64,000 bases of DNA, from sequence record ON529850.1; one strand, 5' to 3'. Numbering within the stretch: the first letter of the stretch is position 1; the number at the start of each line of letters is the position of its first letter. Both the position numbers and the translations under genes were made by a program. Under the pieces are notes generated by a model. The model was not told where the DNA came from. It saw only the letters and a list, made by a program, of their open reading frames with translations, and did no database searches. Below, piece by piece: positions 1 through 64,000 of this stretch.

Positions 1-35
1 CGCTTGCAGCGCCGCATCTATCTGAAGGATCACGA

Positions 36-1133
36 ATGACCGCCAACCCTGATGTCATGGTCTTCATCGGCCGATTCCAGCCGGTCCATAACGGGCATCT
101 GGACGTCATCGGCCAGGCGCTGGAGAAGGCGCAGCGTCTGATCATCCTGGTCGGCTCCGCCAACCTGGCGCGCGACACCCGCAACCCCTTCACCTATGAA
201 GAGCGCGCGGCGCTGATCCGGTCCGCCATCGTGGAGAAGTTCGGCGAGGACGCCCTGCTGCGCGTCGTCGTCAATGCGGTCCCCGACAGCCCCTATGACC
301 TTCAGGAATGGATCGAAACGGTCCAGATGGCGGTCAAGATGAACACCTCTCCGTTCGTGCGTCCTTCGATCGCCCTGACCGGACACGACCGAGATGAGAC
401 GTCCTTCTACCTGAAACTGTTCCCGCAGTGGCCCTACTTGGGCTGCGGCGACACCACCGGCATCAATGCGTCGCACCTGCGCGCAGACTTCTTCGGCGGC
501 GGAGTCCAGTTCTACAGCAACTACTGGCGCGATACGGGTCCGATCTGGCCGCAGGCGGCGCCCAAGGCGACGATCGACTTCCTGCACGCTTTCCGCGATC
601 GTCCGGAATACGCCCGCCTGCTCGCCGAGGCGAAGGCGGAAGCCGCCTACAAGAAGAAGTATGGGCCGGGACCGCATACGACTCTGGACGCGGTGGTGAT
701 CCAGTCCGGTCACGTCCTGGTCGGTCGTCGCAAGGGCGAATATGGACAGGGCATGCTGGCTCTGCCAGGCGGCTTCCTGGAAGTCGAGCGCGGCGAAACC
801 CTGCTCGACGGCGCCGTGCGGGAGTGTTTCGAAGAAACCCGGCTGTATGACCACTTCGGCCCGGACAATCTGATCACCGACGAACGTCGGCGCATGCTGC
901 ACACCCATCTGCGTGGGCGTGACGTGTTCGGCGATCCCAACCGGTCGCGGCGCGGGCGCATCATCACCCACGCCCACCTCTTCAAGCTGCCCGACGACTA
1001 TAGCCTGCCGAACGTCGCCGAGTGGGACGATCTGGGGGACGTGCACTGGATGCCGATCTCCGACGTCCGCGCCGACGAATTCTTCGAGGACCATGCCTTC
1101 ATCATCGAGAAGATGATTCGGCAGTTCCTGTAA
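36..1133 (+). CDS. nadM: Bifunctional NMN adenylyltransferase / Nudix (ADP-ribose pyrophosphatase)
   Basis: N-terminal GRFQPVHNGH (HxGH) cytidylyltransferase motif; C-terminal Nudix box GETLLDGAVRECFEET; adjacent to NAMPT. Confidence 0.92.
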   Translation: MTANPDVMVFIGRFQPVHNGHLDVIGQALEKAQRLIILVGSANLARDTRNPFTYEERAALIRSAIVEKFGEDALLRVVVNAVPDSPYDLQEWIETVQMAVKMNTSPFVRPSIALTGHDRDETSFYLKLFPQWPYLGCGDTTGINASHLRADFFGGGVQFYSNYWRDTGPIWPQAAPKATIDFLHAFRDRPEYARLLAEAKAEAAYKKKYGPGPHTTLDAVVIQSGHVLVGRRKGEYGQGMLALPGGFLEVERGETLLDGAVRECFEETRLYDHFGPDNLITDERRRMLHTHLRGRDVFGDPNRSRRGRIITHAHLFKLPDDYSLPNVAEWDDLGDVHWMPISDVRADEFFEDHAFIIEKMIRQFL

Positions 1134-1165
1134 TCACGCAACAACTTCCTACGGGGGATACCTTC

Positions 1166-2596
1166 ATGACCATGCCGCACGACACCGACAACCTGCCGAA
1201 CTACCTGGCGCCGTTGCCCTACAACCTGATCGCCGACACCGACAGCTACAAGCTGGGCCACTGGCGTCTGTATCGGAAGGGCACGACCACCGTTTACAGC
1301 TATATCGAGAGCCGGGGCGGCCGCTACGGCGAGGTGATGTTCGCCGGCCTCCAGCAGCTGCTCTATGAAAAGCTGGGCCAGCCGATCACCCGCGAACAGG
1401 TCGAGGAAATGGCGGCGTTCGTGCCGGCCCACGGCCTGCCCTTCAACCGTGAAGGTTGGGAGATCATCCTGAACGAATACGGCGGTCGCCTGCCGCTGCT
1501 GATCAAGTCGGTCCCCGAGGGCCTGGTGGTCCCGACCAAGAACGCCCTGTTCTCGATCGAGAACCTGGACCCGCGTCTGCCGTGGCTGACCTCCTACCTG
1601 GAGACGATGATCCTGCGCGACCTGTGGACGGCCTGCACGATCGCGACGCGCATCTTCTTCATGACGCGTCGCATCAACACCCACTGGGGACAGTTCTCGG
1701 ACAATCCGATGAGCCCGTTCGCCCTGCTCGACTTCTCGTCGCGCGGCACCATGGGCTATGACCACTCCGAAATCGGCGGCATCGCCTATCTGTTCCACTT
1801 CATGGGCTCGGACAACGTCCCGGCGGTCCGTGCCGCCAACTACTACTATTTCGACAACATGAGCGGCTATTCCGTCATGGCGGGCGAGCATTCGATCTCC
1901 TGCTCCTTCGGCCGCGACAACGACGACGACTACATCCGCAACTCGCTGGAAGTGGTCGACCCCAAGACGCCCCTGTCGCTGGTCGGCGATTCCTGGGACA
2001 TCTTCAAGTTCGCGCAGAAGGTCGTCACCAACCACAAGGAGCTGATCATCAACAAGGAGATCAGCTTCGTCACCCGCCCGGATTCCGGCGACATTCCGAC
2101 GGTGCTGCCGCCGGTGTTCCAGACCCTGGCGGCGGGCTTCGGCACCGACCGTAACGCCAAGGGCAGGGACGTCATCCGCTACGGCGCCAAGGTGCTGCAA
2201 GGCGACGGGATGAACGAAGACACCCACATGCAGCCGTTCGAGCTGGCGGACGCGCTCGGCATCGCCCCGGACAGCGTGATCACCGCCGCCGGCGGTGGTC
2301 TGATGACGGCGGACCTGGATCGCGACGTCAATAAGTGGGCGATGAAGGCGTCCGAGATGATCATCGACGGCGAACGCGTCGACATCTACAAGGACCCGAT
2401 CACCGATCCGGGCAAGAAGTCCAAGCGTGGTCGCTTCGGCCTCGTCCGCGATGAGAACGGCGCGTTCCAGACGATCAACCGCGTCAATGACGCCGAAGAC
2501 CGCGCCGATCTGATCGAAGCGCGCTTCTACAAAGGCGACGTGATCAACGCTTCCACCCTGGCCCAGGTGCGCGAACGCGTCGCGGCCCAACTGTAA
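1166..2596 (+). CDS. nadV: Nicotinamide phosphoribosyltransferase (NAMPT)
   Basis: DTDSYKLGHW, LLDFSSRG, LVGDSWD, RPDSGD, KDPITDPGKKSKRG motifs typical of NAMPT; ATG 1166 chosen after GGGGGA RBS. Confidence 0.93.
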   Translation: MTMPHDTDNLPNYLAPLPYNLIADTDSYKLGHWRLYRKGTTTVYSYIESRGGRYGEVMFAGLQQLLYEKLGQPITREQVEEMAAFVPAHGLPFNREGWEIILNEYGGRLPLLIKSVPEGLVVPTKNALFSIENLDPRLPWLTSYLETMILRDLWTACTIATRIFFMTRRINTHWGQFSDNPMSPFALLDFSSRGTMGYDHSEIGGIAYLFHFMGSDNVPAVRAANYYYFDNMSGYSVMAGEHSISCSFGRDNDDDYIRNSLEVVDPKTPLSLVGDSWDIFKFAQKVVTNHKELIINKEISFVTRPDSGDIPTVLPPVFQTLAAGFGTDRNAKGRDVIRYGAKVLQGDGMNEDTHMQPFELADALGIAPDSVITAAGGGLMTADLDRDVNKWAMKASEMIIDGERVDIYKDPITDPGKKSKRGRFGLVRDENGAFQTINRVNDAEDRADLIEARFYKGDVINASTLAQVRERVAAQL

Positions 2597-2606
2597 GAGA
2601 CCCACC

Positions 2607-2972
2607 GTGAATCAAATGACCCTCGAAGGCTCGGCCTCCACTCACCAAACCCCTCTGGCGCCCAACCGCGCCGTCTGGGTGGTGGACGCCGATGCCGGCA
2701 CCGCCATCGCCGAGTTGCTCGGCGGTCAGGCGGTGATCACGCGCCGCGAGAAAGACCAGACCCTGCGCTGCGTCTTCACTCTGCCGGTTGCGCTGGGCGG
2801 CCTGGAGCAATCCTTCCCCCTGTCGGACTGCGCCAGCGTCTTCCTGGCGCAGATGCGCGCCGAGACGCTGATCCGCGAGACCATGAACAAGACCCATCCG
2901 TCCTTGTATGTGGAACTCGCCAAGGCGGAGATCGAGAAGGCGGCGGCCGAAGCCGGCCCTGATCCTTTCTAA
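2607..2972 (+). CDS. Hypothetical protein
   Basis: ORF in tightly packed co-oriented run with phage-like codon usage. Confidence 0.65.
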   Translation: MNQMTLEGSASTHQTPLAPNRAVWVVDADAGTAIAELLGGQAVITRREKDQTLRCVFTLPVALGGLEQSFPLSDCASVFLAQMRAETLIRETMNKTHPSLYVELAKAEIEKAAAEAGPDPF

Positions 2973-3015
2973 CACTGCGGGCGGCTTCGGCCGCCCGTTT
3001 TCTACGGGGGCTTCA

Positions 3016-3345
3016 ATGCGCCATCTTTTGTTGATCCTGGGCCTGGGCGCCCTGGCGTTGTCGGGATGCCGGGACGCTTCTTCCCCGGCGGAACGTCGTG
3101 CGGCGGCTGAAGCCCGAGCGGCCCGAGACCACGCCAATGAGCGGAGGGCGGAGCAGCACGAAGCGGCTCGCACCTACTACGCGACGATGCAGCTGGTTCG
3201 GGTCTGCTCTGGCGGCGCTTCGACCTCCTTTGTCCACCAGGGGCGCGATGGGCGCCTGTGGCTGTCGCCCTACATGGACCCTGGAACCGACCCGCGCTAC
3301 TACCACGCTGTCGCTCCGGCGATCCGCATCAGCGAGGTCTGCTGA
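3016..3345 (+). CDS. Putative lipoprotein
   Basis: Signal peptide MRHLLLILGLGALALSGC with lipobox LSGC. Confidence 0.65.
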   Translation: MRHLLLILGLGALALSGCRDASSPAERRAAAEARAARDHANERRAEQHEAARTYYATMQLVRVCSGGASTSFVHQGRDGRLWLSPYMDPGTDPRYYHAVAPAIRISEVC

Positions 3346-3656
3346 TGGCCCTGCCCGGCACCCCTGAAGAGCGCCTCGCTCGCGCCAGGCTGCTCGATTA
3401 CATGGTCGACGACAGTCTCGACGGCTATCCGATCGACCACAACATGCGCTTCCAGGCCCAGGTGTTCAGCCTCGATTACGGCTGGGTCAACATCTGGAGC
3501 CTCAGCGGTGAATTCCGCTCCGACGACGCGTCGAAGTTGATCCCGATCTGCGAGGAATTCGTCAAAGAGCGCCAGATGCGTGCGCGGATCGTCGAACTCG
3601 TCCCCACCATTCATCAGACCTTTGAGGTCCGGGAGCCCGCGCATGCGCAAGTTTGA
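3345..3656 (+). CDS. Hypothetical protein
   Basis: TGATG overlap with upstream gene. Confidence 0.6.
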   Translation: MALPGTPEERLARARLLDYMVDDSLDGYPIDHNMRFQAQVFSLDYGWVNIWSLSGEFRSDDASKLIPICEEFVKERQMRARIVELVPTIHQTFEVREPAHAQV

Positions 3657-3948
3657 AGCCAGGGTCAACGCCGAGTTTGAGATCGAGATCGATCCGACCA
3701 AGATCACGCCCGAAGTGCTGGAATCCTTTTCCAGCCTGATCACCAGCGTGGGCAGCCTGGAAGAGTTGGCGGAATACCTCGCCGACACCTATGCACGGGG
3801 CGTCTACACCAACGGTTCTTTCATTGAAGGGCTGGGCGACGCCAAGGCGATGGGTATCCGTTTCATCGGCACCAACGGCGCCGGAGATTTCGGTCTGAAC
3901 CGGGTCTGGGTCGAAGTCGATGACGTCACGCCGGCGGAGGCCGTCTGA
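3643..3948 (+). CDS. Hypothetical protein
   Basis: Overlapping packed ORF preceded by GGGAG RBS. Confidence 0.6.
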   Translation: MRKFEARVNAEFEIEIDPTKITPEVLESFSSLITSVGSLEELAEYLADTYARGVYTNGSFIEGLGDAKAMGIRFIGTNGAGDFGLNRVWVEVDDVTPAEAV

Positions 3949-4457
3949 TGGGTTGGGCCAACTGCGGTGAAGATTCCAAGGGCCGTTCGATCGGATACGC
4001 CCATGCGGCGAAGTGCGATCATGAAGGCTGCAAGGCGGCTATTGATCGCGGGCTGAGTTACGCCTGCGGCGGCATGCACGGCGAAGGCGAGACCTGCGAA
4101 GGCTACTTCTGCGGCGCGCACATGACGACCCGCCACCTGCCGGGTGAAGGGCATTGGGCTCATGTCTGCATGGCGTGCGCCGCCCAGCTGGACGAAGCCG
4201 AATCGCGCGACTACGCGGAAGCTCTGATTGAGGCAGCCCGCACCTTGCTGGCGATCGAGCTGGACGAACCCGCCGCCGCCCAGGGCTTGCTGGAAAAGGC
4301 GCTCTACGCCATCTACGAGGTGAAGCGGACCTGGGGCGAGACCGACACCATGCCGATCGATTCGCGGTTCATGCTCGACAGCGAGCTGGCCCGCGCCGAG
4401 AGCACCCAGATGTTCATCGCGGAAATGCAGGCGAAGCGTGACGCTCCGGTGGACTGA
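3948..4457 (+). CDS. Hypothetical protein with Cys/His-rich putative Zn-binding N-terminus
   Basis: CDHEGC...CGGMH...CEGYFCGAH...CMAC; TGATG coupling. Confidence 0.6.
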   Translation: MGWANCGEDSKGRSIGYAHAAKCDHEGCKAAIDRGLSYACGGMHGEGETCEGYFCGAHMTTRHLPGEGHWAHVCMACAAQLDEAESRDYAEALIEAARTLLAIELDEPAAAQGLLEKALYAIYEVKRTWGETDTMPIDSRFMLDSELARAESTQMFIAEMQAKRDAPVD

Positions 4458-4701
4458 TTCGGTCGCCGACCGCGCCTTGTCGGACCAGAGGATCGAATCG
4501 GCGCCCGCCGAGGTGCGGGCGCTTTTCCACGAGTTCCAGGAAAACTGGGTTTATGACGCCTTGTCGATGGCGGGGATCAACGGACCGCCCGAGGACTACA
4601 CCCCCGAGCAGATCGCCGAGGGTGTCGAGATCGCCCGAAAGCTGTTGGAGACGCAGCGCCGGCGGGACCAGGAGGCGCTTCTCGCTTCTTTCAAGCGTTG
4701 A
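4438..4701 (+). CDS. Hypothetical protein
   Basis: Packed ORF. Confidence 0.55.
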   Translation: MTLRWTDSVADRALSDQRIESAPAEVRALFHEFQENWVYDALSMAGINGPPEDYTPEQIAEGVEIARKLLETQRRRDQEALLASFKR

Positions 4702-4735
4702 CAGTCAGGATTCCTGAAGGTAGGTGTCAGACATC

Positions 4736-5260
4736 ATGGAAACCCTCCACACCGACGCCATCCTTTCGGGCGAAACGCCGCCCCTCTACCGCTACTGGCT
4801 GGAACGATGCTGGGACGACCAACAGCCAGTCATGGTCTGGGTGATGCTAAATCCTTCGACGGCCGACCATACGCTGAACGACCCCACCATCTTGGCCTGC
4901 ATGGATTTCGCCCGACGTAACGGTTGCGGGTCGATCGTGGTGGTCAACCTCTATGCCTTCCGTTCATCCCATCCTAAGGTGATGAAGGCGGCTGAAAATC
5001 CCATCGGTCAGCTGAACTACGACTATCTGCGCCGCGCGATGCAGCTGGTCCGCGATCGGCCGGGATCGCTGGCGATCTGCGGCTGGGGGCGCGGCGACTT
5101 CAACTACATGGCTCTGGGCCTGCGCCGACACGCTCAGGAGGTCGGCGTTCCGCTGCACTGTTTCGGCGTCACGAAGGACGGGCATCCGAAGCACCCGCTG
5201 GCGCGAGGGCTGCATCGCATCCCGCGCGATACGGCGCCGATCGCCTATGAGGTGGTGTGA
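4736..5260 (+). CDS. DUF1643 domain protein
   Basis: YRYWLERCW, WVMLNPSTAD, VVNLYAFRS, GHPKHPL motifs. Confidence 0.85.
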   Translation: METLHTDAILSGETPPLYRYWLERCWDDQQPVMVWVMLNPSTADHTLNDPTILACMDFARRNGCGSIVVVNLYAFRSSHPKVMKAAENPIGQLNYDYLRRAMQLVRDRPGSLAICGWGRGDFNYMALGLRRHAQEVGVPLHCFGVTKDGHPKHPLARGLHRIPRDTAPIAYEVV

Positions 5261-5772
5261 TGGTTAGCGCTCTGATCCGGAGTTACGACGACTACATGAC
5301 CCAGCCGTGGGCGGACACACCGAGCGCTCGGCGGCATGAGCAGGAAGCGAACGACATGCTTCACGCCCTGGAGGCCGCGCTCACTGAGACTTCCTCTCGG
5401 AGCCTGATGCCGATCGGAACCACGCTGGACTACTGGGGCGATTGGGATCGGTTGGCTAACACCTATCCGAAAGATTTCCTTGAATCCTGGGTTTGGGGTC
5501 CCTTGGGAGAATTTGTAGGAATCCCGAGAACGCCCGACGTTAATCGCGAAGTTCAGGAATTCCAAAGACACTTCGATCGAGATCGCCGCTTCAAATCGGG
5601 TGGATTCCACAAAGGTCCGTTTCCGCTGAGCAATGGTATGCAAGCGCAAATCAACGATCGCGGTTATTTTGATCACAAATCCACCATACTACTGAGTTTC
5701 AAGGATTATTATTCCTTGGACCGTCATCTGATTAGGTTCGCTCAACTTGCGGGGATAGACCATGGCCGCTGA
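5257..5772 (+). CDS. Hypothetical protein
   Basis: Packed ORF; 3' half visibly more AT-rich. Confidence 0.55.
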   Translation: MMVSALIRSYDDYMTQPWADTPSARRHEQEANDMLHALEAALTETSSRSLMPIGTTLDYWGDWDRLANTYPKDFLESWVWGPLGEFVGIPRTPDVNREVQEFQRHFDRDRRFKSGGFHKGPFPLSNGMQAQINDRGYFDHKSTILLSFKDYYSLDRHLIRFAQLAGIDHGR

Positions 5773-6262
5773 ACTTCATTTGACGATCAATCCGGTGAGC
5801 ATGGGCTTGCTGCGGATCGCGGCGGATCAGGTCGCTTTGGAGCGGTGGGCCGGCGCCCTGGCCTCGGGCGCCTACAAGCTCGGCAACGACACCCTGCGCA
5901 CCGGGGATGACGTCTTTGACGCCTTCGGCGTCCTGGCGGACCTTCATCACGCCGAATGGGTTTGGGATGAGTTCGAAGACGCCTGGACGTTGGATGGTGA
6001 CGCCTACATCCCGCGCGTGGATAGCGTGCGTCGCTGGTTGGGCGTGTCGCGCTCGGTCCTAGATTCTCGGGTGGACGCATTCATTCGCCGCGTACAGGCG
6101 GTGTCCCTCGCCGATGGCGGCAAGAGCCTCTCTGGCCTGCTGCCGCAGATGTTGGAAAAGGAATCCCTCTTCACCGAAATGGATCGGATGCTTCAGCGTC
6201 ATCGTCGGGAAGAACCGCGATACCTTCGCGTCGACAGCTCGAAGTCGAGGTGGCTGGTGTGA
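5762..6262 (+). CDS. Hypothetical protein
   Basis: Packed ORF. Confidence 0.6.
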   Translation: MAAELHLTINPVSMGLLRIAADQVALERWAGALASGAYKLGNDTLRTGDDVFDAFGVLADLHHAEWVWDEFEDAWTLDGDAYIPRVDSVRRWLGVSRSVLDSRVDAFIRRVQAVSLADGGKSLSGLLPQMLEKESLFTEMDRMLQRHRREEPRYLRVDSSKSRWLV

Positions 6263-6669
6263 CCGCCAACATCATAGTGTGCGGTGGTCGGGTGGGTCGC
6301 AACCTGACGCGCAATCGGGTCTGGGCGGTTCTGGACCATTTGCGACCCAACTGGCCGGAATCGTTTCGCATCGTTCAGGGGGCGGCGGATTTCACGGATC
6401 GATGGGCCGGAGGCTGGGCGGTGTCACGCCGCGTCCCGATGCAACCGGTGCCGATCGACGCCGTGTTTGACGGCGAACTTGGCGACGCCCCGTTCAATCG
6501 TAATCAACGAATGGCGGACCATTTCCCGCCCTACGCCTGCGTCGGGTTCCCCGGCGGCGGCGGCACCCTCCACATGATGAAAATCTGCCACGAACTCGGC
6601 TGTCCCGTCGCCGATGTCGAACTGGAGCATGACGGGACGTTCAAGGTTCACTGGTGGCCTCAAAAATGA
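6250..6669 (+). CDS. DUF2493 / YspA-like SLOG-family protein
   Basis: IIVCGGR...VQGAA..D..A..WA...NRNQRM...FPGGGGT..M pattern. Confidence 0.75.
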   Translation: MAGVTANIIVCGGRVGRNLTRNRVWAVLDHLRPNWPESFRIVQGAADFTDRWAGGWAVSRRVPMQPVPIDAVFDGELGDAPFNRNQRMADHFPPYACVGFPGGGGTLHMMKICHELGCPVADVELEHDGTFKVHWWPQK

Positions 6670-7949
6670 CCGCAATGGAAAACGAAGACATCGTCTGGCT
6701 GGATACGGCGCAAGGCCCGTCCCTGGTCATGACCAACGACGGCGCGGTGTGGCGTTATCGCACGCTCTACAAGATCGATGCGCTCGGCAAGGTGCGCGCC
6801 TGGTTCATGGAACGCCAGGATGAAAAGCATCGCGTGGTCGCCGGCCACGACGGGGGTTCCCTGGTCGAGAACGGCTGGACGGTTTGCCGTTCGAAGGGCA
6901 AGGGCAAGGCGCAGACGACGCCGACCCAGCAATGCCTGAAGGAGATCGAGGCCCTCTACAAGAAGGCGCTCGATCGCGACTATTACGAAACGCCGGAAGA
7001 GGCCGCCGGCCCGCAGCGCAACTATTTGCCGATGCTGGCGGAGAAGTGGGACGACACCACCTGGGAGAAATGGCTGGCGCGGGTGGCGAAGGCCGGCGTC
7101 ATCCCGCCCGAAGGTCAGACAGGAGCCTACTTCCAGCCCAAGCTGGATGGATACTGCTGCATAAGTCGGGACGCGACGTTGCAGTCTCGTGAGGGCTTGC
7201 CGATCCTGACGGCGGATCACATCGTCCGGGCCTTGCAACCTTTCTATGACATGTTCCCTGGCCGCCCGCTCCATGGTGAGCTCTATAATCACGATCTGCG
7301 CGACGAATTCGAAGAGCTGAACTCCCTGTTGAAAAAGCAGAAGGGGATCACGGACGAACATCGCGCCGAGGTCGAAGCGAAGGTCCAGTATCACCTCTAC
7401 GACTATCCCGGCGCCGGTGAACACCTGCCGTTCGGCGAGCGTTACGCTGCTCTGGAGCGCGATCTGCGGCTGGCCGGCGTGGACCTGTCGACGGGCGTCA
7501 TCCAGATCGTCGTCACCACGCCTGTGCGCGATGAAGCCCATCTGCTGGAGCTGACCGACCAGGCGATCGACGATGAATACGAGGGTGGCATCGGGCGCCT
7601 GGACCTGCCCTACGAGAAGGCGAAGCGTTCCTGGGGCGTCATCAAGATCAAGTTCTTCGACGACGACGAATTCGACTTCATCCGCGCTGAATCGGGTGTA
7701 GGCAACTACGCCGGTTACGCCAAGCGTGCGATCTGCTGGCTTCCGGGCGCCGATCGTTCCATGGGTGAGACGAAACACAACACCTTCGAATCCGGTATTC
7801 GCGGCAAGCGGAATCAGAAACTGCGCGACCGGTTGGAAGAGCCGCCCGGCGTCGTCACGGTCCGATATTTCGGCTACACCAAGGGCGGCAAGGGCAAACC
7901 GCGCTTCGGGGTGGTGACCAAGTGGCACGGCGAAGCGAGGGTGCTGTGA
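6666..7949 (+). CDS. lig: ATP-dependent DNA ligase
   Basis: PMLAEK, adenylation motif QPKLDG, LHGELY, YDY, YEGGI, IKIKFF, PRFG. Confidence 0.9.
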   Translation: MTAMENEDIVWLDTAQGPSLVMTNDGAVWRYRTLYKIDALGKVRAWFMERQDEKHRVVAGHDGGSLVENGWTVCRSKGKGKAQTTPTQQCLKEIEALYKKALDRDYYETPEEAAGPQRNYLPMLAEKWDDTTWEKWLARVAKAGVIPPEGQTGAYFQPKLDGYCCISRDATLQSREGLPILTADHIVRALQPFYDMFPGRPLHGELYNHDLRDEFEELNSLLKKQKGITDEHRAEVEAKVQYHLYDYPGAGEHLPFGERYAALERDLRLAGVDLSTGVIQIVVTTPVRDEAHLLELTDQAIDDEYEGGIGRLDLPYEKAKRSWGVIKIKFFDDDEFDFIRAESGVGNYAGYAKRAICWLPGADRSMGETKHNTFESGIRGKRNQKLRDRLEEPPGVVTVRYFGYTKGGKGKPRFGVVTKWHGEARVL

Positions 7950-8215
7950 TGGACCCGTTTTCGAAAACGCTCGCGATCGGCTTCGCCGTCCTGGCGGTGA
8001 TCGGCTTCGTCGCCTTCCTCATCCATGAAAGCCTGCGGGTGGTGAAGGCGATTCGGGCGGGGCAGTTCTTGGATTTTGTCCGGCAAGTGTTGACAAACGC
8101 GCGAAGCGAAGCGATAGCCTGGGTCTTCATCCTGGTGATTCTCTTCATCCTCTTCTGCGGCGTCTATGCGGTCGGATTCCTGGCCGAAACCATCGTTGCC
8201 GCGCTCGGTTTCTAA
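7949..8215 (+). CDS. Small membrane protein (two hydrophobic helices)
   Basis: Two long hydrophobic stretches; TGATG coupling. Confidence 0.6.
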   Translation: MDPFSKTLAIGFAVLAVIGFVAFLIHESLRVVKAIRAGQFLDFVRQVLTNARSEAIAWVFILVILFILFCGVYAVGFLAETIVAALGF

Positions 8216-8228
8216 ACGAAAGGCTTCT

Positions 8229-8705
8229 ATGTCTCTTCTCCAATCCCTGAAAGACCTGGCGATGGACCACCGCAAGGCGGCCGCAAAGGGCGAAGGCGGG
8301 GAACACGCCGCCTTCCTGATCATGCTGGTCTCGGACGTCAATGCCCTGGCGAAGGTGCAGCAGCGTGAGCCGACAGACGCCGACGCCGAGAAGGTGCTGC
8401 GTCTGTCGCTGTCCAGCCTGTCGAAATCGATCGACGGCGATGCGGCGCGCGACGTCAAACCGCTGCCGGCCGACGAACCCTTCACGCAGAACCTGGTCGC
8501 CCAGCGCGGCGTGATCGAAGGCCTGCTGCCGGCCAAACTGACGATGGACGAACACCGCATGGCGGTGCGTGACGCCGCCCAGGCCAAGGAGCTGGAAATC
8601 GCTCCGGGGTCGATCGGCCCGATCATGAAGGCGCTGAAGGCGGAGTTCGGCGAACGTGTCGACGGTGCGATCGTCAAGACTCTCCTGGCGACCGGCGACT
8701 GCTGA
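8229..8705 (+). CDS. yqeY: GatB/YqeY domain protein
   Basis: Helical YqeY pattern: ...TDADAEKVL...IEGLLPAKLT...IGPIMKALKAEFGERVDG. Confidence 0.8.
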   Translation: MSLLQSLKDLAMDHRKAAAKGEGGEHAAFLIMLVSDVNALAKVQQREPTDADAEKVLRLSLSSLSKSIDGDAARDVKPLPADEPFTQNLVAQRGVIEGLLPAKLTMDEHRMAVRDAAQAKELEIAPGSIGPIMKALKAEFGERVDGAIVKTLLATGDC

Positions 8706-8720
8706 ACACGCTGCGTCCCT

Positions 8721-8762
8721 AAAAGAAAAGCCCCGCCGGTGTTCCGGCGGGGCTTTTTGTTT
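8721..8762. terminator. Bidirectional intrinsic terminator
   Basis: AAAAGCCCCGCCGG-TGTT-CCGGCGGGGCTTTT between convergent genes. Confidence 0.9.
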
Positions 8763-9245
8763 TCAGAGCCTGGAGTGAAGGTGATCCAGGGCGTCGTAGA
8801 GGTCGGTGTGCAGGGGAACGCCGATCCGGTCACACATGACCTCGACATTACCTCGGCGCCAGAACTGCGGCGCGCAGCTGACCACCACCTGCTCGGGCCG
8901 CGTCGCCAGCATCCAATAGAGTTCACCCAGGGTGATGGGGCTCTTGGAATCCCCTTCGAAATGGATGAAGACCAGGTCCGACGCCTGGATCATGTCCATT
9001 TCCCAGTTGACCTGCTCGCGGAACTCCATGTTGTCCAGTCGCTGCTCCCACGACGAATCCCAATCCGGCCGACGCGGGTTGTAGATCACGCTGGCGGCGC
9101 CCTCCAGAGACCGCCGGGCGATCGCCTGCCAATCCTGTGAAAGCCCCATGTCGATGGTGCCGGCCAGGAAGATGGAGGGGCGCCGATCGTCTTCCGGACG
9201 CTCCACCCGCTTTGGCGGCGTGACGTGCAGGGTCTTTCTTCGCAT
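8763..9245 (-). CDS. Nucleoside 2-deoxyribosyltransferase-like protein
   Basis: IFLAGTID...DWQ...YNPRRPDWD...QVNWE...SPITLGELY. Confidence 0.8.
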   Translation of the reverse strand: MRRKTLHVTPPKRVERPEDDRRPSIFLAGTIDMGLSQDWQAIARRSLEGAASVIYNPRRPDWDSSWEQRLDNMEFREQVNWEMDMIQASDLVFIHFEGDSKSPITLGELYWMLATRPEQVVVSCAPQFWRRGNVEVMCDRIGVPLHTDLYDALDHLHSRL

Positions 9246-9252
9246 ATTGGGC

Positions 9253-9669
9253 TCAGGCCTTTTGTTGTTGCAGATCGTCGCAGACGGTCAGGATGGTGCG
9301 GATGGCGTCTTGGGTCTCGTCCGATTCGGCGTTCGGCATGCCCTCCATTTCCAGGAGCGTCGCCAGTTCCGCGATCCGATCCAGAAGGATTTCGCGCATT
9401 TGCCTGGCGACCAGGGGCGTCAATCCCCGAGACTTGTTCAGATACCGCGTCACCTGAGACTTGGAACAGAGGAGAAGTTTGGCGATGTCCGCCTGCCAAT
9501 GCGTCCCGTTCAGCGCCTCTCCGATCGTGCGGAAATCTTCCGGCGTCAGAATTGCCGGCGCGGCGGGAACGGCAACTTCCGTAGAACGGCTATCGCTCTC
9601 TGCTCGCGCAGGCCCTCGGACGATGTTGGCGGGGGCAGCCTTGGCCCTGGCGGCGGCGGTCTTCGCCAT
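9253..9669 (-). CDS. Hypothetical protein with probable HTH
   Basis: WQADIAKLLLCSKSQVTRYL resembles an HTH. Confidence 0.6.
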   Translation of the reverse strand: MAKTAAARAKAAPANIVRGPARAESDSRSTEVAVPAAPAILTPEDFRTIGEALNGTHWQADIAKLLLCSKSQVTRYLNKSRGLTPLVARQMREILLDRIAELATLLEMEGMPNAESDETQDAIRTILTVCDDLQQQKA

Positions 9670-9688
9670 GTCATTGGACTTTCACTGA

Positions 9689-10279
9689 TTAGAGGAGCTG
9701 GGCGTGTTCAAACACGGATCGGGGTTCGTCCTGGGCGCGATTCTTCCAGGCGGCGCGCGTCCGGCCGACCTGAACAAAGGACCCGTCACCCAGGACTTCA
9801 GCCAGGGCGAGGATTTCGACGCCTTCGTGCGTCGGGTAGTAGTGCATGCGAATCGCGCGAAAGCCAACGTGCTGCTGCACCGACCGAACCGCGCGCGAAC
9901 GCACCAGAGCGCGCATGGCGGACGTCACGGAGGATGCGGCGGTCGGGCCGACGTTCTCTTCCATCCAGGCACGCATTTCCGCCTGGGTGACGCCAGGATC
10001 AGTTTCACCGGCGATTCGCTTGGCGCTCCACAACTGCCACAGGCCCTTGAAGAATACCGCGTGCGGCAGATACAGGCGCGCGGCGGGTCGGCCGACCTTG
10101 CGCAGGATCACGAAGTCCGTGCGGTGCGCCGTGCCCGCTTCGCTCATCGCCTTCATACGCCCGCCCGCCGGCTTGGCGGCGATCTCTTGAGGCGTTTTCG
10201 GCGTCGTGACGCGGCGGCTGGGGCGATCCTTGACGATCGCCGAAGCGCCGTCTTCATCGGTCAGGAACGGGTCTACCAT
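9689..10279 (-). CDS. Hypothetical protein (possible winged-helix DNA-binding)
   Basis: ORF with RBS; GVTQAEMR...SVTSAMRALVR...YYPTHEG pattern. Confidence 0.6.
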   Translation of the reverse strand: MVDPFLTDEDGASAIVKDRPSRRVTTPKTPQEIAAKPAGGRMKAMSEAGTAHRTDFVILRKVGRPAARLYLPHAVFFKGLWQLWSAKRIAGETDPGVTQAEMRAWMEENVGPTAASSVTSAMRALVRSRAVRSVQQHVGFRAIRMHYYPTHEGVEILALAEVLGDGSFVQVGRTRAAWKNRAQDEPRSVFEHAQLL

Positions 10280-10299
10280 AATTTATCCAGTGTGCGCCG

Positions 10300-10385
10300 G
10301 GCACCCTAGTCGGGGGTGTTTCGTGTGTCAACGATCGAAGTCTGATGACACACATTGACGGCTTTTATGGTATGCCATAGTCCAG
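10300..10385. promoter_or_regulatory. Divergent sigma70-like promoters
   Basis: TTGACA on minus (10326-10331) and TTGACG on plus (10355-10360) with weak -10 elements. Confidence 0.4.
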
Positions 10386-10420
10386 CTTGGCTCGCAACAA
10401 ACCAGAGGACACCCTGACAT

Positions 10421-10597
10421 ATGATTGATTGGGATACGCTGCTGAACGGCGCCCCCGAAACCGAGGCGGAAACCCCGCGCCTTCAGCCCGGTAAAACCCT
10501 TGAGGCCCAATATGGTTCCTTGATCAAGGCCGGCCTGGTGCGGATCGTGCGCAAGAAGGGTCGACCGCCCAAGGTGATCTTCCTCACCCCCAAATGA
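10421..10597 (+). CDS. Small 58-aa protein with AT-hook-like KKGRPPK motif (below the ORF-track cutoff)
   Basis: AGAGGA RBS, ATG 10421, TGA 10595-10597, followed by a terminator hairpin. Confidence 0.65.
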   Translation: MIDWDTLLNGAPETEAETPRLQPGKTLEAQYGSLIKAGLVRIVRKKGRPPKVIFLTPK

Positions 10598-10630
10598 AAA
10601 AGTCCCCCGGAGCATGCTCCGGGGGACCTC
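10598..10630. terminator. Intrinsic terminator hairpin
   Basis: GTCCCCCGGAGCATGCTCCGGGGGAC inverted repeat with A-tract. Confidence 0.75.
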
Positions 10631-10674
10631 CATCCAAGCGTCCCATCCGCCTGGATTGTCCACGAACGACCCAA

Positions 10675-13600
10675 TCAGGCAGCGTCTTGGGTCGGCTCCG
10701 TGTGTTCGTCGTGCCGCGACAGGTTGTAGACCGGGTCGCCTTCGGCGTCCGAGCCCGAGCGGATCACATACTGGATGTTGTTGAACACGAAGACGCGGCC
10801 ATTCAGGGCATGCAGCTTCTTGGGGAAGCGCTGCTTCTTCTGGTCGTCGTTGTTGCCTTCGATGATGTCCATCTCCATCGCCATGGCGTGCTCGAACAGC
10901 TTCGAGGGCGAGACCTTCTCGAAGGTGAACTTGCGCAGCCATTCACGGACGAACGCCTTGTTGGCGGATTCTTCCATGTCAGCGGCGGCCGGGGGACGGT
11001 TGTTCAGGAACCCTTCAACGCCTGCGCACATCAGCACGCCGCCGACCTTGCGCGACCAGTCCTCGAACGAGGCCCGACGGCGATCCTCGAACATCGGCAT
11101 GCCCGAATCGATCCAATACTGAATCAGGGTCAGGATGTGGCCGATGATGATGGCGCGGTTGTCGGTCACGAACCCGGCGAAGTTGTCGTGCTTGAACTTG
11201 CGTTTCTGGATGTCCGGCGTCAGGGCGTTCAGACGCACCCAGCAGATGCGCCGTTCCATTTCGGAACGGACGTGCGGGTTGTTGCCGGTGGCGACCCAGT
11301 TGAACAGGTTCGGCCGGCTGACGTTGCGCGACACCCCCAACATGCGCCCGCCGATCTCCTGGGCGGTGATCGACTGGAGCAAGGAGCGGTTGTTGAAATC
11401 GACGACGTCGTCGAAGAACAGGTGCGAACGGGTTTCGATGATCGCCGCCAGCAGCGCCTTCTGCATCTCTTCCTCGTTCTGCGTGTAGCGCATCGGCGCG
11501 CTCTCGGCGCCGTCGAAGATCAGCATCGGCAGCTTGCCCAGCAGGGTGCCGCCGGTCCCCGGCGTCGGCTTGGCGACGAAGAAGACCGGGGTGCAGCCGT
11601 TGATCATGCGCCGCATGAAGGGCGTGATGATCATGGCGAGACAGTTGGCCTCGCTGGGCGCCCGGCTTTCGACGTCGTTCAGGTCGTAGTCGAGGAAGGG
11701 GAAGTCGACCAGGACTTCGTTGCGCAGGAAGTTGATGGCGTCTTCCACGTCCTGGGCGTTCGGCTGCACAGGGACATCGACGCTGAACTTGGTGTTCGCC
11801 ATCAGCAGGTTGAGCTCCGGCTTGTAACCCGGCGTCACCACCAGCGATCCATCGGCGGTGAACAGCGGCGTATAGATGATCTCCGGCGACTGGGGCAGTT
11901 CGGTGTAGGCCTGCTCCAGCACGTATTTCGACACCGCTTCGGGCACCGGATCACGCGTGCCGTCGCCTTGATCGGTTCGGCGCATGAAGGTCATGCGGCG
12001 GTTCAGCTCCGCCCACAGCCCGTCCTTGTCCAGGGTGTCGAAGGAGATTCGACCGGCCTGGTTGCGGGTCAGCCGCACCAGCTGGTCCTGCACGCAGCTG
12101 AACACCGGTTCCTGATCCCGCTCATTGGTCTTGAGCAGGGTCTTGAAGCAGGCGTCGAACGCTTCGTCGAAGTTGAAGTCGTTCTCATAGGCGAACACGA
12201 AGCGACCCTTGGGGTCCTTGATGTCCGCCTTGATGTTGCTCTCCTTGGTCATCTCACGCTGCTCAAGCTTGAGCATCTTCTTCAGATTCGGCTCGGTGAC
12301 GCCGAGCTTCTTCTTCAGTTTGGCGTGGATCAGGGTGGCGGCGCGGGGGTTCAGATTGGCGTTGATGACCGCGCGCATCGCCTCAGTGACCTGGGCGTCG
12401 CTGGAGGTTTCTTCCAGGGCGTCGACCAGGCGCTCATAGTCCGCGCGGGCGTCTTCTTCCTGGATGATCTTGGCCGCTTCGGGCGACGCCGGTTCGGCGC
12501 CCTCTTCCAGCAGGGCGTTATAAGCCTCATCGTTGATCAGCTCTTCATCGAACCAGCCGTCCTCGATCATCTTGCCGAGGAAGTCCAGGTTGGTGCGTTC
12601 CGCACACGAATCGTGCTGGCACTTCAGGGTGAAGATGTCGCTGGGTCCGTCACCGGCGTTGACCGCGAAGCATGCACGATCTTCCGGATCGCCCGCATTG
12701 GAGTGTTCGTCATCGAACGGGCATTCGATGTCGATCTTGTTCGCTCCGTTGGTGCGGATGCGGTCCTCGGCGTGGTCGCGAATCAGATCGACGATCTGGA
12801 AACCGCCCGCGCATTTGATCGACCACTTGCCCAGCTTGCGGCCCTTCTCGGTCGTCGATTTGGACTTGGTCTTCGCCTTGTCCTCGCCTTCCGAGACGTC
12901 GTTCAGCAGTTGGGCTTCGTAGGAGCCGGGGTCAAGGGCCTCGCCCTCTCCATTCAGCTCCAGATCGCGCCAGTTCAGCAGAGGCCCGCCGACGAAGCTC
13001 GTATCGAACGGCAGTCCGGCAGGGTGACGGGGGAAATAGAACAGGCGCGACGGGTCGACCGCCGATTTATCCATCACCAGGCCCAGCGAACGCGCCAAGG
13101 CGCGGCAGAGGTCGCCCCACTTGCGCATGCCTTCTTCGTGCGTCCGCGCATCAAAGGCCGGCGCAAAGGGCTCCGCCAGCGGCAGAACGATGCGGTGCTT
13201 GGGGAAGGGGTCGTGGCTGAAGAAGGCCATCAGGCCTTCGGGCAGCTGCTCATCGCCGATGTATTCGACCGACGCGATCAGGGCTTCGTCCCAGTGTTCC
13301 TCTTCACGCAGGAAGCGCGCCAGGTCTTCCGGATCGGAGACGTCCGCGTTGTTCTTGTCCGCCCATTTGACCAGGCGGTTCTTGGGGAATCGGCTCTTGG
13401 TCTTGCCGTTGCTGTGCGTGGTGTAGCGCACCGCCAGGCAGCCCAGCTCCTTCAGCGCCGCGTCGATCACCGCGCCGGTCACGCCGACGTCGATGTCCAG
13501 GCCAATACCGTAGCACTTCGACACGGCGGTCTTCTTACGCTGATCACCCAGGATTTCGGCCAGGACGAAGGCGAAACCGTCCTTGTGCGGGCTGACGTGG

Positions 13601-14283
13601 TGTTCGCTGAGCAATCCCAGGAAGTTGGCGACCGACATGGTCTTGGGCGCCCACTTCTTGGAATCCACCCCGGCGCCGATGGAGATCACCATCTCCTGGG
13701 CGTAGGCGGGGTCTTCCAGGTCAAGCGGCGTGAGCAGGCGCGCGTCCTTGATCTGTCCGTAGTCTTCGGATTCCCACGGCGCGGCGGCGTCGGCAGTGAC
13801 CGGCTGAACCGCTTCCGGCAGCTCCGCCGGCGCATAGAGTTCGTCGATCTCCTGGACGGTGGTGAAGACGTCAGGGTCGCAGTGCAGCATGTCCCAGCCG
13901 TTGGCGCCCGGCGTCGGGATGGGATCGTTCAGATCGACGCCCATGTCCGCCGCCAGCGCGTCCAGATTCTCGCTGTGTGCGGCCGGTTCTTGCAGGGCGT
14001 AGACCAGAATCATCGTCCCATCCTTGAACAGGACGGCGGTCGGCTTCAGGCGTTCGTCTTGCCACTGGTCCTCGACCGCATTATCCATGACGGTGTAGAG
14101 GAAGGGGGCCTCGCCGCTCTGCGTGAGCGGGGCCAGATAGATCGGTTCTTCAGCGGCGTCTTCGACCGCTCGGGAAAGGTCTTCAGGCCCATCCAGATCA
14201 ACGGTTCTGTCACCGTAAACAAGGCGAATAGGGTCTTGGGAGCCGGCGAACAGGGCCGACAGGAAATCGTTCAGGGCTGCCAT
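10675..14283 (-). CDS. Large multidomain primase/helicase-like replication protein
   Basis: Primase-like central region (RYTTHS, RIVLPL, D..RLFYFP), Zn finger CPFDDEH...CQHDSC, C-terminal P-loop-like PGTGGT and Walker B LFFDDV; ATG 14283. Confidence 0.7.
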   Translation of the reverse strand: MAALNDFLSALFAGSQDPIRLVYGDRTVDLDGPEDLSRAVEDAAEEPIYLAPLTQSGEAPFLYTVMDNAVEDQWQDERLKPTAVLFKDGTMILVYALQEPAAHSENLDALAADMGVDLNDPIPTPGANGWDMLHCDPDVFTTVQEIDELYAPAELPEAVQPVTADAAAPWESEDYGQIKDARLLTPLDLEDPAYAQEMVISIGAGVDSKKWAPKTMSVANFLGLLSEHHVSPHKDGFAFVLAEILGDQRKKTAVSKCYGIGLDIDVGVTGAVIDAALKELGCLAVRYTTHSNGKTKSRFPKNRLVKWADKNNADVSDPEDLARFLREEEHWDEALIASVEYIGDEQLPEGLMAFFSHDPFPKHRIVLPLAEPFAPAFDARTHEEGMRKWGDLCRALARSLGLVMDKSAVDPSRLFYFPRHPAGLPFDTSFVGGPLLNWRDLELNGEGEALDPGSYEAQLLNDVSEGEDKAKTKSKSTTEKGRKLGKWSIKCAGGFQIVDLIRDHAEDRIRTNGANKIDIECPFDDEHSNAGDPEDRACFAVNAGDGPSDIFTLKCQHDSCAERTNLDFLGKMIEDGWFDEELINDEAYNALLEEGAEPASPEAAKIIQEEDARADYERLVDALEETSSDAQVTEAMRAVINANLNPRAATLIHAKLKKKLGVTEPNLKKMLKLEQREMTKESNIKADIKDPKGRFVFAYENDFNFDEAFDACFKTLLKTNERDQEPVFSCVQDQLVRLTRNQAGRISFDTLDKDGLWAELNRRMTFMRRTDQGDGTRDPVPEAVSKYVLEQAYTELPQSPEIIYTPLFTADGSLVVTPGYKPELNLLMANTKFSVDVPVQPNAQDVEDAINFLRNEVLVDFPFLDYDLNDVESRAPSEANCLAMIITPFMRRMINGCTPVFFVAKPTPGTGGTLLGKLPMLIFDGAESAPMRYTQNEEEMQKALLAAIIETRSHLFFDDVVDFNNRSLLQSITAQEIGGRMLGVSRNVSRPNLFNWVATGNNPHVRSEMERRICWVRLNALTPDIQKRKFKHDNFAGFVTDNRAIIIGHILTLIQYWIDSGMPMFEDRRRASFEDWSRKVGGVLMCAGVEGFLNNRPPAAADMEESANKAFVREWLRKFTFEKVSPSKLFEHAMAMEMDIIEGNNDDQKKQRFPKKLHALNGRVFVFNNIQYVIRSGSDAEGDPVYNLSRHDEHTEPTQDAA

Positions 14284-14392
14284 ACACGGATCGGGGTAAA
14301 GGGGACGAACAAGGGTGGGGCCTCGTGTGTGAGGCCGCACCCTCGTCCATATTCATCCCTTTGTCAAGTTTTCCAACGGTGTATGTCGGGAT

Positions 14393-15073
14393 TTACGCCC
14401 AGGCTTCGACCAGGCTCCGCTGCGCCTTGCTCGGCTCGATATAGGCGGCGGTGGTTTCCAGGCTCTTGTGCCCGGCCATCATCTGCACGTCACGCAAGGA
14501 ACAGCCGTGATTGTTGGCGACCTGGGCGCGCGAAGTGATGAAGGTGCGGCGCCCGCTGTGCGAGGTCGCGCCGTTCATCCCTGCCGTGGCGTAGAGGCGG
14601 CGGAAGAACTGCACCACCGCATTGGCCGAGACCGAACCTTCGACGAAGTTCTTGTCGACCGTGCGAATGACCTGATCGGTGTCGGCCGATTGCAGGACTT
14701 CGCCGGATTCCGACTTGACCGGCACGGTGCGGCGCTGGTTGTTATGCAGGGCGTAGAAGACGTATTCGGCTTCGGGGCGCGCACGGCGCAGACGGCGCAG
14801 CAGCTTGACGGTTTCACCGTCCAGCGGAACGACCCGTTCCACCGCGCGCTTGCCGACGTCACTGGTGATGTGGACTTCGCCGCGCACGGCTCCCGTGGCG
14901 TCCAGGATGTTGTTGGCCCAGCGCAGTCCGGCGATTTCCTTTGCGCGCAGACCGGCGTAGAAGGACAGACGCAGCGCCACCTCATCACGCAGGGCGTGTT
15001 CGGTGCGACGCACGACGTCAACGACCTTCTTGTATTGGGCCGGGGTCAGAGTTTTTGCGCGTTTGACAGCCAT
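14393..15073 (-). CDS. Tyrosine recombinase (catalytic domain only, XerC-like)
   Basis: GLRAKEI (R), HSGRRTF (HxxR), GHKSLETTAAY (H, Y). Confidence 0.9.
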   Translation of the reverse strand: MAVKRAKTLTPAQYKKVVDVVRRTEHALRDEVALRLSFYAGLRAKEIAGLRWANNILDATGAVRGEVHITSDVGKRAVERVVPLDGETVKLLRRLRRARPEAEYVFYALHNNQRRTVPVKSESGEVLQSADTDQVIRTVDKNFVEGSVSANAVVQFFRRLYATAGMNGATSHSGRRTFITSRAQVANNHGCSLRDVQMMAGHKSLETTAAYIEPSKAQRSLVEAWA

Positions 15074-15150
15074 TGGTGTCCTCCATGTCTAATCGTCATG
15101 GAGTCACATAAAGCGGTTTTAGGTGACTGTCAACACTCTCGCGCCAAAAC

Positions 15151-15537
15151 TCACCCGGTGTAGACGACGCCTTCTCCAGGCCCGTCGATCGTCACGGTCG
15201 CGGCCGCTTCCACGCCGGTTACCCCATCACGGAATTTCCGACGATGTTCCGCCTTGGCGCTTTTCAGCGCGCGCGGCAGTTTGGCGAGCGCCTCGCCCGA
15301 GAAGGTCTTGTCGAAATGGGCGGTGAAGTGGGCGATGGCGGCGTCCAGCCGCATGTCCGTCTTCACCTGGAAGATCGGCACGTCTTCATGGACGAACTGG
15401 GTCCATTTGATCCGGCGTTGGCCCTGGATGTCATAGCCCGGCCGGATGACATGGAACATCTCGCCGCCCATGATGAAGCCGCCGACCTTATGGGCCTTGA
15501 TGGCCCCGTCGTAAAGCGGGATGGTCTTGGCGCTCAT
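15151..15537 (-). CDS. Hypothetical protein
   Basis: ORF overlapping the upstream stop (ATGA). Confidence 0.6.
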   Translation of the reverse strand: MSAKTIPLYDGAIKAHKVGGFIMGGEMFHVIRPGYDIQGQRRIKWTQFVHEDVPIFQVKTDMRLDAAIAHFTAHFDKTFSGEALAKLPRALKSAKAEHRRKFRDGVTGVEAAATVTIDGPGEGVVYTG

Positions 15538-15980
15538 TGCAGGGTCCGCGAATCCGCCACCACCGTGCCGTTCTCCCGCAGGTGCAGTTTTCGATGGAAG
15601 GCCTGCGCCCAGTGCTCCGCCTCGGCGTGTTGACGCCAGGCGTCGCCTTGCAGCAAGGCCGGCTCCTCGCGGAACAGGCTGACGAAGAAACGTCGGCGCA
15701 GCTCGCACAGATAGAGGCCTGCATAGAGCTTGGAAGCGTCGTCGCTGACCATCCAGTCCTCGACCGTGAAGGGCATGTCCAGGTGAATCAGCTCCGGATC
15801 AAGGCCCAGGGCGACGCCGATGAAACGCACCTTGCCGGCGTTGCTGATCCCGGTCGTGAAGGCTTCGTCGGCGTTTTCATCCTGGATCAGCTTGGCGTGG
15901 AGATCGCCATAGCGATGGGCGAAACTGAGCGGCATGGTGGGGCCTTGCGGTTTCGTTTTTCGCGGTTCAGACACAGTCAC
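15534..15980 (-). CDS. Hypothetical protein
   Basis: ORF with GAGGT RBS. Confidence 0.6.
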   Translation of the reverse strand: MTVSEPRKTKPQGPTMPLSFAHRYGDLHAKLIQDENADEAFTTGISNAGKVRFIGVALGLDPELIHLDMPFTVEDWMVSDDASKLYAGLYLCELRRRFFVSLFREEPALLQGDAWRQHAEAEHWAQAFHRKLHLRENGTVVADSRTLQ

Positions 15981-16170
15981 CTCAAATCAGTCAGAAGCCT
16001 GCGACGCAACGCGGCTTCTTTCCAGCAAGTGTGGCGGCGGACGTCGGATACGTCAAGAAATCCGTTGGTGAATGTGGCGATGGCTGACGTTCACCGTTGA
16101 CAGACCGACGCCAGAAAGCGTATCGCTGGCGCCTACTGACACCTGTTCGCCTTAAATCCCGGAGTAGGCC

Positions 16171-18321
16171 TTGCTCTTCCCCAATTCGACCGCGCAGCTT
16201 ATCGCCGACGGCGTTCTCGAAGTTCATCGGTCCTCGACCAAGACGTCCCGCAAGACCCTGCGGATGCAGATCGACGAAATCTACTCCAACAAAATCGAAT
16301 CGATCGTGCGTGAAATCACGGCGAATGCGTTCGATTCCCATCTGCGCGCAAAACAGCTCTCCCGCGCCTTCTTCGTGCATGCGCCGACGGCGACCCGTCC
16401 GGAGTTCTACGTGCGCGATTACGGCGTCGGCATGACCCACCAGGTCATGACCCAGGGATATATCGTCATCGGCCACTCCGATAAGGATCAGTCGAACGAT
16501 GAGGTGGGGATGTGGGGCCTGGGGTCCAAGGTGCCGTTCGCCTACAGCGACCACTATACCATCGCCTGTTATGATGGCGAGCGCGTGCGCCATTACGGCT
16601 ATGCGATTGCCGAAGACGGCGTGCCCGACCTGATGCTGATGAGCGACGAACCCTGCGACGAGCCGGCGGGAGTGCGAATCGGTCTGGCGGTCGAGGCCAA
16701 GGATTTCGAAGCCTTCGCCAAGGCGGTGCGCCGCATTCACATGGCGCACAAGGGCGGTTTCGAGACCAATGTGAAGGACCTGAACGGCGGTAAGGCGATC
16801 TTCAACGGTGCGGACTGGACGGCCTATTCCGACCTGGGCGACATGATGTCGGGGTGGCAGACGCCGCGTATTTTCGCGCGCCAAGGTTGCGTCCTCTACC
16901 CGGTCCACCACGACAAGATCACCTCGCTGTCGACCTCGTCCCGTGAACATCGATTCATTCTGGATTGCCCCATCGGGTCGATCCGCATGACGCCGTCGCG
17001 TGAAGCGATCCAATATGACGACGCGGTGGTGAGCTACCTCAACGACCGGCTTCAGCGCGTGCATGACGAAACGGCGGACGCCGTGTGGGCGAAGATCAAG
17101 GACATCCCCACGGCGCCGGCCTTCTTCACCGCCTTGGCGTCCATCAAGCCGGATTACGTGAAGCGGTCCTACGAACATCCCGCCAGCGGCCTGACCAGCG
17201 CGTCTCTGACGGTCGACGGGCACCAGTCCATCATGGATGTGACCTACAGCCCGAACTCCGATCAGTGGACGTTCAAGCACCACACCACGAAGGCGTTGGC
17301 GCAGTTCAGCAAGGCGCAAGTGATCCTGCTCAACGACATCAATCCCCTGCTCGACCCCTCGCGGAACGAGAACACGCAAGGGGACGACGGAAGCTGGATG
17401 ACGCGCAGCGAAGATCGGCGTCTTGCCCGTTTCCTGCGCGCCTACCTGACCCGTGAGGTCAAGGAAGAACGGGTGACGTCCATGTTCACCGGTGAAAAGC
17501 CCTTCATCGTCCTGCTGAACATGGCCTATACGCCGGAACAGCAGAAAGCCATTTTCGGCGACGCCCTGGTCTCGGCGGTGACGTTCGACGACTTGCGCGA
17601 GGCCCTGCCCAAGCGTGCCCTGCCGCCGCAAACGTCAAGTCTTCCGCCGATCAAGGGTCTGGCGTTGGCTAAGGCGGCGGGGGAACAACGTCCCGTCTTC
17701 ACGTTGGAGCCGGTGCAGCCTGGGCAAGCCTGGATCAAGGGCGAAGTCTATCGCCACCACGCCAGCGCGCTTTTCAAGGTCGCTCGGTCGTTCGACATCA
17801 CCCACCTCTACATTGTCGGTGGCGACGAGGTCGAACAGAAGATGACCGAACATGGCGTGCCGCCTCTGGCGGATGCTGTGCATGACTTCTTCGCCAAACA
17901 GGGATTGACGATCGGAGATTGGCACGGCTTGCGCAATATGTCGCACTCGCTGAAATCCTATCGCACCTGGCTGCGCGAGGCCGATAAGGCGGCGCCGGCG
18001 GCGGTGAAGTCCCTGATGAAGCGTGAAGGGCTGGTGAGCGACGTCACCGGCGGCCTGATGCGTTCCTTGCACTTCGAACTGCCGGACATGACGCCGGAAC
18101 AGGAAAAGGCGACCAATGCGCTTCTGGGCGTGTCGAAGACGTCTTCCGAAGACCTGCGCCTGGCGGAAGCCGCCTGGATCAAGGCAACGCAGGACTACTA
18201 TCACCCAAGCGGCGCCTTCCTGAAAGCGCTTCAGGCCGGGCATGGCAAGGAGCAGCACGCCGCTACCTTGTCCTTGCTGGGCACCTTGCAATCCAAACTC
18301 CCCTTCGACGTCAAGTTCTGA
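16171..18321 (+). CDS. rIIA: rIIA-like protein (GHKL/HATPase N-terminus)
   Basis: IVREITANAFDSH, VRDYGVGM, GMWGLGSKVPFAYS; GGAGTAGG RBS; followed by rIIB. Confidence 0.88.
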   Translation: MLFPNSTAQLIADGVLEVHRSSTKTSRKTLRMQIDEIYSNKIESIVREITANAFDSHLRAKQLSRAFFVHAPTATRPEFYVRDYGVGMTHQVMTQGYIVIGHSDKDQSNDEVGMWGLGSKVPFAYSDHYTIACYDGERVRHYGYAIAEDGVPDLMLMSDEPCDEPAGVRIGLAVEAKDFEAFAKAVRRIHMAHKGGFETNVKDLNGGKAIFNGADWTAYSDLGDMMSGWQTPRIFARQGCVLYPVHHDKITSLSTSSREHRFILDCPIGSIRMTPSREAIQYDDAVVSYLNDRLQRVHDETADAVWAKIKDIPTAPAFFTALASIKPDYVKRSYEHPASGLTSASLTVDGHQSIMDVTYSPNSDQWTFKHHTTKALAQFSKAQVILLNDINPLLDPSRNENTQGDDGSWMTRSEDRRLARFLRAYLTREVKEERVTSMFTGEKPFIVLLNMAYTPEQQKAIFGDALVSAVTFDDLREALPKRALPPQTSSLPPIKGLALAKAAGEQRPVFTLEPVQPGQAWIKGEVYRHHASALFKVARSFDITHLYIVGGDEVEQKMTEHGVPPLADAVHDFFAKQGLTIGDWHGLRNMSHSLKSYRTWLREADKAAPAAVKSLMKREGLVSDVTGGLMRSLHFELPDMTPEQEKATNALLGVSKTSSEDLRLAEAAWIKATQDYYHPSGAFLKALQAGHGKEQHAATLSLLGTLQSKLPFDVKF

Positions 18322-18328
18322 GATCGAC

Positions 18329-19864
18329 ATGACCCAACCTCCCTCGAAACTTCGCCTGGCGTCGATGATCAGCGCCGACCGCGTCAGCATCCTGCTGAAC
18401 GGCCAATGGCGAGGCTTCCACCGCCATTCTCAACAGGGCGCCGCCCTGGCTGAACTGCTGCGTCAAGACCCCCAGCCGATCGACCAGATCGCGCAGCTGG
18501 CGGACGTCATCACCTGGGTCGCCAAGCAGTCCAACGGCCGGGTCACGGTCGATGAACAGGATCGCCTGTATCTGGACAAGAAGCCGATCGACTATGGTCT
18601 GTCGGGCCGCGTGGCGCTGCTGATCGAACAGGGCATGTCGTTCAACGCCCTGGCGCGGTTCATCGAAAACGTGGCGGAAAATCCGGACAAGTCCGTCGCC
18701 GAAGACCTTTACCGCTTCCTCGAAAAGGGCTCGATGCCGATTGATGAGGATGGCTATTTCTTCGTCTTCAAGAAGGTCGATGAAGGCTACCGTTCCTACG
18801 CCAGCGGCGTGGAGCAGGTGCGCGTGACCTTGGCGAACGGCGAAGTGGTCGTGGAGAAGGGGCGCATCCTCTATCCGGTCGGCGGCGTGGTCGAGATGAA
18901 CCGCGAGGACTGCGATCCCAACCGGCAACAAACCTGCTCGCGTGGACTGCACGGCTGTTCACCGAAATACCTGAACTTCTGGTATCGCCAGTCGGGTCGG
19001 GTCCTGGTCGGCCGCGTCAACCCCGCTCACGTCACCTCCATTCCGGCAGATCACGACGATCAGAAGCTGCGCTGCTGCCGGATGGAGGTCCTGGCGGAGA
19101 TCGACGAGGCGGAAGCCGCCGCCCACTTCCCGACCGCCGTCGAAGCGCGCTACGCCCCGACCTACCCGTCCTGGAACCTGTCGGACGCCGGGCGCCTGGC
19201 AGGCGGTCCGCCACTGGATGAGATGGGCCGCAAGATGGGATGGCTCAATCTCGCGGACGCCGACGCGGCGCCGAACATGGTCTGGGCCGCCCTGGAGCCG
19301 GAAGCGGCTCAAGGTGGTGAAGGTCATTTCGAAAAGGTCGACGGCCCGCTGGTCTTCGTGAAGATGGCGGACGAAGAAGAAGACGAGACGCCGTTTGATC
19401 CGCGCCGGTGCGGCTACGACGAAGGGTTCACCTTCGGCCGCCAGGACAAGGCGAACGGCTATGATGCGGACTCGACGATCCTGAAGGAACCGGGCAACCT
19501 GACGGCGGACCAGCTCCTGGCCTACCGCGACGGCTACAGCGAAGGCTATGTGCGCGGCTATGGCGAACCCGCCGATGAAACCCTGGCGGACGGGGACGGC
19601 GAAGGGCGCTGGACCCTGGCGCGCGCCATCCAGGAAGGGCGCGAAAACGGCGAGGCGGAAGGCATCAGCGACCATTCCTCGGGGATTTACTACAACGACC
19701 CCTGGGATCGCGCCGATGCACGTTCCAACCTGCACGACTGGTTGGCGGATTTCACCGGTTCGGCCGCTACGGCGAACGATCACGCGTTCGCTTCGGCCTA
19801 TGACCGCGCCTACCGGACGACTTATCACACGACCTGGCATGCGCAGGAAGACGGCGCCGCCTGA
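18329..19864 (+). CDS. rIIB: rIIB-like protein with acidic C-terminal extension
   Basis: LYRFLEKGSMPIDEDGYFFVFKKV, CDPNRQQTCSRGLH, HVTSIP. Confidence 0.88.
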   Translation: MTQPPSKLRLASMISADRVSILLNGQWRGFHRHSQQGAALAELLRQDPQPIDQIAQLADVITWVAKQSNGRVTVDEQDRLYLDKKPIDYGLSGRVALLIEQGMSFNALARFIENVAENPDKSVAEDLYRFLEKGSMPIDEDGYFFVFKKVDEGYRSYASGVEQVRVTLANGEVVVEKGRILYPVGGVVEMNREDCDPNRQQTCSRGLHGCSPKYLNFWYRQSGRVLVGRVNPAHVTSIPADHDDQKLRCCRMEVLAEIDEAEAAAHFPTAVEARYAPTYPSWNLSDAGRLAGGPPLDEMGRKMGWLNLADADAAPNMVWAALEPEAAQGGEGHFEKVDGPLVFVKMADEEEDETPFDPRRCGYDEGFTFGRQDKANGYDADSTILKEPGNLTADQLLAYRDGYSEGYVRGYGEPADETLADGDGEGRWTLARAIQEGRENGEAEGISDHSSGIYYNDPWDRADARSNLHDWLADFTGSAATANDHAFASAYDRAYRTTYHTTWHAQEDGAA

Positions 19865-20283
19865 TGCCTGTCCTGTTTCAGACGATCATCAAGAGGACGG
19901 ACCTGGTTCGCAATCGCGACGTCCTCTACGTCTTCGGCGACAACGTGCAGAGACGCGGATTCGGGGGCCAGGCGCGAGAGATGCGCCGAGAACCCAATGC
20001 GGTCGGCATCGTCACCAAGCTGACGCCCGAGCTCTATTTCGGCAACACCCCTGAAGAGGTGGTGGCGCAGAACCGGATGATCGACGAAGACATGAAACCC
20101 CTGTTCGCCAAGGTGAAGGCGGGCGGGGTGGTGGTCTGGCCGGCGGACGGCGTCGGCACCGGACTGGCGCAGCTGTCCGTCCGGGCGCCGCGCACGTTCG
20201 ACTATCTCTCTCACAAGCTGGCGGCGCTTTTGAAGGCCGCCGACCTCTTCAATCAGGAGACGCCCGATGGCGCAGGTCACTGA
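19864..20283 (+). CDS. Conserved phage protein (YVFGDN...GGQA family)
   Basis: LYVFGDNVQRRGFGGQAREMR...GVGTGLAQL. Confidence 0.65.
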   Translation: MPVLFQTIIKRTDLVRNRDVLYVFGDNVQRRGFGGQAREMRREPNAVGIVTKLTPELYFGNTPEEVVAQNRMIDEDMKPLFAKVKAGGVVVWPADGVGTGLAQLSVRAPRTFDYLSHKLAALLKAADLFNQETPDGAGH

Positions 20284-20566
20284 AGAACAAAAGGCGCATT
20301 ACGCGCGCAGCGTCACCCGTGCGAAAGCGCTCCTGCGCCGTGGGGATAAGGTGCGGCTTACGATCTGTGGTGGTGGTCAGGCGACCTACGTCTTCGCGGA
20401 CTGGGACGGTGAATGGATGGTCTCCAAGTCGGGGGTGAACGAGCTGCATCCCTATAACGTGGTCCGACTGAACGGCAAGCCGCTCAGCTTCCGCGATGAA
20501 AACCATCGTGTCGTTTCGACCCTGATCCAGGAACGCAAGGCGGAGGCGACGCATGTCGAGGCCTGA
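20267..20566 (+). CDS. Hypothetical protein
   Basis: Packed ORF with GGAG RBS. Confidence 0.6.
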   Translation: MAQVTEEQKAHYARSVTRAKALLRRGDKVRLTICGGGQATYVFADWDGEWMVSKSGVNELHPYNVVRLNGKPLSFRDENHRVVSTLIQERKAEATHVEA

Positions 20567-20795
20567 GCCGGAAGAAAACCCGTTCGAAGCGATCGCCGCC
20601 GCCATCGCCTTCTCGCCGCACGACTGGTCGCAGCATCACCGTCTGGCGTGGATTTACGGCATCGTTCATGGCTGGGAAGGCGAAGCCCTGGACGAAATGC
20701 GGAAGGATCACGGATGGGATGCCGCCACCGTCGCCCGGCTGCAACGCCTGCATGCCCGCTATCGTGAACAGTGCCGCAAAAGGCCTTACGAATGA
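20553..20795 (+). CDS. Hypothetical protein
   Basis: Packed ORF with GGAGG RBS. Confidence 0.6.
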   Translation: MSRPEPEENPFEAIAAAIAFSPHDWSQHHRLAWIYGIVHGWEGEALDEMRKDHGWDAATVARLQRLHARYREQCRKRPYE

Positions 20796-21280
20796 CCGTC
20801 ACCACCTACACCTTTCGCGCCTACAAGGGCTCGGCGACCTATACCTGCACCTGCCGTGAATGCGGCAAGGTCGTGAAGCGCACCGTCAGCACGGAGATGA
20901 CCGTCAATCCGTTCAACAAGAACGAGGACGGCACGGTGCGCACGCCGGCCGAAGTGCAGCATCGGGCCTATGCCGAGGCGAAGGAACAGGCGCAGAAGCT
21001 GGAAGGGAGCGACACCACCTGCCGTGAGTGCGTCGAGACTCCGCGCCGGGAGCTGTTGCTGGCGATGGCGGCGGAACCGGATCGGGTCTTCCCGAAACCG
21101 GAGAAATACTGGAATTCGCCGATGCACTTCCTGGCGGACCGCAAGCAGGTCAGCGAGGTCCATGAGCGCTGCGAATGTCAGTCCGATTGCTGCTCTGGAT
21201 GGAAGAAGAGCCCCGGCTTCCGAATCACCAAGGCGGGCTTGGAGCGCGCCGCTAAATTCAAGACGAAGGTCGCGGCGTGA
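20792..21280 (+). CDS. Hypothetical protein with CxxC motifs
   Basis: CRECG, CRECV, CECQSDCC; ATGA coupling. Confidence 0.6.
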   Translation: MTVTTYTFRAYKGSATYTCTCRECGKVVKRTVSTEMTVNPFNKNEDGTVRTPAEVQHRAYAEAKEQAQKLEGSDTTCRECVETPRRELLLAMAAEPDRVFPKPEKYWNSPMHFLADRKQVSEVHERCECQSDCCSGWKKSPGFRITKAGLERAAKFKTKVAA

Positions 21281-21621
21281 ACCACCTGATTTATGCCCTG
21301 ACGGCGCCGGCGGACAAAGTGGTGTTCAATCGGATCAGTTCGGCCCGGTCCAACTTCTTGGCGTGGTGCGATAAACTGCGCGAGAAGAAGATCGATGTAG
21401 AGCATGCAGTCGCGAACTTCCACCAGCTCCAGGAGACCGAATCGTTCCTGAAGCGCGCCGAGGCGATCGAAAAGAACACAAAGGGAGTCGTGTCCGTCGA
21501 TAAATACCTCTACGGGCAAATCCGCCGTGAGCGCATCTATTTCCGCGTCCTGCTGCTGGACCTACTGAACCAAGAAGACGCCTGGCTGGCGTCGGAAGAC
21601 GCTAAGAGAAAACCCCGATGA
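21277..21621 (+). CDS. Hypothetical protein
   Basis: GTGA coupling with upstream gene. Confidence 0.55.
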   Translation: MNHLIYALTAPADKVVFNRISSARSNFLAWCDKLREKKIDVEHAVANFHQLQETESFLKRAEAIEKNTKGVVSVDKYLYGQIRRERIYFRVLLLDLLNQEDAWLASEDAKRKPR

Positions 21622-22010
21622 CCGATACCCCTGAGCGCGACCCCGATCCGCTGCGCCTCTACTGCATCATGTCGATGGAGGCGGTGAAGAAGATGAACGG
21701 CTCGCGCGGCAAGCTGGGCACCCAGGCGGGTCACGCCTATCTGCACGCCTACTGGAACGCCGCCATAGACTTCCCGGAAGAGGCTGCCGCCTATTACGAC
21801 AGTCCGGCCGCCTACAAGATCACGCTTCGCGTCGAGACCGACGAAGAGCTGTTGGCGATCTACGCTGCTCACGAAGACGTCTGCGGCCGCACCAAGGTCG
21901 AGGACGCCGGCTACACCGTCTTTGACGGCAAGACGCTCACCTGCATCGGCCTGGGGCCGATCCGTCGATCCCAGCTGCGCGGCGGCGCCGGCGAACTGAA
22001 AGGTCTCTGA
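21618..22010 (+). CDS. pth2: Peptidyl-tRNA hydrolase, Pth2 family
   Basis: GKLGTQAGHA, KITLRV, VEDAGYT, TCIGLGP. Confidence 0.85.
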   Translation: MTDTPERDPDPLRLYCIMSMEAVKKMNGSRGKLGTQAGHAYLHAYWNAAIDFPEEAAAYYDSPAAYKITLRVETDEELLAIYAAHEDVCGRTKVEDAGYTVFDGKTLTCIGLGPIRRSQLRGGAGELKGL

Positions 22011-22012
22011 TC

Positions 22013-22870
22013 ATGTCGTTCATCGCCCCCACCCTTCCGCTCGACGTTTACGGCGAGGCCAACATCCGCCTGGGCAAGATCGAGGCGGAGGAAAACGTCA
22101 CCATCCTGTTCGCCGTCGAATCCGGTTCGCGCGCCTGGGGCTTCCCGTCGCCGGACAGCGACAACGACGTGCGCTTCTTCTACGTGCGGCCGTTGAGCCA
22201 TTACCTGGGCCTGGACGCACCGCGCGACGTGATCGAGCGCCCGATCGAAGAGCCCTGGGACCTGAACGGATGGGACCTGGGCAAGGCTCTGCGTCTGTTG
22301 GTCAAGGGCAACGCCACCGCTATGGAATGGCTGTCGAGCCCGCTCATCTACCGCGAACACGGACCGTTCCCGGCTCGACTGCGTGACCTGATCAAACGTC
22401 ACGCCTCGGCCGAATCCAGCGCGCGCCACTATTACGGCCTGGCGCAGCAATGCTACATGGGCGAGATCGCCAATCGCCCCACGGCGGCGGAGAACGCCAG
22501 CAATCGCGAACTGGGGGTGATCGTCAAGGGGCTGACCTCGGTCAACCTGAAGAAGTATCTCTACGCCGTGCGCGCCGCCATGTCGATCGCCTGGATCGCG
22601 CGTTACAAGGAGGTGCCGCCGATGACCATGCCGGCGTTGATGAGCCATGCCGTGGCTCCCGAGGATGTGGCGGCGGAGATCACCACCCTGCTGCGGCGCA
22701 AATCCACCATGGGCGAGTTCGGGAACGGCGACCGAATCGCGGTTCTGGACGACTTTATCGAGGCGCAGCTCGCCTGGGTGAAGGCGCAAGGTTTCGATCG
22801 CCTGCCGGTCAACGAGGCGCTGAAGGCGGAAGCCAATCAGATGCTGCTCGACGCCCTGGGGATCGGCTGA
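22013..22870 (+). CDS. Pol-beta-superfamily nucleotidyltransferase (YcgL/RlaP-like)
   Basis: ESGSRAWGFPSPDSDNDVRF, WDLGKALRL, GNATAMEWLSSP, KKYLY. Confidence 0.85.
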   Translation: MSFIAPTLPLDVYGEANIRLGKIEAEENVTILFAVESGSRAWGFPSPDSDNDVRFFYVRPLSHYLGLDAPRDVIERPIEEPWDLNGWDLGKALRLLVKGNATAMEWLSSPLIYREHGPFPARLRDLIKRHASAESSARHYYGLAQQCYMGEIANRPTAAENASNRELGVIVKGLTSVNLKKYLYAVRAAMSIAWIARYKEVPPMTMPALMSHAVAPEDVAAEITTLLRRKSTMGEFGNGDRIAVLDDFIEAQLAWVKAQGFDRLPVNEALKAEANQMLLDALGIG

Positions 22871-23082
22871 TGGCTACGCTGCGCCTAAGGGTGATGCGCG
22901 TGGTCTCCAACGGCTACCTTATCGAACGCCACCGATGGTTCGGTTGGGAAGCCGTGGCGGCCCGAGACACCGAACAGGGCGCACGACAGTTCGCCGATGG
23001 GGTCATGAAGGAATGGCGGGCGATACAAAAGCTGAAACGACTACCTTCCACCCGTATCCACGAATTGGCGGCAGGAGGGTAA
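22870..23082 (+). CDS. Hypothetical protein
   Basis: TGATG coupling. Confidence 0.5.
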   Translation: MATLRLRVMRVVSNGYLIERHRWFGWEAVAARDTEQGARQFADGVMKEWRAIQKLKRLPSTRIHELAAGG

Positions 23083-23086
23083 TCCC

Positions 23087-23338
23087 ATGAACACCCAATC
23101 GATCCATATCCTGGCGTTGCTGGTTCTGCTGCCGGGCGCCATCGCCTCCGCCGCCTGGTTTGTCCTGGCGTGTCGGTTTCGCGGCGGGTTCGGCGTGACC
23201 TGGAGGAGCATGGCCTTGTCCGGGGCCGCCTTCGTCTGTCTGACGTCGGCACTCGTCTATGTCCTCTATCATCCGAACGCTCTTCCGGAGCTGTTGGGCC
23301 ACATCGTCCTGCCGCCCAATCCCTTCCAGGTGTCCTGA
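23087..23338 (+). CDS. Small membrane protein
   Basis: GGAGG RBS; two hydrophobic segments. Confidence 0.6.
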   Translation: MNTQSIHILALLVLLPGAIASAAWFVLACRFRGGFGVTWRSMALSGAAFVCLTSALVYVLYHPNALPELLGHIVLPPNPFQVS

Positions 23339-23689
23339 ATGACTATCGAGATCATCAAGGCTTTCGCGGCCTACTCCACGACCGACGAATACGGTCGCCT
23401 CGGCGGCGTGCACGGCTTCTATAAATCCGACGCGGCCGCGCGCGTTGCGGCAAAAGGAATCGGGTGGTGGGGCGGCGAGGGGCGCGTCATTCCTCACACC
23501 CTCATCGTGGCCGGCGGGCGCTGCTACCCGATCGCCACAGGGCATGAGGACGGTTTCGACGCGGGTCTTCTCGACAAGAACATGGTCGAAGAGGCTCAAA
23601 AAACCAGGGCGGGGGCCTGGCAGAAAATCCAGGAAACGCTGACGCCGGACGAGATCAAGGAACTCGGCTTGAAGGAGCCTAAGCAATGA
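23339..23689 (+). CDS. Hypothetical protein
   Basis: Packed ORF. Confidence 0.6.
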   Translation: MTIEIIKAFAAYSTTDEYGRLGGVHGFYKSDAAARVAAKGIGWWGGEGRVIPHTLIVAGGRCYPIATGHEDGFDAGLLDKNMVEEAQKTRAGAWQKIQETLTPDEIKELGLKEPKQ

Positions 23690-24051
23690 CCAAACCTCTG
23701 CTGCTGATCGTCGAGGAAACCGTTCAACGCGTCTATGAGCTGGACGGGGAAAATCCGCATCATGCCGCGCTGGTTCAACGGGTGATCAATGCGCCGCTGG
23801 AGCGGGAGCGTCTGCCCTACGAGCCCAAGCCGAAGCTCCCTCCTCGGCTGGGAAAGCGCGCGACGAAGGGGAATCCGGCGCCCGTGATCGGCGCCCCTAA
23901 CGCCAAGGGCGCATTCGAGGCGATCGATCCGGTGGAGGCGCACGCGGTGAACTCCATGATGACCCTGCTGCATCTCGATGAGGGCGGCAAACCCTTCTAC
24001 CAGTTCAAGGTCAAACGCACGACCGTGGAGCGCGGACCGGTCAAATCGTGA
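23686..24051 (+). CDS. Hypothetical protein
   Basis: AAGGAG RBS, ATGA coupling. Confidence 0.6.
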   Translation: MTKPLLLIVEETVQRVYELDGENPHHAALVQRVINAPLERERLPYEPKPKLPPRLGKRATKGNPAPVIGAPNAKGAFEAIDPVEAHAVNSMMTLLHLDEGGKPFYQFKVKRTTVERGPVKS

Positions 24052-24296
24052 CGCCGTTTCCCTACGGCGTCGAAGGGCTGACGGCTGGTCAGCGTGGGCT
24101 CCTGGTTCACATTGATCAGCCGTGGCTGAAGGAAACGGTTAAGCGCGCCCTGGCCCAGGCAGAGGCGGAGTTCGCCGGCATGGCGCGACCGCAACATTCC
24201 ACTACCCCCTATCACACGCAGTGGTCGTCTTTGCGTCACGACCTGCGCATCCTCCAGGAGACCATGACTTGGCTCGAAACCCTTCCGACACGCTGA
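24048..24296 (+). CDS. Hypothetical protein
   Basis: GTGA coupling. Confidence 0.55.
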   Translation: MTPFPYGVEGLTAGQRGLLVHIDQPWLKETVKRALAQAEAEFAGMARPQHSTTPYHTQWSSLRHDLRILQETMTWLETLPTR

Positions 24297-24583
24297 TGAC
24301 GGTGGTCGGCATTCCGAACGCCGCCTACGAATCGACTCTCGTGATACGAACCCAAGGGGCGCATTACGCCCAGGCGGTGCAGCATCTGCTTGACGAAACT
24401 GCGTTCGACTTGATGGATGACCTAGACGATGACGAGGCGAACGATCCCCAGGCGCAGGCTGAGGTTGAACGGGACGCCTTCCATCGCGCCTGCGACCACT
24501 ACAAGACGATCTCGGTTTACGCTGGACATCCGCCGGCCGGCAGCGACGACGTGTCGAAGCTGGTGAAGATTCACGAGGAGTGA
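24296..24583 (+). CDS. Hypothetical acidic protein
   Basis: TGATG coupling. Confidence 0.55.
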   Translation: MTVVGIPNAAYESTLVIRTQGAHYAQAVQHLLDETAFDLMDDLDDDEANDPQAQAEVERDAFHRACDHYKTISVYAGHPPAGSDDVSKLVKIHEE

Positions 24584-24587
24584 AGCC

Positions 24588-24788
24588 ATGACTTTTGCGA
24601 CGCGCCGCATCGTCAGAGACCCTAAAGGCTTCGTGATTGAACGTCGGTCGTGGTTGTGGCCGTTCTGGACCCGCCGCAAGTCCGAGGTGAGCTACGGCAA
24701 CGAGGCGGCGGCACGATGCGTCGTCGACGCTGAACTCGCGGTCGATGCCTACATCCGACGCGATCCCTTGGAGGTCTGGCGTGGGTGA
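24588..24788 (+). CDS. Hypothetical protein
   Basis: GAGGAG RBS. Confidence 0.55.
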   Translation: MTFATRRIVRDPKGFVIERRSWLWPFWTRRKSEVSYGNEAAARCVVDAELAVDAYIRRDPLEVWRG

Positions 24789-24996
24789 ACCGCTGACGCC
24801 GGCCGAAATCGAAGAAGGCTGGATCGCGGAATCTTGCGGCTGCGCCTACCATCCTGGGTCCAATGTCGAGCGCTATATCGGCGACGGCGTGACCGTCGTC
24901 AGCGAGGGCTTCCGCAAGCGTCATTGTCAAGCGCACCTTGATGAGATCATGATGGATCGTGCGGCGCTGCGTGAACGCCTGTTCGGCGCCGACTGA
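24781..24996 (+). CDS. Hypothetical protein
   Basis: GGAGG RBS before GTG 24781. Confidence 0.5.
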   Translation: MGEPLTPAEIEEGWIAESCGCAYHPGSNVERYIGDGVTVVSEGFRKRHCQAHLDEIMMDRAALRERLFGAD

Positions 24997-25466
24997 TGGC
25001 GACCTATGACATCGGCTCCTGGAAGCCCTATCCCTCCTGCGTTTTGTCCAACTTCGCCGCGAATGCGTTCGAGTTCGATGGGATCGCGTGTCGGTCGATG
25101 GAGGGCTTGGTCCAGGCGTTCAAGTTCGATGAATCCTACAAGCAGGTCCAGGCCTGCGCCCTGATCGGGGAGGATGCGAAGAACTTCGGACGTCGGAGGA
25201 ATTTGCACTGGCAGCGCGGACAGACCTTGTGGTGGAAAGGGCAGACCTATGATCGCCATGGCCCGGAATACCAGAAGCTCCTGGATCGCGCCTTCGATGC
25301 CCTGGCGACCAATGCGAACTTCCGCCGGGCGCTGATCGACACGGGCGACGACATGCTGACCCACTCGATCGGATCGCGTGATCCCTATGAAACCGTCTTG
25401 ACCGAAGCGGAATTCTGCTTGCGGCTGATGAACCTCCGCGCGCGAATCCGTCAGGGGCTTATTTGA
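24996..25466 (+). CDS. NADAR-family ADP-ribosylglycohydrolase (T4 gp30.3-like)
   Basis: LSNF...FEFDG..RSMEGLVQAFKF...LWWKG...FRRALIDTGD. Confidence 0.75.
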   Translation: MATYDIGSWKPYPSCVLSNFAANAFEFDGIACRSMEGLVQAFKFDESYKQVQACALIGEDAKNFGRRRNLHWQRGQTLWWKGQTYDRHGPEYQKLLDRAFDALATNANFRRALIDTGDDMLTHSIGSRDPYETVLTEAEFCLRLMNLRARIRQGLI

Positions 25467-25541
25467 CGGGAAATCTGGCAAATCAGGTTGACTTTTCTGA
25501 CACGACGCGCTTAAAAGGGCCTCCGCATTTAAGGGCGCCCC

Positions 25542-25799
25542 ATGACTGACGAAGCCTGTATCTACCTGACGGCGCCCGAAGAGCACCTGGAACGATCCTC
25601 TCTGACCGGTCAATGGCGTCCCGTTGTGAAGCCGGAGCGGTTTCTCTGCGCCTGGGCCACCTTCCATCCGGATTCCATCGCTGCCTTGCAGAATGCCCCG
25701 CCCTGGCTGGTGACGAACGCCCTGGCGGGACACCTTGTCCGCCGCGAGAAGGACTGCCCCCGGTGCCCCTTCTACAAGGCCGGAGACCCGGTGGAATGA
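25542..25799 (+). CDS. Hypothetical protein
   Basis: ORF downstream of TTGACT promoter-like sequence. Confidence 0.55.
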   Translation: MTDEACIYLTAPEEHLERSSLTGQWRPVVKPERFLCAWATFHPDSIAALQNAPPWLVTNALAGHLVRREKDCPRCPFYKAGDPVE

Positions 25800-26104
25800 C
25801 GCAGCCCATTGACCTTGGCGACCTGCTCGACGCCTACGCCATCACGGGGCGGGGGTTCATCGTGGCGGTCTCCACGCCGCAGGACCCGCCTCCGGCCTGG
25901 CCCGGTCTCAGAATCGCCGTCAACACCCGATCCGGCCGCCGAACGGCGACCGTCCTGGGTGAGGAGCGCATCCATTCCTGCCTGACGCCGCGCGCGCAGA
26001 ACGACATCCTCTATCTCTTCGTCACGTTTGACGGGATCGACGCCAAGGATGTGGTTCGGGATATGGTTGTCCATAAGCCTGACACTACCGGTCATTTTTC
26101 TTGA
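25796..26104 (+). CDS. Hypothetical protein
   Basis: ATGA coupling. Confidence 0.55.
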   Translation: MTQPIDLGDLLDAYAITGRGFIVAVSTPQDPPPAWPGLRIAVNTRSGRRTATVLGEERIHSCLTPRAQNDILYLFVTFDGIDAKDVVRDMVVHKPDTTGHFS

Positions 26105-26158
26105 CTTTTTGACCTGTTAACCCTATTCCTTGAGGAATTATTTCCTCAGGATTACGCC

Positions 26159-26695
26159 ATGCACCTGGTCACGTCGCCCGTCATTGACGGCGCGCTCCAG
26201 AGCGCCATTTCACGCGCGCCCTCTCCCTACACCTCTGACGACATCGTCACCGTGACCGACCGGCCCGAAGGCGCCTATGTCCGCCTGGTTTACCGCAACG
26301 GTTCCGTCACCACCCACGCCGATGAGAGCGCCGCGCCTCTGTCGCTGAACCAGGACCATCGACTCCTGCGGGCGACGGAGTCCATTTGGGAGCGCTTTGC
26401 CGACGCCTGCGAGACGGACGCGCCGGGCCAGAACGTGCATCTGATCGGCGTCGTCGACCGCGCCGGAGCCTTCTACGCTGAAGACGTCTACATCGGTGGG
26501 TTCCTGGACGAACGGGAGAAGGACATCGCCTGCATCGCCTTCGGCGTTGAGCGGGTCGAGGTGCTGTTCGAGGGATTCTGGGACGACGATCTGATGGCGC
26601 ACTTCGCCGGCGGGCGGACCGCGATCGCCTACCTGACCGAGGCGGACGACCATCGTCCCCGCGCCGTCTATCTGAGCGCGGAGGCCGCCGGCTAA
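26159..26695 (+). CDS. Hypothetical protein resembling a degenerate Rnl2-type RNA ligase adenylation domain
   Basis: TDRPEGAYVRL aligns by eye to ligase motif I (TEKxDG.NxR) but lacks the Lys; FYAEDV and VEVLFEG echo later motifs. Confidence 0.45.
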   Translation: MHLVTSPVIDGALQSAISRAPSPYTSDDIVTVTDRPEGAYVRLVYRNGSVTTHADESAAPLSLNQDHRLLRATESIWERFADACETDAPGQNVHLIGVVDRAGAFYAEDVYIGGFLDEREKDIACIAFGVERVEVLFEGFWDDDLMAHFAGGRTAIAYLTEADDHRPRAVYLSAEAAG

Positions 26696-26699
26696 AGCC

Positions 26700-28634
26700 G
26701 TGGCCCACATCGACTTCAAGAACAACCTCTTCCTGGGGCGCGGCACCTGGGAAGAGCGTGAGATTTTCCGAGACGTCTTCGGCAAGAATTCCGGCTTTAC
26801 CTGGTCGCGGGAACTGCGCTGCTGGGTGACGGGCGATGTCAAGACCGCTCAGGCGGTCCAGGGCGTGGTGTGGACCACCCGCGCACAGGAACACCTGGAG
26901 CGCCTGCTCGAAGTCGCCCAGATCAGCCAGGAAATGTCCTGGAAGGCGGACACCGACTATGTCCCGCCTTCCCCGCCGGGTCTGACCTACCTGCCTTACC
27001 AGCGCGCCGGCATCGAATACGCCTTGATGCGTAAGGACACCCTGATCGCGGATCAGCCGGGACTGGGCAAGACGATCCAGGCGATCGGCGTCCTGAATGC
27101 GGACGAAACGATCAACAGCGCCATCTTCATCGTCCCCGCCTCGCTGAAGGTCAACTGGTATCGCGAGATCGACAAATGGATGCTGCCCAACCTGTCGTTC
27201 GGGATCGCGGAAGCCAAACGCATCGACAAGGTCCCCGACGGGTTCACCAAGGCGTATGAATACGTCGAAGACGGCGTCTACAAGTCAGGACAAAAAGCCG
27301 GTCAGCCCAAGTTCAAGAAGGTCGAGGTCCAGGGCAAGCCCAAGTTCCGCAATGTCGAAACGCCGGACTATTGGCCGAACACGGATGTCGTCATCATCAA
27401 CTACGACATCCTGGATCGCTTCACGCACCTGATCAAGGAGCGGTCCTGGGACCTGGTGGTCTGCGACGAGTGCCACGCGCTGAAGACGCCGGATAGCGGC
27501 CGCACCCTGTTCATCCTCGGCGGCAAGAAGACGTTCAACCGCGAGCAGCGAGAGAAGCGCAAGGCGGCCGGCGAATCGACGGCGCCGATCTTCTTCCGCG
27601 CGATCGAAGCCAACCGCCGCGTCTTCCTGTCGGGAACGCCGCTGATGTCGCGGCCGGTGGAGCTGTGGCCGATCGCCAAGGCGTTCAATCCGTCCGGCCT
27701 GGGCCGAGACTGGGACGCCTACACCACCCGCTATTGCGACGCCCATTATACGGGCCACGGTCTGGATACGTCGGGTGCCTCCAACCTGGAAGAGCTCGGG
27801 ATCAAGGCCCGCGAAGCCTTCATGGTGCGGCGCCTGAAACGTGAAGTCTTGCCCGAGCTGCCGCCGAAGCGGCGGTCGGTGGTGACGATGGACAGCCCTG
27901 AAATCCGCGAACTCGTCGCCCGTGAGGACGAACTGGCCCAGGCGCTGCGCCTCTATGAAGTGATGGCCCAAGGCAAGGCGTCGACGCTGGAGGAAGCCGC
28001 CCAGGGCGCCGCCATCGTGCAGCAGATGGCGGCCTATGGCGTCACCGATGAGCTGGACCCGGACAAACCGAACTGGCGGTCGCTCAACCTGGACTACGCC
28101 GCCTCGGTCGCCGGGCTGGAACCGCCGGCTGTCGCCATCCTGTTCGAGGAAATGGCGCGGGTGCGACGTGAGCTAGGTCTGGCGAAACTGTCGTGCATCA
28201 CGCCCTGGGTCAACGATTTCCTGATCGGCGGTGAAAAGCTGCTGCTGTTCGCCTACCACTCGGACGTGGTCAAGGCGTTGGCGGAATCTCTCGCCAAATG
28301 GGAGCCCGCCGTGATCTGGGGCGGCACGCCGATGCACCGCCGCCAGCTGGAAGTCGACCGCCTGCAAGAGGATGAGAACTGCCGCATCTTCATCGGCAAC
28401 ATCGCCGCCGCCGGCGTCGGATTCACCATGACCCGCGCCCATGACGTCGCTTTCGCTGAGGGCGATTGGGTGCCGTCGATGATCGAGCAATGCGAGGACC
28501 GTGCCTGCCGAATCGGGCAGACGGCCGAGAAGATCAACAGCTATTTCCTGGTCGCGAACGGGTCTTTGGATTCGCGAATCGCACAGGCGGCCCAGGTGAA
28601 GGAAGAAAACATCCAGCGCGCTCTGGGCGCGTGA
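26700..28634 (+). CDS. SNF2-family (SMARCAL1/HARP-like) helicase
   Basis: LIADQPGLGKT, VCDECH, LSGTPLMSRP, EGDWVPSMIEQCEDRACRIGQ. Confidence 0.9.
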   Translation: MAHIDFKNNLFLGRGTWEEREIFRDVFGKNSGFTWSRELRCWVTGDVKTAQAVQGVVWTTRAQEHLERLLEVAQISQEMSWKADTDYVPPSPPGLTYLPYQRAGIEYALMRKDTLIADQPGLGKTIQAIGVLNADETINSAIFIVPASLKVNWYREIDKWMLPNLSFGIAEAKRIDKVPDGFTKAYEYVEDGVYKSGQKAGQPKFKKVEVQGKPKFRNVETPDYWPNTDVVIINYDILDRFTHLIKERSWDLVVCDECHALKTPDSGRTLFILGGKKTFNREQREKRKAAGESTAPIFFRAIEANRRVFLSGTPLMSRPVELWPIAKAFNPSGLGRDWDAYTTRYCDAHYTGHGLDTSGASNLEELGIKAREAFMVRRLKREVLPELPPKRRSVVTMDSPEIRELVAREDELAQALRLYEVMAQGKASTLEEAAQGAAIVQQMAAYGVTDELDPDKPNWRSLNLDYAASVAGLEPPAVAILFEEMARVRRELGLAKLSCITPWVNDFLIGGEKLLLFAYHSDVVKALAESLAKWEPAVIWGGTPMHRRQLEVDRLQEDENCRIFIGNIAAAGVGFTMTRAHDVAFAEGDWVPSMIEQCEDRACRIGQTAEKINSYFLVANGSLDSRIAQAAQVKEENIQRALGA

Positions 28635-28707
28635 TGAAAATTGCAACTGGGAAATGGAAACTTTTTCGTGATCCGACGTTTGGCCGAAAGAGCTTCGAGT
28701 TTCCGCC

Positions 28708-29031
28708 ATGCACAACCACCAACCTGAAGAGTTCGCCCGCGTCCTGGACGCCGCCGCCGACTACATCGCCGCCCAACCGCTTCATCCTGGGCAGACCATG
28801 CCGGGCATATGGGAGCTGGATGAAGGCGACAAGGAGCCGGCGCGCCTGATCGGGGTGATCGTCACCCTGGCGATCGCCCAGGTTTGCCAACACCTGGAGT
28901 GCGAGCTCCAGAGCGCCATGGAAAGCTACGCCGAGGTGGCGCGCAATGTCCGACTGAAGCCCTTGGGCGCCCCCGACCTGATGGCGGCACAGCACTTACG
29001 AGACGCGGCCGCCGAACTGCGTGCGAAATAG
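28708..29031 (+). CDS. Hypothetical protein
   Basis: ORF ending at a terminator. Confidence 0.55.
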   Translation: MHNHQPEEFARVLDAAADYIAAQPLHPGQTMPGIWELDEGDKEPARLIGVIVTLAIAQVCQHLECELQSAMESYAEVARNVRLKPLGAPDLMAAQHLRDAAAELRAK

Positions 29032-29032
29032 A

Positions 29033-29063
29033 TAAAGGCCGGCGAAGAGATTCGCCGGCCTTT
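29033..29063. terminator. Bidirectional terminator
   Basis: AAAGGCCGGCGAA-GAGA-TTCGCCGGCCTTT. Confidence 0.85.
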
Positions 29064-29068
29064 CAACA

Positions 29069-29157
29069 TGGGGGTACGACCTGGATTCGAACCAGGATAA
29101 AGGCTTTCGCCTTACGGGTTATGAGCCCGCTGCCTATTCCAACCGAGCCACCGTACC
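29069..29157 (-). tRNA. tRNA with CAU anticodon (Met or Ile2) and a long variable arm
   Basis: GGTACGG/TCGTACC acceptor stem, GCGGG-CT-CAT-AA-CCCGT anticodon arm, AAGGC-GAAA-GCCTT variable arm, CCTGG-TTCGAAT-CCAGG T arm, encoded CCA. Confidence 0.9.
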
Positions 29158-29268
29158 GTGACGTGATGCCGGACGTGCTGCCGTTACACTAAATCGACCG
29201 ATGCGCGCGCACATCTTCACGTCGACTGCGGAGTTGAACCGCTCTATCCGTTTATCCAGCGCCGCCAC
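29158..29268 (-). ncRNA. Circularly permuted tRNA-like RNA (YrlA-like architecture)
   Basis: Order T arm (GCGG-TTCAACT-CCGC), AGTCGAC, loop, GTCGATT, D arm (TA-GTGT-AACGGC-AGCAC); closed by GCTGGA/TCCGGC and GTGGCG/CGTCAC. Confidence 0.6.
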
Positions 29269-29325
29269 CAAGACAGTCCCGGCCGCTAAACCGGAACCTG
29301 AGGAGTTGAACCTCTGCACTGAAGT

Positions 29326-29402
29326 TGGGAGCGGGGGAAGGATTCGCACCTCCGACCTTCGGATTATGAGTCCGACGCGCTACTTGACTGCGCTACCCCG
29401 CG
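29326..29402 (-). tRNA. tRNA-Met(CAU), initiator-like (C1 mismatch)
   Basis: CGCGGGG/CCCCGCT acceptor with C1:U72 mismatch, TCGGA-CT-CAT-AA-TCCGA, encoded CCA. Confidence 0.88.
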
Positions 29403-29780
29403 TTAATCGTGAAACCCGCACCCTGGTCGCCGGCGAATGCTAACCGCCACGATGGTCCAGAATGACGGGGCCAGGCTCCACAGGCATACCCCGCATTTCC
29501 GAACGGCTTCCGGGGTAGCAACCCTTCCACCGCCCAGCTGATCTTCGACCGGAGGGAGTGGGACAAGTTATCCCGTCTCCGGCCCGGTGAACTACTCAGC
29601 CTGCCCTTGACCTGGGCTTCCCCAGATCGCCGGCACGACTTTTCGCCAACCAAACTCTATTCACGGAGGCGGACGAAGCACCCGGCGTGGATCGGAGCTG
29701 GGAGGCCCCTTTCCTGGACGGGCCGCCGTGCTCAGGTCGGTTTACCGTCGTCATCGCCGCCGGCGTCCGCCTGCGTGAAG
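29403..29780 (-). ncRNA. Unassigned structured RNA region
   Basis: Long-range helices TCACG-GAGGCGGACG/CGTCCGCCT-GCGTGA (29661-29778) and GCCGGCGA/TCGCCGGC (about 29427-29636); no credible ORF. Confidence 0.4.
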
Positions 29781-30210
29781 AGAGTGGGGAACTTTCTGTT
29801 CCAAGGCCCGGCAAGCCGGGGTTCCCCATACCCGTGGGCGCCCTTAGGCGGCCAGGAGGACTCGTTCGCCAGCGGCGAAGTTGTCGTTGGAAGCTTCGAC
29901 AGTTGTCAAAGTTGGATCGTGAGCGGCCGAAGCCGCCATGCAGACCCTAGCACCCGTCATTCAATCCCGTCACCAACGTCAATCGATACTATTCGGCCCC
30001 CTAACAGGATGTCCACCCTGGCTTTCGGCGCACACAGGAAACCTGCATGCTTCGCCGGGAACTAGCCTCATCCCCTGACGCCGGTATGGAATAGGCCATG
30101 CCTGACGCGCCGGATGGGCACCCTGTTGGTGGAGCCGACGGGATTCGCACCCGTGTCTTGTCCGTCTGTTTCGTTCTCTCTGCTTTGGACCGGAGTCCGC
30201 TGCGCGACGA
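29780..30210 (-). ncRNA. ssrA: Two-piece (circularly permuted) tmRNA
   Basis: Acceptor piece ends ACGGG-TGCGAAT-CCCGT-CGGCTCC-ACCA (30127); coding piece starts GGGGCCG (30000) giving G3-U70; tag ORF 29844-29900 VEASNDNFAAGERVLLAA*; 3' end of coding piece approximate. Confidence 0.9.
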
Positions 30211-30216
30211 AATGCC

Positions 30217-30245
30217 TGTATAGCGAGGCCGCTCGGACGAGTCAA
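30217..30245 (-). promoter_or_regulatory. sigma70-like promoter for the tmRNA/tRNA unit
   Basis: TTGACT-17-TATACA preceded by GC. Confidence 0.7.
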
Positions 30246-30299
30246 GGATTACGTCAAATATTTTTCGAAGAGCCAGGATTTTCTACGACGAAGTGTAGA

Positions 30300-30386
30300 T
30301 GGAGGGGACAGTCGGGATCGAACCGACGATACGCTTTCGCGAGCCGGGGTTGCAATCCGGCGCCTTACCACTCGGTCCATGTCCCC
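30300..30386 (-). tRNA. tRNA-Cys(GCA) with extended variable arm
   Basis: GGGGACA/TGTCCCC acceptor, U73, GCA anticodon, CGC-GAAA-GCG variable hairpin, encoded CCA. Confidence 0.88.
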
Positions 30387-30525
30387 CCGAGCGCGACGCT
30401 CGTCCTTGCTCCTGACGGTCCCGTGGGTCGGTCCCAACAGCAGCAGGGTTGCACGGCCCCATGCCGCTCCGCTCCCGTGCTAGAGGCGCGATACGATGAG
30501 GACGAGACGTCGCCAGTCGGGGTCT
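30387..30525 (-). ncRNA. Structured leader or small RNA upstream of tRNA-Cys
   Basis: GCGACG-TCTCGTCCT / AGGACGAG-CGTCGC closing helix; upstream TTGACA at 30569-30574. Confidence 0.35.
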
Positions 30526-30685
30526 TGAGTCCCAACCGAACCGATATTCTGCCCAATGACGGCCTTCCTGTCAACGATTGTCGAGGGGGGCAAGTTTAAC
30601 GGGGCTCAAACCCTGATAAAATAAGGGTTTGACAGGCTTGTTAAGGGTTGATATACGTAGGTCGTTGAAACGGAGACACCTGAAA

Positions 30686-31390
30686 ATGCTGCAACCTGTT
30701 CACGGTTACATCCCCGATCGCACCCGCTGGTGTGGACCCACCGCCCTGGCGGCGATTACCGGCCTACCCTACGCCGACTGCTTGGAGAGATTTCGACAGC
30801 TCCGGAGGAACCGAGGGCGCCGGGCGGTCGTCAAGGGTGTGGCGCAGAAAGACATGCGCGCCGTCTTGATCGGCCTGGGATACCGAATACAGGACGTCAC
30901 GCCTGCGGCGGGTCCCTCCCTGGCGCGATGGCTGGACAACCGAGCGGGCGCCGACGCCTTGTCGACCTTCCTGATCGTCGCCGGCAACCACTATATCACG
31001 GTGCGCGGCGATGAAGGTCTCTGCTCCTTGACCCACGGAAAACCCGTCCCCCTGGCGCAGCTGAAGAAGCGCCGCGCCGCCGTGACCGACGCCTGGCGGA
31101 TCGTGAAGCCGGCCCAGCTCACCCTCACTCCACTGCCTAAGCCCAAGCCCTGTCCGATCAAGCGGATGGACCAGCAGCACTATCAGGCGTTCCGCGCCTT
31201 CGCCCGCGCCCAGGGGTTCACCTACCGTCGCTACGATGAGGCCGGCCTGCCCTATGTCCAGACCTCGCCCTTCGGCCCCTTCCCGAAAGGGATCGACACC
31301 ATGCACCATGGCTGGGACGAGACCCTGGAGCGGCTTCGCACCTGCGTCGCCCATCCGGACGAAGTTCACAACGGCTACTACTCCGAATGA
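30686..31390 (+). CDS. Hypothetical protein with C39-like cysteine peptidase motifs
   Basis: WCGPTALA (Cys) and GNHYITV (His); own TTGACA promoter (30629) and terminator. Confidence 0.55.
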   Translation: MLQPVHGYIPDRTRWCGPTALAAITGLPYADCLERFRQLRRNRGRRAVVKGVAQKDMRAVLIGLGYRIQDVTPAAGPSLARWLDNRAGADALSTFLIVAGNHYITVRGDEGLCSLTHGKPVPLAQLKKRRAAVTDAWRIVKPAQLTLTPLPKPKPCPIKRMDQQHYQAFRAFARAQGFTYRRYDEAGLPYVQTSPFGPFPKGIDTMHHGWDETLERLRTCVAHPDEVHNGYYSE

Positions 31391-31391
31391 C

Positions 31392-31425
31392 AAAACCCCC
31401 GGCGGTTGATCCGCCGGGGGTTTTT
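31392..31425. terminator. Bidirectional terminator
   Basis: AAAACCCCCGGCGG-TTGAT-CCGCCGGGGGTTTTT. Confidence 0.9.
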
Positions 31426-31612
31426 ACGTCGAATTCCGTCTTGGCCGACGTCGCCTCAAGCGCTCCCTTCTGGGGACCCGCGCCATGGTTTGTCCGAGGG
31501 GCTAGGTGCTCGATCCTCCCCGGCTCACGATCGTTAACCCCGGCAGAACAGGGTAGACAAGCACGAACGCGATGAAATCGCCCCGATCGACAAGAGACTT
31601 GCTGACCAGATC
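31426..31612 (-). ncRNA. Candidate ncRNA of about 190 nt
   Basis: Between TTGACA (31641-31646) and the 31392 terminator; no ORF; CCCGATC/GATCGGG and other hairpins. Confidence 0.4.
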
Positions 31613-31647
31613 GGGATCATATTGACGGGATTCGTGTCGGTGTCAAG

Positions 31648-32113
31648 TGGGACCTCTGGTCCCCGTCACGCCTGGTGCTGATTTCTCGGCCGGCGTTCGC
31701 CTCAGATGAATCGGCCTGTCACTTCACCGCGAAGTTCCGTGTCATCATCACGGTGCTCAGCCGACCTGCCCCATGTGTGAGGCCGAGCATTTTCCAGACA
31801 GGACCCTTTCCGGGCCACGGGGGCAGTGAAACCAAATCCGCGCCGCCTCTGGCGACCGTCAAGCCTGCTTTGCGATCTCGGGGGGCTTTCCCCTCACCAT
31901 CCGACCAGCCGAGCGGATGTGCCCGTCAGACTTGGAGTGGGAAGTCCCCAAGGCTGAAATGCGTTGCCGGCGCTTGTCGCACTCCGACCTTCCAGACGCT
32001 CACCGACCCGACTTCGTCGCCTCGAAGCTGAGGGGCCGTACTTACTCCCGACGACCTGCTTCAACGGCGCGACACGCATCCCGCAGGTTTCGACGATCTT
32101 CGCCGTTCTGTAA
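31648..32113 (-). ncRNA. Candidate large structured ncRNA of about 460 nt
   Basis: TTGACA(32143-32148)-17-GTAAAT promoter; no credible ORF; many hairpins with GAAA-type loops. Confidence 0.5.
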
Positions 32114-32151
32114 GTCGCCATTTACGTCGGTATTTGTCAGCCTGTCAAACA

Positions 32152-32186
32152 AAAAAGCCCCGCGCCATAGGGGCGCGGGGCTCTTT
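32152..32186 (-). terminator. Terminator of the Y RNA-rsr operon
   Basis: GCCCCGCGCC-ATAGG-GGCGCGGGGC with A6 (U-tract on minus). Confidence 0.85.
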
Positions 32187-32204
32187 CGCTCGGGGAAACG
32201 TACG

Positions 32205-33575
32205 TCAGTCGGCGGTGACGCCGTCCAGCTGGATCGCCTCGCTTTCGGCGATGTAGCGCAACACGTTCTCGGAGAACCCGTCGATGTGGGTCCAGCCGTT
32301 GCCGTAGCCGACGCCGTTCTTGGCCGAGGCGACGTTGATCATGTAGGCGCGCGACGCCTTGGGCGCCGGCATGCCGCGATTTTCCGCCTGCGCCTGTTCG
32401 TCGGTGATGACGATCAGGCGATCCGCCTGGACGTTCTCGTTGATCGCCCGGATCGCCGAAGCCAGGGCCGTGCCACGCCACGGCTGCGACTTGCGGATCG
32501 CATCCACTCCCGCCATGCCCTTGCGGGCCGGCGTCTCGACCAGGGCGTTGGAGAAGGTGAAGACGCGCACGTCCTCGCCCGGCACGATCGACGCCAGGGT
32601 GGCACCGGCGTCCATCCGGGTCAGATCGGATTTGGCGGACAGACGGGCGTCCATCGAACCCGAGACGTCCACCAGCACCACGGTCGACCCCTTCAACGGC
32701 TGCGCCGCCTTGATCGATTCCACCAGGGCTTGATCCAGCGCCGGCTCGAAGGACGGCGCATAGCGAGCCGCCGCCGTGAAGCGGAACGGCAGCACGCGGT
32801 CGGCGCCCTTGCGCGCCCGGATCGCGGCGTTGACCAAGGCGCGGTCGACGCCCGCCTGCTCCATGTTGCGCAGGTTGCGCAGCAGGGCCAGGTATCCGAG
32901 CTTATTCTCACGCAGGAGCCGCTCGAAGGTTTCCTTCTTGTCGGCGCCGCCCGACAGGGCGACTTCCCAGGTGTCCGGCGCTTCCAGAGCGTTATCGACC
33001 AGGCGGCCGAGCAGCTCGCCCTGTTCCGCCGACTTCGGCTTGACGTGGGCCAGGAAGAGCACGTCACGCAGACGCACGTCCTTGGCGCGATCGTACTTGG
33101 CGATCTGATAGGGATCGAACTTCACGAAGGCGGCGGCCAGGCCCTTCTTGACCTGCGCCGACAGAGGCGCCTTGCGACGCGCATCGCGCGGCGGATTCAT
33201 CGCCCAGTAGAGCGCCAGGAACTCCGACAGTTCATCCGCACGCTGGATGACGCGCTCGATGGTGCTCGACACCAGGGCCGAGCCCGAGCCGCGCTTCGCC
33301 AGAACGACCAGCAGCAGCAGCGGCGCATGGCGGAGCTTGGCGACTTCACGCGCTTCGATCGCCAGGGCCGCCAGCGAATCCACGGGCACTTCCTGGGCCA
33401 GGGTCTGGATACGGTCGGCGATGGTGACGCCGTCTTCGTAGAATTCGCCCTCCCAGAGCATGCAGGAAAGCACCGACCGGCGCAGCGCCTGGATCGGCGT
33501 CATGCGCGCCGCGACGGCGCCCTCATGGGTGCGTTCGTTGAACGTCTTGCGGGTATTGGCGTTGATCGCGCCCAT
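32205..33575 (-). CDS. rsr: Ro60/TROVE-domain RNA-binding protein with C-terminal vWA
   Basis: THEGA, WEGEFYEDG, QRADEL.E, KFDPYQIAKY, PDTWEVALS, LGYLALLRNLRN, VLPFRF, VDVSGSM (MIDAS), ITDEQ; AAGGAGG RBS. Confidence 0.95.
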   Translation of the reverse strand: MGAINANTRKTFNERTHEGAVAARMTPIQALRRSVLSCMLWEGEFYEDGVTIADRIQTLAQEVPVDSLAALAIEAREVAKLRHAPLLLLVVLAKRGSGSALVSSTIERVIQRADELSEFLALYWAMNPPRDARRKAPLSAQVKKGLAAAFVKFDPYQIAKYDRAKDVRLRDVLFLAHVKPKSAEQGELLGRLVDNALEAPDTWEVALSGGADKKETFERLLRENKLGYLALLRNLRNMEQAGVDRALVNAAIRARKGADRVLPFRFTAAARYAPSFEPALDQALVESIKAAQPLKGSTVVLVDVSGSMDARLSAKSDLTRMDAGATLASIVPGEDVRVFTFSNALVETPARKGMAGVDAIRKSQPWRGTALASAIRAINENVQADRLIVITDEQAQAENRGMPAPKASRAYMINVASAKNGVGYGNGWTHIDGFSENVLRYIAESEAIQLDGVTAD

Positions 33576-33626
33576 GGGTGCCTCCTTCAGGACTGGTCAA
33601 ATAGGGCGCGCCGGACCAGTCGAGGC

Positions 33627-33768
33627 GGGGTTGGGGAGGATCAATCGGCGACGCCTCATGGCGCTCTATCCAACTGAGCTACCGCCGGAAAACCGGCGAG
33701 CGGAACTCGAATCCGCGACCTCCCGATTAGCAGTCGAAGAATGCGTCTCCTGCGCCATCCCCAACCCC
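33627..33768 (-). ncRNA. Y RNA-like element Y1 (YrlA-type, permuted tRNA module)
   Basis: GGGGTTGGGGA/TCCCCAACCCC stem; T arm GCGGA-TTCGAGT-TCCGC, acceptor closed by TTTT, D arm TAGCTCAGTTGGATAGAGC; shared TGGCG-AG motif. Confidence 0.85.
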
Positions 33769-33778
33769 CTCGGTCTGA

Positions 33779-33915
33779 TCCGGCGCGCTGGTAGGCGGGC
33801 GGGGGATTAAGCGAAGACGGGGCGGGTTCGAACCGCAGGACCGGCACCAAGAGCCGGGCTTCAACCAAGAAGTATCCGTCGTCTACGCCACCCGCCCGCC
33901 AACCAGCGCGCCGGA
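33779..33915 (-). ncRNA. Y RNA-like element Y2 (T arm only)
   Basis: Long terminal stem TCCGGCGCGCTGGT/ACCAGCGCGCCGGA; TGGCGTAG-N8-TACTTC; T arm GCGG-TTCGAAC-CCGC; no D arm. Confidence 0.75.
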
Positions 33916-33919
33916 GACC

Positions 33920-34069
33920 AACAGGGCGACGGGGGATCAATCGACCCCACCGACGTTTGACCGTGCTACCCCTACACTAAAAGCGCGCAGTGCGCTTCCC
34001 AGGAGTTGAACCTGGCCTTGCCGCTCCCATAGCGATGAAAGTGACGTCTACGCCACCCGTCGCCCTGTT
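33920..34069 (-). ncRNA. Y RNA-like element Y3 (YrlA-type)
   Basis: AACAGGGCGACGGG/CCCGTCGCCCTGTT stem; TGGCGTAG; T arm CCAGG-TTCAACT-CCTGG; closed acceptor; D arm TAGTGTAGGGGTAGCAC. Confidence 0.85.
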
Positions 34070-34077
34070 GTTCAACC

Positions 34078-34249
34078 GAAAGACGTAAGGTAGGCCGTCA
34101 GGGGTTTGAGCGACAAGGCATTGCGTTGTCTAATGCTCTACCAGCTGAGCTACCGCCGGCCGAAGCCAACGAGCGGGAGTTGAACCCGCGACCACCAGAT
34201 GAGAAGTAGTCCTTGCCTACGCCACCTGACGGCCTGCCTTACGTCTTTC
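34078..34249 (-). ncRNA. Y RNA-like element Y4 (YrlA-type)
   Basis: 25-bp terminal stem GAAAGACGTAAGG...; TGGCGTAG-N8-TACTTC; T arm GCGGG-TTCAACT-CCCGC; acceptor capped by UUCG; D arm TAGCTCAGCTGGTAGAGC. Confidence 0.88.
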
Positions 34250-34370
34250 CGTCGATCCCTGGCGGGATCATCCCGAAGTCCTATATGCCGCCGAGGTTCA
34301 GATGATTCCGGTGTTGAGTGCCCAAGAGGTGGACATTTTACCGAAGTAGCCGAAACCTACGCCATCGACG
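34250..34370 (-). ncRNA. Y RNA-like element Y5 (no tRNA module)
   Basis: CGTCGAT/ATCGACG stem; TGGCGTAG-N8-TACTTC. Confidence 0.7.
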
Positions 34371-34381
34371 ACGAATAGGGC

Positions 34382-34465
34382 GTCCGGGATTAGGCGGAAC
34401 CGAGAGCGGGGGCTAGGCCCCCAGACGTACCAAAAACGAAGAACTCGGTCCCTGTCGCCACGGAC
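34382..34465 (-). ncRNA. Y RNA-like element Y6 (short, no tRNA module)
   Basis: GTCCG/CGGAC stem; TGGCGACAG-N8-TTCTTC; begins at the predicted TSS. Confidence 0.6.
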
Positions 34466-34471
34466 AATGCG

Positions 34472-34500
34472 CTTATGCCCGAGGCGGACTCTGCTGTCAA
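34472..34500 (-). promoter_or_regulatory. Promoter of the Y RNA array-rsr operon
   Basis: TTGACA(34500-34495)-17-CATAAG. Confidence 0.65.
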
Positions 34501-34534
34501 CACGGCTGACGGAAAAAGTTGCGATTTACGGCAA

Positions 34535-34564
34535 GAAAAAAGCCCCCGGCGAACCGGGGGCTTT
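34535..34564 (-). terminator. Terminator downstream of the repressor-like gene
   Basis: AAAAAAGCCCCCGG-CGAA-CCGGGGGCTTT (UUCG loop on minus). Confidence 0.85.
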
Positions 34565-34587
34565 GAACGTCAGTAAATCAAAGGGAT

Positions 34588-35403
34588 TTAGAGCGCCCCC
34601 ATGGCGCCGACCACGCGGCCGAGGATTTTGATCGACGTCGGATCGACCTCCTCGTAGTGGCGCAGGTCGGCGTCGTAGATGCGGATCATCTTGGAGCGCG
34701 GCGGCGTGGTCAACTGCGCCACCACCAGGGCGCCGTCGCGGGCGAAGGCGAACGCCGCCGCCGAAGCCGTCGGCATCTGATCCTTGGCGACGAAGACCAT
34801 ATCGCCGGGCTTGGCCCGATCGCTGAAGTCGTCGACCATGATCAGCACCATGTCCGAACCCGGAACGGCGAAGCGATCTTCCATCCAGGCTTCGTCCAGC
34901 GACCAGGTGCCGACCGTTTGGAACGAGACGCCGCGCGCGGCCTTCTTGAGGGCGACTTCTTCGATCGTGCCGCGCGAGCCGATGCCGAAGGTCAGCCATT
35001 CGGGCGTGCATTTCAGCGCGGTCGCCAGGCTCTTGATCTTCTCCAGATCAGGCACGACGTCGCCGGTCTCATACATGCAGTAGCCGGAGCGGGACAGCGT
35101 CTTCCAGGTGCCGCCGTTCTTGTTGTAGAAGGTGACCTGGGACGACACGTCATCCTGAGACAGGTTCAGCTCCAGCCGGCGGGCCACCAGGCGATCGCCC
35201 AAGGTGGTGGGGTTGTCGACGGTCACGGTGGTCGAGCCCTTGCGGTGCATCGGCGAGCGGGTCTTGACGTCTTGAACTTCCGGGACGGGGTCCGGCTTGA
35301 CGCGGGTCTTGGCGGCGGGCGCCGCAGCCTTGCGGGCCTGAGTCTTGGCGACCGCCGGTTTGGCGGCCTTGGTCGAGCGTTCCTTAACGAGGGCTTGCCC
35401 CAT
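34588..35403 (-). CDS. CI-like XRE-family HTH regulator with S24-like C-terminal domain
   Basis: LGDRLVARRLELNLSQDDVS...YETGDVVPDLEKIKSLATALKCTPEWLTFG; C-terminal KPGDMVFV beta-domain. Confidence 0.8.
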   Translation of the reverse strand: MGQALVKERSTKAAKPAVAKTQARKAAAPAAKTRVKPDPVPEVQDVKTRSPMHRKGSTTVTVDNPTTLGDRLVARRLELNLSQDDVSSQVTFYNKNGGTWKTLSRSGYCMYETGDVVPDLEKIKSLATALKCTPEWLTFGIGSRGTIEEVALKKAARGVSFQTVGTWSLDEAWMEDRFAVPGSDMVLIMVDDFSDRAKPGDMVFVAKDQMPTASAAAFAFARDGALVVAQLTTPPRSKMIRIYDADLRHYEEVDPTSIKILGRVVGAMGAL

Positions 35404-35593
35404 GGTGTTACTCCTCTCTTTCTGTGACCGGCCTCCCGGTCAGCGGCGCCATGTCGTCACGGATAACCGTGAATGACAGGATTGGTTGCAAGGGATGTAG
35501 AGTTTTCCGCGAACCCTTGCAACCTGAAAATTGGAAAACGTCCCATTTCGCAAGGGTTTGAAGGGGTTGTGAAGTTTACACATGCGTAAAGAA

Positions 35594-35629
35594 AATCCCG
35601 TCAGAAACTGCTAAGTCTCTGACGGGATT
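35594..35629 (-). terminator. Terminator after dut
   Basis: AATCCCGTCAGA...TCTGACGGGATT inverted repeat with A-tract. Confidence 0.7.
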
Positions 35630-35710
35630 GGTATTTCAGGTTCGGTTCTCAGCGAGTGACAGAACTTCTGGCGCCCACATTCAAATCGAAAAATTCTTGA
35701 CTCGGTCGAA

Positions 35711-36346
35711 TCATCCGACGCCGGTGGAGCCGAATCCGCCGGCCCCGCGCTGGGTGGCGCTCAGCGTCTTAACGGACACCCAGCGCCCCTGAACCACAGG
35801 CGAAACGACCGCCTGGGCGATGCGATCGCCCCGCTCGACCAGGAAAGGCCCGGCGCCGGCATTGTGCAAGATCACCTTGATCTCGCCGCGATAATCCGCG
35901 TCGATCGTCCCAGGGGCGTTCATCACGAAGACGCTCCGCTTCGCCGCCAGACCCGAACGCGAGCGCACTTGAAGTTCGTAGCCCGCAGGGACAGCGACGT
36001 TGAACCCGGTCGGCACCAGAGCGGCGCGCCCCGGTTCGATCAGGATCGACGTATCGAGCGCCGCCCGCAGGTCCATGCCGGCGGCCTGCTCGGACTCGTA
36101 GGCCGGCATGGGCAGGCCTTCGCCGTGCGGCAAGGTGACGTATTCGATCGGCACGGCGTTCTCGATGCCGTGGAGAAACTGACGGGCTTCCGAAAACGAC
36201 AGCCTGACGCCGGACGGCATGTCCACGCCTTCGAAGGTATTGAAGGCGACCTGGACGTTCTCGAAACCGGCCGCCGAGAACAGCCGACGCAATGCGTCGG
36301 CCGCCTCATGCTGGGTGGCGCGGGAGTAGTGGATGAGGACCGACAT
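35711..36346 (-). CDS. dut: dUTPase (trimeric) with N-terminal extension
   Basis: AAGMDLRA, RSRSGLA, GTIDADYRGEI, RIAQAV, RGAGGFGSTG. Confidence 0.95.
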   Translation of the reverse strand: MSVLIHYSRATQHEAADALRRLFSAAGFENVQVAFNTFEGVDMPSGVRLSFSEARQFLHGIENAVPIEYVTLPHGEGLPMPAYESEQAAGMDLRAALDTSILIEPGRAALVPTGFNVAVPAGYELQVRSRSGLAAKRSVFVMNAPGTIDADYRGEIKVILHNAGAGPFLVERGDRIAQAVVSPVVQGRWVSVKTLSATQRGAGGFGSTGVG

Positions 36347-37674
36347 CAGGCCTTTTCCTGCTCCAGGACATCGCGCAGATCACTGGCGCCGCCGATGAAG
36401 GTCGCCTCACGGAAGAACGAGTCTTCACCGGGATAGACGTCGTCGGAGACGTCCGAGTCCTCGAACACCAGGGGGAAGGTGCGCCAGCCCGGCTTGGCGG
36501 CTTCCTTCAGGCGCTTACGCTCCTCAGCGTCTTCGACCAGGAGGAACTCCACCTTGTGGTCGGAGCCCAGCAACATCGCCTTGGCCTCTTCGCAGTAGGG
36601 GCAGTTCGGCATGGTGAAGACGACGAACGACTTGACCGGCTTCACCAGCTCCTTGACGATCTTGCCGGCGCCGCCCTCGACCAGGAGAGGGCCGCGCTTC
36701 AGGAAGGCGAAGGCGTTGTCCCAACCCTGGGTCTCGCCCTTGCCGTAGTCGGTCGAACGCTGCTCGAAGAAGTTGGTGTGGGTCGGCGCGTTCATGATCC
36801 AGTCGAGCCAGTCGAACGGATTGTCCCGCACGCCGTAGTTCGGCTTCAGGCCCAGCTGAAGCAGACGGCGGTCGGCGATGTAGCGGATGTATTGTTTGGC
36901 CGATTCCGGCGTCACGCCTTCGACCGGACCAAGGGAGAAGGCCTGGTCGATGAAGGCGTCTTCCAGGTCCACCATCGAGCGGCAGGCGTCGTAGATGCGG
37001 CGCTTGGTCTCGTCGTTCCAGATGCGCGGATGCTCCTTGATCAGCTCATGGAACAGCTTGATCATGGATTCGACGTGGTGCGACTCGTCACGGATCGACC
37101 ATTCGATGATGGTGGTCATGCCCTTCATCAGGCGCCGGCGCTGGAAGCTCATCAGCAGGGCGAAAGACGAAAACAGCTGCATGCCTTCGCCGAAAGCCGA
37201 GAAGACCGCGATGTCGACCGCCAGATCAGCGATGCCCTTGCCGCTCTCGCGCTCGAACATGTATTCGTGCTTTTCGCGCATGGCGGCGTAGGACTGGAAC
37301 GCCTTGAACTCGATCTCGGGCAGGCCCAGGGTGTCGATCAAGGTGGCGTAGGCGTCGATATGGTTGGCCTCGGCCGCGATGAAGCTGCCGATCATCATCC
37401 GCAGCTCAGGATGCTGGAACCGCAGCGCGTATTTCTCGAAGTAACCGCGAGCCACGTCGACGTCAGCTTGAGTAAAGAATCTGAAGAGCTGAGTAAGCAG
37501 AGACTTCTCATTCTCCGTCAACTTAGTCTTCCAGTCCTTGATGTCTTCAGCCATCGGCGCTTCGTGCGGAAGCCAATGCAGGGATTGCATGACCTTATAG
37601 GCCTGATAGGCCCACGGATACACGAACGGCTTGTAGTAATCGCGAGGTTCGAGCAGGGAAGGGGTGGCGGACAT
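36346..37674 (-). CDS. nrdB: Class Ia ribonucleotide reductase beta subunit fused to C-terminal glutaredoxin
   Basis: FFTQADVDV, EANH, EGMQLFSSF, RDESHH; C-terminal CPYC...RTFPLVF...FIGG. Confidence 0.93.
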   Translation of the reverse strand: MSATPSLLEPRDYYKPFVYPWAYQAYKVMQSLHWLPHEAPMAEDIKDWKTKLTENEKSLLTQLFRFFTQADVDVARGYFEKYALRFQHPELRMMIGSFIAAEANHIDAYATLIDTLGLPEIEFKAFQSYAAMREKHEYMFERESGKGIADLAVDIAVFSAFGEGMQLFSSFALLMSFQRRRLMKGMTTIIEWSIRDESHHVESMIKLFHELIKEHPRIWNDETKRRIYDACRSMVDLEDAFIDQAFSLGPVEGVTPESAKQYIRYIADRRLLQLGLKPNYGVRDNPFDWLDWIMNAPTHTNFFEQRSTDYGKGETQGWDNAFAFLKRGPLLVEGGAGKIVKELVKPVKSFVVFTMPNCPYCEEAKAMLLGSDHKVEFLLVEDAEERKRLKEAAKPGWRTFPLVFEDSDVSDDVYPGEDSFFREATFIGGASDLRDVLEQEKA

Positions 37675-37686
37675 TCTTACAGCGTC

Positions 37687-38271
37687 TCAGTATTCATAGG
37701 ATTCAGGGGGAAGAGGTTCAGGGGCTTGGTTGCCCCACAGCGCCCAGCCAGGACGGGCGCGCCTCGCGAACAGTTCGATCTTGCTCGCCTCGGGGTAGAG
37801 GTCTTCGATGCGTGCATGGATGTCGTCGGGCTTACGGGAGTGCTCGGCGCGCGGCGCAAAGACGGTCTGAACCACCTTTTCGCTCGCCAGCTTCATCGGC
37901 CGCCCCTTGGCGACCGGACTGGCGACCAGCACCAGTTCGGTCAGGGGCTTGATGATGGACGGGCGAACCCCCTGGGCGCCGATCGGGCTGCCGTCGGTGC
38001 GGGTCTTGACCCAGACGAAGGCGATGCCGCGATAGTGGAGGCCCCAGGCGCGCAGGCAGTCGATGGCGAAATCCATACGGGGCGAAGTGACCCACACGAA
38101 CAACACGCCCCGATCGGTGAGCAGCTGGCGCATGGGAAACGCCAGCAACTCCTCGTCGGTCATGGTCGGGTAGTGATTCGCCGCCGCGCCCATCTTGTCC
38201 TGTTGCCCGTAATAGGCCCACGGCGGGTCGGCGAGGACCACGTCGTAGGCCTGTTCCGGCAGGGGGATCAT
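37687..38271 (-). CDS. MT-A70-family adenine DNA methyltransferase
   Basis: YDVVLADPPW, LFVWVT, FVWVK, EHSRKP, KIELFAR. Confidence 0.9.
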   Translation of the reverse strand: MIPLPEQAYDVVLADPPWAYYGQQDKMGAAANHYPTMTDEELLAFPMRQLLTDRGVLFVWVTSPRMDFAIDCLRAWGLHYRGIAFVWVKTRTDGSPIGAQGVRPSIIKPLTELVLVASPVAKGRPMKLASEKVVQTVFAPRAEHSRKPDDIHARIEDLYPEASKIELFARRARPGWALWGNQAPEPLPPESYEY

Positions 38272-38275
38272 CCGA

Positions 38276-41107
38276 TCAGCCCTCGCAGGCGACGCAGGTG
38301 CTGTCGTCCATCGGGTTGGCGCTCAGCCCGTTCGACGGCAGAACCGGCTTCTCCTCCACCGTGCGACGCTCCACCTTATCGTTGGTGTTTTCAGCGCGGC
38401 GCGGGGTAGTGGAGCGGAAGTAGTAGAGGCTCTTGAGCGGTTGCCCTTCGCCTTCCGGGTCCCAGGCCAGATAGTGGACTTCCGACATGTAGCCGGCGTC
38501 GGCGTCATGCGGGAAGGCCAGGTTGATCGACTGGGCTTGATCGATTTCGACCTGGCGGTCGCGGGCGTGCTGCACCACCCAACGCATGTCCAGTTCCGTG
38601 AAGGTCTTGAACACGCGGCACAGGTGTTCCCAGTCATCCGCGTCCACTTCGACGTCGCCGATGACATAGACCGGCGCCTTGCCGGCGATCTCCACCCTCA
38701 TGCCCAGATTCTGAACCGAGCCTTCGTCGGCGACGATGGCCTTCCACACCTCGGAGGTGTCCAGGTTCCGCTTCGCCAGCTCACGCACCAGATAGGGGTT
38801 CTTGACCGGGAAGGAGCCCGACAAGGTCTTCTGGAGGTAGGCGTTGGCGCGCCACGGCTCGACCGACGGCGAGGTGTTGCCGCACAGGATCGACGAAGAG
38901 GCGTTCGGGGCGATCGCCAGCTTGTGAGCGAACCGTTCCCCGGTCCCCGCCATGTCGGGGGCTTCGCCCCGTTCGGCGCCCAACGCCAAGGAGGCGGCGT
39001 CGGCATCGGCGCGGATGTGGCGGAAGATCATCTTGTTGATCTCGCGCGCCTCATTCGATTCAAAGGCGACCATCTGCTTTTGCAGCAGGGCGTGGAAGCC
39101 CAGCAGGCCCAGACCGATCGAGCGTTCCTGGGTCGCGGAGTAAACGGCATAGGCCAGCTCCGCCGGAGCGTTTTCGATGAAGGTCGTCAGGCAGTTGTCC
39201 AGCATGCGCATCAGGTCCGGAATGAACTCCGGCACTTCGCACCATTCCGGGAACTTCTCGCCGTTGACCGACGACAAGCAGCACACGGCGGTGCGTTTCT
39301 TGTTCTGATCGTCACGCCCCGTCGCCAGGGTGATCTCGGTGCAGTTCCCCGTCAGGACGCCGTTGAACACGCCGCGATGACGCTTGTTCTCGGTGAAGCA
39401 GTAGGTGTCGCTCTTGCGCGGCAGGGGATGGACATCAGCGACCTGCATCAGAGGGGTGAAGTGCCCGACGCCCTCAATGTCGCTGAGGCGCGCCTTATGG
39501 CGCAGCAGGTATCCCCGGTCCGCCAGCTTCTTGACGTCATAGACATTCAGCATGAATCCGCAGCCGGTGTCGGTGATGCGGATGCGCGGATTGAGGCCTG
39601 CTTCCAGAGCCGCCAGCCGCATCTCGCGCACCAGGCTCGGGTCTTGCGAGGCGATCGACAGATAGCCGTGCTTGTCGAAGAAGCCGGCTCCTTCCACCTC
39701 GACCCACTCCGCCGCTGCATCCAGGGCGCCGGCGAACCAGGCCAAGCGGGCATGCTGACGCCAACGCAGCGGCGGGCGTCCCGTCGGCACGCTGAGCGGC
39801 TCGTAACGGATGTAGACGCCTTCGGCCACGGTGTCGTAGCTCGGGTCCACCGAATGGCGCATCAGGCGACGCACCAGATCAGGATCGCCTTCATTGACGA
39901 AGACCGTCAGGCGGTTGGCGTCTTCGAACCCGGCGAAGGTCGCAAAGCCGGCGGTGTAGGCCAGGTCATCATCGTACTCAGCGTCGTCCTTCAGTTCGAC
40001 GACCGGATGGGACGCCGGCTCCAGACGCACGCCCGCCGTCAAGGCCCCCGCACGATGCTCCGCACCGTCGGCGTCGTAGAACTTGTGATAGGCCGTGCAG
40101 TCCAGATAGGAGCCGTCTTCGAACCAGACGCGCACCAACTCTTGGTCCACGCCGGTCTTCTCGATCGTGACCTGACTCCACTCCTGGCCGTTCCACACCT
40201 CGACCTGACGCCCTTCCAGAGCGCCGATCGGCATATAGCCGTTGCGCGTCAGCACTTCCGTTTCGGGAGCCACGCACAGGTTCGATTGGCGCACCTTCAG
40301 GCCCTTGGCCTTCTGGGCCTCGGGCAGGCGACGGTTGGCCTCGTCGACGAAGAAGAAATAAGGCTCGCCAGTCTGCTTGCGCGTCTCCAGCGCCAGGCGC
40401 CACAGTTCACGCGCGTTCAGCGTCTCCGTGACCGCCTTGGTCTTCGGATCGATCAGGTCGAACGACGTATCGTCGCGCACCGCCTGCATGAACTTGTCGG
40501 TGATGCACAGGGCGTTGTGCAGGTTGGTGAACTTGCGGTTCTCGTCGCCGCCGGTCGGTTTGCGGCCGGTGATGAACTCCACCACTTCAGGGTGATCGAC
40601 GTCGAGATAGGCGGCGTAGGAGCCGCGACGGGTTCCGCCCTGGCTGACCGACAGAATCAGGCGGTCCACGGTCGCGATGAACGGGACGACGCCGGTCGAA
40701 GCCGAACCGCGACTGGTCTTGGCGCCGTTCGAGCGCAGATCGCCCCAATAGCCGCCCACGCCGCCGCCGACCGACGACAGCCAGCCAGTTTCGGCCCAGT
40801 GATCGAAGATGCCTTCACGGCTGTCTTCGGCGGTGGTCAGGAAGCAGGAGATCGGCAGGCCGCGATCCGTGCCGCCATTCGACAGCAGGGGCGTGGCGAA
40901 CATGAACCAACCCTTCGAGACATAGTCGTAGAGGCGCTGGGCGTGCTCGGCGTCGTCGGCGAAAGCCGCCGAGGCGCGGGCGAAGGCGTGCTGGGGCGAG
41001 GTTTCGCCCGGAACCAGGTAGCGATCGCGGAAAGTCTGGAGGGTGAACTCATCGAAAACCTCGTCCCGAGTGAGATTGAGACGAATGGATGAGGCATCGA
41101 CGCGCAT
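38276..41107 (-). CDS. nrdA: Class Ia ribonucleotide reductase alpha subunit (no ATP cone) containing an intein
   Basis: FATPLLSNGG, PISCFL, QGGTRRGS, SNL|C.EI, LAIAPNASSS, LKSLYY, C-terminal CVACEG. Confidence 0.93.
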   Translation of the reverse strand: MRVDASSIRLNLTRDEVFDEFTLQTFRDRYLVPGETSPQHAFARASAAFADDAEHAQRLYDYVSKGWFMFATPLLSNGGTDRGLPISCFLTTAEDSREGIFDHWAETGWLSSVGGGVGGYWGDLRSNGAKTSRGSASTGVVPFIATVDRLILSVSQGGTRRGSYAAYLDVDHPEVVEFITGRKPTGGDENRKFTNLHNALCITDKFMQAVRDDTSFDLIDPKTKAVTETLNARELWRLALETRKQTGEPYFFFVDEANRRLPEAQKAKGLKVRQSNLCVAPETEVLTRNGYMPIGALEGRQVEVWNGQEWSQVTIEKTGVDQELVRVWFEDGSYLDCTAYHKFYDADGAEHRAGALTAGVRLEPASHPVVELKDDAEYDDDLAYTAGFATFAGFEDANRLTVFVNEGDPDLVRRLMRHSVDPSYDTVAEGVYIRYEPLSVPTGRPPLRWRQHARLAWFAGALDAAAEWVEVEGAGFFDKHGYLSIASQDPSLVREMRLAALEAGLNPRIRITDTGCGFMLNVYDVKKLADRGYLLRHKARLSDIEGVGHFTPLMQVADVHPLPRKSDTYCFTENKRHRGVFNGVLTGNCTEITLATGRDDQNKKRTAVCCLSSVNGEKFPEWCEVPEFIPDLMRMLDNCLTTFIENAPAELAYAVYSATQERSIGLGLLGFHALLQKQMVAFESNEAREINKMIFRHIRADADAASLALGAERGEAPDMAGTGERFAHKLAIAPNASSSILCGNTSPSVEPWRANAYLQKTLSGSFPVKNPYLVRELAKRNLDTSEVWKAIVADEGSVQNLGMRVEIAGKAPVYVIGDVEVDADDWEHLCRVFKTFTELDMRWVVQHARDRQVEIDQAQSINLAFPHDADAGYMSEVHYLAWDPEGEGQPLKSLYYFRSTTPRRAENTNDKVERRTVEEKPVLPSNGLSANPMDDSTCVACEG
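39344..40276 (-). mobile_element. Intein (311 aa) with degenerate LAGLIDADG-like domain
   Basis: Starts CVAPETEVLT after QSNL and ends GVFNGVLTGN before C-T-E; internal FAGALDAAAE block. Confidence 0.9.
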
Positions 41108-41215
41108 AGTCAAACGGTGTCCGTGAAAAAGGCTCTGCCCAGCAAAAACCGCTGTCAAAACAGAGCCTTAGAGGTATTGAGAAAGGGTTGTCACTGTAAC
41201 CAAATCAGGCGCGAA

Positions 41216-41232
41216 CGTCAAGAATTACAACA
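41216..41232 (-). promoter_or_regulatory. Conserved 17-bp promoter box (TGTTGTAATTC-TTGACG) upstream of nrdA
   Basis: Identical copy at 63136-63152; includes the -35 hexamer; -10 TACAGT at 17 bp. Confidence 0.6.
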
Positions 41233-41282
41233 GTCAATGTTGAAGATTGATTCCTTGACATCCGCCCTGAAAATTATGTGAC

Positions 41283-41528
41283 TCAACGCTCGTCGGGGAA
41301 CTTCAGGTTGGCGGCCTTCAGGATGTCTCTGACATTGCAGAGCTTTCCATCCAGGGTGAACCCCAGCTTGGTCTCCTTCATGCGCGGTCCGAGAATGGCC
41401 TGAGCCTGCTCCATCAGCGGCGGCGGATCGTCGAAGGGGACGACCGGGTGGTTGTCTTCGCGGGGGAGACGAAACTTGAGGTTCGGATTTTTACCGTCGG
41501 CGTCCGCCGCTTGGGGTTTACGGGCCAC
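41283..41528 (-). CDS. Hypothetical protein
   Basis: Packed ORF. Confidence 0.55.
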   Translation of the reverse strand: MARKPQAADADGKNPNLKFRLPREDNHPVVPFDDPPPLMEQAQAILGPRMKETKLGFTLDGKLCNVRDILKAANLKFPDER

Positions 41529-41663
41529 TCAGAAGGCCTCCAGATAGGCAGGAGCTGTGACAGGCGCGCCGCCGCCGCACTGCATCAGCAGCAGGCCGGC
41601 GCCCATGAGGATCGCCAGAAGCGCCAGGCGCCGGCGAGGAGGGGTCGAATAGGTCGAAACCAT
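41529..41663 (-). CDS. Small 44-aa membrane/lipoprotein-like peptide
   Basis: RRR-hydrophobic-LLMQCG signal-like; GAGGGG RBS; fills the gap exactly. Confidence 0.5.
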   Translation of the reverse strand: MVSTYSTPPRRRLALLAILMGAGLLLMQCGGGAPVTAPAYLEAF

Positions 41664-41664
41664 T

Positions 41665-42045
41665 TCAGGCACCCCTCACACGGTCGGGATAGCCGGTCGT
41701 CTGGCCCGACGCGCACACCTTGAGGATGCGATGCGGCGGATAGTGCGTGAGCACGCCGTCGCGCACCGAACGATAACCGGTCGCAACGATCGCCGAGACG
41801 TGCTCGCGCACCTTCTCGCCAGCCACGACATCGTATTCAAAAACGACGCCGTTATCGAGGTAGACGGAAATCACGACGGTCGTAGCCGCCGGCTGGGCGA
41901 CAGCCGACGTATCTTTGCGGGTCTGCGGCGGCTGAACCCAGGGGGCTCCCCCGCCGCCGATATACGGGTGTCCCCCGCCGGTCAGATAGGGCGGCCAACC
42001 GTGCCAGAGCGCACCCGTCGTTTCATAACGACAGTGGCTCATCAT
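41665..42045 (-). CDS. Hypothetical protein
   Basis: Packed ORF; C-terminal VISVYLDNGVVFEY...YPPHRILKV domain. Confidence 0.55.
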   Translation of the reverse strand: MMSHCRYETTGALWHGWPPYLTGGGHPYIGGGGAPWVQPPQTRKDTSAVAQPAATTVVISVYLDNGVVFEYDVVAGEKVREHVSAIVATGYRSVRDGVLTHYPPHRILKVCASGQTTGYPDRVRGA

Positions 42046-42437
42046 TCGGCGGCCTTTTCTTCGGCGATGTCGGTGAAGGCGCCGGCGAGCGCTTCGTTTC
42101 CGGCCGCCACAGCGGCGTCGACATCTTCACCGGCGTCGATCTGGGCGTTGACGTTCCGCAGGGTCTCGCTGACCAGGCTCATGGCTTCGATCAGGGCCGG
42201 ATGTTCGCCGCGCACCAGGGTGTTCAGCGCCAGGGCGACGACGTCGACGATGGACAGAGGATGCGACTTTCCCGGATCGAGCGCTTCCATGCGGGCGCCG
42301 TGCAGGCCCATGTTGACGGTGAAGCCGCCGTTCTCGCCTTCGGTAAAGGAGATGATAGACGTGGGGCGGTCAGGCAGGGTCACGGCGCTGCGGGCGGCCT
42401 TACGTCGTTCGATGCGCGATTTGGATGCGGTGGTCAT
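42042..42437 (-). CDS. Hypothetical protein
   Basis: ATG 42437 chosen. Confidence 0.55.
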   Translation of the reverse strand: MTTASKSRIERRKAARSAVTLPDRPTSIISFTEGENGGFTVNMGLHGARMEALDPGKSHPLSIVDVVALALNTLVRGEHPALIEAMSLVSETLRNVNAQIDAGEDVDAAVAAGNEALAGAFTDIAEEKAAE

Positions 42438-42462
42438 GGGTGGTTTACTCGTGATGCGCCGG

Positions 42463-42759
42463 TCAGCTCTGAGTCTGATCCAGCAAGGTGGTGATGCGAT
42501 TGCAGGCGTCGATTTCGGAGATCGGCCCCGTCTTGAGCAGCTCATCCATCCGGCGGCTGATGGTGCCGTCTTCATCCAGCGTCATGACCGCCAGGATAAA
42601 GAGTCCCGCCAGAGAAACGGTCTTACGGATTTCCGGTTTTTGCGGCAGATCGACGATCAACTCGACGTCTTCAGCGCCGTCAGCGCCGATGTCGTAGGCC
42701 TGCAAGGCGAACCGACGAAGCAGCTCAGGATCAAACGTCAGTTCGGTCGGGGTAGGCAT
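42463..42759 (-). CDS. Hypothetical protein
   Basis: GGAG RBS before ATG 42759. Confidence 0.55.
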   Translation of the reverse strand: MPTPTELTFDPELLRRFALQAYDIGADGAEDVELIVDLPQKPEIRKTVSLAGLFILAVMTLDEDGTISRRMDELLKTGPISEIDACNRITTLLDQTQS

Positions 42760-42872
42760 AATGCGGCTCCGAAGGGATTGCCGTGAACTTTGACAATCAG
42801 TGTCATGGAAACTGTTAGAGGTCAACCGATAAATCGAAAAAAGTCCAACAGTTTCCGTAACATAACCTGAGG

Positions 42873-43163
42873 TTACGAATACCGCTCGGCGCGGCTCTGG
42901 AGTTCCGGATCGCGTGGCGACTGGGTCTCGAAAACAAAGGGCGGCGTCGGAATCGGCGTCCACCACTCATGGTATCCAGGCCAGCCGCCCAGATTGATGA
43001 CCTGTTCGAATTCGCCGATCGACAGGACATAGCCTCGGCCCATATCGAGAGGCGTCCCCACATAGGGCGCCTCCGTCACCGGACAGGTCCACCACAGGAC
43101 GTCGCCCATGTCCTCATGCCATTCACTGATGTGACGCGCCGTCCCTGCGGCGGGGCTCTCCAT
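42873..43163 (-). CDS. Hypothetical protein
   Basis: TGATG coupling to thyX. Confidence 0.55.
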   Translation of the reverse strand: MESPAAGTARHISEWHEDMGDVLWWTCPVTEAPYVGTPLDMGRGYVLSIGEFEQVINLGGWPGYHEWWTPIPTPPFVFETQSPRDPELQSRAERYS

Positions 43164-44098
43164 CACAGACACTCGTTCGGGACGAATTTGCGGAACTGAG
43201 CGAAACCCTGGAAGTTGCCCTGGACCCAGTCCGGCTCATCCATCATGGCGATGCGCGCCTGGTGCTCCAACGGTGAGGCGTGCAGCGGCTCCGCGCCGGC
43301 CAGGCGCAGGTAGAGCTCCAGATCGGTGTCGATCTCGGGACGCTTGCCGTCATGCTTGGAGTAACTGACACGGCAGCAGCGCGCCGTCGAGATCGCCAGC
43401 AGCAGCGCCGTTTCCGGCGTCACGCGCTCGAACAGACCGTTCATGTTGTCGACCGAGCACAGCGTGTCGATGATGGTGACCGCGAAGTCGCTGAAGCGAC
43501 GGCGATTGACCAGATCGGCGACATCGGCGCGGTCCTGTTCCGTCACATAGGGCAGGTGCCATTCGCCCTCGCCCAGCACCTTCGGCTGCGCTTCGGCGCG
43601 GGCCTGCTTGATCGCCTGGGCCAGGTGCATGATTTCGTCCTGGGCGTCGGTGTGATCGCGCAGGGCGTCGAAGTTCGACCAGTTGGTGGCGGTGACCACC
43701 ACCTCGATATAGCCGAACCATTCCAGAGGGCGATTGACCCATTGTTTGTGGATGTTCAGCCCGTCCTTGGCGGCGAGAAGGCGCGTCTTCTCCAAAATGA
43801 AGTCGGCCATTTCGCGCCAGATCAGCTCCGCCTCGGCCTGCTTTTCCGCCGTCAGGAAACCGCCCGGCTGCATGCCCGGCTGATTGACGCGGAACTTCGG
43901 CACATAGATGTCGGCGTCGCGCACCGTCAAGGAGGTGTGCGGGATGGCGCGGCTGGAAGAAGCGTTGCGAGAGAAGACCCGGTGGGTCATGAAGTCGGCA
44001 TGCACCATACGCGGGTAGCGCAGCTGCAAGGTGTCGATGCGTTCGCCGTCCTCGGTCATGGAGGAAGCGATGGATTTGGCGGTGATTTGCGGGATCAT
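43163..44098 (-). CDS. thyX: Flavin-dependent thymidylate synthase
   Basis: FMTHRVFSRNASSSRAIP, NRPLEWF, HASPLEH. Confidence 0.88.
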   Translation of the reverse strand: MIPQITAKSIASSMTEDGERIDTLQLRYPRMVHADFMTHRVFSRNASSSRAIPHTSLTVRDADIYVPKFRVNQPGMQPGGFLTAEKQAEAELIWREMADFILEKTRLLAAKDGLNIHKQWVNRPLEWFGYIEVVVTATNWSNFDALRDHTDAQDEIMHLAQAIKQARAEAQPKVLGEGEWHLPYVTEQDRADVADLVNRRRFSDFAVTIIDTLCSVDNMNGLFERVTPETALLLAISTARCCRVSYSKHDGKRPEIDTDLELYLRLAGAEPLHASPLEHQARIAMMDEPDWVQGNFQGFAQFRKFVPNECL

Positions 44099-44106
44099 GT
44101 CCTGCC

Positions 44107-44667
44107 TCAGTAAGAAATGGCGTCGAGCAGGAGCGCCTCGCCGGCCTGGTGGAGGTCCGCGACGGTGCGCTCGTTGTAGATGGTCCAGTCCGCTTCGACT
44201 TGATCGATCTCGATCTCGGACTGGTGTTGCGAGTAGAGGTCGTTGCGCGTGCGTCGCGGATCGACCACCTTGATGATCCGGCCGCCCATGGCGCGGATCA
44301 TCGACGCCTCATTGACGAACCGGCAATCCGAGCACACCACGCCCGGCGCCCCGGCCTGGATCGCCGCATCGGCCGAACGCCGGAAGGCCTCGACCCAGGT
44401 GTCGTCCAGGTAGGCTCGGAACATCTCGGTGCCGATGCGTTGCATCAGCTCTCGCGGCGACTTGTAGGGATAACGCTGAAGCGGCGTTTCCTTCAGGACC
44501 GGGTCCAGCATCTCCTTCATCGACACGCCGTAGACGGTGGTGCACGCCTCCCGCAGCGGATCAGCGAAGTTGACATGGGCGTAGCCGCGCCGCGTCAGAA
44601 CTTCAGCCAGGGTGGATTTGCCGTGGCCGCGTTTGCCGGTGATCGCCACGAGGGGGTAGGGACGCAT
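44107..44667 (-). CDS. Deoxynucleoside monophosphate kinase
   Basis: ITGKRGHGKST, FADPLRE, PRELMQRIGTE, SDCRFVNE, H.SE. Confidence 0.9.
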   Translation of the reverse strand: MRPYPLVAITGKRGHGKSTLAEVLTRRGYAHVNFADPLREACTTVYGVSMKEMLDPVLKETPLQRYPYKSPRELMQRIGTEMFRAYLDDTWVEAFRRSADAAIQAGAPGVVCSDCRFVNEASMIRAMGGRIIKVVDPRRTRNDLYSQHQSEIEIDQVEADWTIYNERTVADLHQAGEALLLDAISY

Positions 44668-44682
44668 GTGATCGCACTCGCA

Positions 44683-46029
44683 CTAGATGAGGATTTTGAT
44701 GGTTTCGGCCGCGCGGGTGATGCCGGTGTAGAGGTGCTTGTCCGCGTCCTCGCGGAAGCTGCTCGACTCGTCGATCAGGACGATATGGTCCGACTGCGAC
44801 CCCTGATAGTTATGCACCGTCAAGGCGGCGGCGAAGTCCAGCTGGATCAGACGCTGCTTAGCCTTGTAGGCGCTGCGGCTGTCGGTGGTGAAACTGTTCT
44901 TCTTGGTCGTGTAGTGCTCTTCGAACAGGCCCTGGAACACGGCCTTGTCCTGATAGGTGGCGCCGTCTTCATCCGTGAAGGACATCCGACAGGCGGTCTG
45001 TCCGGGACGAAGCGTGACTTCTTCGGTCAGGCACGTCACCAGGGCGCCGTTCACCAGGGCCGGGTGTTCCTTGGAGTTCTTGCGCACAATCAGAGGCTCG
45101 CCGCCGATCGGTCCGACCGGCAGGCCTTCACGCACCATGCGCGTCACCTTCCAGCGCGTCTTGTTGGTGCCGCACAGCACCTGAGGCGCCTCGGCTTCGG
45201 GGTCTCTCAGGCGACCGTGGTAGGAATCGACCACCCAGTCGACGTCATAGTCGGAGCGATACGCCACCTCGGCGCGGAGCACGCCCGCCGGATCGCGGTA
45301 TTCGCCGCGCGGCAGGTCCTTGCCCTGGCGCGCCAGGGTGGCGAGATGAATGATCGGGTTGTCGGCCGCCTGACGATGGATTTCCGTCAGGAAGAAGTCC
45401 GGGTCGCCCGCCGTCAGGCCAGGCTTGTCGCCGACCGGCGGCAGCTGCCCAGGGTCGCCCATGGCGATGACCGGCACGCCGAACGACAACAGGTCTTGCG
45501 CCATCTGCCAGCCGACCATGGACGATTCATCGACCACGATGACTTCAGCCAAGGCGATGGGGCTGTCGACGTTCAGCTGGAAGTTGATCTTGTCTTCGAT
45601 GTAGACGTTCTCAAGGTCCGCTTCCAGGCGCTGGATCGCGCGCATGATTCGCTCCAGGGCCGCCGCGTCGCCGCCCTGTTTGATCAGCTTGTCGCGGTCC
45701 ACCTGGTGGGCGTAGAGCTCGCTTTCCAGCTGCGCGACCGGGGCAGGTTTTGCGCGATAGATGGCCGAGTGGATCGTGGTCGCGATCGAATTCGGATAGT
45801 GCTGCGCCCGCAGCTTGTTGCGCATGATCTTGGCCGCCTTGCCGGTCGGCGCGCAGAAGGCGACCTTGTGGGGATCAAACCCCAGGTCTTCCAGAATGAA
45901 CGGAAGAATGGTCGACTTACCCGTCCCGGCGTAACCGCCGATATAGGTCAATTTCTCAGGGTATGCGCCGCGCAGTCGCGACACCACGGTGCGCACCGCA
46001 TCGCCCTGGTGTTCGGAAAGTGTGGTCAT
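44683..46029 (-). CDS. RecD/Dda-like SF1B DNA helicase
   Basis: GGYAGTGKST, APTGKAA, VDESSM, GDPGQLPPV, EIHRQ, TVHNYQGSQ, YTGITRA. Confidence 0.9.
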   Translation of the reverse strand: MTTLSEHQGDAVRTVVSRLRGAYPEKLTYIGGYAGTGKSTILPFILEDLGFDPHKVAFCAPTGKAAKIMRNKLRAQHYPNSIATTIHSAIYRAKPAPVAQLESELYAHQVDRDKLIKQGGDAAALERIMRAIQRLEADLENVYIEDKINFQLNVDSPIALAEVIVVDESSMVGWQMAQDLLSFGVPVIAMGDPGQLPPVGDKPGLTAGDPDFFLTEIHRQAADNPIIHLATLARQGKDLPRGEYRDPAGVLRAEVAYRSDYDVDWVVDSYHGRLRDPEAEAPQVLCGTNKTRWKVTRMVREGLPVGPIGGEPLIVRKNSKEHPALVNGALVTCLTEEVTLRPGQTACRMSFTDEDGATYQDKAVFQGLFEEHYTTKKNSFTTDSRSAYKAKQRLIQLDFAAALTVHNYQGSQSDHIVLIDESSSFREDADKHLYTGITRAAETIKILI

Positions 46030-46100
46030 ATCCGGGCGTGTTCATCTTAACACCCGACGCCCGTCGATCTTGACGATCGGTTCCGTCAGGATTGGAGTCG

Positions 46101-46135
46101 AAAAGAAAGCCCCGCCGCCGAAGCGGCGGGGCGTT
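46101..46135 (-). terminator. Terminator after the SSB-like gene
   Basis: GCCCCGCCGC-UUCG-GCGGCGGGGC plus U-tract on minus. Confidence 0.88.
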
Positions 46136-46148
46136 CACTCAAGGTCGC

Positions 46149-47003
46149 TTAGAAGCGGCGACCACGAGCCGGCGCAGCGGCGGGAGCCGCAGCCGCCGGG
46201 GCGGGCTTGGGCTCTTCAGCCGGGGCGGCGTTCGCCGCACGGCCGGCGCCGGTCGACAGCGGCGCTTCACGGCGACCGCCACGACGGGCCGGTTCAGCCG
46301 GCACTTCTTCGACGACGGCTTCTTCGATTTCCGGAGCCGGCAGAGCCGCACGCTCTTCGACGGCGCCGCCGCCCATGGCGTCTTCATAGTCGTCCGGAGC
46401 GCCTTCCTGATAGGAGAGGAACTCCTCGCGGGTGATCCAGCCGACGATGCGGAATTCCGGAGCGTGCTTGCGCAGCTTGCGGCCGCCTTCCTTCGGCGTG
46501 AACTCGAAGGTGGTCGAGCCCATCGACACGACCGGGACCATGCCGGGGTTCAGCTTGAACTGACGGCCGAAGTCCTTGATCACCGCTTCGAGCGCGCGGC
46601 TCTTGGACTTGTTGTTCGCCTGGAACAGCAGGGTCAGGGCTTCGCCCTCGATCGTGGTGAACTCGATCGTCTTCTGTTCCGACCAGCCGTCGTCCGGGCC
46701 ATAGGGGCCGTGATCGGGCAGGTGGCCTTCCACCGGCGGCTTGCCTTCGGCGATGCCCAGCATGATCTCTTCCTGGACCTTGCCGCCCTTCCAGCAAATC
46801 CAGCCGCGCTTGAAGCTGTCGAGGTCCATGGCGGCCTGGGTGCCCGCCTCGAACGGCGTGTCGTCGGCGCCGTAGACGTAGGTGCCGTCGTTGCCGCTGA
46901 ATTTCAGGAACAGCTTGTTGCTGCCGCCGCCGCTGTAGCTCTGGGCCTCAGCGGCCAGCGCGGCGTAGTAATCCTCGTGAGAGGTGATGAGAGCATTGCT
47001 CAT
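46149..47003 (-). CDS. Probable single-stranded DNA-binding protein
   Basis: LFLKF...G.Y..G, GWICW, GWSEQ, PEFRIVGW pattern of phage SSB-like proteins; acidic/Ala-rich tail; replication-module context. Confidence 0.6.
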   Translation of the reverse strand: MSNALITSHEDYYAALAAEAQSYSGGGSNKLFLKFSGNDGTYVYGADDTPFEAGTQAAMDLDSFKRGWICWKGGKVQEEIMLGIAEGKPPVEGHLPDHGPYGPDDGWSEQKTIEFTTIEGEALTLLFQANNKSKSRALEAVIKDFGRQFKLNPGMVPVVSMGSTTFEFTPKEGGRKLRKHAPEFRIVGWITREEFLSYQEGAPDDYEDAMGGGAVEERAALPAPEIEEAVVEEVPAEPARRGGRREAPLSTGAGRAANAAPAEEPKPAPAAAAPAAAPARGRRF

Positions 47004-47009
47004 ATGGGG

Positions 47010-47272
47010 TCTGACTCTAACTCTAAACCTAACTACTAGGTCTATTTCTAAGGGGTGCCCGGCCAGTAACCCGGCCGGGCATGCTAAGGCTTCGTCTATG
47101 CCTAACTGCTAGTCGCTGCTTCTTATTACTATCGGCTAACTGACTAAATCTAAACTACTACACTACTCGACACTTTTCAACTAACTTCTACACCTAACCA
47201 GAACTATTATTCTAACTCTAGGTTACTACTCTACTAACCGCTAACCACTAAATACTAACTGACTTCTAGGTT
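47010..47272 (-). repeat. Low-complexity CTA (UAG on transcript) repeat tract with one GC hairpin
   Basis: About 31 CTA triplets counted by hand in about 260 nt, mostly CTAAC/CTAC/CTAAA; hairpin TGCCCGGCC-AGTAACCC-GGCCGGGCA near 47056-47081. Confidence 0.9.
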
Positions 47273-47277
47273 ACGCT

Positions 47278-48372
47278 TTACTCTTCAGGGCCTTTTGGAC
47301 CGTTCTCCCGGAACGTGAGGCGATCGTGACCGTCCGACGTCTTGGTGAATTCCTCCACCGGAAGCCCAGCGACCCGCATAGCTTCGACATCGTAAGTCGT
47401 CCTGCCCTTGATCCAGGAGAGGGACACCTTGGCGAATCCCGGAACCTCCGCTCTTCGCACCCCTGTTTGCCGGAACCATTCCTTCAACCTTTCGGTCGCT
47501 TTCCTGTGTTCCGTCTCCGAGGCCTTGCGAGCGTCGGCGGCCGCACGTTCATCCCGCAGGATGGCCTCGAATTCTTCCATGATCGGCAGCGGCGTATTCT
47601 CGAAGTTGGCGTGACCGCTCGTCGGGGTCGCCGCCGCCGTGGCCTTGGCGCACGCGCTGGTGAAGGGGCAGTAGTCGCAACCACCCTCCACCTTACCTTC
47701 GGGAAAAATGTCGCTGGCGTTCTTTATAGTGTAGACGGATCGCGCTCTTTCCTTCGCGGCGTCGTAGGTCCTCTGATCGAACGGGACCACGAAGATTTCG
47801 ATGTCGTCAAAGAAAGAAGCGTCGATGTAAACGATCACAGCATAGGCGGGCTTATACTGCGTCGTTTCACGCGTAATACCCATCTGGATCATCACTTGCC
47901 CCCGGTGAATGCTTTTCTCTTCGCGGAGATTTACGCGGGGGTCGATGGATTTGATCTCGAAATTGAAGCACCCCGCACCGCCCAGGCTGGGAATGCCGTA
48001 GAGCGCGAGGGCGTCGTCGTCGGCGTCGATCACCAGTCCGTCCGGCGTGGCGGTCAGAGGGGCGTCCGGCGCCTTGAGCGTCTGCTGATTGTCGCCGCCC
48101 CAGATCAGGCGCGTGTCGTAGTAGTAGTTCTCCAGGAACCACTTCACGCCCGGCTCGGCGAAATACTGCTCAATCAGGTCGCCGCGTTGCAGGGCGCCCC
48201 AGCTGTCCTTGTAGTCCGAATTCTTCTCGCCGCCGTTCTTGGCGAACCAGGCCTTACGCAGACAACCGAACGCCTCGGAAGCCCCCATGGTCTTGGAGCG
48301 GTCGTGCGCCCAGACCTTCTGGTGACCCTTGACAAAGGTGTCGTAGGCTTCCTTGAAGTCGATAACGGCCAT
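47278..48372 (-). CDS. PD-(D/E)xK Cas4/RecB-like exonuclease
   Basis: ASEAFGCLRKAWF, TPDG, FEIKS, Q..IQM, CDYCPFTSAC. Confidence 0.82.
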   Translation of the reverse strand: MAVIDFKEAYDTFVKGHQKVWAHDRSKTMGASEAFGCLRKAWFAKNGGEKNSDYKDSWGALQRGDLIEQYFAEPGVKWFLENYYYDTRLIWGGDNQQTLKAPDAPLTATPDGLVIDADDDALALYGIPSLGGAGCFNFEIKSIDPRVNLREEKSIHRGQVMIQMGITRETTQYKPAYAVIVYIDASFFDDIEIFVVPFDQRTYDAAKERARSVYTIKNASDIFPEGKVEGGCDYCPFTSACAKATAAATPTSGHANFENTPLPIMEEFEAILRDERAAADARKASETEHRKATERLKEWFRQTGVRRAEVPGFAKVSLSWIKGRTTYDVEAMRVAGLPVEEFTKTSDGHDRLTFRENGPKGPEE

Positions 48373-48401
48373 AAAATTACGTGACTCAATACCCGTCGCG
48401 A

Positions 48402-48989
48402 TTAAGCCGCGCGGGCAAAATCCTGGAGGTAGTAGAAGAGATCGCGGCAATCCTTGACGTCGCCCACAGCGCGGTGAGCGGCCGTCGGCGCGCGATCCAG
48501 AAGATGCGGGATCGCCAATTCCAGCTTGGGCCAGGCATAGCCCTTCTTGCCGAACTTGGAGGGGAACTTGCAGACCGGAACCGCCGCCAGCATGGTGCAG
48601 AACGGCTTCTTGCCGGCGAACACGTCAATCTTGGGATTGCCCGAGATGAGCCGCGCCGCATTGTTGATCACGTTGACATCGAACTCGATATTGTGCGCCA
48701 CCATCAATTCGGCCGCCATGACCATGTCGCAGAACACGTCCAGCGCGGCGTTCTCGCCGACGCCGATCGCCTGAGACTTCTCCGTCGTGGTGCCGTGCAC
48801 CTTAGCGGAGGCGTCCGGGATCGGCTGATCCCGATACACGATCAAGTCGATGCGCATGACCTCTTCACGCGCCTCCAGGTCTTCCAGGATGGCGGCGATC
48901 TGAACGATGCGCGGTTGATCTTCATGACCGCACGGAAGATTCTTGTCCCACAGGCCGGTGGTCTCGGTGTCGAAGAACAGCCCCAACAT
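48402..48989 (-). CDS. DEDDh 3'-5' exonuclease (DnaQ-like)
   Basis: FFDTETTG, VAHNIEFD, FCTM, AHRAVGDV. Confidence 0.9.
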   Translation of the reverse strand: MLGLFFDTETTGLWDKNLPCGHEDQPRIVQIAAILEDLEAREEVMRIDLIVYRDQPIPDASAKVHGTTTEKSQAIGVGENAALDVFCDMVMAAELMVAHNIEFDVNVINNAARLISGNPKIDVFAGKKPFCTMLAAVPVCKFPSKFGKKGYAWPKLELAIPHLLDRAPTAAHRAVGDVKDCRDLFYYLQDFARAA

Positions 48990-49462
48990 CAGGCGTTGTC
49001 CTCTTCACTGCGCTTGCGGATCATATCGTGCAGGTAGGAGACGCTGGAGGCGATGTCGCTCTGAACCTTCGGGTCAGGCTTGTGCGCGTCTTCAGCCGCC
49101 TTGGCGGCGCCTTGCAGGGCCAGCTGCGCGTAGAGCGCCAGGAACTGGACCGCATCCATCAGACGCTGGGTCTTCAGCGCCGATCGCGCCGTCAGGTAGT
49201 CGAGCATCAGGGCGCGGATGCCCATGAACAGGAACCAATAGACGCCGAAACCGATGACGGCCCAGCGCAGACCTTCAGAGACCGACTTCACCCAACCGAA
49301 CCCGGCCAAAACCAGCCAGGCGGTGAAGATGAGGCCGCCGCCCACCATGATCAGGGAGATCGAGGCGCGGAACTGGTCGCTGATCGAACGAAAAGCCACG
49401 CCGAGGTGCACAGTGGGCTGCGCGTCTTCCGCCGGTTTTTCGGGAGTGGTGGTGTCAGTCAT
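48989..49462 (-). CDS. Membrane protein (two TM helices)
   Basis: Two hydrophobic segments; GAGAG RBS. Confidence 0.6.
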   Translation of the reverse strand: MTDTTTPEKPAEDAQPTVHLGVAFRSISDQFRASISLIMVGGGLIFTAWLVLAGFGWVKSVSEGLRWAVIGFGVYWFLFMGIRALMLDYLTARSALKTQRLMDAVQFLALYAQLALQGAAKAAEDAHKPDPKVQSDIASSVSYLHDMIRKRSEEDNA

Positions 49463-49522
49463 GTCGCTCTCAAAGGGGACGGTAGTTGTTAACCATTTCT
49501 GGCAGTGATTGTCAATATTTCC

Positions 49523-49549
49523 CACACTCGGGTAGTGGCACAGTTTGAA
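49523..49549 (+). repeat. Left TSD plus TIR
   Basis: CACACTCG|GGTAGTGGCACAGTTTGAA. Confidence 0.9.
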
Positions 49550-49807
49550 TTCAGGCCGCCCAGCCGACGCTCGCACCCCTAGCATGCGTCTTGATCAGTC
49601 TTCCTCGTTCGCGGCGATCCCCGCTGCGGTGAAGGAGGTCGGCATGAAAGCGATCAACGAAATCACGTTGCGGCGCGGCCCGCATGAATATCGGATTAGG
49701 CAATCCGAGCGGGTAGCCAACGACCGGTTCGAAGGGCTGATCGATGGTGTGGTCCTGATTGAAGCCGATTCCCCGGCGCGGGCGCTGGGCGCATTGATCG
49801 CCAGCCC

Positions 49808-50395
49808 TCAGCTTTCCCCGTCGGTAGCCTCGGCGGGCGCCGTAGGCGACTGAAGCCCCATGGAATGGGCCACCAACATGTTCGACACCTTCAGGGCCTC
49901 GGCGACATCTCGCATGGCCTTGAGGGAGTCGAGATAGAGGTTGTCGCGATCAATGAAGCCCTGGGAGATGTAGGCGTCCGTCAGGATTTCACTCTCGGAG
50001 GCCTTAAGCCCAACGGCCTTCATCATGCCGTGGATCATCGTCGCCTGCTTGGCGTTCATTCGCTGGTTGTGGTCCGGTCGGCGATCCTCTGAGACCTCTT
50101 GGCGGACCAGTTCCAGATATTCCCGTCGCGCCTGCATTACATCTGCGCAGTCGTTGAACTCGACCTCGATCAAGTTGACCGCCATCAGATAGGTCGGATC
50201 AGAGGGTAGCCGTCGCGTTGTCAGGATCATCCTTAATACCTGGGTCCGCGCATCGGAGCGCCGGCGGCGCCGATCGATCCACAAGGTAACCAGAACGGCC
50301 GACAAGGGACCAGCGAACACGCCGGCCAGCGTTAGGAGTTCGTAGGCCTTAAGGCCGAGGAAGATGGGGTCGGCAGCAGCAGCGGATGCGTTCAT
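49808..50395 (-). CDS. DUF6680-like protein (passenger)
   Basis: N-terminal TM helix; VLRMILTTRR...LMAVNLIEVEF pattern. Confidence 0.6.
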   Translation of the reverse strand: MNASAAAADPIFLGLKAYELLTLAGVFAGPLSAVLVTLWIDRRRRRSDARTQVLRMILTTRRLPSDPTYLMAVNLIEVEFNDCADVMQARREYLELVRQEVSEDRRPDHNQRMNAKQATMIHGMMKAVGLKASESEILTDAYISQGFIDRDNLYLDSLKAMRDVAEALKVSNMLVAHSMGLQSPTAPAEATDGES

Positions 50396-50439
50396 GAATC
50401 GACGATACCCGACTCACTGAGCAATCAACCACGGGAATA

Positions 50440-51669
50440 TCAACGCTTCGGCTTACTGCCACCTCGTCCACGCCCGCTCCCAAGGCAGTAGTAGTCGCCC
50501 AAGCAAATCCGGCACTCCGTCACTTCGTCCGGAACCAGATCGTAGGCGAGGTCGCGGGCCTTCTCGATGGTCTCGCACCTGAACTTCTGCGATCCGCCCT
50601 TCTTGCTCGCGCGGTCGGGCGCGTCTCTGAGGTGCTTGCAGGAAGAAGCGTGAATCTTCGCGTATCGATGCGTAAGGCTGCACATCACTACGAACGGCGC
50701 GTCGTCCGCCGGTGGAGCCGAAGGCGGGCACACGACCTCCTCGGCCTCTTCTTCCCCCAAGGACGCGCCCTTCGTAGCGGCCCTGTAGTCGTCCACGAGA
50801 TCAACGAAGTCGCGCCACGTCCATCCACTGTCATCGATCCCAGACGCCACGGCCGGCGTCGTCTTCAGCGTCATGTGGATGCGGATGAAGTTGTGGTAGA
50901 ACACATACAAAGCGACCGACCGCTTCAAATTCGTCAGCGACTTTGAAAACAGGGTCGTCTTCCTCGCGAGACGTCCCAGGTTCTGCCTGAACTTCTGGAA
51001 GAACGACTCGATGTGGTTCGTCGTGACCAGCGCCATGTCATGGGTGCCGCTCCTCACCTCAGGCGGGGATTTCTCTCGTCGTGCACGCCGCTTTTTCGGC
51101 TGCTGTCCCACCCCGAGGTATTCCTCGATCACTTCCTGCTGCTGATCGTCCTGCTTCTTCACAGTGGCGTAATCGATCTCGCCGCCCCAGGCGCTCTCGA
51201 TGGCGCCGAAGTAGGGGTGGTGAGAGTCCGTCGTCATCTGAAGTCGCCTCGGGCATCGGGCCTTGAGGTCGTTGATGAACGCCTTGGCGTCTTCGTGCCC
51301 TCGGCCACCGACATGCCAAGCCACCACCAGCTTATTGACGGCGTCGATGGCGATCCAAATCCAGAACACGCCCATGCCGGGCGGTGCGCGCATCTTTCTG
51401 GCCCAAAGGGTTCGCCCCCGAATCCCGACGTATGCGTGGAGTTCATCGGCCTCGATAAGGGTCGACGGTAAATCCCGCATCCGGTCGTCGAGGAATTCAA
51501 TGGCGGTGTCGCCGGCATCGGCCAGCAGCTTCTGGATCGTCGTGCGGCTCGGGTGGCCTGATTTTCCGGTATTGCCTTCCTTCGTTCGATGCAGGCCACG
51601 GATCGACATCCGCTCCATCATGTCCTGGAGCAGTGCGACCTGTTTCTCTGGGCTCAATCGGTTGACCAT
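50440..51669 (-). CDS. tnp: IS1-family-like DDE transposase with C-terminal Cys/His extension
   Basis: IEADELHAYV (D), WIWIAID..KLVVAWHVGGR, TTDS (D), NHIES (E), YHNFIRIH.TLKTTPA. Confidence 0.85.
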   Translation of the reverse strand: MVNRLSPEKQVALLQDMMERMSIRGLHRTKEGNTGKSGHPSRTTIQKLLADAGDTAIEFLDDRMRDLPSTLIEADELHAYVGIRGRTLWARKMRAPPGMGVFWIWIAIDAVNKLVVAWHVGGRGHEDAKAFINDLKARCPRRLQMTTDSHHPYFGAIESAWGGEIDYATVKKQDDQQQEVIEEYLGVGQQPKKRRARREKSPPEVRSGTHDMALVTTNHIESFFQKFRQNLGRLARKTTLFSKSLTNLKRSVALYVFYHNFIRIHMTLKTTPAVASGIDDSGWTWRDFVDLVDDYRAATKGASLGEEEAEEVVCPPSAPPADDAPFVVMCSLTHRYAKIHASSCKHLRDAPDRASKKGGSQKFRCETIEKARDLAYDLVPDEVTECRICLGDYYCLGSGRGRGGSKPKR

Positions 51670-52061
51670 CGATCAGCGTATGCGTCGGGATCGAAACAGA
51701 GGTCAACGCCTCTTATTTCCATAATTCTGGAATTCTCGAATTATGTGTTCTCTTGAGCACAGGCGGATAAGCGAGAAGTCAGCGGCAGTTCGGGGCGACA
51801 CTAAGGCTCTGTAACTAATTAGCTAATGCGGCACATTTCAGTAAGTGTGACATGATTTTCAGCAGTGATTGACAACATTTACGTCATTCGTTGCTTGAAA
51901 TCTATTCACTCAGATGGATGGGTGTGGCGGTATGTCGCAGACAATCCTTGTAAAACTCGGTGGGGTGAACTCCAAGCACCTCGGCTAGTTTCCCCAGAAC
52001 CGCCACGGTCGGATTTCCCTCGCCGCGCTCGATCCGCCCCAGATGCCACGCCGGCGCCATC

Positions 52062-52307
52062 GTGGCGGATCAAATCGTCATCCCAGACGGGAGCGTGCGC
52101 GGTTTGGTCGTGGAGGTCCGCTTCGACGGCTACCCGCACCGTTTCCGTCTCGATCTCGCGCCTTCGGGGACCTACGCTCCGACGCCGGTGGACATCCCGG
52201 CCGTGCCCGCTCAGGTCACCCAGAGCATGATGCGCACCGCAGAGACGTGGCATTGGACCGATGGTCCGCCGCCGACCACGTTCCAGGGAATGCCGATCAT
52301 CGATTGA
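52062..52307 (+). CDS. Hypothetical protein (passenger)
   Basis: GTG-start ORF upstream of arsR. Confidence 0.35.
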   Translation: MADQIVIPDGSVRGLVVEVRFDGYPHRFRLDLAPSGTYAPTPVDIPAVPAQVTQSMMRTAETWHWTDGPPPTTFQGMPIID

Positions 52308-52371
52308 AACGGCACAGACGGCCCGTCGCGAGCAGGCTTGCGAACTTCCTTAGTTCCACTATCTTGGAATC

Positions 52372-52707
52372 ATGGAAACCGAATCTGCAATTCTCGCCCT
52401 GGCCGCTCTGGCGCAGCCTACGCGCCTCGAGACTTTCCGCCTGTTGGTTCGTCACGAACCCGAGGGATTGCCTGCCGGCGAGATCGCGGACGGCTTGACG
52501 GTGCCGGCTAACACCATGTCGGCGCACCTGGGCGTTCTGTCCCGCGCTGGCCTGATCAGTTCCGAGCGGCGCAGTCGATCAATCATCTATCGCGCCGACC
52601 TGGACCGCCTTCAAGCGCTGGTTCTGTTCCTGCTCAAGGACTGCTGCCAGGGCCGCGTCGATCTGTGCGAGCCGCTGCTGGCTGAACTCGCGACCTGCCG
52701 CGCCTGA
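52372..52707 (+). CDS. arsR: ArsR-family repressor (C-terminal Cys type)
   Basis: LAALAQPTRL..FRLL, NTMSAHL..L.RAGLI, KDCCQG...LC. Confidence 0.95.
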   Translation: METESAILALAALAQPTRLETFRLLVRHEPEGLPAGEIADGLTVPANTMSAHLGVLSRAGLISSERRSRSIIYRADLDRLQALVLFLLKDCCQGRVDLCEPLLAELATCRA

Positions 52708-52714
52708 GGAAATC

Positions 52715-53137
52715 ATGGACGTCGTCATCTATCACAACCCCGCCTGCGGGACGTCTCGCAACGCCCTGGCCCTAATCCGCCATGTCGGGATCGAGCCGCA
52801 CGTCATCGAATATCTGAAGACGCCGCCGAGCCGCGCGATGATCGTGGGACTGGTCGAGCGCATGGGCGTCCCGCTGCGCAGCCTTCTTCGCGAGAAGGGC
52901 ACGCCTTTCGCTGAACTGGGTCTCGGCGATTCAGCCATGAGCGATGACCAGTTGCTCGACGCCATCGAGGCGTACCCTGTCCTGCTGAACCGTCCCATCG
53001 TCGTGTCCCCGCTGGGCGTGAAGCTGTGTCGGCCGTCCGAAGCGGTTCTCGAAATTCTGCCGCCTGAGGGCCTGAAGCCCTTCACCAAGGAGGACGGCGA
53101 AGTCGTCATCGACGCCGAGGGGCGGAGGGTCCGCTGA
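52715..53137 (+). CDS. arsC: Arsenate reductase (glutaredoxin-dependent)
   Basis: [26 protein letters not shown]. Confidence 0.95.
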
Positions 53138-54222
53138 TGGTCGACGCCGTGATTACTGACCAGCCGAAACGCCGCCTGTCCTTCCTCGACCGCTGGCTAA
53201 CGCTGTGGATTTTCGCCGCCATGGCGCTGGGTGTGCTGTTGGGCACGGTCGTGCCGGGGCTTCCCGCCTGGATCGACAGCCTGTCGGTCGGGACGACCAA
53301 CGTCCCGATCGCCATAGGCCTGATCCTGATGATGTATCCGCCGCTGGCGCGGGTGAAATACGAGGAACTGCCGCGCGTCTTCGCCGACAAGCGCGTGCTG
53401 CTGCTGTCCCTGTTCCAGAACTGGGTGCTGGGGCCGGTGCTGATGTTCGCCCTGGCGGTCATTTTCCTGCGCGACCAGCCAGAATACATGACCGGCGTCA
53501 TCTTGATCGGTCTGGCCCGCTGCATCGCCATGGTGCTGGTCTGGAACCAGTTGGCGCGTGGCGACAACCAGTATGTGGCGGGTCTGGTCGCCTTCAACTC
53601 GATCTTCCAGATCGCCTTCTTCAGCCTCTACGCCTGGCTGTTTCTGACCGTGCTGCCGCCCCTGTTCGGGCTGGAGAGCAGCGTGGTCGAAGTGAGCGTC
53701 TGGACCATCGCCGGCGCCGTCCTGGTCTATCTGGGCCTGCCCTTCCTTGGCGGTTTCCTGACCCGGCGCGCGCTGGTCGCGAGGAAGGGGAGCGACTGGT
53801 ATGAAACGCGCTTCTTGCCGCGCATCGCGCCGATCACCCTGATCGCCCTGCTGTTCACCATCGTCGCCATGTTCAGCCTGAAGGGCGGCGAAGTGGTCGC
53901 CCTTCCGCTGGACGCCCTGCGCATCGCCATCCCGCTGACGATCTACTTCTTTGTCATGTTCGTGGTCAGCTTCCTGATGGGACGCCTGATCGAGGCGGAC
54001 TATCCGCGCACCACGGCCCTGGCCTTCACCGCCGCCTCCAATAATTTCGAACTGGCGATCGCCGTCGCCATCGCGGCTTTCGGACTGGCCTCGCCCGTCG
54101 CTTTCGCGGCGGTCATCGGCCCGTTGGTCGAGGTGCCCGTGCTGATCCTGTTGGTCTCGGTCGCCCTGTGGCTGGGCCGCCGCTACTTCCCCGCGACCGC
54201 CCCGAAGAAGGGCGCCTGCTGA
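53137..54222 (+). CDS. acr3: Acr3 arsenite efflux transporter
   Basis: [48 protein letters not shown]. Confidence 0.95.
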
Positions 54223-54662
54223 TGGGCTTCAACGTCGTGGAGTTGCCCCAGCCCACCCCCGACCTGATCACCGCGCTGGAGGCCGCCGGCCTGCCGACGG
54301 ATGACCTCCATGAGCCCGGCCGTCGTTTCTTTCGTTTCAAGGACGATGCCGGACTGATCGGCTACGGCGGGCTGGAGCAGATCGGTCCTGATGCCCTGAT
54401 CCGCTCCATGGTCGTCGTCGATGACCGTCGCGGCGCCGGCTTGGGCGCGGCGCTCCTGTCCTGGCTGGAAACTGAGGCGGCCGATCGGAAAGCGTCCGCC
54501 CTCTACCTGCTCACGACCTCTGCCGCCGCCTTCTTCCAGCAGCACGGCTACGCCGCCCTGCCTCGTTCCGCCGCGCCGCCCGCCATCGCCGCTTCCAAGC
54601 AGTTCAGCGCCCTGTGCCCGGCTTCGGCGGCTTTCATGTTCAAGGAGTTGCGCCCCCAATGA
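54222..54662 (+). CDS. arsN2: GNAT N-acetyltransferase ArsN2
   Basis: [35 protein letters not shown]. Confidence 0.85.
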
Positions 54663-55411
54663 CCCGCCTTCGCGTCCTGCCCGATCCCGACCATATGCCC
54701 GCGCTCGACCCGGCCTACCTGTCCAGCCAACCAGCGCTCGGCCTCGGTCCGAACGACCATCCGCCCCGCATCCTGCTGCTCTACGGCTCGCTGCGGGATC
54801 GTTCCTTTTCCCGTCTGTGCGTCGAGGAGGCCGCGCGCCTTCTGCGCTTCATGGGTTGTGAGACCCGCATCTTCGATCCGTCCGATCTGCCTCTGACTGA
54901 TCAGGTCGACTACGACGACCATCCCGCCGTCCACGAACTGCGCGAACACGCCCTGTGGTCCGAGGGCATGGTCTGGAGCAGTCCCGAGCGCCACGGCCAG
55001 ATTTCCGGGATCATGAAACTTCAGATCGATCACCTGCCGCTCAACATGGGCGGCATGCGCCCGACCCAGGGCCGCACCCTGGCCGTCATGCAGGTCTCGG
55101 GCGGCTCGCAAAGCTTCAACGCCGTCAACACCCTGCGCCTGCTCGGCCGCTGGATGCGGATGATCACCATCCCCAACCAGTCCAGCGTGGCCAAGGCCTT
55201 CATGGAGTTCGACGAGAATGGCCGCATGAAGCCGTCCAGCTACTACGACCGCATCGTCGACGTGATGGAGGAACTGGTCCGCTTCACCATCCTGACGCGC
55301 GCCCATGCCGGCCAGTTGGTGGATCGCTATTCGGAACGGAAAGTAGCAGGCGTCCCGATCGATGCGGTCCGCGATCTTTCGGCTATCGCGATTGGGGCGG
55401 CGGCGGCCTAA
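54659..55411 (+). CDS. arsH: NADPH-dependent FMN reductase ArsH
   Basis: [39 protein letters not shown]. Confidence 0.95.
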
Positions 55412-55632
55412 CGGGCTTTCGGGGCGGCTGCAAGGCGAGCCGCCCGGCGCGCTGCCAAGCGTTCCGCGATCGCCCTGATTTTCTCCCGCGACGGGCGCGG
55501 CGCGCTGCGCCCCTCCAACTCCACGGGGTCGCAGACGGTTTCCGGATCGACATAGGGGGAGCCGTCCGGGTTCACGTTGCCCACCAGCTTTTCGAGTTCG
55601 TGGGCCAGCGCCTCGCGCTCATCCTTGTTCAT
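55408..55632 (-). CDS. Hypothetical protein (passenger)
   Basis: GGAGAAGG RBS; convergent with arsH. Confidence 0.45.
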
Positions 55633-56165
55633 CGAGCCTTCTCCGACGTCGCTTCACTATACCAAGGAGCCATCGCATCAGCAATTGCGCCTAATTTCAG
55701 TCGATCCGCGCAACCACACCTCTGCGTCAAGATCATATGGCGGATATACAGTCAGGCGACGATACAATTATGGTTAACGCCGAGTCCAGAGGAATTGTAG
55801 ACGCCCGTAACAATTAGCCAGCGCCAATATTCTTGGCAATTATGTAGTAGATTGCCTGACCTATAATTAGCCAAATTCCGATCTGGATAGTAATCGCTTC
55901 CTGAATAATTAAGCCGTCACCGGTTCCGGCTCGCACAAGCCCGCCGAAGGAGGGCGTGGACAGCGCCCTCGAACGTGGGCGAGCAAACGCATTCGCGTCC
56001 GTGCAGCGAGCCGACAAATTGATGGGTTCCGTTCAGCCAGCGGCGCCTGACGGCGAGCCCTGGAATGGCGGCGGAGATTTGATCGGTTCTGTATCGCATT
56101 GGGACAGCCCTTCGGTTCAAGTCCGAAGGTCGTGTCGCTGCACGGCACAGCGCTCAACGCCTCAT

Positions 56166-56192
56166 TTCAAACTGTGCCACTACCCACACTCG
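56166..56192 (-). repeat. Right TIR plus TSD
   Basis: TTCAAACTGTGCCACTACC|CACACTCG. Confidence 0.9.
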
Positions 56193-56194
56193 TA

Positions 56195-58666
56195 TTAGTG
56201 GGTCTCGGACCACCTACGACCGAACTTGACGTCGACGTCGACGGGGCAGCGGAAACCGAACTGCATCCCGGCGTCATAGGCCGCCGCTTCGATGTTGCGT
56301 TCGCAGATTTCCCGGATACGGGGATCGTCGCGGACCGCCACCTGAAGTTCGTCGTGAATCCAGGCGACGATCGCGAAATCGCCGTCCCAGCCGTGAGTGA
56401 GGCCGTCTTCCAGGCAGTATTCGTGGAAGTTCACACACCACTGCTTGGCGATGGTCGCCCCGGCGCCTTGCAACAGGGTGTTGAGCGCGGCGTGCTGGGC
56501 GCGCACGAACAACTTGCGCCCGTCCAGCGCATCCAACATGCCCGACCGGGACTGACGCTGGATGTTCTTGACCACCTGGCCCAGAGCGGGAATTCGCGTC
56601 ATGAGGCGGCGGCGCATTTCGGCGCCGACCGACTTGGCCTGGGTCGGCTTCAGCGCCAACGCCGGATCAATGACCGTGCCCAGCTTGAAGTCCTGGGCGC
56701 CGTAGATCAGGGCGTAGATGAAGGTCTTGGCGGTGTCGCGGTTGTTCAGCTCCAGAACCGAGGTGTGCAGGTCGTGCGGGTCGGCGTCGACCACCAGGCG
56801 GGCATAGACACCGTCATCGTACTCGGCCATGAAGTGACCGAGCGCGCGCAGTTCGATGCCCTTCTGGTCGGCGCCCATCAGCACCCACCCTTCCGGCACG
56901 ATGAAGAGATTCCGGCTGTTCCAGCCGTGGTCCCCGCAACGTCCCTTGAGCATCTGCTTCTTGGTCGCCACCTTGCCGTCTTCGATCTCGTAGACGCCTT
57001 CGCGGCCGTCCAGCTGGATGATCTGGCGGTAGACGCCCTTCTCGTCGGTATAGCCGTCGAGCAGCTGCCCATCCGCGTCGAAGAGCGGCTCATTGGTCCG
57101 CACCTTCTTGGGCGTCCCGGCGATCTGTTCGCCCGTCAGAGGATCGAGCAGCGGCGTGAGATCGGAGCGTTGATCGAAGAGACGAACGCCGTCCTCCTCG
57201 ACCCAATAGCCGTAGACGATCTTGCCCTGGACGAAATCGATCTCGACGCCGGGTTCGACCCACTGCTTCAGCTTCTTGAAGACGACGCGGGGGACCTGGG
57301 CGATGTTAGGGTTGGCGTGCGAGGCGCGATTGGTGACGGTCCCGCCGACGTTGAACGTGGCGTGAATCTTCCCGTCGCCGCGCTCCATCGCCTTGCCGAT
57401 CCAGCCGTTCTTGCCGTCGACAAGCTGGCCCAGGCGCTTCTTGTAATAGAAGAGCTCCGCCAGTTCGTCGCAGATCGGAATGGTCTGGGCGAGGTCGCGC
57501 AGGATTTCATCGTTAACCGCGATGCCGCCGGTCTCGGTCCGATCCCGATCGTCGTGGTCCCAGCCGTAGATTTTCTCCAGGCGGTCGATGATCTGGGGAC
57601 GCGACGAAGGGTTGAACTCCTTGAGCTCCACCGGGCAATAGGCGCACCCGGCCTCCTTGTCCGCCTTGCCCGATCCGGGCTTGAACTTCATCGACTTCTT
57701 GGGGACGGTGATCTCGCCCCAGTTGTGTCGCCCAGCGTCCTCGCCGTGCTCGCCGCGCGGTTCGAACTCCTTCTTGGTCTTGACGATCTTGCCGGCGTCA
57801 TCCAGCTGCGGCTTGCCCGTCTCAGGATCGATGACCTCGACGGTATAGGCCTTGCCGATCGTCTTCCATTTGGACGGCACCCACCAGCTGCCGAAGTGCG
57901 CGATCGCCTTGGCTTCCTTCTCCGCCACGACCGCACGCAGTTCCGCCTCCAGGGCGTAGGCCTGCTCCATGTCGAAGGGGAAGCCGTTGTTGGTGACCTC
58001 CTCCATCAGGGCGTGGATGCGGTGTTCCAACGTGATCGACTGATCCGAATGGCGGCGCGGGTTGGCCTCCATCAGGCGCCACAGCGCCTCGTTGACGTTC
58101 AAGTCCTGAACGCAGTAGTCCTCCATCTCCTGGTTCCATTCGGACCAGACGAGTCGGATGATTTCCTGCTTGTCGGCGTCGGGGTAGAGTTTCTTCAGCT
58201 CTTCGGCGCGGGTCTTGGAGTAGTCGCCCTTGTGATGGCCCAGGCGCTGACCCCAGGCCTCCAGGCCGTGACGGCCGATTTCCTTGCCTTCGATCTCCCC
58301 GCGTTGGAAGCGCCTAAAGTCACGCTCCTTTTCATCAGCGAAGAAAACTCGACTGAGGACGAGAGTATCGCGAACAAGAGCGTTGCACTGATACTCAGGG
58401 TAAAGAAGTTCAATCACCGGAATATCGAATCCGATGATGTTGTGCCCGACAAGAACGTCAGCTTCCGCCAACATCTTTACACCACGGGCGATCGAGTCTT
58501 GCCGCTTATTCTTGCGGAAGACATGCGTGACCCCCGTGTCGAGGTCGCGAATAGCCAGAATATGGATGCGGCTCAGGACATCGTTACCTTTGTGCTGCTT
58601 CAGGTAGGGCAGCAGTCCGGTGGTTTCGATGTCGAAGAGATACGTCTTGCCGGGGGGCAGCAGCAT
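56195..58666 (-). CDS. polA: Family A DNA polymerase (T7 gp5-like) with 3'-5' exonuclease
   Basis: FDIETTG, GHNIIGFD, YCVQD, GADQKGIELR, AKTFIYALIYG, LNTLLQG, WIHDE. Confidence 0.95.
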   Translation of the reverse strand: MLLPPGKTYLFDIETTGLLPYLKQHKGNDVLSRIHILAIRDLDTGVTHVFRKNKRQDSIARGVKMLAEADVLVGHNIIGFDIPVIELLYPEYQCNALVRDTLVLSRVFFADEKERDFRRFQRGEIEGKEIGRHGLEAWGQRLGHHKGDYSKTRAEELKKLYPDADKQEIIRLVWSEWNQEMEDYCVQDLNVNEALWRLMEANPRRHSDQSITLEHRIHALMEEVTNNGFPFDMEQAYALEAELRAVVAEKEAKAIAHFGSWWVPSKWKTIGKAYTVEVIDPETGKPQLDDAGKIVKTKKEFEPRGEHGEDAGRHNWGEITVPKKSMKFKPGSGKADKEAGCAYCPVELKEFNPSSRPQIIDRLEKIYGWDHDDRDRTETGGIAVNDEILRDLAQTIPICDELAELFYYKKRLGQLVDGKNGWIGKAMERGDGKIHATFNVGGTVTNRASHANPNIAQVPRVVFKKLKQWVEPGVEIDFVQGKIVYGYWVEEDGVRLFDQRSDLTPLLDPLTGEQIAGTPKKVRTNEPLFDADGQLLDGYTDEKGVYRQIIQLDGREGVYEIEDGKVATKKQMLKGRCGDHGWNSRNLFIVPEGWVLMGADQKGIELRALGHFMAEYDDGVYARLVVDADPHDLHTSVLELNNRDTAKTFIYALIYGAQDFKLGTVIDPALALKPTQAKSVGAEMRRRLMTRIPALGQVVKNIQRQSRSGMLDALDGRKLFVRAQHAALNTLLQGAGATIAKQWCVNFHEYCLEDGLTHGWDGDFAIVAWIHDELQVAVRDDPRIREICERNIEAAAYDAGMQFGFRCPVDVDVKFGRRWSETH

Positions 58667-58747
58667 GGGTCGTCAGCCGGATAGAAAGGAAGTCTTAGGC
58701 CGCAAGGCCAGGGCGCATGGAGGACGGGTTCGCCGTCCTCCGCTCAG

Positions 58748-59764
58748 TCACGTTCCCTCCGGTTTCATGACTTGCACGATACGCTCACCGATGAAGCGCA
58801 CGCAGGGAACCGCCAGGGAGTTGCCAATGGCGTGAAGCCGCTGGCTGACCGAGGCGCCGGGAATCAAGGACCAATCGTCCGGCATTCCCATCAGTCGTTC
58901 GCATTCGACCGGGGTCAGGGCGCGTACATCCCAGCGTCCCGTCTCGCGGGTCAGTACGAACGCCTTGTCCGATCCGCCCTGGGACGCGCGAAGGCAGTTG
59001 GAAATCTCGCCGCCCTGCTCGATCTGGGACAGGTTGACCGGACCGCCGCCGCGCAGCTTCCGCCCCCGAATCGCTACGGCGTAGGCAGGACCGTGAGGGC
59101 CTCGGTCATCTCCGGCGTCAAGGGCCGTTCCGCCCGACGGGCATTGAGCATCAGGGTCCTCTTGCGCGAGTCGCTCAAAGAGGATTTCGCGGGGGTCGGG
59201 TCCTGTTCGAGGACACGCGACAAGAAAGACCCGCCGGCGTTGTTGGGGGAGTCGGAAATGTTGAGCGTCAAGCACGCGCCAGGCGATGGCGCGCCGGGGA
59301 CCAAGCACATAACCTGCGTCCGTCCACCCAGACCCTGTCGGGAGCAGGGGTCCGAACTCGCCGCACAGGGCTCCGAGGAATTGTCCGAAGGCGTTTTTGG
59401 GGTCATTGAGTAGGCCGGTGACATTCTCGAAACAGAAGACTTTGGGGTCGATTTCATCCACCACGCGGATGCCCGCCAAGGTCAGGGAACCGCGCGCGCC
59501 ATCCACGCCGCGACCCTTGCCCGCTTCGGAGAAATCCTGACACGGGAAGGACGCCCACAGGACATCGACCTTGTGGGTGTATTGGGTCCCGTCGATCTTC
59601 AGGAGATCGCCGAGATTGGGGACATCGGGGAACCGATGCGCCAGGAAACGCGTGGGGAACGAGGCGTTGTCGGCGAAGAAAACCGGGCTCATGCCCAGTT
59701 CGTCCCACGCCAGAGACACCGCTTCGATACCACTGCACAGAGTGGCGTAGGACAGGGTGGTCAT
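58748..59764 (-). CDS. C5-cytosine DNA methyltransferase
   Basis: LCSGIEA, GDL, SFPCQDFS, FENV, QQRRRVF, RALTPVECERLMG, IGNS. Confidence 0.92.
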   Translation of the reverse strand: MTTLSYATLCSGIEAVSLAWDELGMSPVFFADNASFPTRFLAHRFPDVPNLGDLLKIDGTQYTHKVDVLWASFPCQDFSEAGKGRGVDGARGSLTLAGIRVVDEIDPKVFCFENVTGLLNDPKNAFGQFLGALCGEFGPLLPTGSGWTDAGYVLGPRRAIAWRVLDAQHFRLPQQRRRVFLVACPRTGPDPREILFERLAQEDPDAQCPSGGTALDAGDDRGPHGPAYAVAIRGRKLRGGGPVNLSQIEQGGEISNCLRASQGGSDKAFVLTRETGRWDVRALTPVECERLMGMPDDWSLIPGASVSQRLHAIGNSLAVPCVRFIGERIVQVMKPEGT

Positions 59765-59777
59765 GAGGGCGGTATGG

Positions 59778-60638
59778 TTAACGGTTGTTGTCGTTGGAGT
59801 CAAGATATGCCGGGATTTCCAACACATCTTCGGCGTCTTCGTCGAACTGTCGAACCGCCGCCTCCATCTGCCCCGGCCACACCTTGTCCGCCCAGCCATA
59901 CAGCGCGAGTGACGCCTTGCGGCAATCTTCACCGTGCAGGCCCTTCGGCAGGCCGGTGGGCCAGCGCGGCGGGAACGCCATGAAGGGAACGAAGGTCGGC
60001 TCGGGCTGCCCCAGGCGGGCGCCAAAGGCGATCGCCTCCAGCATGTTCACCGCATAGGACGGATCGCCGTATTGGCGCACGTTGGCGGCGTCGTAGAAGC
60101 CCATGCCGATCCGGATTTTCTCCAGGTCGGCGTCGTAGGACATCCAGACGAACCGTCCGTCGCCGAGTTCGACATAGTGCAGTTCCCAGTGCAGCGGATG
60201 GCTGAAAGCGTCAATGCGCGCGCGCGCCACCGCTTCGGCCATCTCCGTCACCGGTATGGCTTCGATCCCTTCCGCCAGCGGCAGGAACCGTCCCGCCGCC
60301 AGCACCAGTTCATCCTGGGTCGCCAGGAAATCCGCGTATTCTCCGGCCGTCTGTCCTTGACTGGACAGAGGATGACGCGGACTGTCCAGACGCTCCACGA
60401 ACCGCACCTGGGTCGGCTTCAACCGCTCCAGCCAACGCGTGAAGGCGTCCAGGTGCAGCTCGTGCACCTGGGGTCCGGTGATATGCGCCCTTTGGAGTTC
60501 GTTGTGCGTCTCCATGCCGGCGCCGACATGGAGGCTGTTACACTCGCCCATATGCAGGGCGAAAAAGAAGAACTGGGCGGCGGCGGTCCGTGACAGGGTC
60601 ACGCGTTCATAGACGTTGAGGTCACTCACAGCCGCCAC
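59778..60638 (-). CDS. Hypothetical protein
   Basis: Packed ORF in the replication operon. Confidence 0.6.
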   Translation of the reverse strand: MAAVSDLNVYERVTLSRTAAAQFFFFALHMGECNSLHVGAGMETHNELQRAHITGPQVHELHLDAFTRWLERLKPTQVRFVERLDSPRHPLSSQGQTAGEYADFLATQDELVLAAGRFLPLAEGIEAIPVTEMAEAVARARIDAFSHPLHWELHYVELGDGRFVWMSYDADLEKIRIGMGFYDAANVRQYGDPSYAVNMLEAIAFGARLGQPEPTFVPFMAFPPRWPTGLPKGLHGEDCRKASLALYGWADKVWPGQMEAAVRQFDEDAEDVLEIPAYLDSNDNNR

Positions 60639-62317
60639 TTATCCCCCTGCATGGTGATGATCTGCCGCTTGCCGTTGGCGAGCGTCACGACATGGCTGTG
60701 AGACCAGGACGACAGGCCCTTGTTGTAGCCCAGGTCCAGCTTGGAGGTGGTCCCCGCCACATAGGCCCCGTCAATGATCCGCGCCGAATGGGTGTGGCCG
60801 GTGGTCGACTTCGGCCCCATACGGGTAAACTGACGCGGATTCCCCCGCGCGCCGTTGGCGCCCAGATGCCCGTGCATGCCCTTTTCGATGTCCATCACCA
60901 TGAAGGATTCGTCTTCACGGAGGAACCGCACGCCGGCGCACTTCACATCGGGGAAATGCTCAGTCAGGACGTGCTCGAAGATGGAGAAGTCGTGATCCCG
61001 CTCCCGGATCGCCTGATAAGAGCGCCGCTGGCAGGCCAGGAAGAACTCGGCGTTGACAGGGTCGTGCCGGTAATCAGCCTCCTTCAACCAACGCCGAAGC
61101 GCCAGGTCATGGTTGGATTCCACCACCACAGTCTGACAGAAATCCCGCCGGGTCTTCTCAATGAAGACCCCGACCTCCTTCATCTCATCTTCCACCGTGT
61201 CTGCGCCCTGGCAGAACAGCTGGAACATGTGGTGGGGGTCGCGCAGGTTGTGGTGATTTCTTGCCTGGAAATCCGACACATCATGGAAGAACTGATACTT
61301 CGGCCGCAGCGTGTCCAGGATGGTGGGGCCATCCCACGACGACCAGGTCTTCTTGCCGTCACGTTCAACGGGGAACCAGCCAAAGCAGGCGCGCGACACG
61401 TCCGAATCAATCTGGGATGCGTGGAGGTCGCCCCAGTTCATCGCCACCACGCCCAGTCCGGTGGTGATTTTCGGCGTATTGCCGCGCGGAGAGTTGTCCT
61501 TGCAGGTCTTCACCAGGATGTCCAGGTCGATGAAGGAGCCATCGTCCTCCGCCTGGAGATGTCGAGCGAATTGACGCCCCTCCGAATCGATCTCGACCAG
61601 CACGGCGCCGATCGTATGGTGAACCGCCGCAGTGATGCCCGCCCGCTTCAGGACGTAGTTCGGCAACGTCACCGATCCCGTCGTCATCAGCATCTTGGCC
61701 GGCGAACCCTTCATCGTCGGGATCGAGTCCTGCTGCACCTTGGCGTGTGGGATCACACCCCAGCGATGCTTGGTATGGGTCTCAAACCCCGTCAGCGGCG
61801 TCTTGGCCGTCGGCAGAGTGTTCATCTCGCCGCAGAATTCCATCATCGCACCCAAGCGGACGCGCTTGTTCGTCAGGTAGGGCGTGATGCGGTAGTGCCA
61901 GGAAGGATCACGTTCGGCGCGGGCCGATTCATTGCGATCCTTCTCATGACCCCAATAGAGGCGCTTGTTGTAGACGTATCCCGAGACCATGATCTCGCAA
62001 GGCCCGTCCTTACGCAGATAGTCCCGATAGGCTTCCAAATTGGTCAGGAAGTCCTCATGGATCGCCGTTTCATCCTGGGCCGACGTCAGCAGAAAGCGAC
62101 GAATGCCCTGGTTGATCTCGATCACATGGGGTTCAGGCGGCGGGCGGAAGCTGTAGGGATCGCGGGTGACCTTGTTCAGCCGCAACTGCAAGGTCGAACG
62201 GGCGACGCCGTAAGCGCGGGAGAAGGCGCGCTGGCCGCCCATCTCGGTGACGATCCGGTCCAGCTCTTCCGGCGTGACCGAATCCAGATCAAAATGGCCT
62301 TTGGGCTCAACCGGCAT
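60626..62317 (-). CDS. Calcineurin-like metallophosphoesterase with N-terminal HTH
   Basis: WGDLH, FFHD, ESNHD, MHGH, GHTH; N-terminal QRAFSRAYGVARSTLQ. Confidence 0.75.
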   Translation of the reverse strand: MPVEPKGHFDLDSVTPEELDRIVTEMGGQRAFSRAYGVARSTLQLRLNKVTRDPYSFRPPPEPHVIEINQGIRRFLLTSAQDETAIHEDFLTNLEAYRDYLRKDGPCEIMVSGYVYNKRLYWGHEKDRNESARAERDPSWHYRITPYLTNKRVRLGAMMEFCGEMNTLPTAKTPLTGFETHTKHRWGVIPHAKVQQDSIPTMKGSPAKMLMTTGSVTLPNYVLKRAGITAAVHHTIGAVLVEIDSEGRQFARHLQAEDDGSFIDLDILVKTCKDNSPRGNTPKITTGLGVVAMNWGDLHASQIDSDVSRACFGWFPVERDGKKTWSSWDGPTILDTLRPKYQFFHDVSDFQARNHHNLRDPHHMFQLFCQGADTVEDEMKEVGVFIEKTRRDFCQTVVVESNHDLALRRWLKEADYRHDPVNAEFFLACQRRSYQAIRERDHDFSIFEHVLTEHFPDVKCAGVRFLREDESFMVMDIEKGMHGHLGANGARGNPRQFTRMGPKSTTGHTHSARIIDGAYVAGTTSKLDLGYNKGLSSWSHSHVVTLANGKRQIITMQGDKWRL

Positions 62318-63056
62318 AGTAGAGCTCCGCCTTGGCGTGAGGCGCCGTGATCGCCTTACGCCAGTCCCAGACATACCAGGCGTAGGAGAAGCGCGGGCTC
62401 TTGGACTCTTCGCCTTCCTTCTTCTCCACCCACACCGGACGGAAACGCAGGGTGATCTTGGCGATGAAGGCCGGATGGTCGATCAGATGGGCGCGGCCCT
62501 TGGCGGCGTCCCATTCATGGCGCATCAGCATGGCGACGTAGCCCTGCTCCGCCTCCATCAGTTCCAGGGCCTTTTCAACCGCCAGAACCGCTTCCTTGCC
62601 GTAAGGCGGGTTGGTGATGATGCAGTCCGGCCGGAACCCGAACGCCTCCTCGACATCCGACATGGAGATCGGACGTTCCGGGGCCGTTCCACCGGCTCCG
62701 TCGTCATAGACGCCCTCGGCGTTGGTCGCCTTGTCGATCGCCCGCTCCCAAGCGGCGACCGCAATTTCGTGACTATCCCCATCCGGGTAGATGTTGAAGA
62801 AGTCCAGCATCGCCGTCGGGTCGTGACCCTCGTAACGATGGATGTCGCTGGTCGCCGCCAGACGGCACAGAGGGCCGATCAGGTTGGCGATGGCGGCGTT
62901 GCCGGCGAAGGGCTCCCAAAACGCCATCTGCTCCAGGTCGTCTTCGACGACCGAGATATAGGCTTGGGTGGCGCGGGGAGGCGTGGGGTAGAAGTCCAGC
63001 GGATTGCGGGGGTAGTTCGTCCCGCCGAGCATGGCGGGGTCGCTTCGCGTGGTCAT
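62307..63056 (-). CDS. Putative N6-adenine DNA methyltransferase
   Basis: DFYPTPP, WEPFAG, IITNPPY. Confidence 0.78.
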   Translation of the reverse strand: MTTRSDPAMLGGTNYPRNPLDFYPTPPRATQAYISVVEDDLEQMAFWEPFAGNAAIANLIGPLCRLAATSDIHRYEGHDPTAMLDFFNIYPDGDSHEIAVAAWERAIDKATNAEGVYDDGAGGTAPERPISMSDVEEAFGFRPDCIITNPPYGKEAVLAVEKALELMEAEQGYVAMLMRHEWDAAKGRAHLIDHPAFIAKITLRFRPVWVEKKEGEESKSPRFSYAWYVWDWRKAITAPHAKAELYYAG

Positions 63057-63135
63057 GTGAAACCGGGGTAACGAGGAACAGGGCGACGCATCGGGCGCGT
63101 CGATCGACACCGTTCCTGTCACGAAATCCGAAGAC

Positions 63136-63152
63136 CGTCAAGAATTACAACA
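63136..63152 (-). promoter_or_regulatory. Second copy of the 17-bp promoter box
   Basis: Identical to 41216-41232. Confidence 0.6.
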
Positions 63153-63200
63153 TTCCTAGTCAGGTATGGCGGCATTCCCTATGTGCACAGCCATAAAGTT

Positions 63201-63235
63201 GAAAGGCCCCGATCTCGCGATCGGGGCCTTTTTCA
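63201..63235. terminator. Intrinsic terminator
   Basis: AAAGGCCCCGATC-TCGC-GATCGGGGCCTTTTT. Confidence 0.85.
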
Positions 63236-63782
63236 TCGTGGCGGGGGCCTCAGTTTTCATCGCGCCGCGAACGGTCACGATCCCGCATCTCTTCGCACCG
63301 GGCGGACCCGGACTACTTTACCGCCGGTCCCCATATGGCGAACCCCGGAGGCAGGGCCTCAAGCGCATCCTACCAGCGCCTCAGCGGTGTGTGAGGAAGG
63401 GCTTCTCACCTCACGATGAACAGTTCGGGCAGATCAGCGGTGCACCGCCGAACTGCCCTGGCAACGCCCGAAGACGCTGGGCGTGGGGAGAAGCGTCACG
63501 CCGGTCCCCGCGCCCCAGCATTACGCCGGCTTGTCAACGAAACGGCCGGTGGGGACTTGCCCGACCGGCCGCTCTTGATCAGGGGAGTGGCGTACCTGTC
63601 CCGATGATCGGTGTCGACGGCGCATGATCGAAGATCAGAGGAGCCGGTCGACTGCTAAACTAAACGCCCCGGCGTTCCAGCTGGGGCCTGCGTGTGGCCT
63701 TACGGTCCATACCGCCTTGGTCCGTTCCAGGAGCCATCCCGCATGTCGCGGTTGTCAGGGTAAAACGCACCTGACTGCGAAG
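63201..63782 (-). ncRNA. Candidate large structured ncRNA of about 580 nt
   Basis: TTGACA-16-TATAAT promoter and terminator bracket an ORF-free, hairpin-dense region. Confidence 0.55.
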
Positions 63783-63788
63783 GTGTGT

Positions 63789-63816
63789 ATTATAATGATA
63801 CAACGGTCGCTGTCAA
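63789..63816 (-). promoter_or_regulatory. Consensus sigma70 promoter
   Basis: TTGACA (63816-63811), 16-nt spacer, TATAAT (63794-63789). Confidence 0.85.
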
Positions 63817-63828
63817 GTTTTGAATCGT

Positions 63829-63999
63829 TCAATCCTCGACCGGGGCACAACGACGCCAGAGCCATGTCTTGACGCCGTCCTCGCTTTCGTAGAGGCCGTG
63901 CACCGGGCAATCCTGCCGAACGTAGTCCAGGACGGCGCCATCCGGCGCGTGCAGGGTGATCAAGAGGTGGTTTCCCGCCACCTGGCAATTACAGTCTTC
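63829..63999 (-). CDS. 3' end of a hypothetical protein (truncated by window edge)
   Basis: Open frame ...EDCNCQ...DCPVHG...APVED* ending at TGA 63829. Confidence 0.45.
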   Translation of the reverse strand, partial: EDCNCQVAGNHLLITLHAPDGAVLDYVRQDCPVHGLYESEDGVKTWLWRRCAPVED

Positions 64000-64000
64000 C

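Follow-up and report, generated by a model that had tools for sequence, protein, structure and literature searches.

An IS1-related transporter element carrying an arsenic-resistance operon in the virulent jumbo phage Gurke, and the target preference of its family

The element, its cargo and its insertion site

The window analysed here is a 64,000-nt stretch of record ON529850.1, from Brevundimonas phage vB_BpoS-Gurke, a plaque-isolated, virulent jumbo phage of 321 kb. Within the phage replication module lies an element of 6654 bp (positions 49531-56184), bounded by perfect 19-bp inverted copies of GGTAGTGGCACAGTTTGAA, which begins with GGTAGTG: the left, transposase-proximal end is at 49531-49549 (plus strand) and the right end at 56166-56184 (minus strand). 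These are the only exact copies in the window, where none is expected (100 shuffles), and the repeat reaches 27 nt if two mismatches are allowed. Directly outside both ends stands an 8-bp target-site duplication, CACACTCG (49523-49530 and 56185-56192). A single transposase gene, one open reading frame of 409 aa (50440-51669, minus strand), lies inside. A sequence-only reading of the window had taken the locus for a single-transposase transporter element with these ends, this duplication, an ars operon and a DUF6680-like gene, and all of these points were upheld. With two copies of the terminal repeat in the window, one transposase, passengers inside and no flanking pair of insertion sequences (ISs), the element has the features of a transporter IS or unit transposon.

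The operon is encoded on the plus strand and is translationally coupled, and its five genes are full length and score above their NCBIfam cut-offs. They are arsR (52372-52707, an ArsR/SmtB repressor with a C-terminal CC...C cluster; NF033788, 62.5 bits, cut-off 55), arsC (52715-53137, a glutaredoxin-dependent arsenate reductase; TIGR00014, 128 bits, cut-off 106), acr3 (53137-54222, an arsenite efflux transporter; TIGR00832, 434 bits, cut-off 283), arsN2 (54222-54662, an N-acetyltransferase; NF040501, 154 bits, cut-off 125), whose start overlaps the acr3 stop (TGATG), and arsH (54659-55411, an NADPH-dependent FMN reductase; TIGR02690, 385 bits, cut-off 292), whose start overlaps the arsN2 stop (ATGA). 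From these assignments, the operon would be expected to confer arsenate reduction, arsenite export and organoarsenical detoxification. The DUF6680 protein (195 aa, 49808-50395, minus strand; Pfam PF20385, 83 bits) is encoded after the transposase gene, as it is in the closest relatives. Its N-terminus holds a hydrophobic stretch that, judged by eye, resembles a transmembrane helix. A 69-aa frame reading inward from the left end (49644-49853, plus strand) has no Pfam match and is conserved in relatives L003, L008 and L032, and a 60-aa frame reading inward from the right end (55917-56099, minus strand) is conserved in L003, L008, L036 and L037; the two align weakly with each other (hhalign P = 6e-4). 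A 74-aa frame (55408-55632, minus strand), also without a Pfam match, recurs in the 10.7-kb relatives.

The element had been called intact, which holds for its ends and its transposase; the interior, on the other hand, has lost 846 bp (junction 52046/52047, with CC as the only microhomology). Two 3′ remnants flank the junction, one of an XRE-type (HTH_3) regulator gene (51941-52047, minus strand), of which the first 33 codons are deleted in the alignment with relative L004, where the gene is whole (68 aa), and one of a gene for a 273-aa protein, most of which is gone (52046-52307, plus strand). A 24-bp near-palindrome (ATAATTC-N10-GAATTAT, 51721-51744), 52-75 nt upstream of the transposase start, is a candidate operator, and without its XRE regulator the element may have been left with a derepressed transposase.

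The insertion point falls within a spacer of 70 bp that separates the DNA polymerase gene from the replication gene that follows it, with the right copy of CACACTCG 2 bp from the polymerase stop codon. As had been supposed, the neighbouring genes were spared: the T7-like DNA polymerase gene (56195-58666, minus strand) is intact and 818/824 identical to that of the sister phage Kikimora (ON529857.1), and the gene for a hypothetical 157-aa protein on the other side (48989-49462, minus strand) is intact and identical to Kikimora USN15465 at 154 of 158 positions; the exonuclease is identical throughout (196/196). Kikimora also provides the empty site (...tttcc CACACTCG gattagtg...), with one copy of CACACTCG and flanks of 97.6% identity. 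The depositors left positions 172373-180194 of ON529850.1, which include the element, without annotation, and the published Gurke paper does not mention the element. We also considered whether transposon-bearing bacterial DNA had been misjoined into the phage contig. The lack of annotation would suit such a chimera, but a perfect 8-bp repeat of phage sequence around perfect inverted ends would not arise by misassembly, the sequence reads exactly as in Kikimora once the element is taken out, and no donor genome with an identical copy occurs in the collections searched. A chimera is thus very improbable.

A probable deep branch of the IS1 family

Related elements of 6.6-16 kb occur in the chromosomes of Brevundimonas and other bacteria, with a cargo that varies between ars genes, ars genes together with chrA/SulP, and efflux pumps; ars genes are found in several relatives, even at 42% transposase identity. 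No family member was found on any of 72,556 plasmids, and no second carrier of the Gurke transposase was found among 50,697 phage records. In all 12 insertions for which both ends are known (Gurke, L003, L008, L009, L010, L012, L032, L033, L034, L159, L160/L161 and L163), the target duplication is 8 bp. A version of 10,736 bp, with the same ends and cargo each time, stands at four sites, each of which has its own duplication (L008, L009, L010 and L012), and it thus moves as a unit.

The element had been described as IS1-like, and this stands as far as a relationship to IS1 goes, on a distant branch only. IS1 ends have the form GGT(A/G)ATG with duplications of 8-9 bp, and ISfinder also lists single-ORF subgroups of the family. 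The Gurke transposase, a DDE enzyme, scores 26.8 bits against Pfam DDE_Tnp_IS1 (PF03400; cut-off 24.1), a profile matched by 14 of the 18 aligned relatives, and D75, D148, E221 and R228 are invariant in the alignment. Its relatives carry the JGI label "IS1 family transposase", and an unbroken chain of similarities (E 1e-40 to 1e-25) leads from it to PF03400 proteins of about 280 aa that are named as IS1 family. Compared to the IS1A end from E. coli K-12, the Gurke ends agree at 10-12 of 19 positions (10 of 19 for the left end), with GG.A.TGAC.C in common. The Gurke element resembles E. coli IS1A and the family's single-ORF subgroups in its GGnAnTG ends, its 8-bp duplication and, probably, its DDE domain of the IS1 Pfam family.

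The differences from IS1 are also considerable: the Gurke element measures 6.65 kb compared to 0.77 kb for IS1, its transposase is a single uninterrupted frame without an insA/insB′ frameshift, and it carries passenger genes and follows a fixed-distance target rule (see below), of which we know no example for IS1. The N-terminal zinc finger (CxxC...CxxC) before the helix-turn-helix (HTH) is absent from the aligned clade of about 400 aa and present in the distant relatives P0030 and P0036, and a C-terminal Cys/His domain of about 110 aa is confined to that clade. It is therefore conceivable, though we consider it unlikely, that the element belongs to a separate family sharing only the RNase-H-like DDE fold with IS1, and the score of 46 bits against the NCBIfam IS1 model (NF033558; cut-off 100), together with a weak IS6 score, the missing frameshift and zinc finger and the extra domain, would fit this. 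The similarity chain, the resemblance of the ends to IS1A and the 8-bp duplications argue against it, as does the lack of any match at E <= 0.01 between the transposase and the Pfam profiles DDE_Tnp_IS1595 and Zn_Tnp_IS1595. By profile matches and alignment, the element probably belongs to a deep-branching, previously undescribed single-ORF clade of the IS1 family.

According to the passages of PMC3129680 and PMC9330008 that cite Siguier et al. 2009, transporter ISs were first defined for the IS1595 family. As in the case of those elements, the Gurke element combines one transposase and unrelated passengers within a single pair of IS-type ends and makes an 8-bp duplication; unlike them, it has no IS1595 Pfam match, and its cargo is larger and differs between family members.

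Insertion 15 nt from a -35-type hexamer

At the Gurke site, a -35-like hexamer, TTGACA (49510-49515, minus strand), lies at +16 to +21 outward from the left tip, where the sequence-only reading had also seen it. It is native to the phage, being present in Kikimora too, and it is not incidental, as it is the target signature of the element family: nearly every insertion has one tip placed 15 nt upstream of (T/G)TGAC. Of 38 distinct end flanks, 16 have TGAC at offset 17, where the background rate is 0.19% per position (binomial P = 5e-34), and the distance rule also holds in the later-added L159, L163 and L161, with transposase identities of 57%, 43% and 42%, respectively. The exceptions are L033, with both ends known and no hexamer, L036, with one end known and the near-miss TTGATC, and L160, where the hexamer is shifted by 1 nt. 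The rsfS promoter received four separate insertions, with four different duplications.

The sequence around these hexamers suggests that in most cases the target is a -35 box belonging to an RpoD-type promoter. Of the 18 tabulated promoter-facing flanks, 7 (six independent sites) have GCTA 15 nt past the hexamer and one more has GGTA, and this fits the Caulobacter RpoD consensus (TTGaCgS / GCtANAWC, PMC8144410). Co-oriented genes begin downstream of the hexamer at 53-170 nt. At the Gurke site itself, a simple E. coli-type scan called no promoter, and the -10 region fits GCTANAWC only loosely. As the family inserts just upstream of promoters, it lands in intergenic sequence, where it damages neither the neighbouring genes nor the core of the promoter, and the fixed distance of 15 nt explains the harmless entry into the tightly packed Gurke genome.

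How the hexamer is found can be read in two ways. One tentative reading is that the family finds its targets by recognising promoters, so that the transposase or its C-terminal Cys/His domain would recognise either the -35 hexamer or the bound RNA polymerase holoenzyme and would join the element 15 nt upstream. A second reading, which we put a little short of even odds, is that TGAC at +17 reflects a plain sequence preference of the transposase, to which promoters are irrelevant, and that -10-like boxes follow only since an intergenic TTGAC is usually part of a promoter. In the ends of the element itself, TTGAA stands 15-19 nt from the tip, akin to the target TTGAC at 16-20, and because of this resemblance one DNA-binding domain could read both; moreover, the L032, L034 and L037 sites have no convincing -10. 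A plain preference is, however, less easily reconciled with GCTA at its fixed distance or with the co-orientation of the downstream genes, each of which fits both direct reading of the DNA and a bound RNA polymerase.

Entry into the phage and its meaning

We favour, at a probability of roughly 80%, an ordinary DDE transposition of the 6654-bp transporter IS with its ars operon into Gurke, including a promoter-proximal choice of target. Within the 70-bp spacer of the replication module, a host-type phage promoter would have offered the family's target site, and there the transposase would have cut the DNA with a stagger of 8 bp. The reader of the hexamer may be the transposase, acting through the HTH at its N-terminus or through its C-terminal Cys/His domain, or a promoter-bound RNA polymerase. 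Against this account, the insertion-junction 24-mer was not found in JGI metagenomes.

The perfect duplication and perfect ends point to a recent event, and Gurke was amplified on B. pondensis LVF1; a real insertion from a copy in this propagation host, which would be uninformative on nature, was therefore weighed. Against it, none of the 276 Brevundimonas species representatives holds a copy above 75% nucleotide identity, the closest public copies of the element are only 97.5% identical and do not have the 846-bp deletion, and a collection of 15 billion proteins that includes NCBI genomes has no exact match to the Gurke Tnp, Acr3, ArsH or ArsC. A laboratory origin is thus improbable; the laboratory host probably does not carry the element, and the jump by ordinary transposition would be placed in a natural host. 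Gurke may also be able to pass the element on to cells that outlive an infection. The sequence-only reading took the locus to imply phage-mediated spread of arsenic resistance; since phiCbK-like phages are virulent, such spread is something that we infer.

Phage-borne transposons are familiar from classical and laboratory material, namely P1Cm with Tn9 and the lambda::Tn suicide vectors, which share with Gurke a transposon in a phage genome that could reach cells that escape killing. In Gurke, by contrast, the carrier is a naturally isolated virulent jumbo phage. A survey of phage genomes found 92% of phages to be free of ISs, with no transposon known in an active phage (PMC3429520). In contrast to the near-absence argued there, Gurke offers a clean case, open to checking, in which a cultured virulent jumbo phage harbours a cargo transposon together with a complete resistance operon.

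Beyond this phage, a family of IS1-related transposons of 6.6-16 kb is uncovered, in chromosomes and one phage, with a tie to arsenic genes that persists across deep divergence. Its 15-nt rule is a simple, testable rule of target choice, of which we found no earlier description. Safe-haven targeting is known for Tn7 at attTn7 and for yeast Ty3 and Ty1, which insert upstream of genes transcribed by Pol III. As in these cases, the Gurke family takes a fixed position by a gene-control signal and avoids gene damage, with the difference that the signal is a bacterial sigma-70-type -35 hexamer 15 nt away and that its target selectors are candidates only. If the family does read promoters, bacteria would have their own counterpart of the promoter-proximal integration known from Ty3, and cargo transposons could in this way colonise gene-dense genomes such as those of virulent phages, which would then be natural vehicles for metal-resistance operons.

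Insertion of the element into the Gurke genome

The phage Gurke (321.5-kb genome, Dolichocephalovirinae, phiCbK-like) was obtained from sewage by plaque assay on Brevundimonas pondensis LVF1, and phiCbK-like phages are virulent. The window contains exactly two copies of the 19-mer GGTAGTGGCACAGTTTGAA, in inverted orientation at 49531-49549 (left end) and 56166-56184 (right end), where no copy is expected by chance, and CACACTCG directly abuts both ends of the element on the outer side. We then compared window positions 48000-58000 with 50,697 phage records by megablast, in which Brevundimonas phage vB_BpoS-Gurke (ON529850.1) matched at 100%. The flanks of the sister phage Kikimora (ON529857.1) were 97.6% identical, and the match (3339 bp) falls short of the query by 6662 bp; the Kikimora sequence at the insertion point is tttcc-CACACTCG-gattagtg, where the 8-mer stands in a single copy. 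Since misassembly cannot yield this pattern of ends, duplication and empty site, the insertion is, on this sequence comparison, a real transposition event. The perfect 19-bp inverted ends and the 8-bp duplication claimed by the sequence-only reading were both recovered, as was the empty site that it had proposed to look for in related phages.

The insertion point lies in a 70-bp spacer, 2 bp past the stop codon of a T7-like DNA polymerase gene. Compared with Kikimora, the neighbouring genes are full length (818/824 identical for the polymerase, 154/158 for a 157-aa gene and 196/196 for a DEDD exonuclease), in agreement with the earlier statement that the element had inserted at this position and apparently spared both genes. 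A 24-mer from the junction had no match in the JGI metagenomes. In ON529850.1, whose positions equal those of the window plus 124,000, no features are annotated in 172,373-180,194 (window 48373-56194) and the locus tag GURKE_03270 is missing; this gap spans the whole element and two phage genes that are annotated in Kikimora, namely those of the DEDD exonuclease (48402-48989) and the 157-aa protein (48989-49462). Neither arsenic nor transposons or insertion sequences are mentioned in the paper describing Gurke.

Anatomy of the element and its transposase

Inward from the left end, the element carries a conserved 69-aa ORF (49644-49853, + strand), a DUF6680 gene (49808-50395, - strand), the transposase gene (50440-51669, - strand), an AT-rich control region that includes a 24-bp near-palindrome (51721-51744), and what is left of an XRE (HTH_3) regulator gene and of a gene for 273 aa, the two remnants meeting at 52046/52047. 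These are followed by arsR (52372-52707), arsC (52715-53137), acr3 (53137-54222), arsN2 (54222-54662) and arsH (54659-55411), then a 74-aa ORF (55408-55632, - strand) and a conserved 60-aa ORF (56099-55917, - strand) close to the right end. The arsR-arsC-acr3-arsN2-arsH cargo had been named from the sequence, and all five genes exceed the curated NCBIfam cut-offs; the ars gene starts overlap the stop of the gene before, an arrangement typical of what would be one coupled operon. The conserved ORFs at the two ends, of about 60 aa, both read inward from a start 85-115 nt from the tip (the outermost base of the element); they can be aligned at corresponding positions (hhalign P = 6e-4, probability 29%) and may be old paralogues.

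The closest public copies, at the loci L004-L007 (L-numbers denote loci with related elements, transposases or ends in other genomes and contigs), share 97.5% nucleotide identity with the Gurke copy, which is 846 bp shorter. The deletion junction has CC as its sole microhomology, and the deleted stretch comprised codons 1-33 of the XRE gene, an ORF of 39 aa and 187 codons from the gene for 273 aa. Because of this deletion, the description of the element as intact holds for its ends and transposase and not for the element as a whole. The near-palindrome (ATAATTC-N10-GAATTAT, with GAATTC at its centre) is found 52-75 nt upstream of the start of the transposase gene and may be an operator of the lost XRE regulator, whose loss may, speculatively, have derepressed the transposase. 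Between the XRE remnant and the transposase gene, 51861-51879 (GCAGTGATTGACAACATTT) is alike in 17 of 19 positions to the left phage flank at 49501-49519 (GCAGTGATTGTCAATATTT). The alignment score is about 3 sd above shuffles and the 15-mer is without enrichment in the window; this marginal likeness may be due to chance or to a promoter or operator role of both sites.

A word-based protein search returned only 37 relatives of the transposase, which comprise a clade of about 400 aa at 36-99% identity, proteins of about 280 aa at 30-37% identity, which carry PF03400 and are named IS1 family at JGI, and a few shorter ones (37-46% identity) that resemble fragments. All aligned proteins share D75, D148, E221 and R228, corresponding to a DDE triad and the usual basic residue at E+7, and PF03400 is matched by 14 of the 18 aligned proteins. 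On the Gurke transposase itself, Pfam DDE_Tnp_IS1 scores just above its gathering score and the NCBIfam IS1 model well under its cut-off. The ends of the element share GG.A.TGAC.C, or 10-12 of 19 positions, with the IS1A end of E. coli K-12. Unlike in the canonical IS1 family, the transposase is encoded without a frameshift and has no zinc finger; the N-terminal finger is absent from the ~400-aa clade and present in two distant relatives. The clade has an additional C-terminal domain (about 110 residues, conserved His and Cys), which fell in the ESM Atlas into unnamed clusters only, below 0.9, and a PDB sequence search with the clade profile gave no match. We interpret the transposase as a single-ORF lineage that branches deeply within the IS1 family and would work like IS1. 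Hence, the earlier label "IS1-like" stands as far as the PF03400/DDE_Tnp_IS1 domain, the DDE triad and the IS1A-type ends are concerned, and does not extend to the frameshift, the zinc finger or the NCBIfam IS1 cut-off.

Target choice at a fixed distance from a -35-type hexamer

We read the flanks of related insertions outward from each tip; the set comprised 38 distinct end flanks and was unselected. Almost every insertion has one flank with (T/G)TGAC(A/C/T) at exactly +16 to +21, so that the tip is followed by the 8-bp duplication, 7 nt and then the hexamer. TGAC starts at offset 17 in 16 of the 38 flanks and at all other offsets together only four times, against a background of 0.19% per position (binomial P = 5e-34). 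Among distant elements fetched after the rule had been seen, L159, L163 and L161 obey it and the hexamer of L160 is 1 nt off; the exceptions are L033, which misfits with both ends known, and L036, known from one end only, with the near-miss TTGATC. In Gurke, TTGACA stands at 49515..49510, and the same hexamer is found in the element-free Kikimora, which makes it part of the target and not of the element. The TTGACA promoter just upstream of which the element had been placed is therefore at the distance that is fixed across the insertions, and its position is a signature of the family.

At 15 nt after the hexamer, GCTA is found in 7 of the 18 tabulated promoter-facing flanks (6 independent sites) and GGTA in one more. 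This pattern matches, at the sequence level, the Caulobacter RpoD consensus, with TTGaCgS as the -35 and GCtANAWC as the -10 element (PMC8144410). A co-oriented gene follows 53-170 nt on, such as rsfS, a GATase (purQ-like) gene, rpsD, an IclR-type regulator gene or the phage 157-aa gene. A scan for E. coli-type promoters, which has no model of Caulobacter-type -10 boxes, found nothing at the Gurke target, and a literature search for -35-directed insertion found nothing relevant.

Four insertions in Brevundimonas chromosomes (L003, L004, L010 and L012/L013), belonging to four lineages and three element subtypes, share one relative position in the promoter of rsfS (ribosome silencing factor). 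As their duplications all differ (CAACTGAG, GCATCCCG, GTCGTCGC and GTCGCCGC), these must, from their sequences, be independent events. Either tip can face the promoter, although the one at the transposase end does so more often (11 of about 16 sites).

Together, ends and flanks have shown a DDE transposon with 19-bp ends that makes 8-bp staggered cuts in its target at a fixed distance from a -35-type hexamer. The hexamer may be recognised directly, by a DNA-binding domain in the transposase, or through promoter-bound RNA polymerase. The element's own ends have TTGAA at 15-19 nt from the tip and the target has TTGAC at 16-20; since these positions are much alike, one domain could read both. As a consequence of the fixed distance, the element lands upstream of the promoter core, in intergenic DNA. 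In the Gurke copy, the direction of the transposase and DUF6680 genes is outward across the left end and matches that of the phage genes downstream, so that any polar effect should be smaller.

Distribution of the family and its link to arsenic resistance

The same or nearly the same ends are found in Brevundimonas chromosomes and in other metagenome-assembled genomes, and an 8-bp duplication flanks all copies for which both ends are known. The element at L003 (9347 bp) includes ars genes and a PIN gene in its cargo, a 10,736-bp form, which adds chrA and a SulP transporter gene, occupies four different sites, and 16-kb forms carry patatin, TetR, MFS and ABC efflux genes; L159 measures 8153 bp, L163 8078 bp and L160/L161 about 7 kb. 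The transposases of L160-L163, from ENA metagenome assemblies, are only 42-43% identical to that of Gurke, and ars genes are nonetheless part of the cargo of these elements (arsB or an aquaporin-type (MIP) gene, LMW-PTP-type and Grx-type ArsC, ArsH and ArsR, with a glyoxalase-type gene in L160-L162 only). Because such divergent elements share this cargo, the link of the family to arsenic resistance is old, judging by sequence. One copy adjoins a CRISPR-Cas locus.

Seventeen JGI metagenome contigs (L142-L158; soil, peat and other sources) likewise contain the exact 19-mer end and are otherwise without nucleotide similarity to the element; one of them (L152) encodes an IS1-like transposase of about 290 aa with 30% identity. 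The end is far more conserved than the proteins and the remainder of the element. The backbone was found in none of 72,556 plasmids, where matches were confined to the ars genes (72-81%), and a transposase of the Gurke type in no other phage among the 50,697. Only ten phage records contain acr3, and none of the other nine is presented as the complete genome of a cultured phage: they are 4.5- and 7.5-kb Listeria "phage" records, multi-contig records of "Acinetobacter phage MD-2021a", which has no known host, and "Bacteriophage sp." contigs of faecal origin. In IMG/VR, the pattern of the inverted ends gave 61 matches, about the number estimated for chance, none with a transposase relative nearby. 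A profile search there gave 42 loci (L100-L141) with short IS1-like transposases at 28-44% identity to that of Gurke, none from the ~400-aa clade; these uncultivated viral contigs may hold true phage insertions or host DNA within prophage calls. A literature search for earlier descriptions of the element, or of ars transposons in phages, found nothing relevant.

No copy with more than 75% nucleotide identity was found in 276 Brevundimonas species representatives, and the exact transposase, Acr3, ArsH and ArsC sequences are absent from a collection of 15 billion proteins that includes NCBI genomes. The only identical sequence is a 950-bp Logan contig (SRR22477850) lying wholly within the element. 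These results point to acquisition of the element in a natural host and not in the propagation host LVF1. The load of 6.65 kb is about 2% of the Gurke genome and lies within the 5-6% of packaging slack cited for phages (PMC3429520), which may explain how a jumbo phage tolerates it. Spread of the ars operon by the phage would need transposition from injected phage DNA into surviving cells, as is the case for laboratory suicide vectors.
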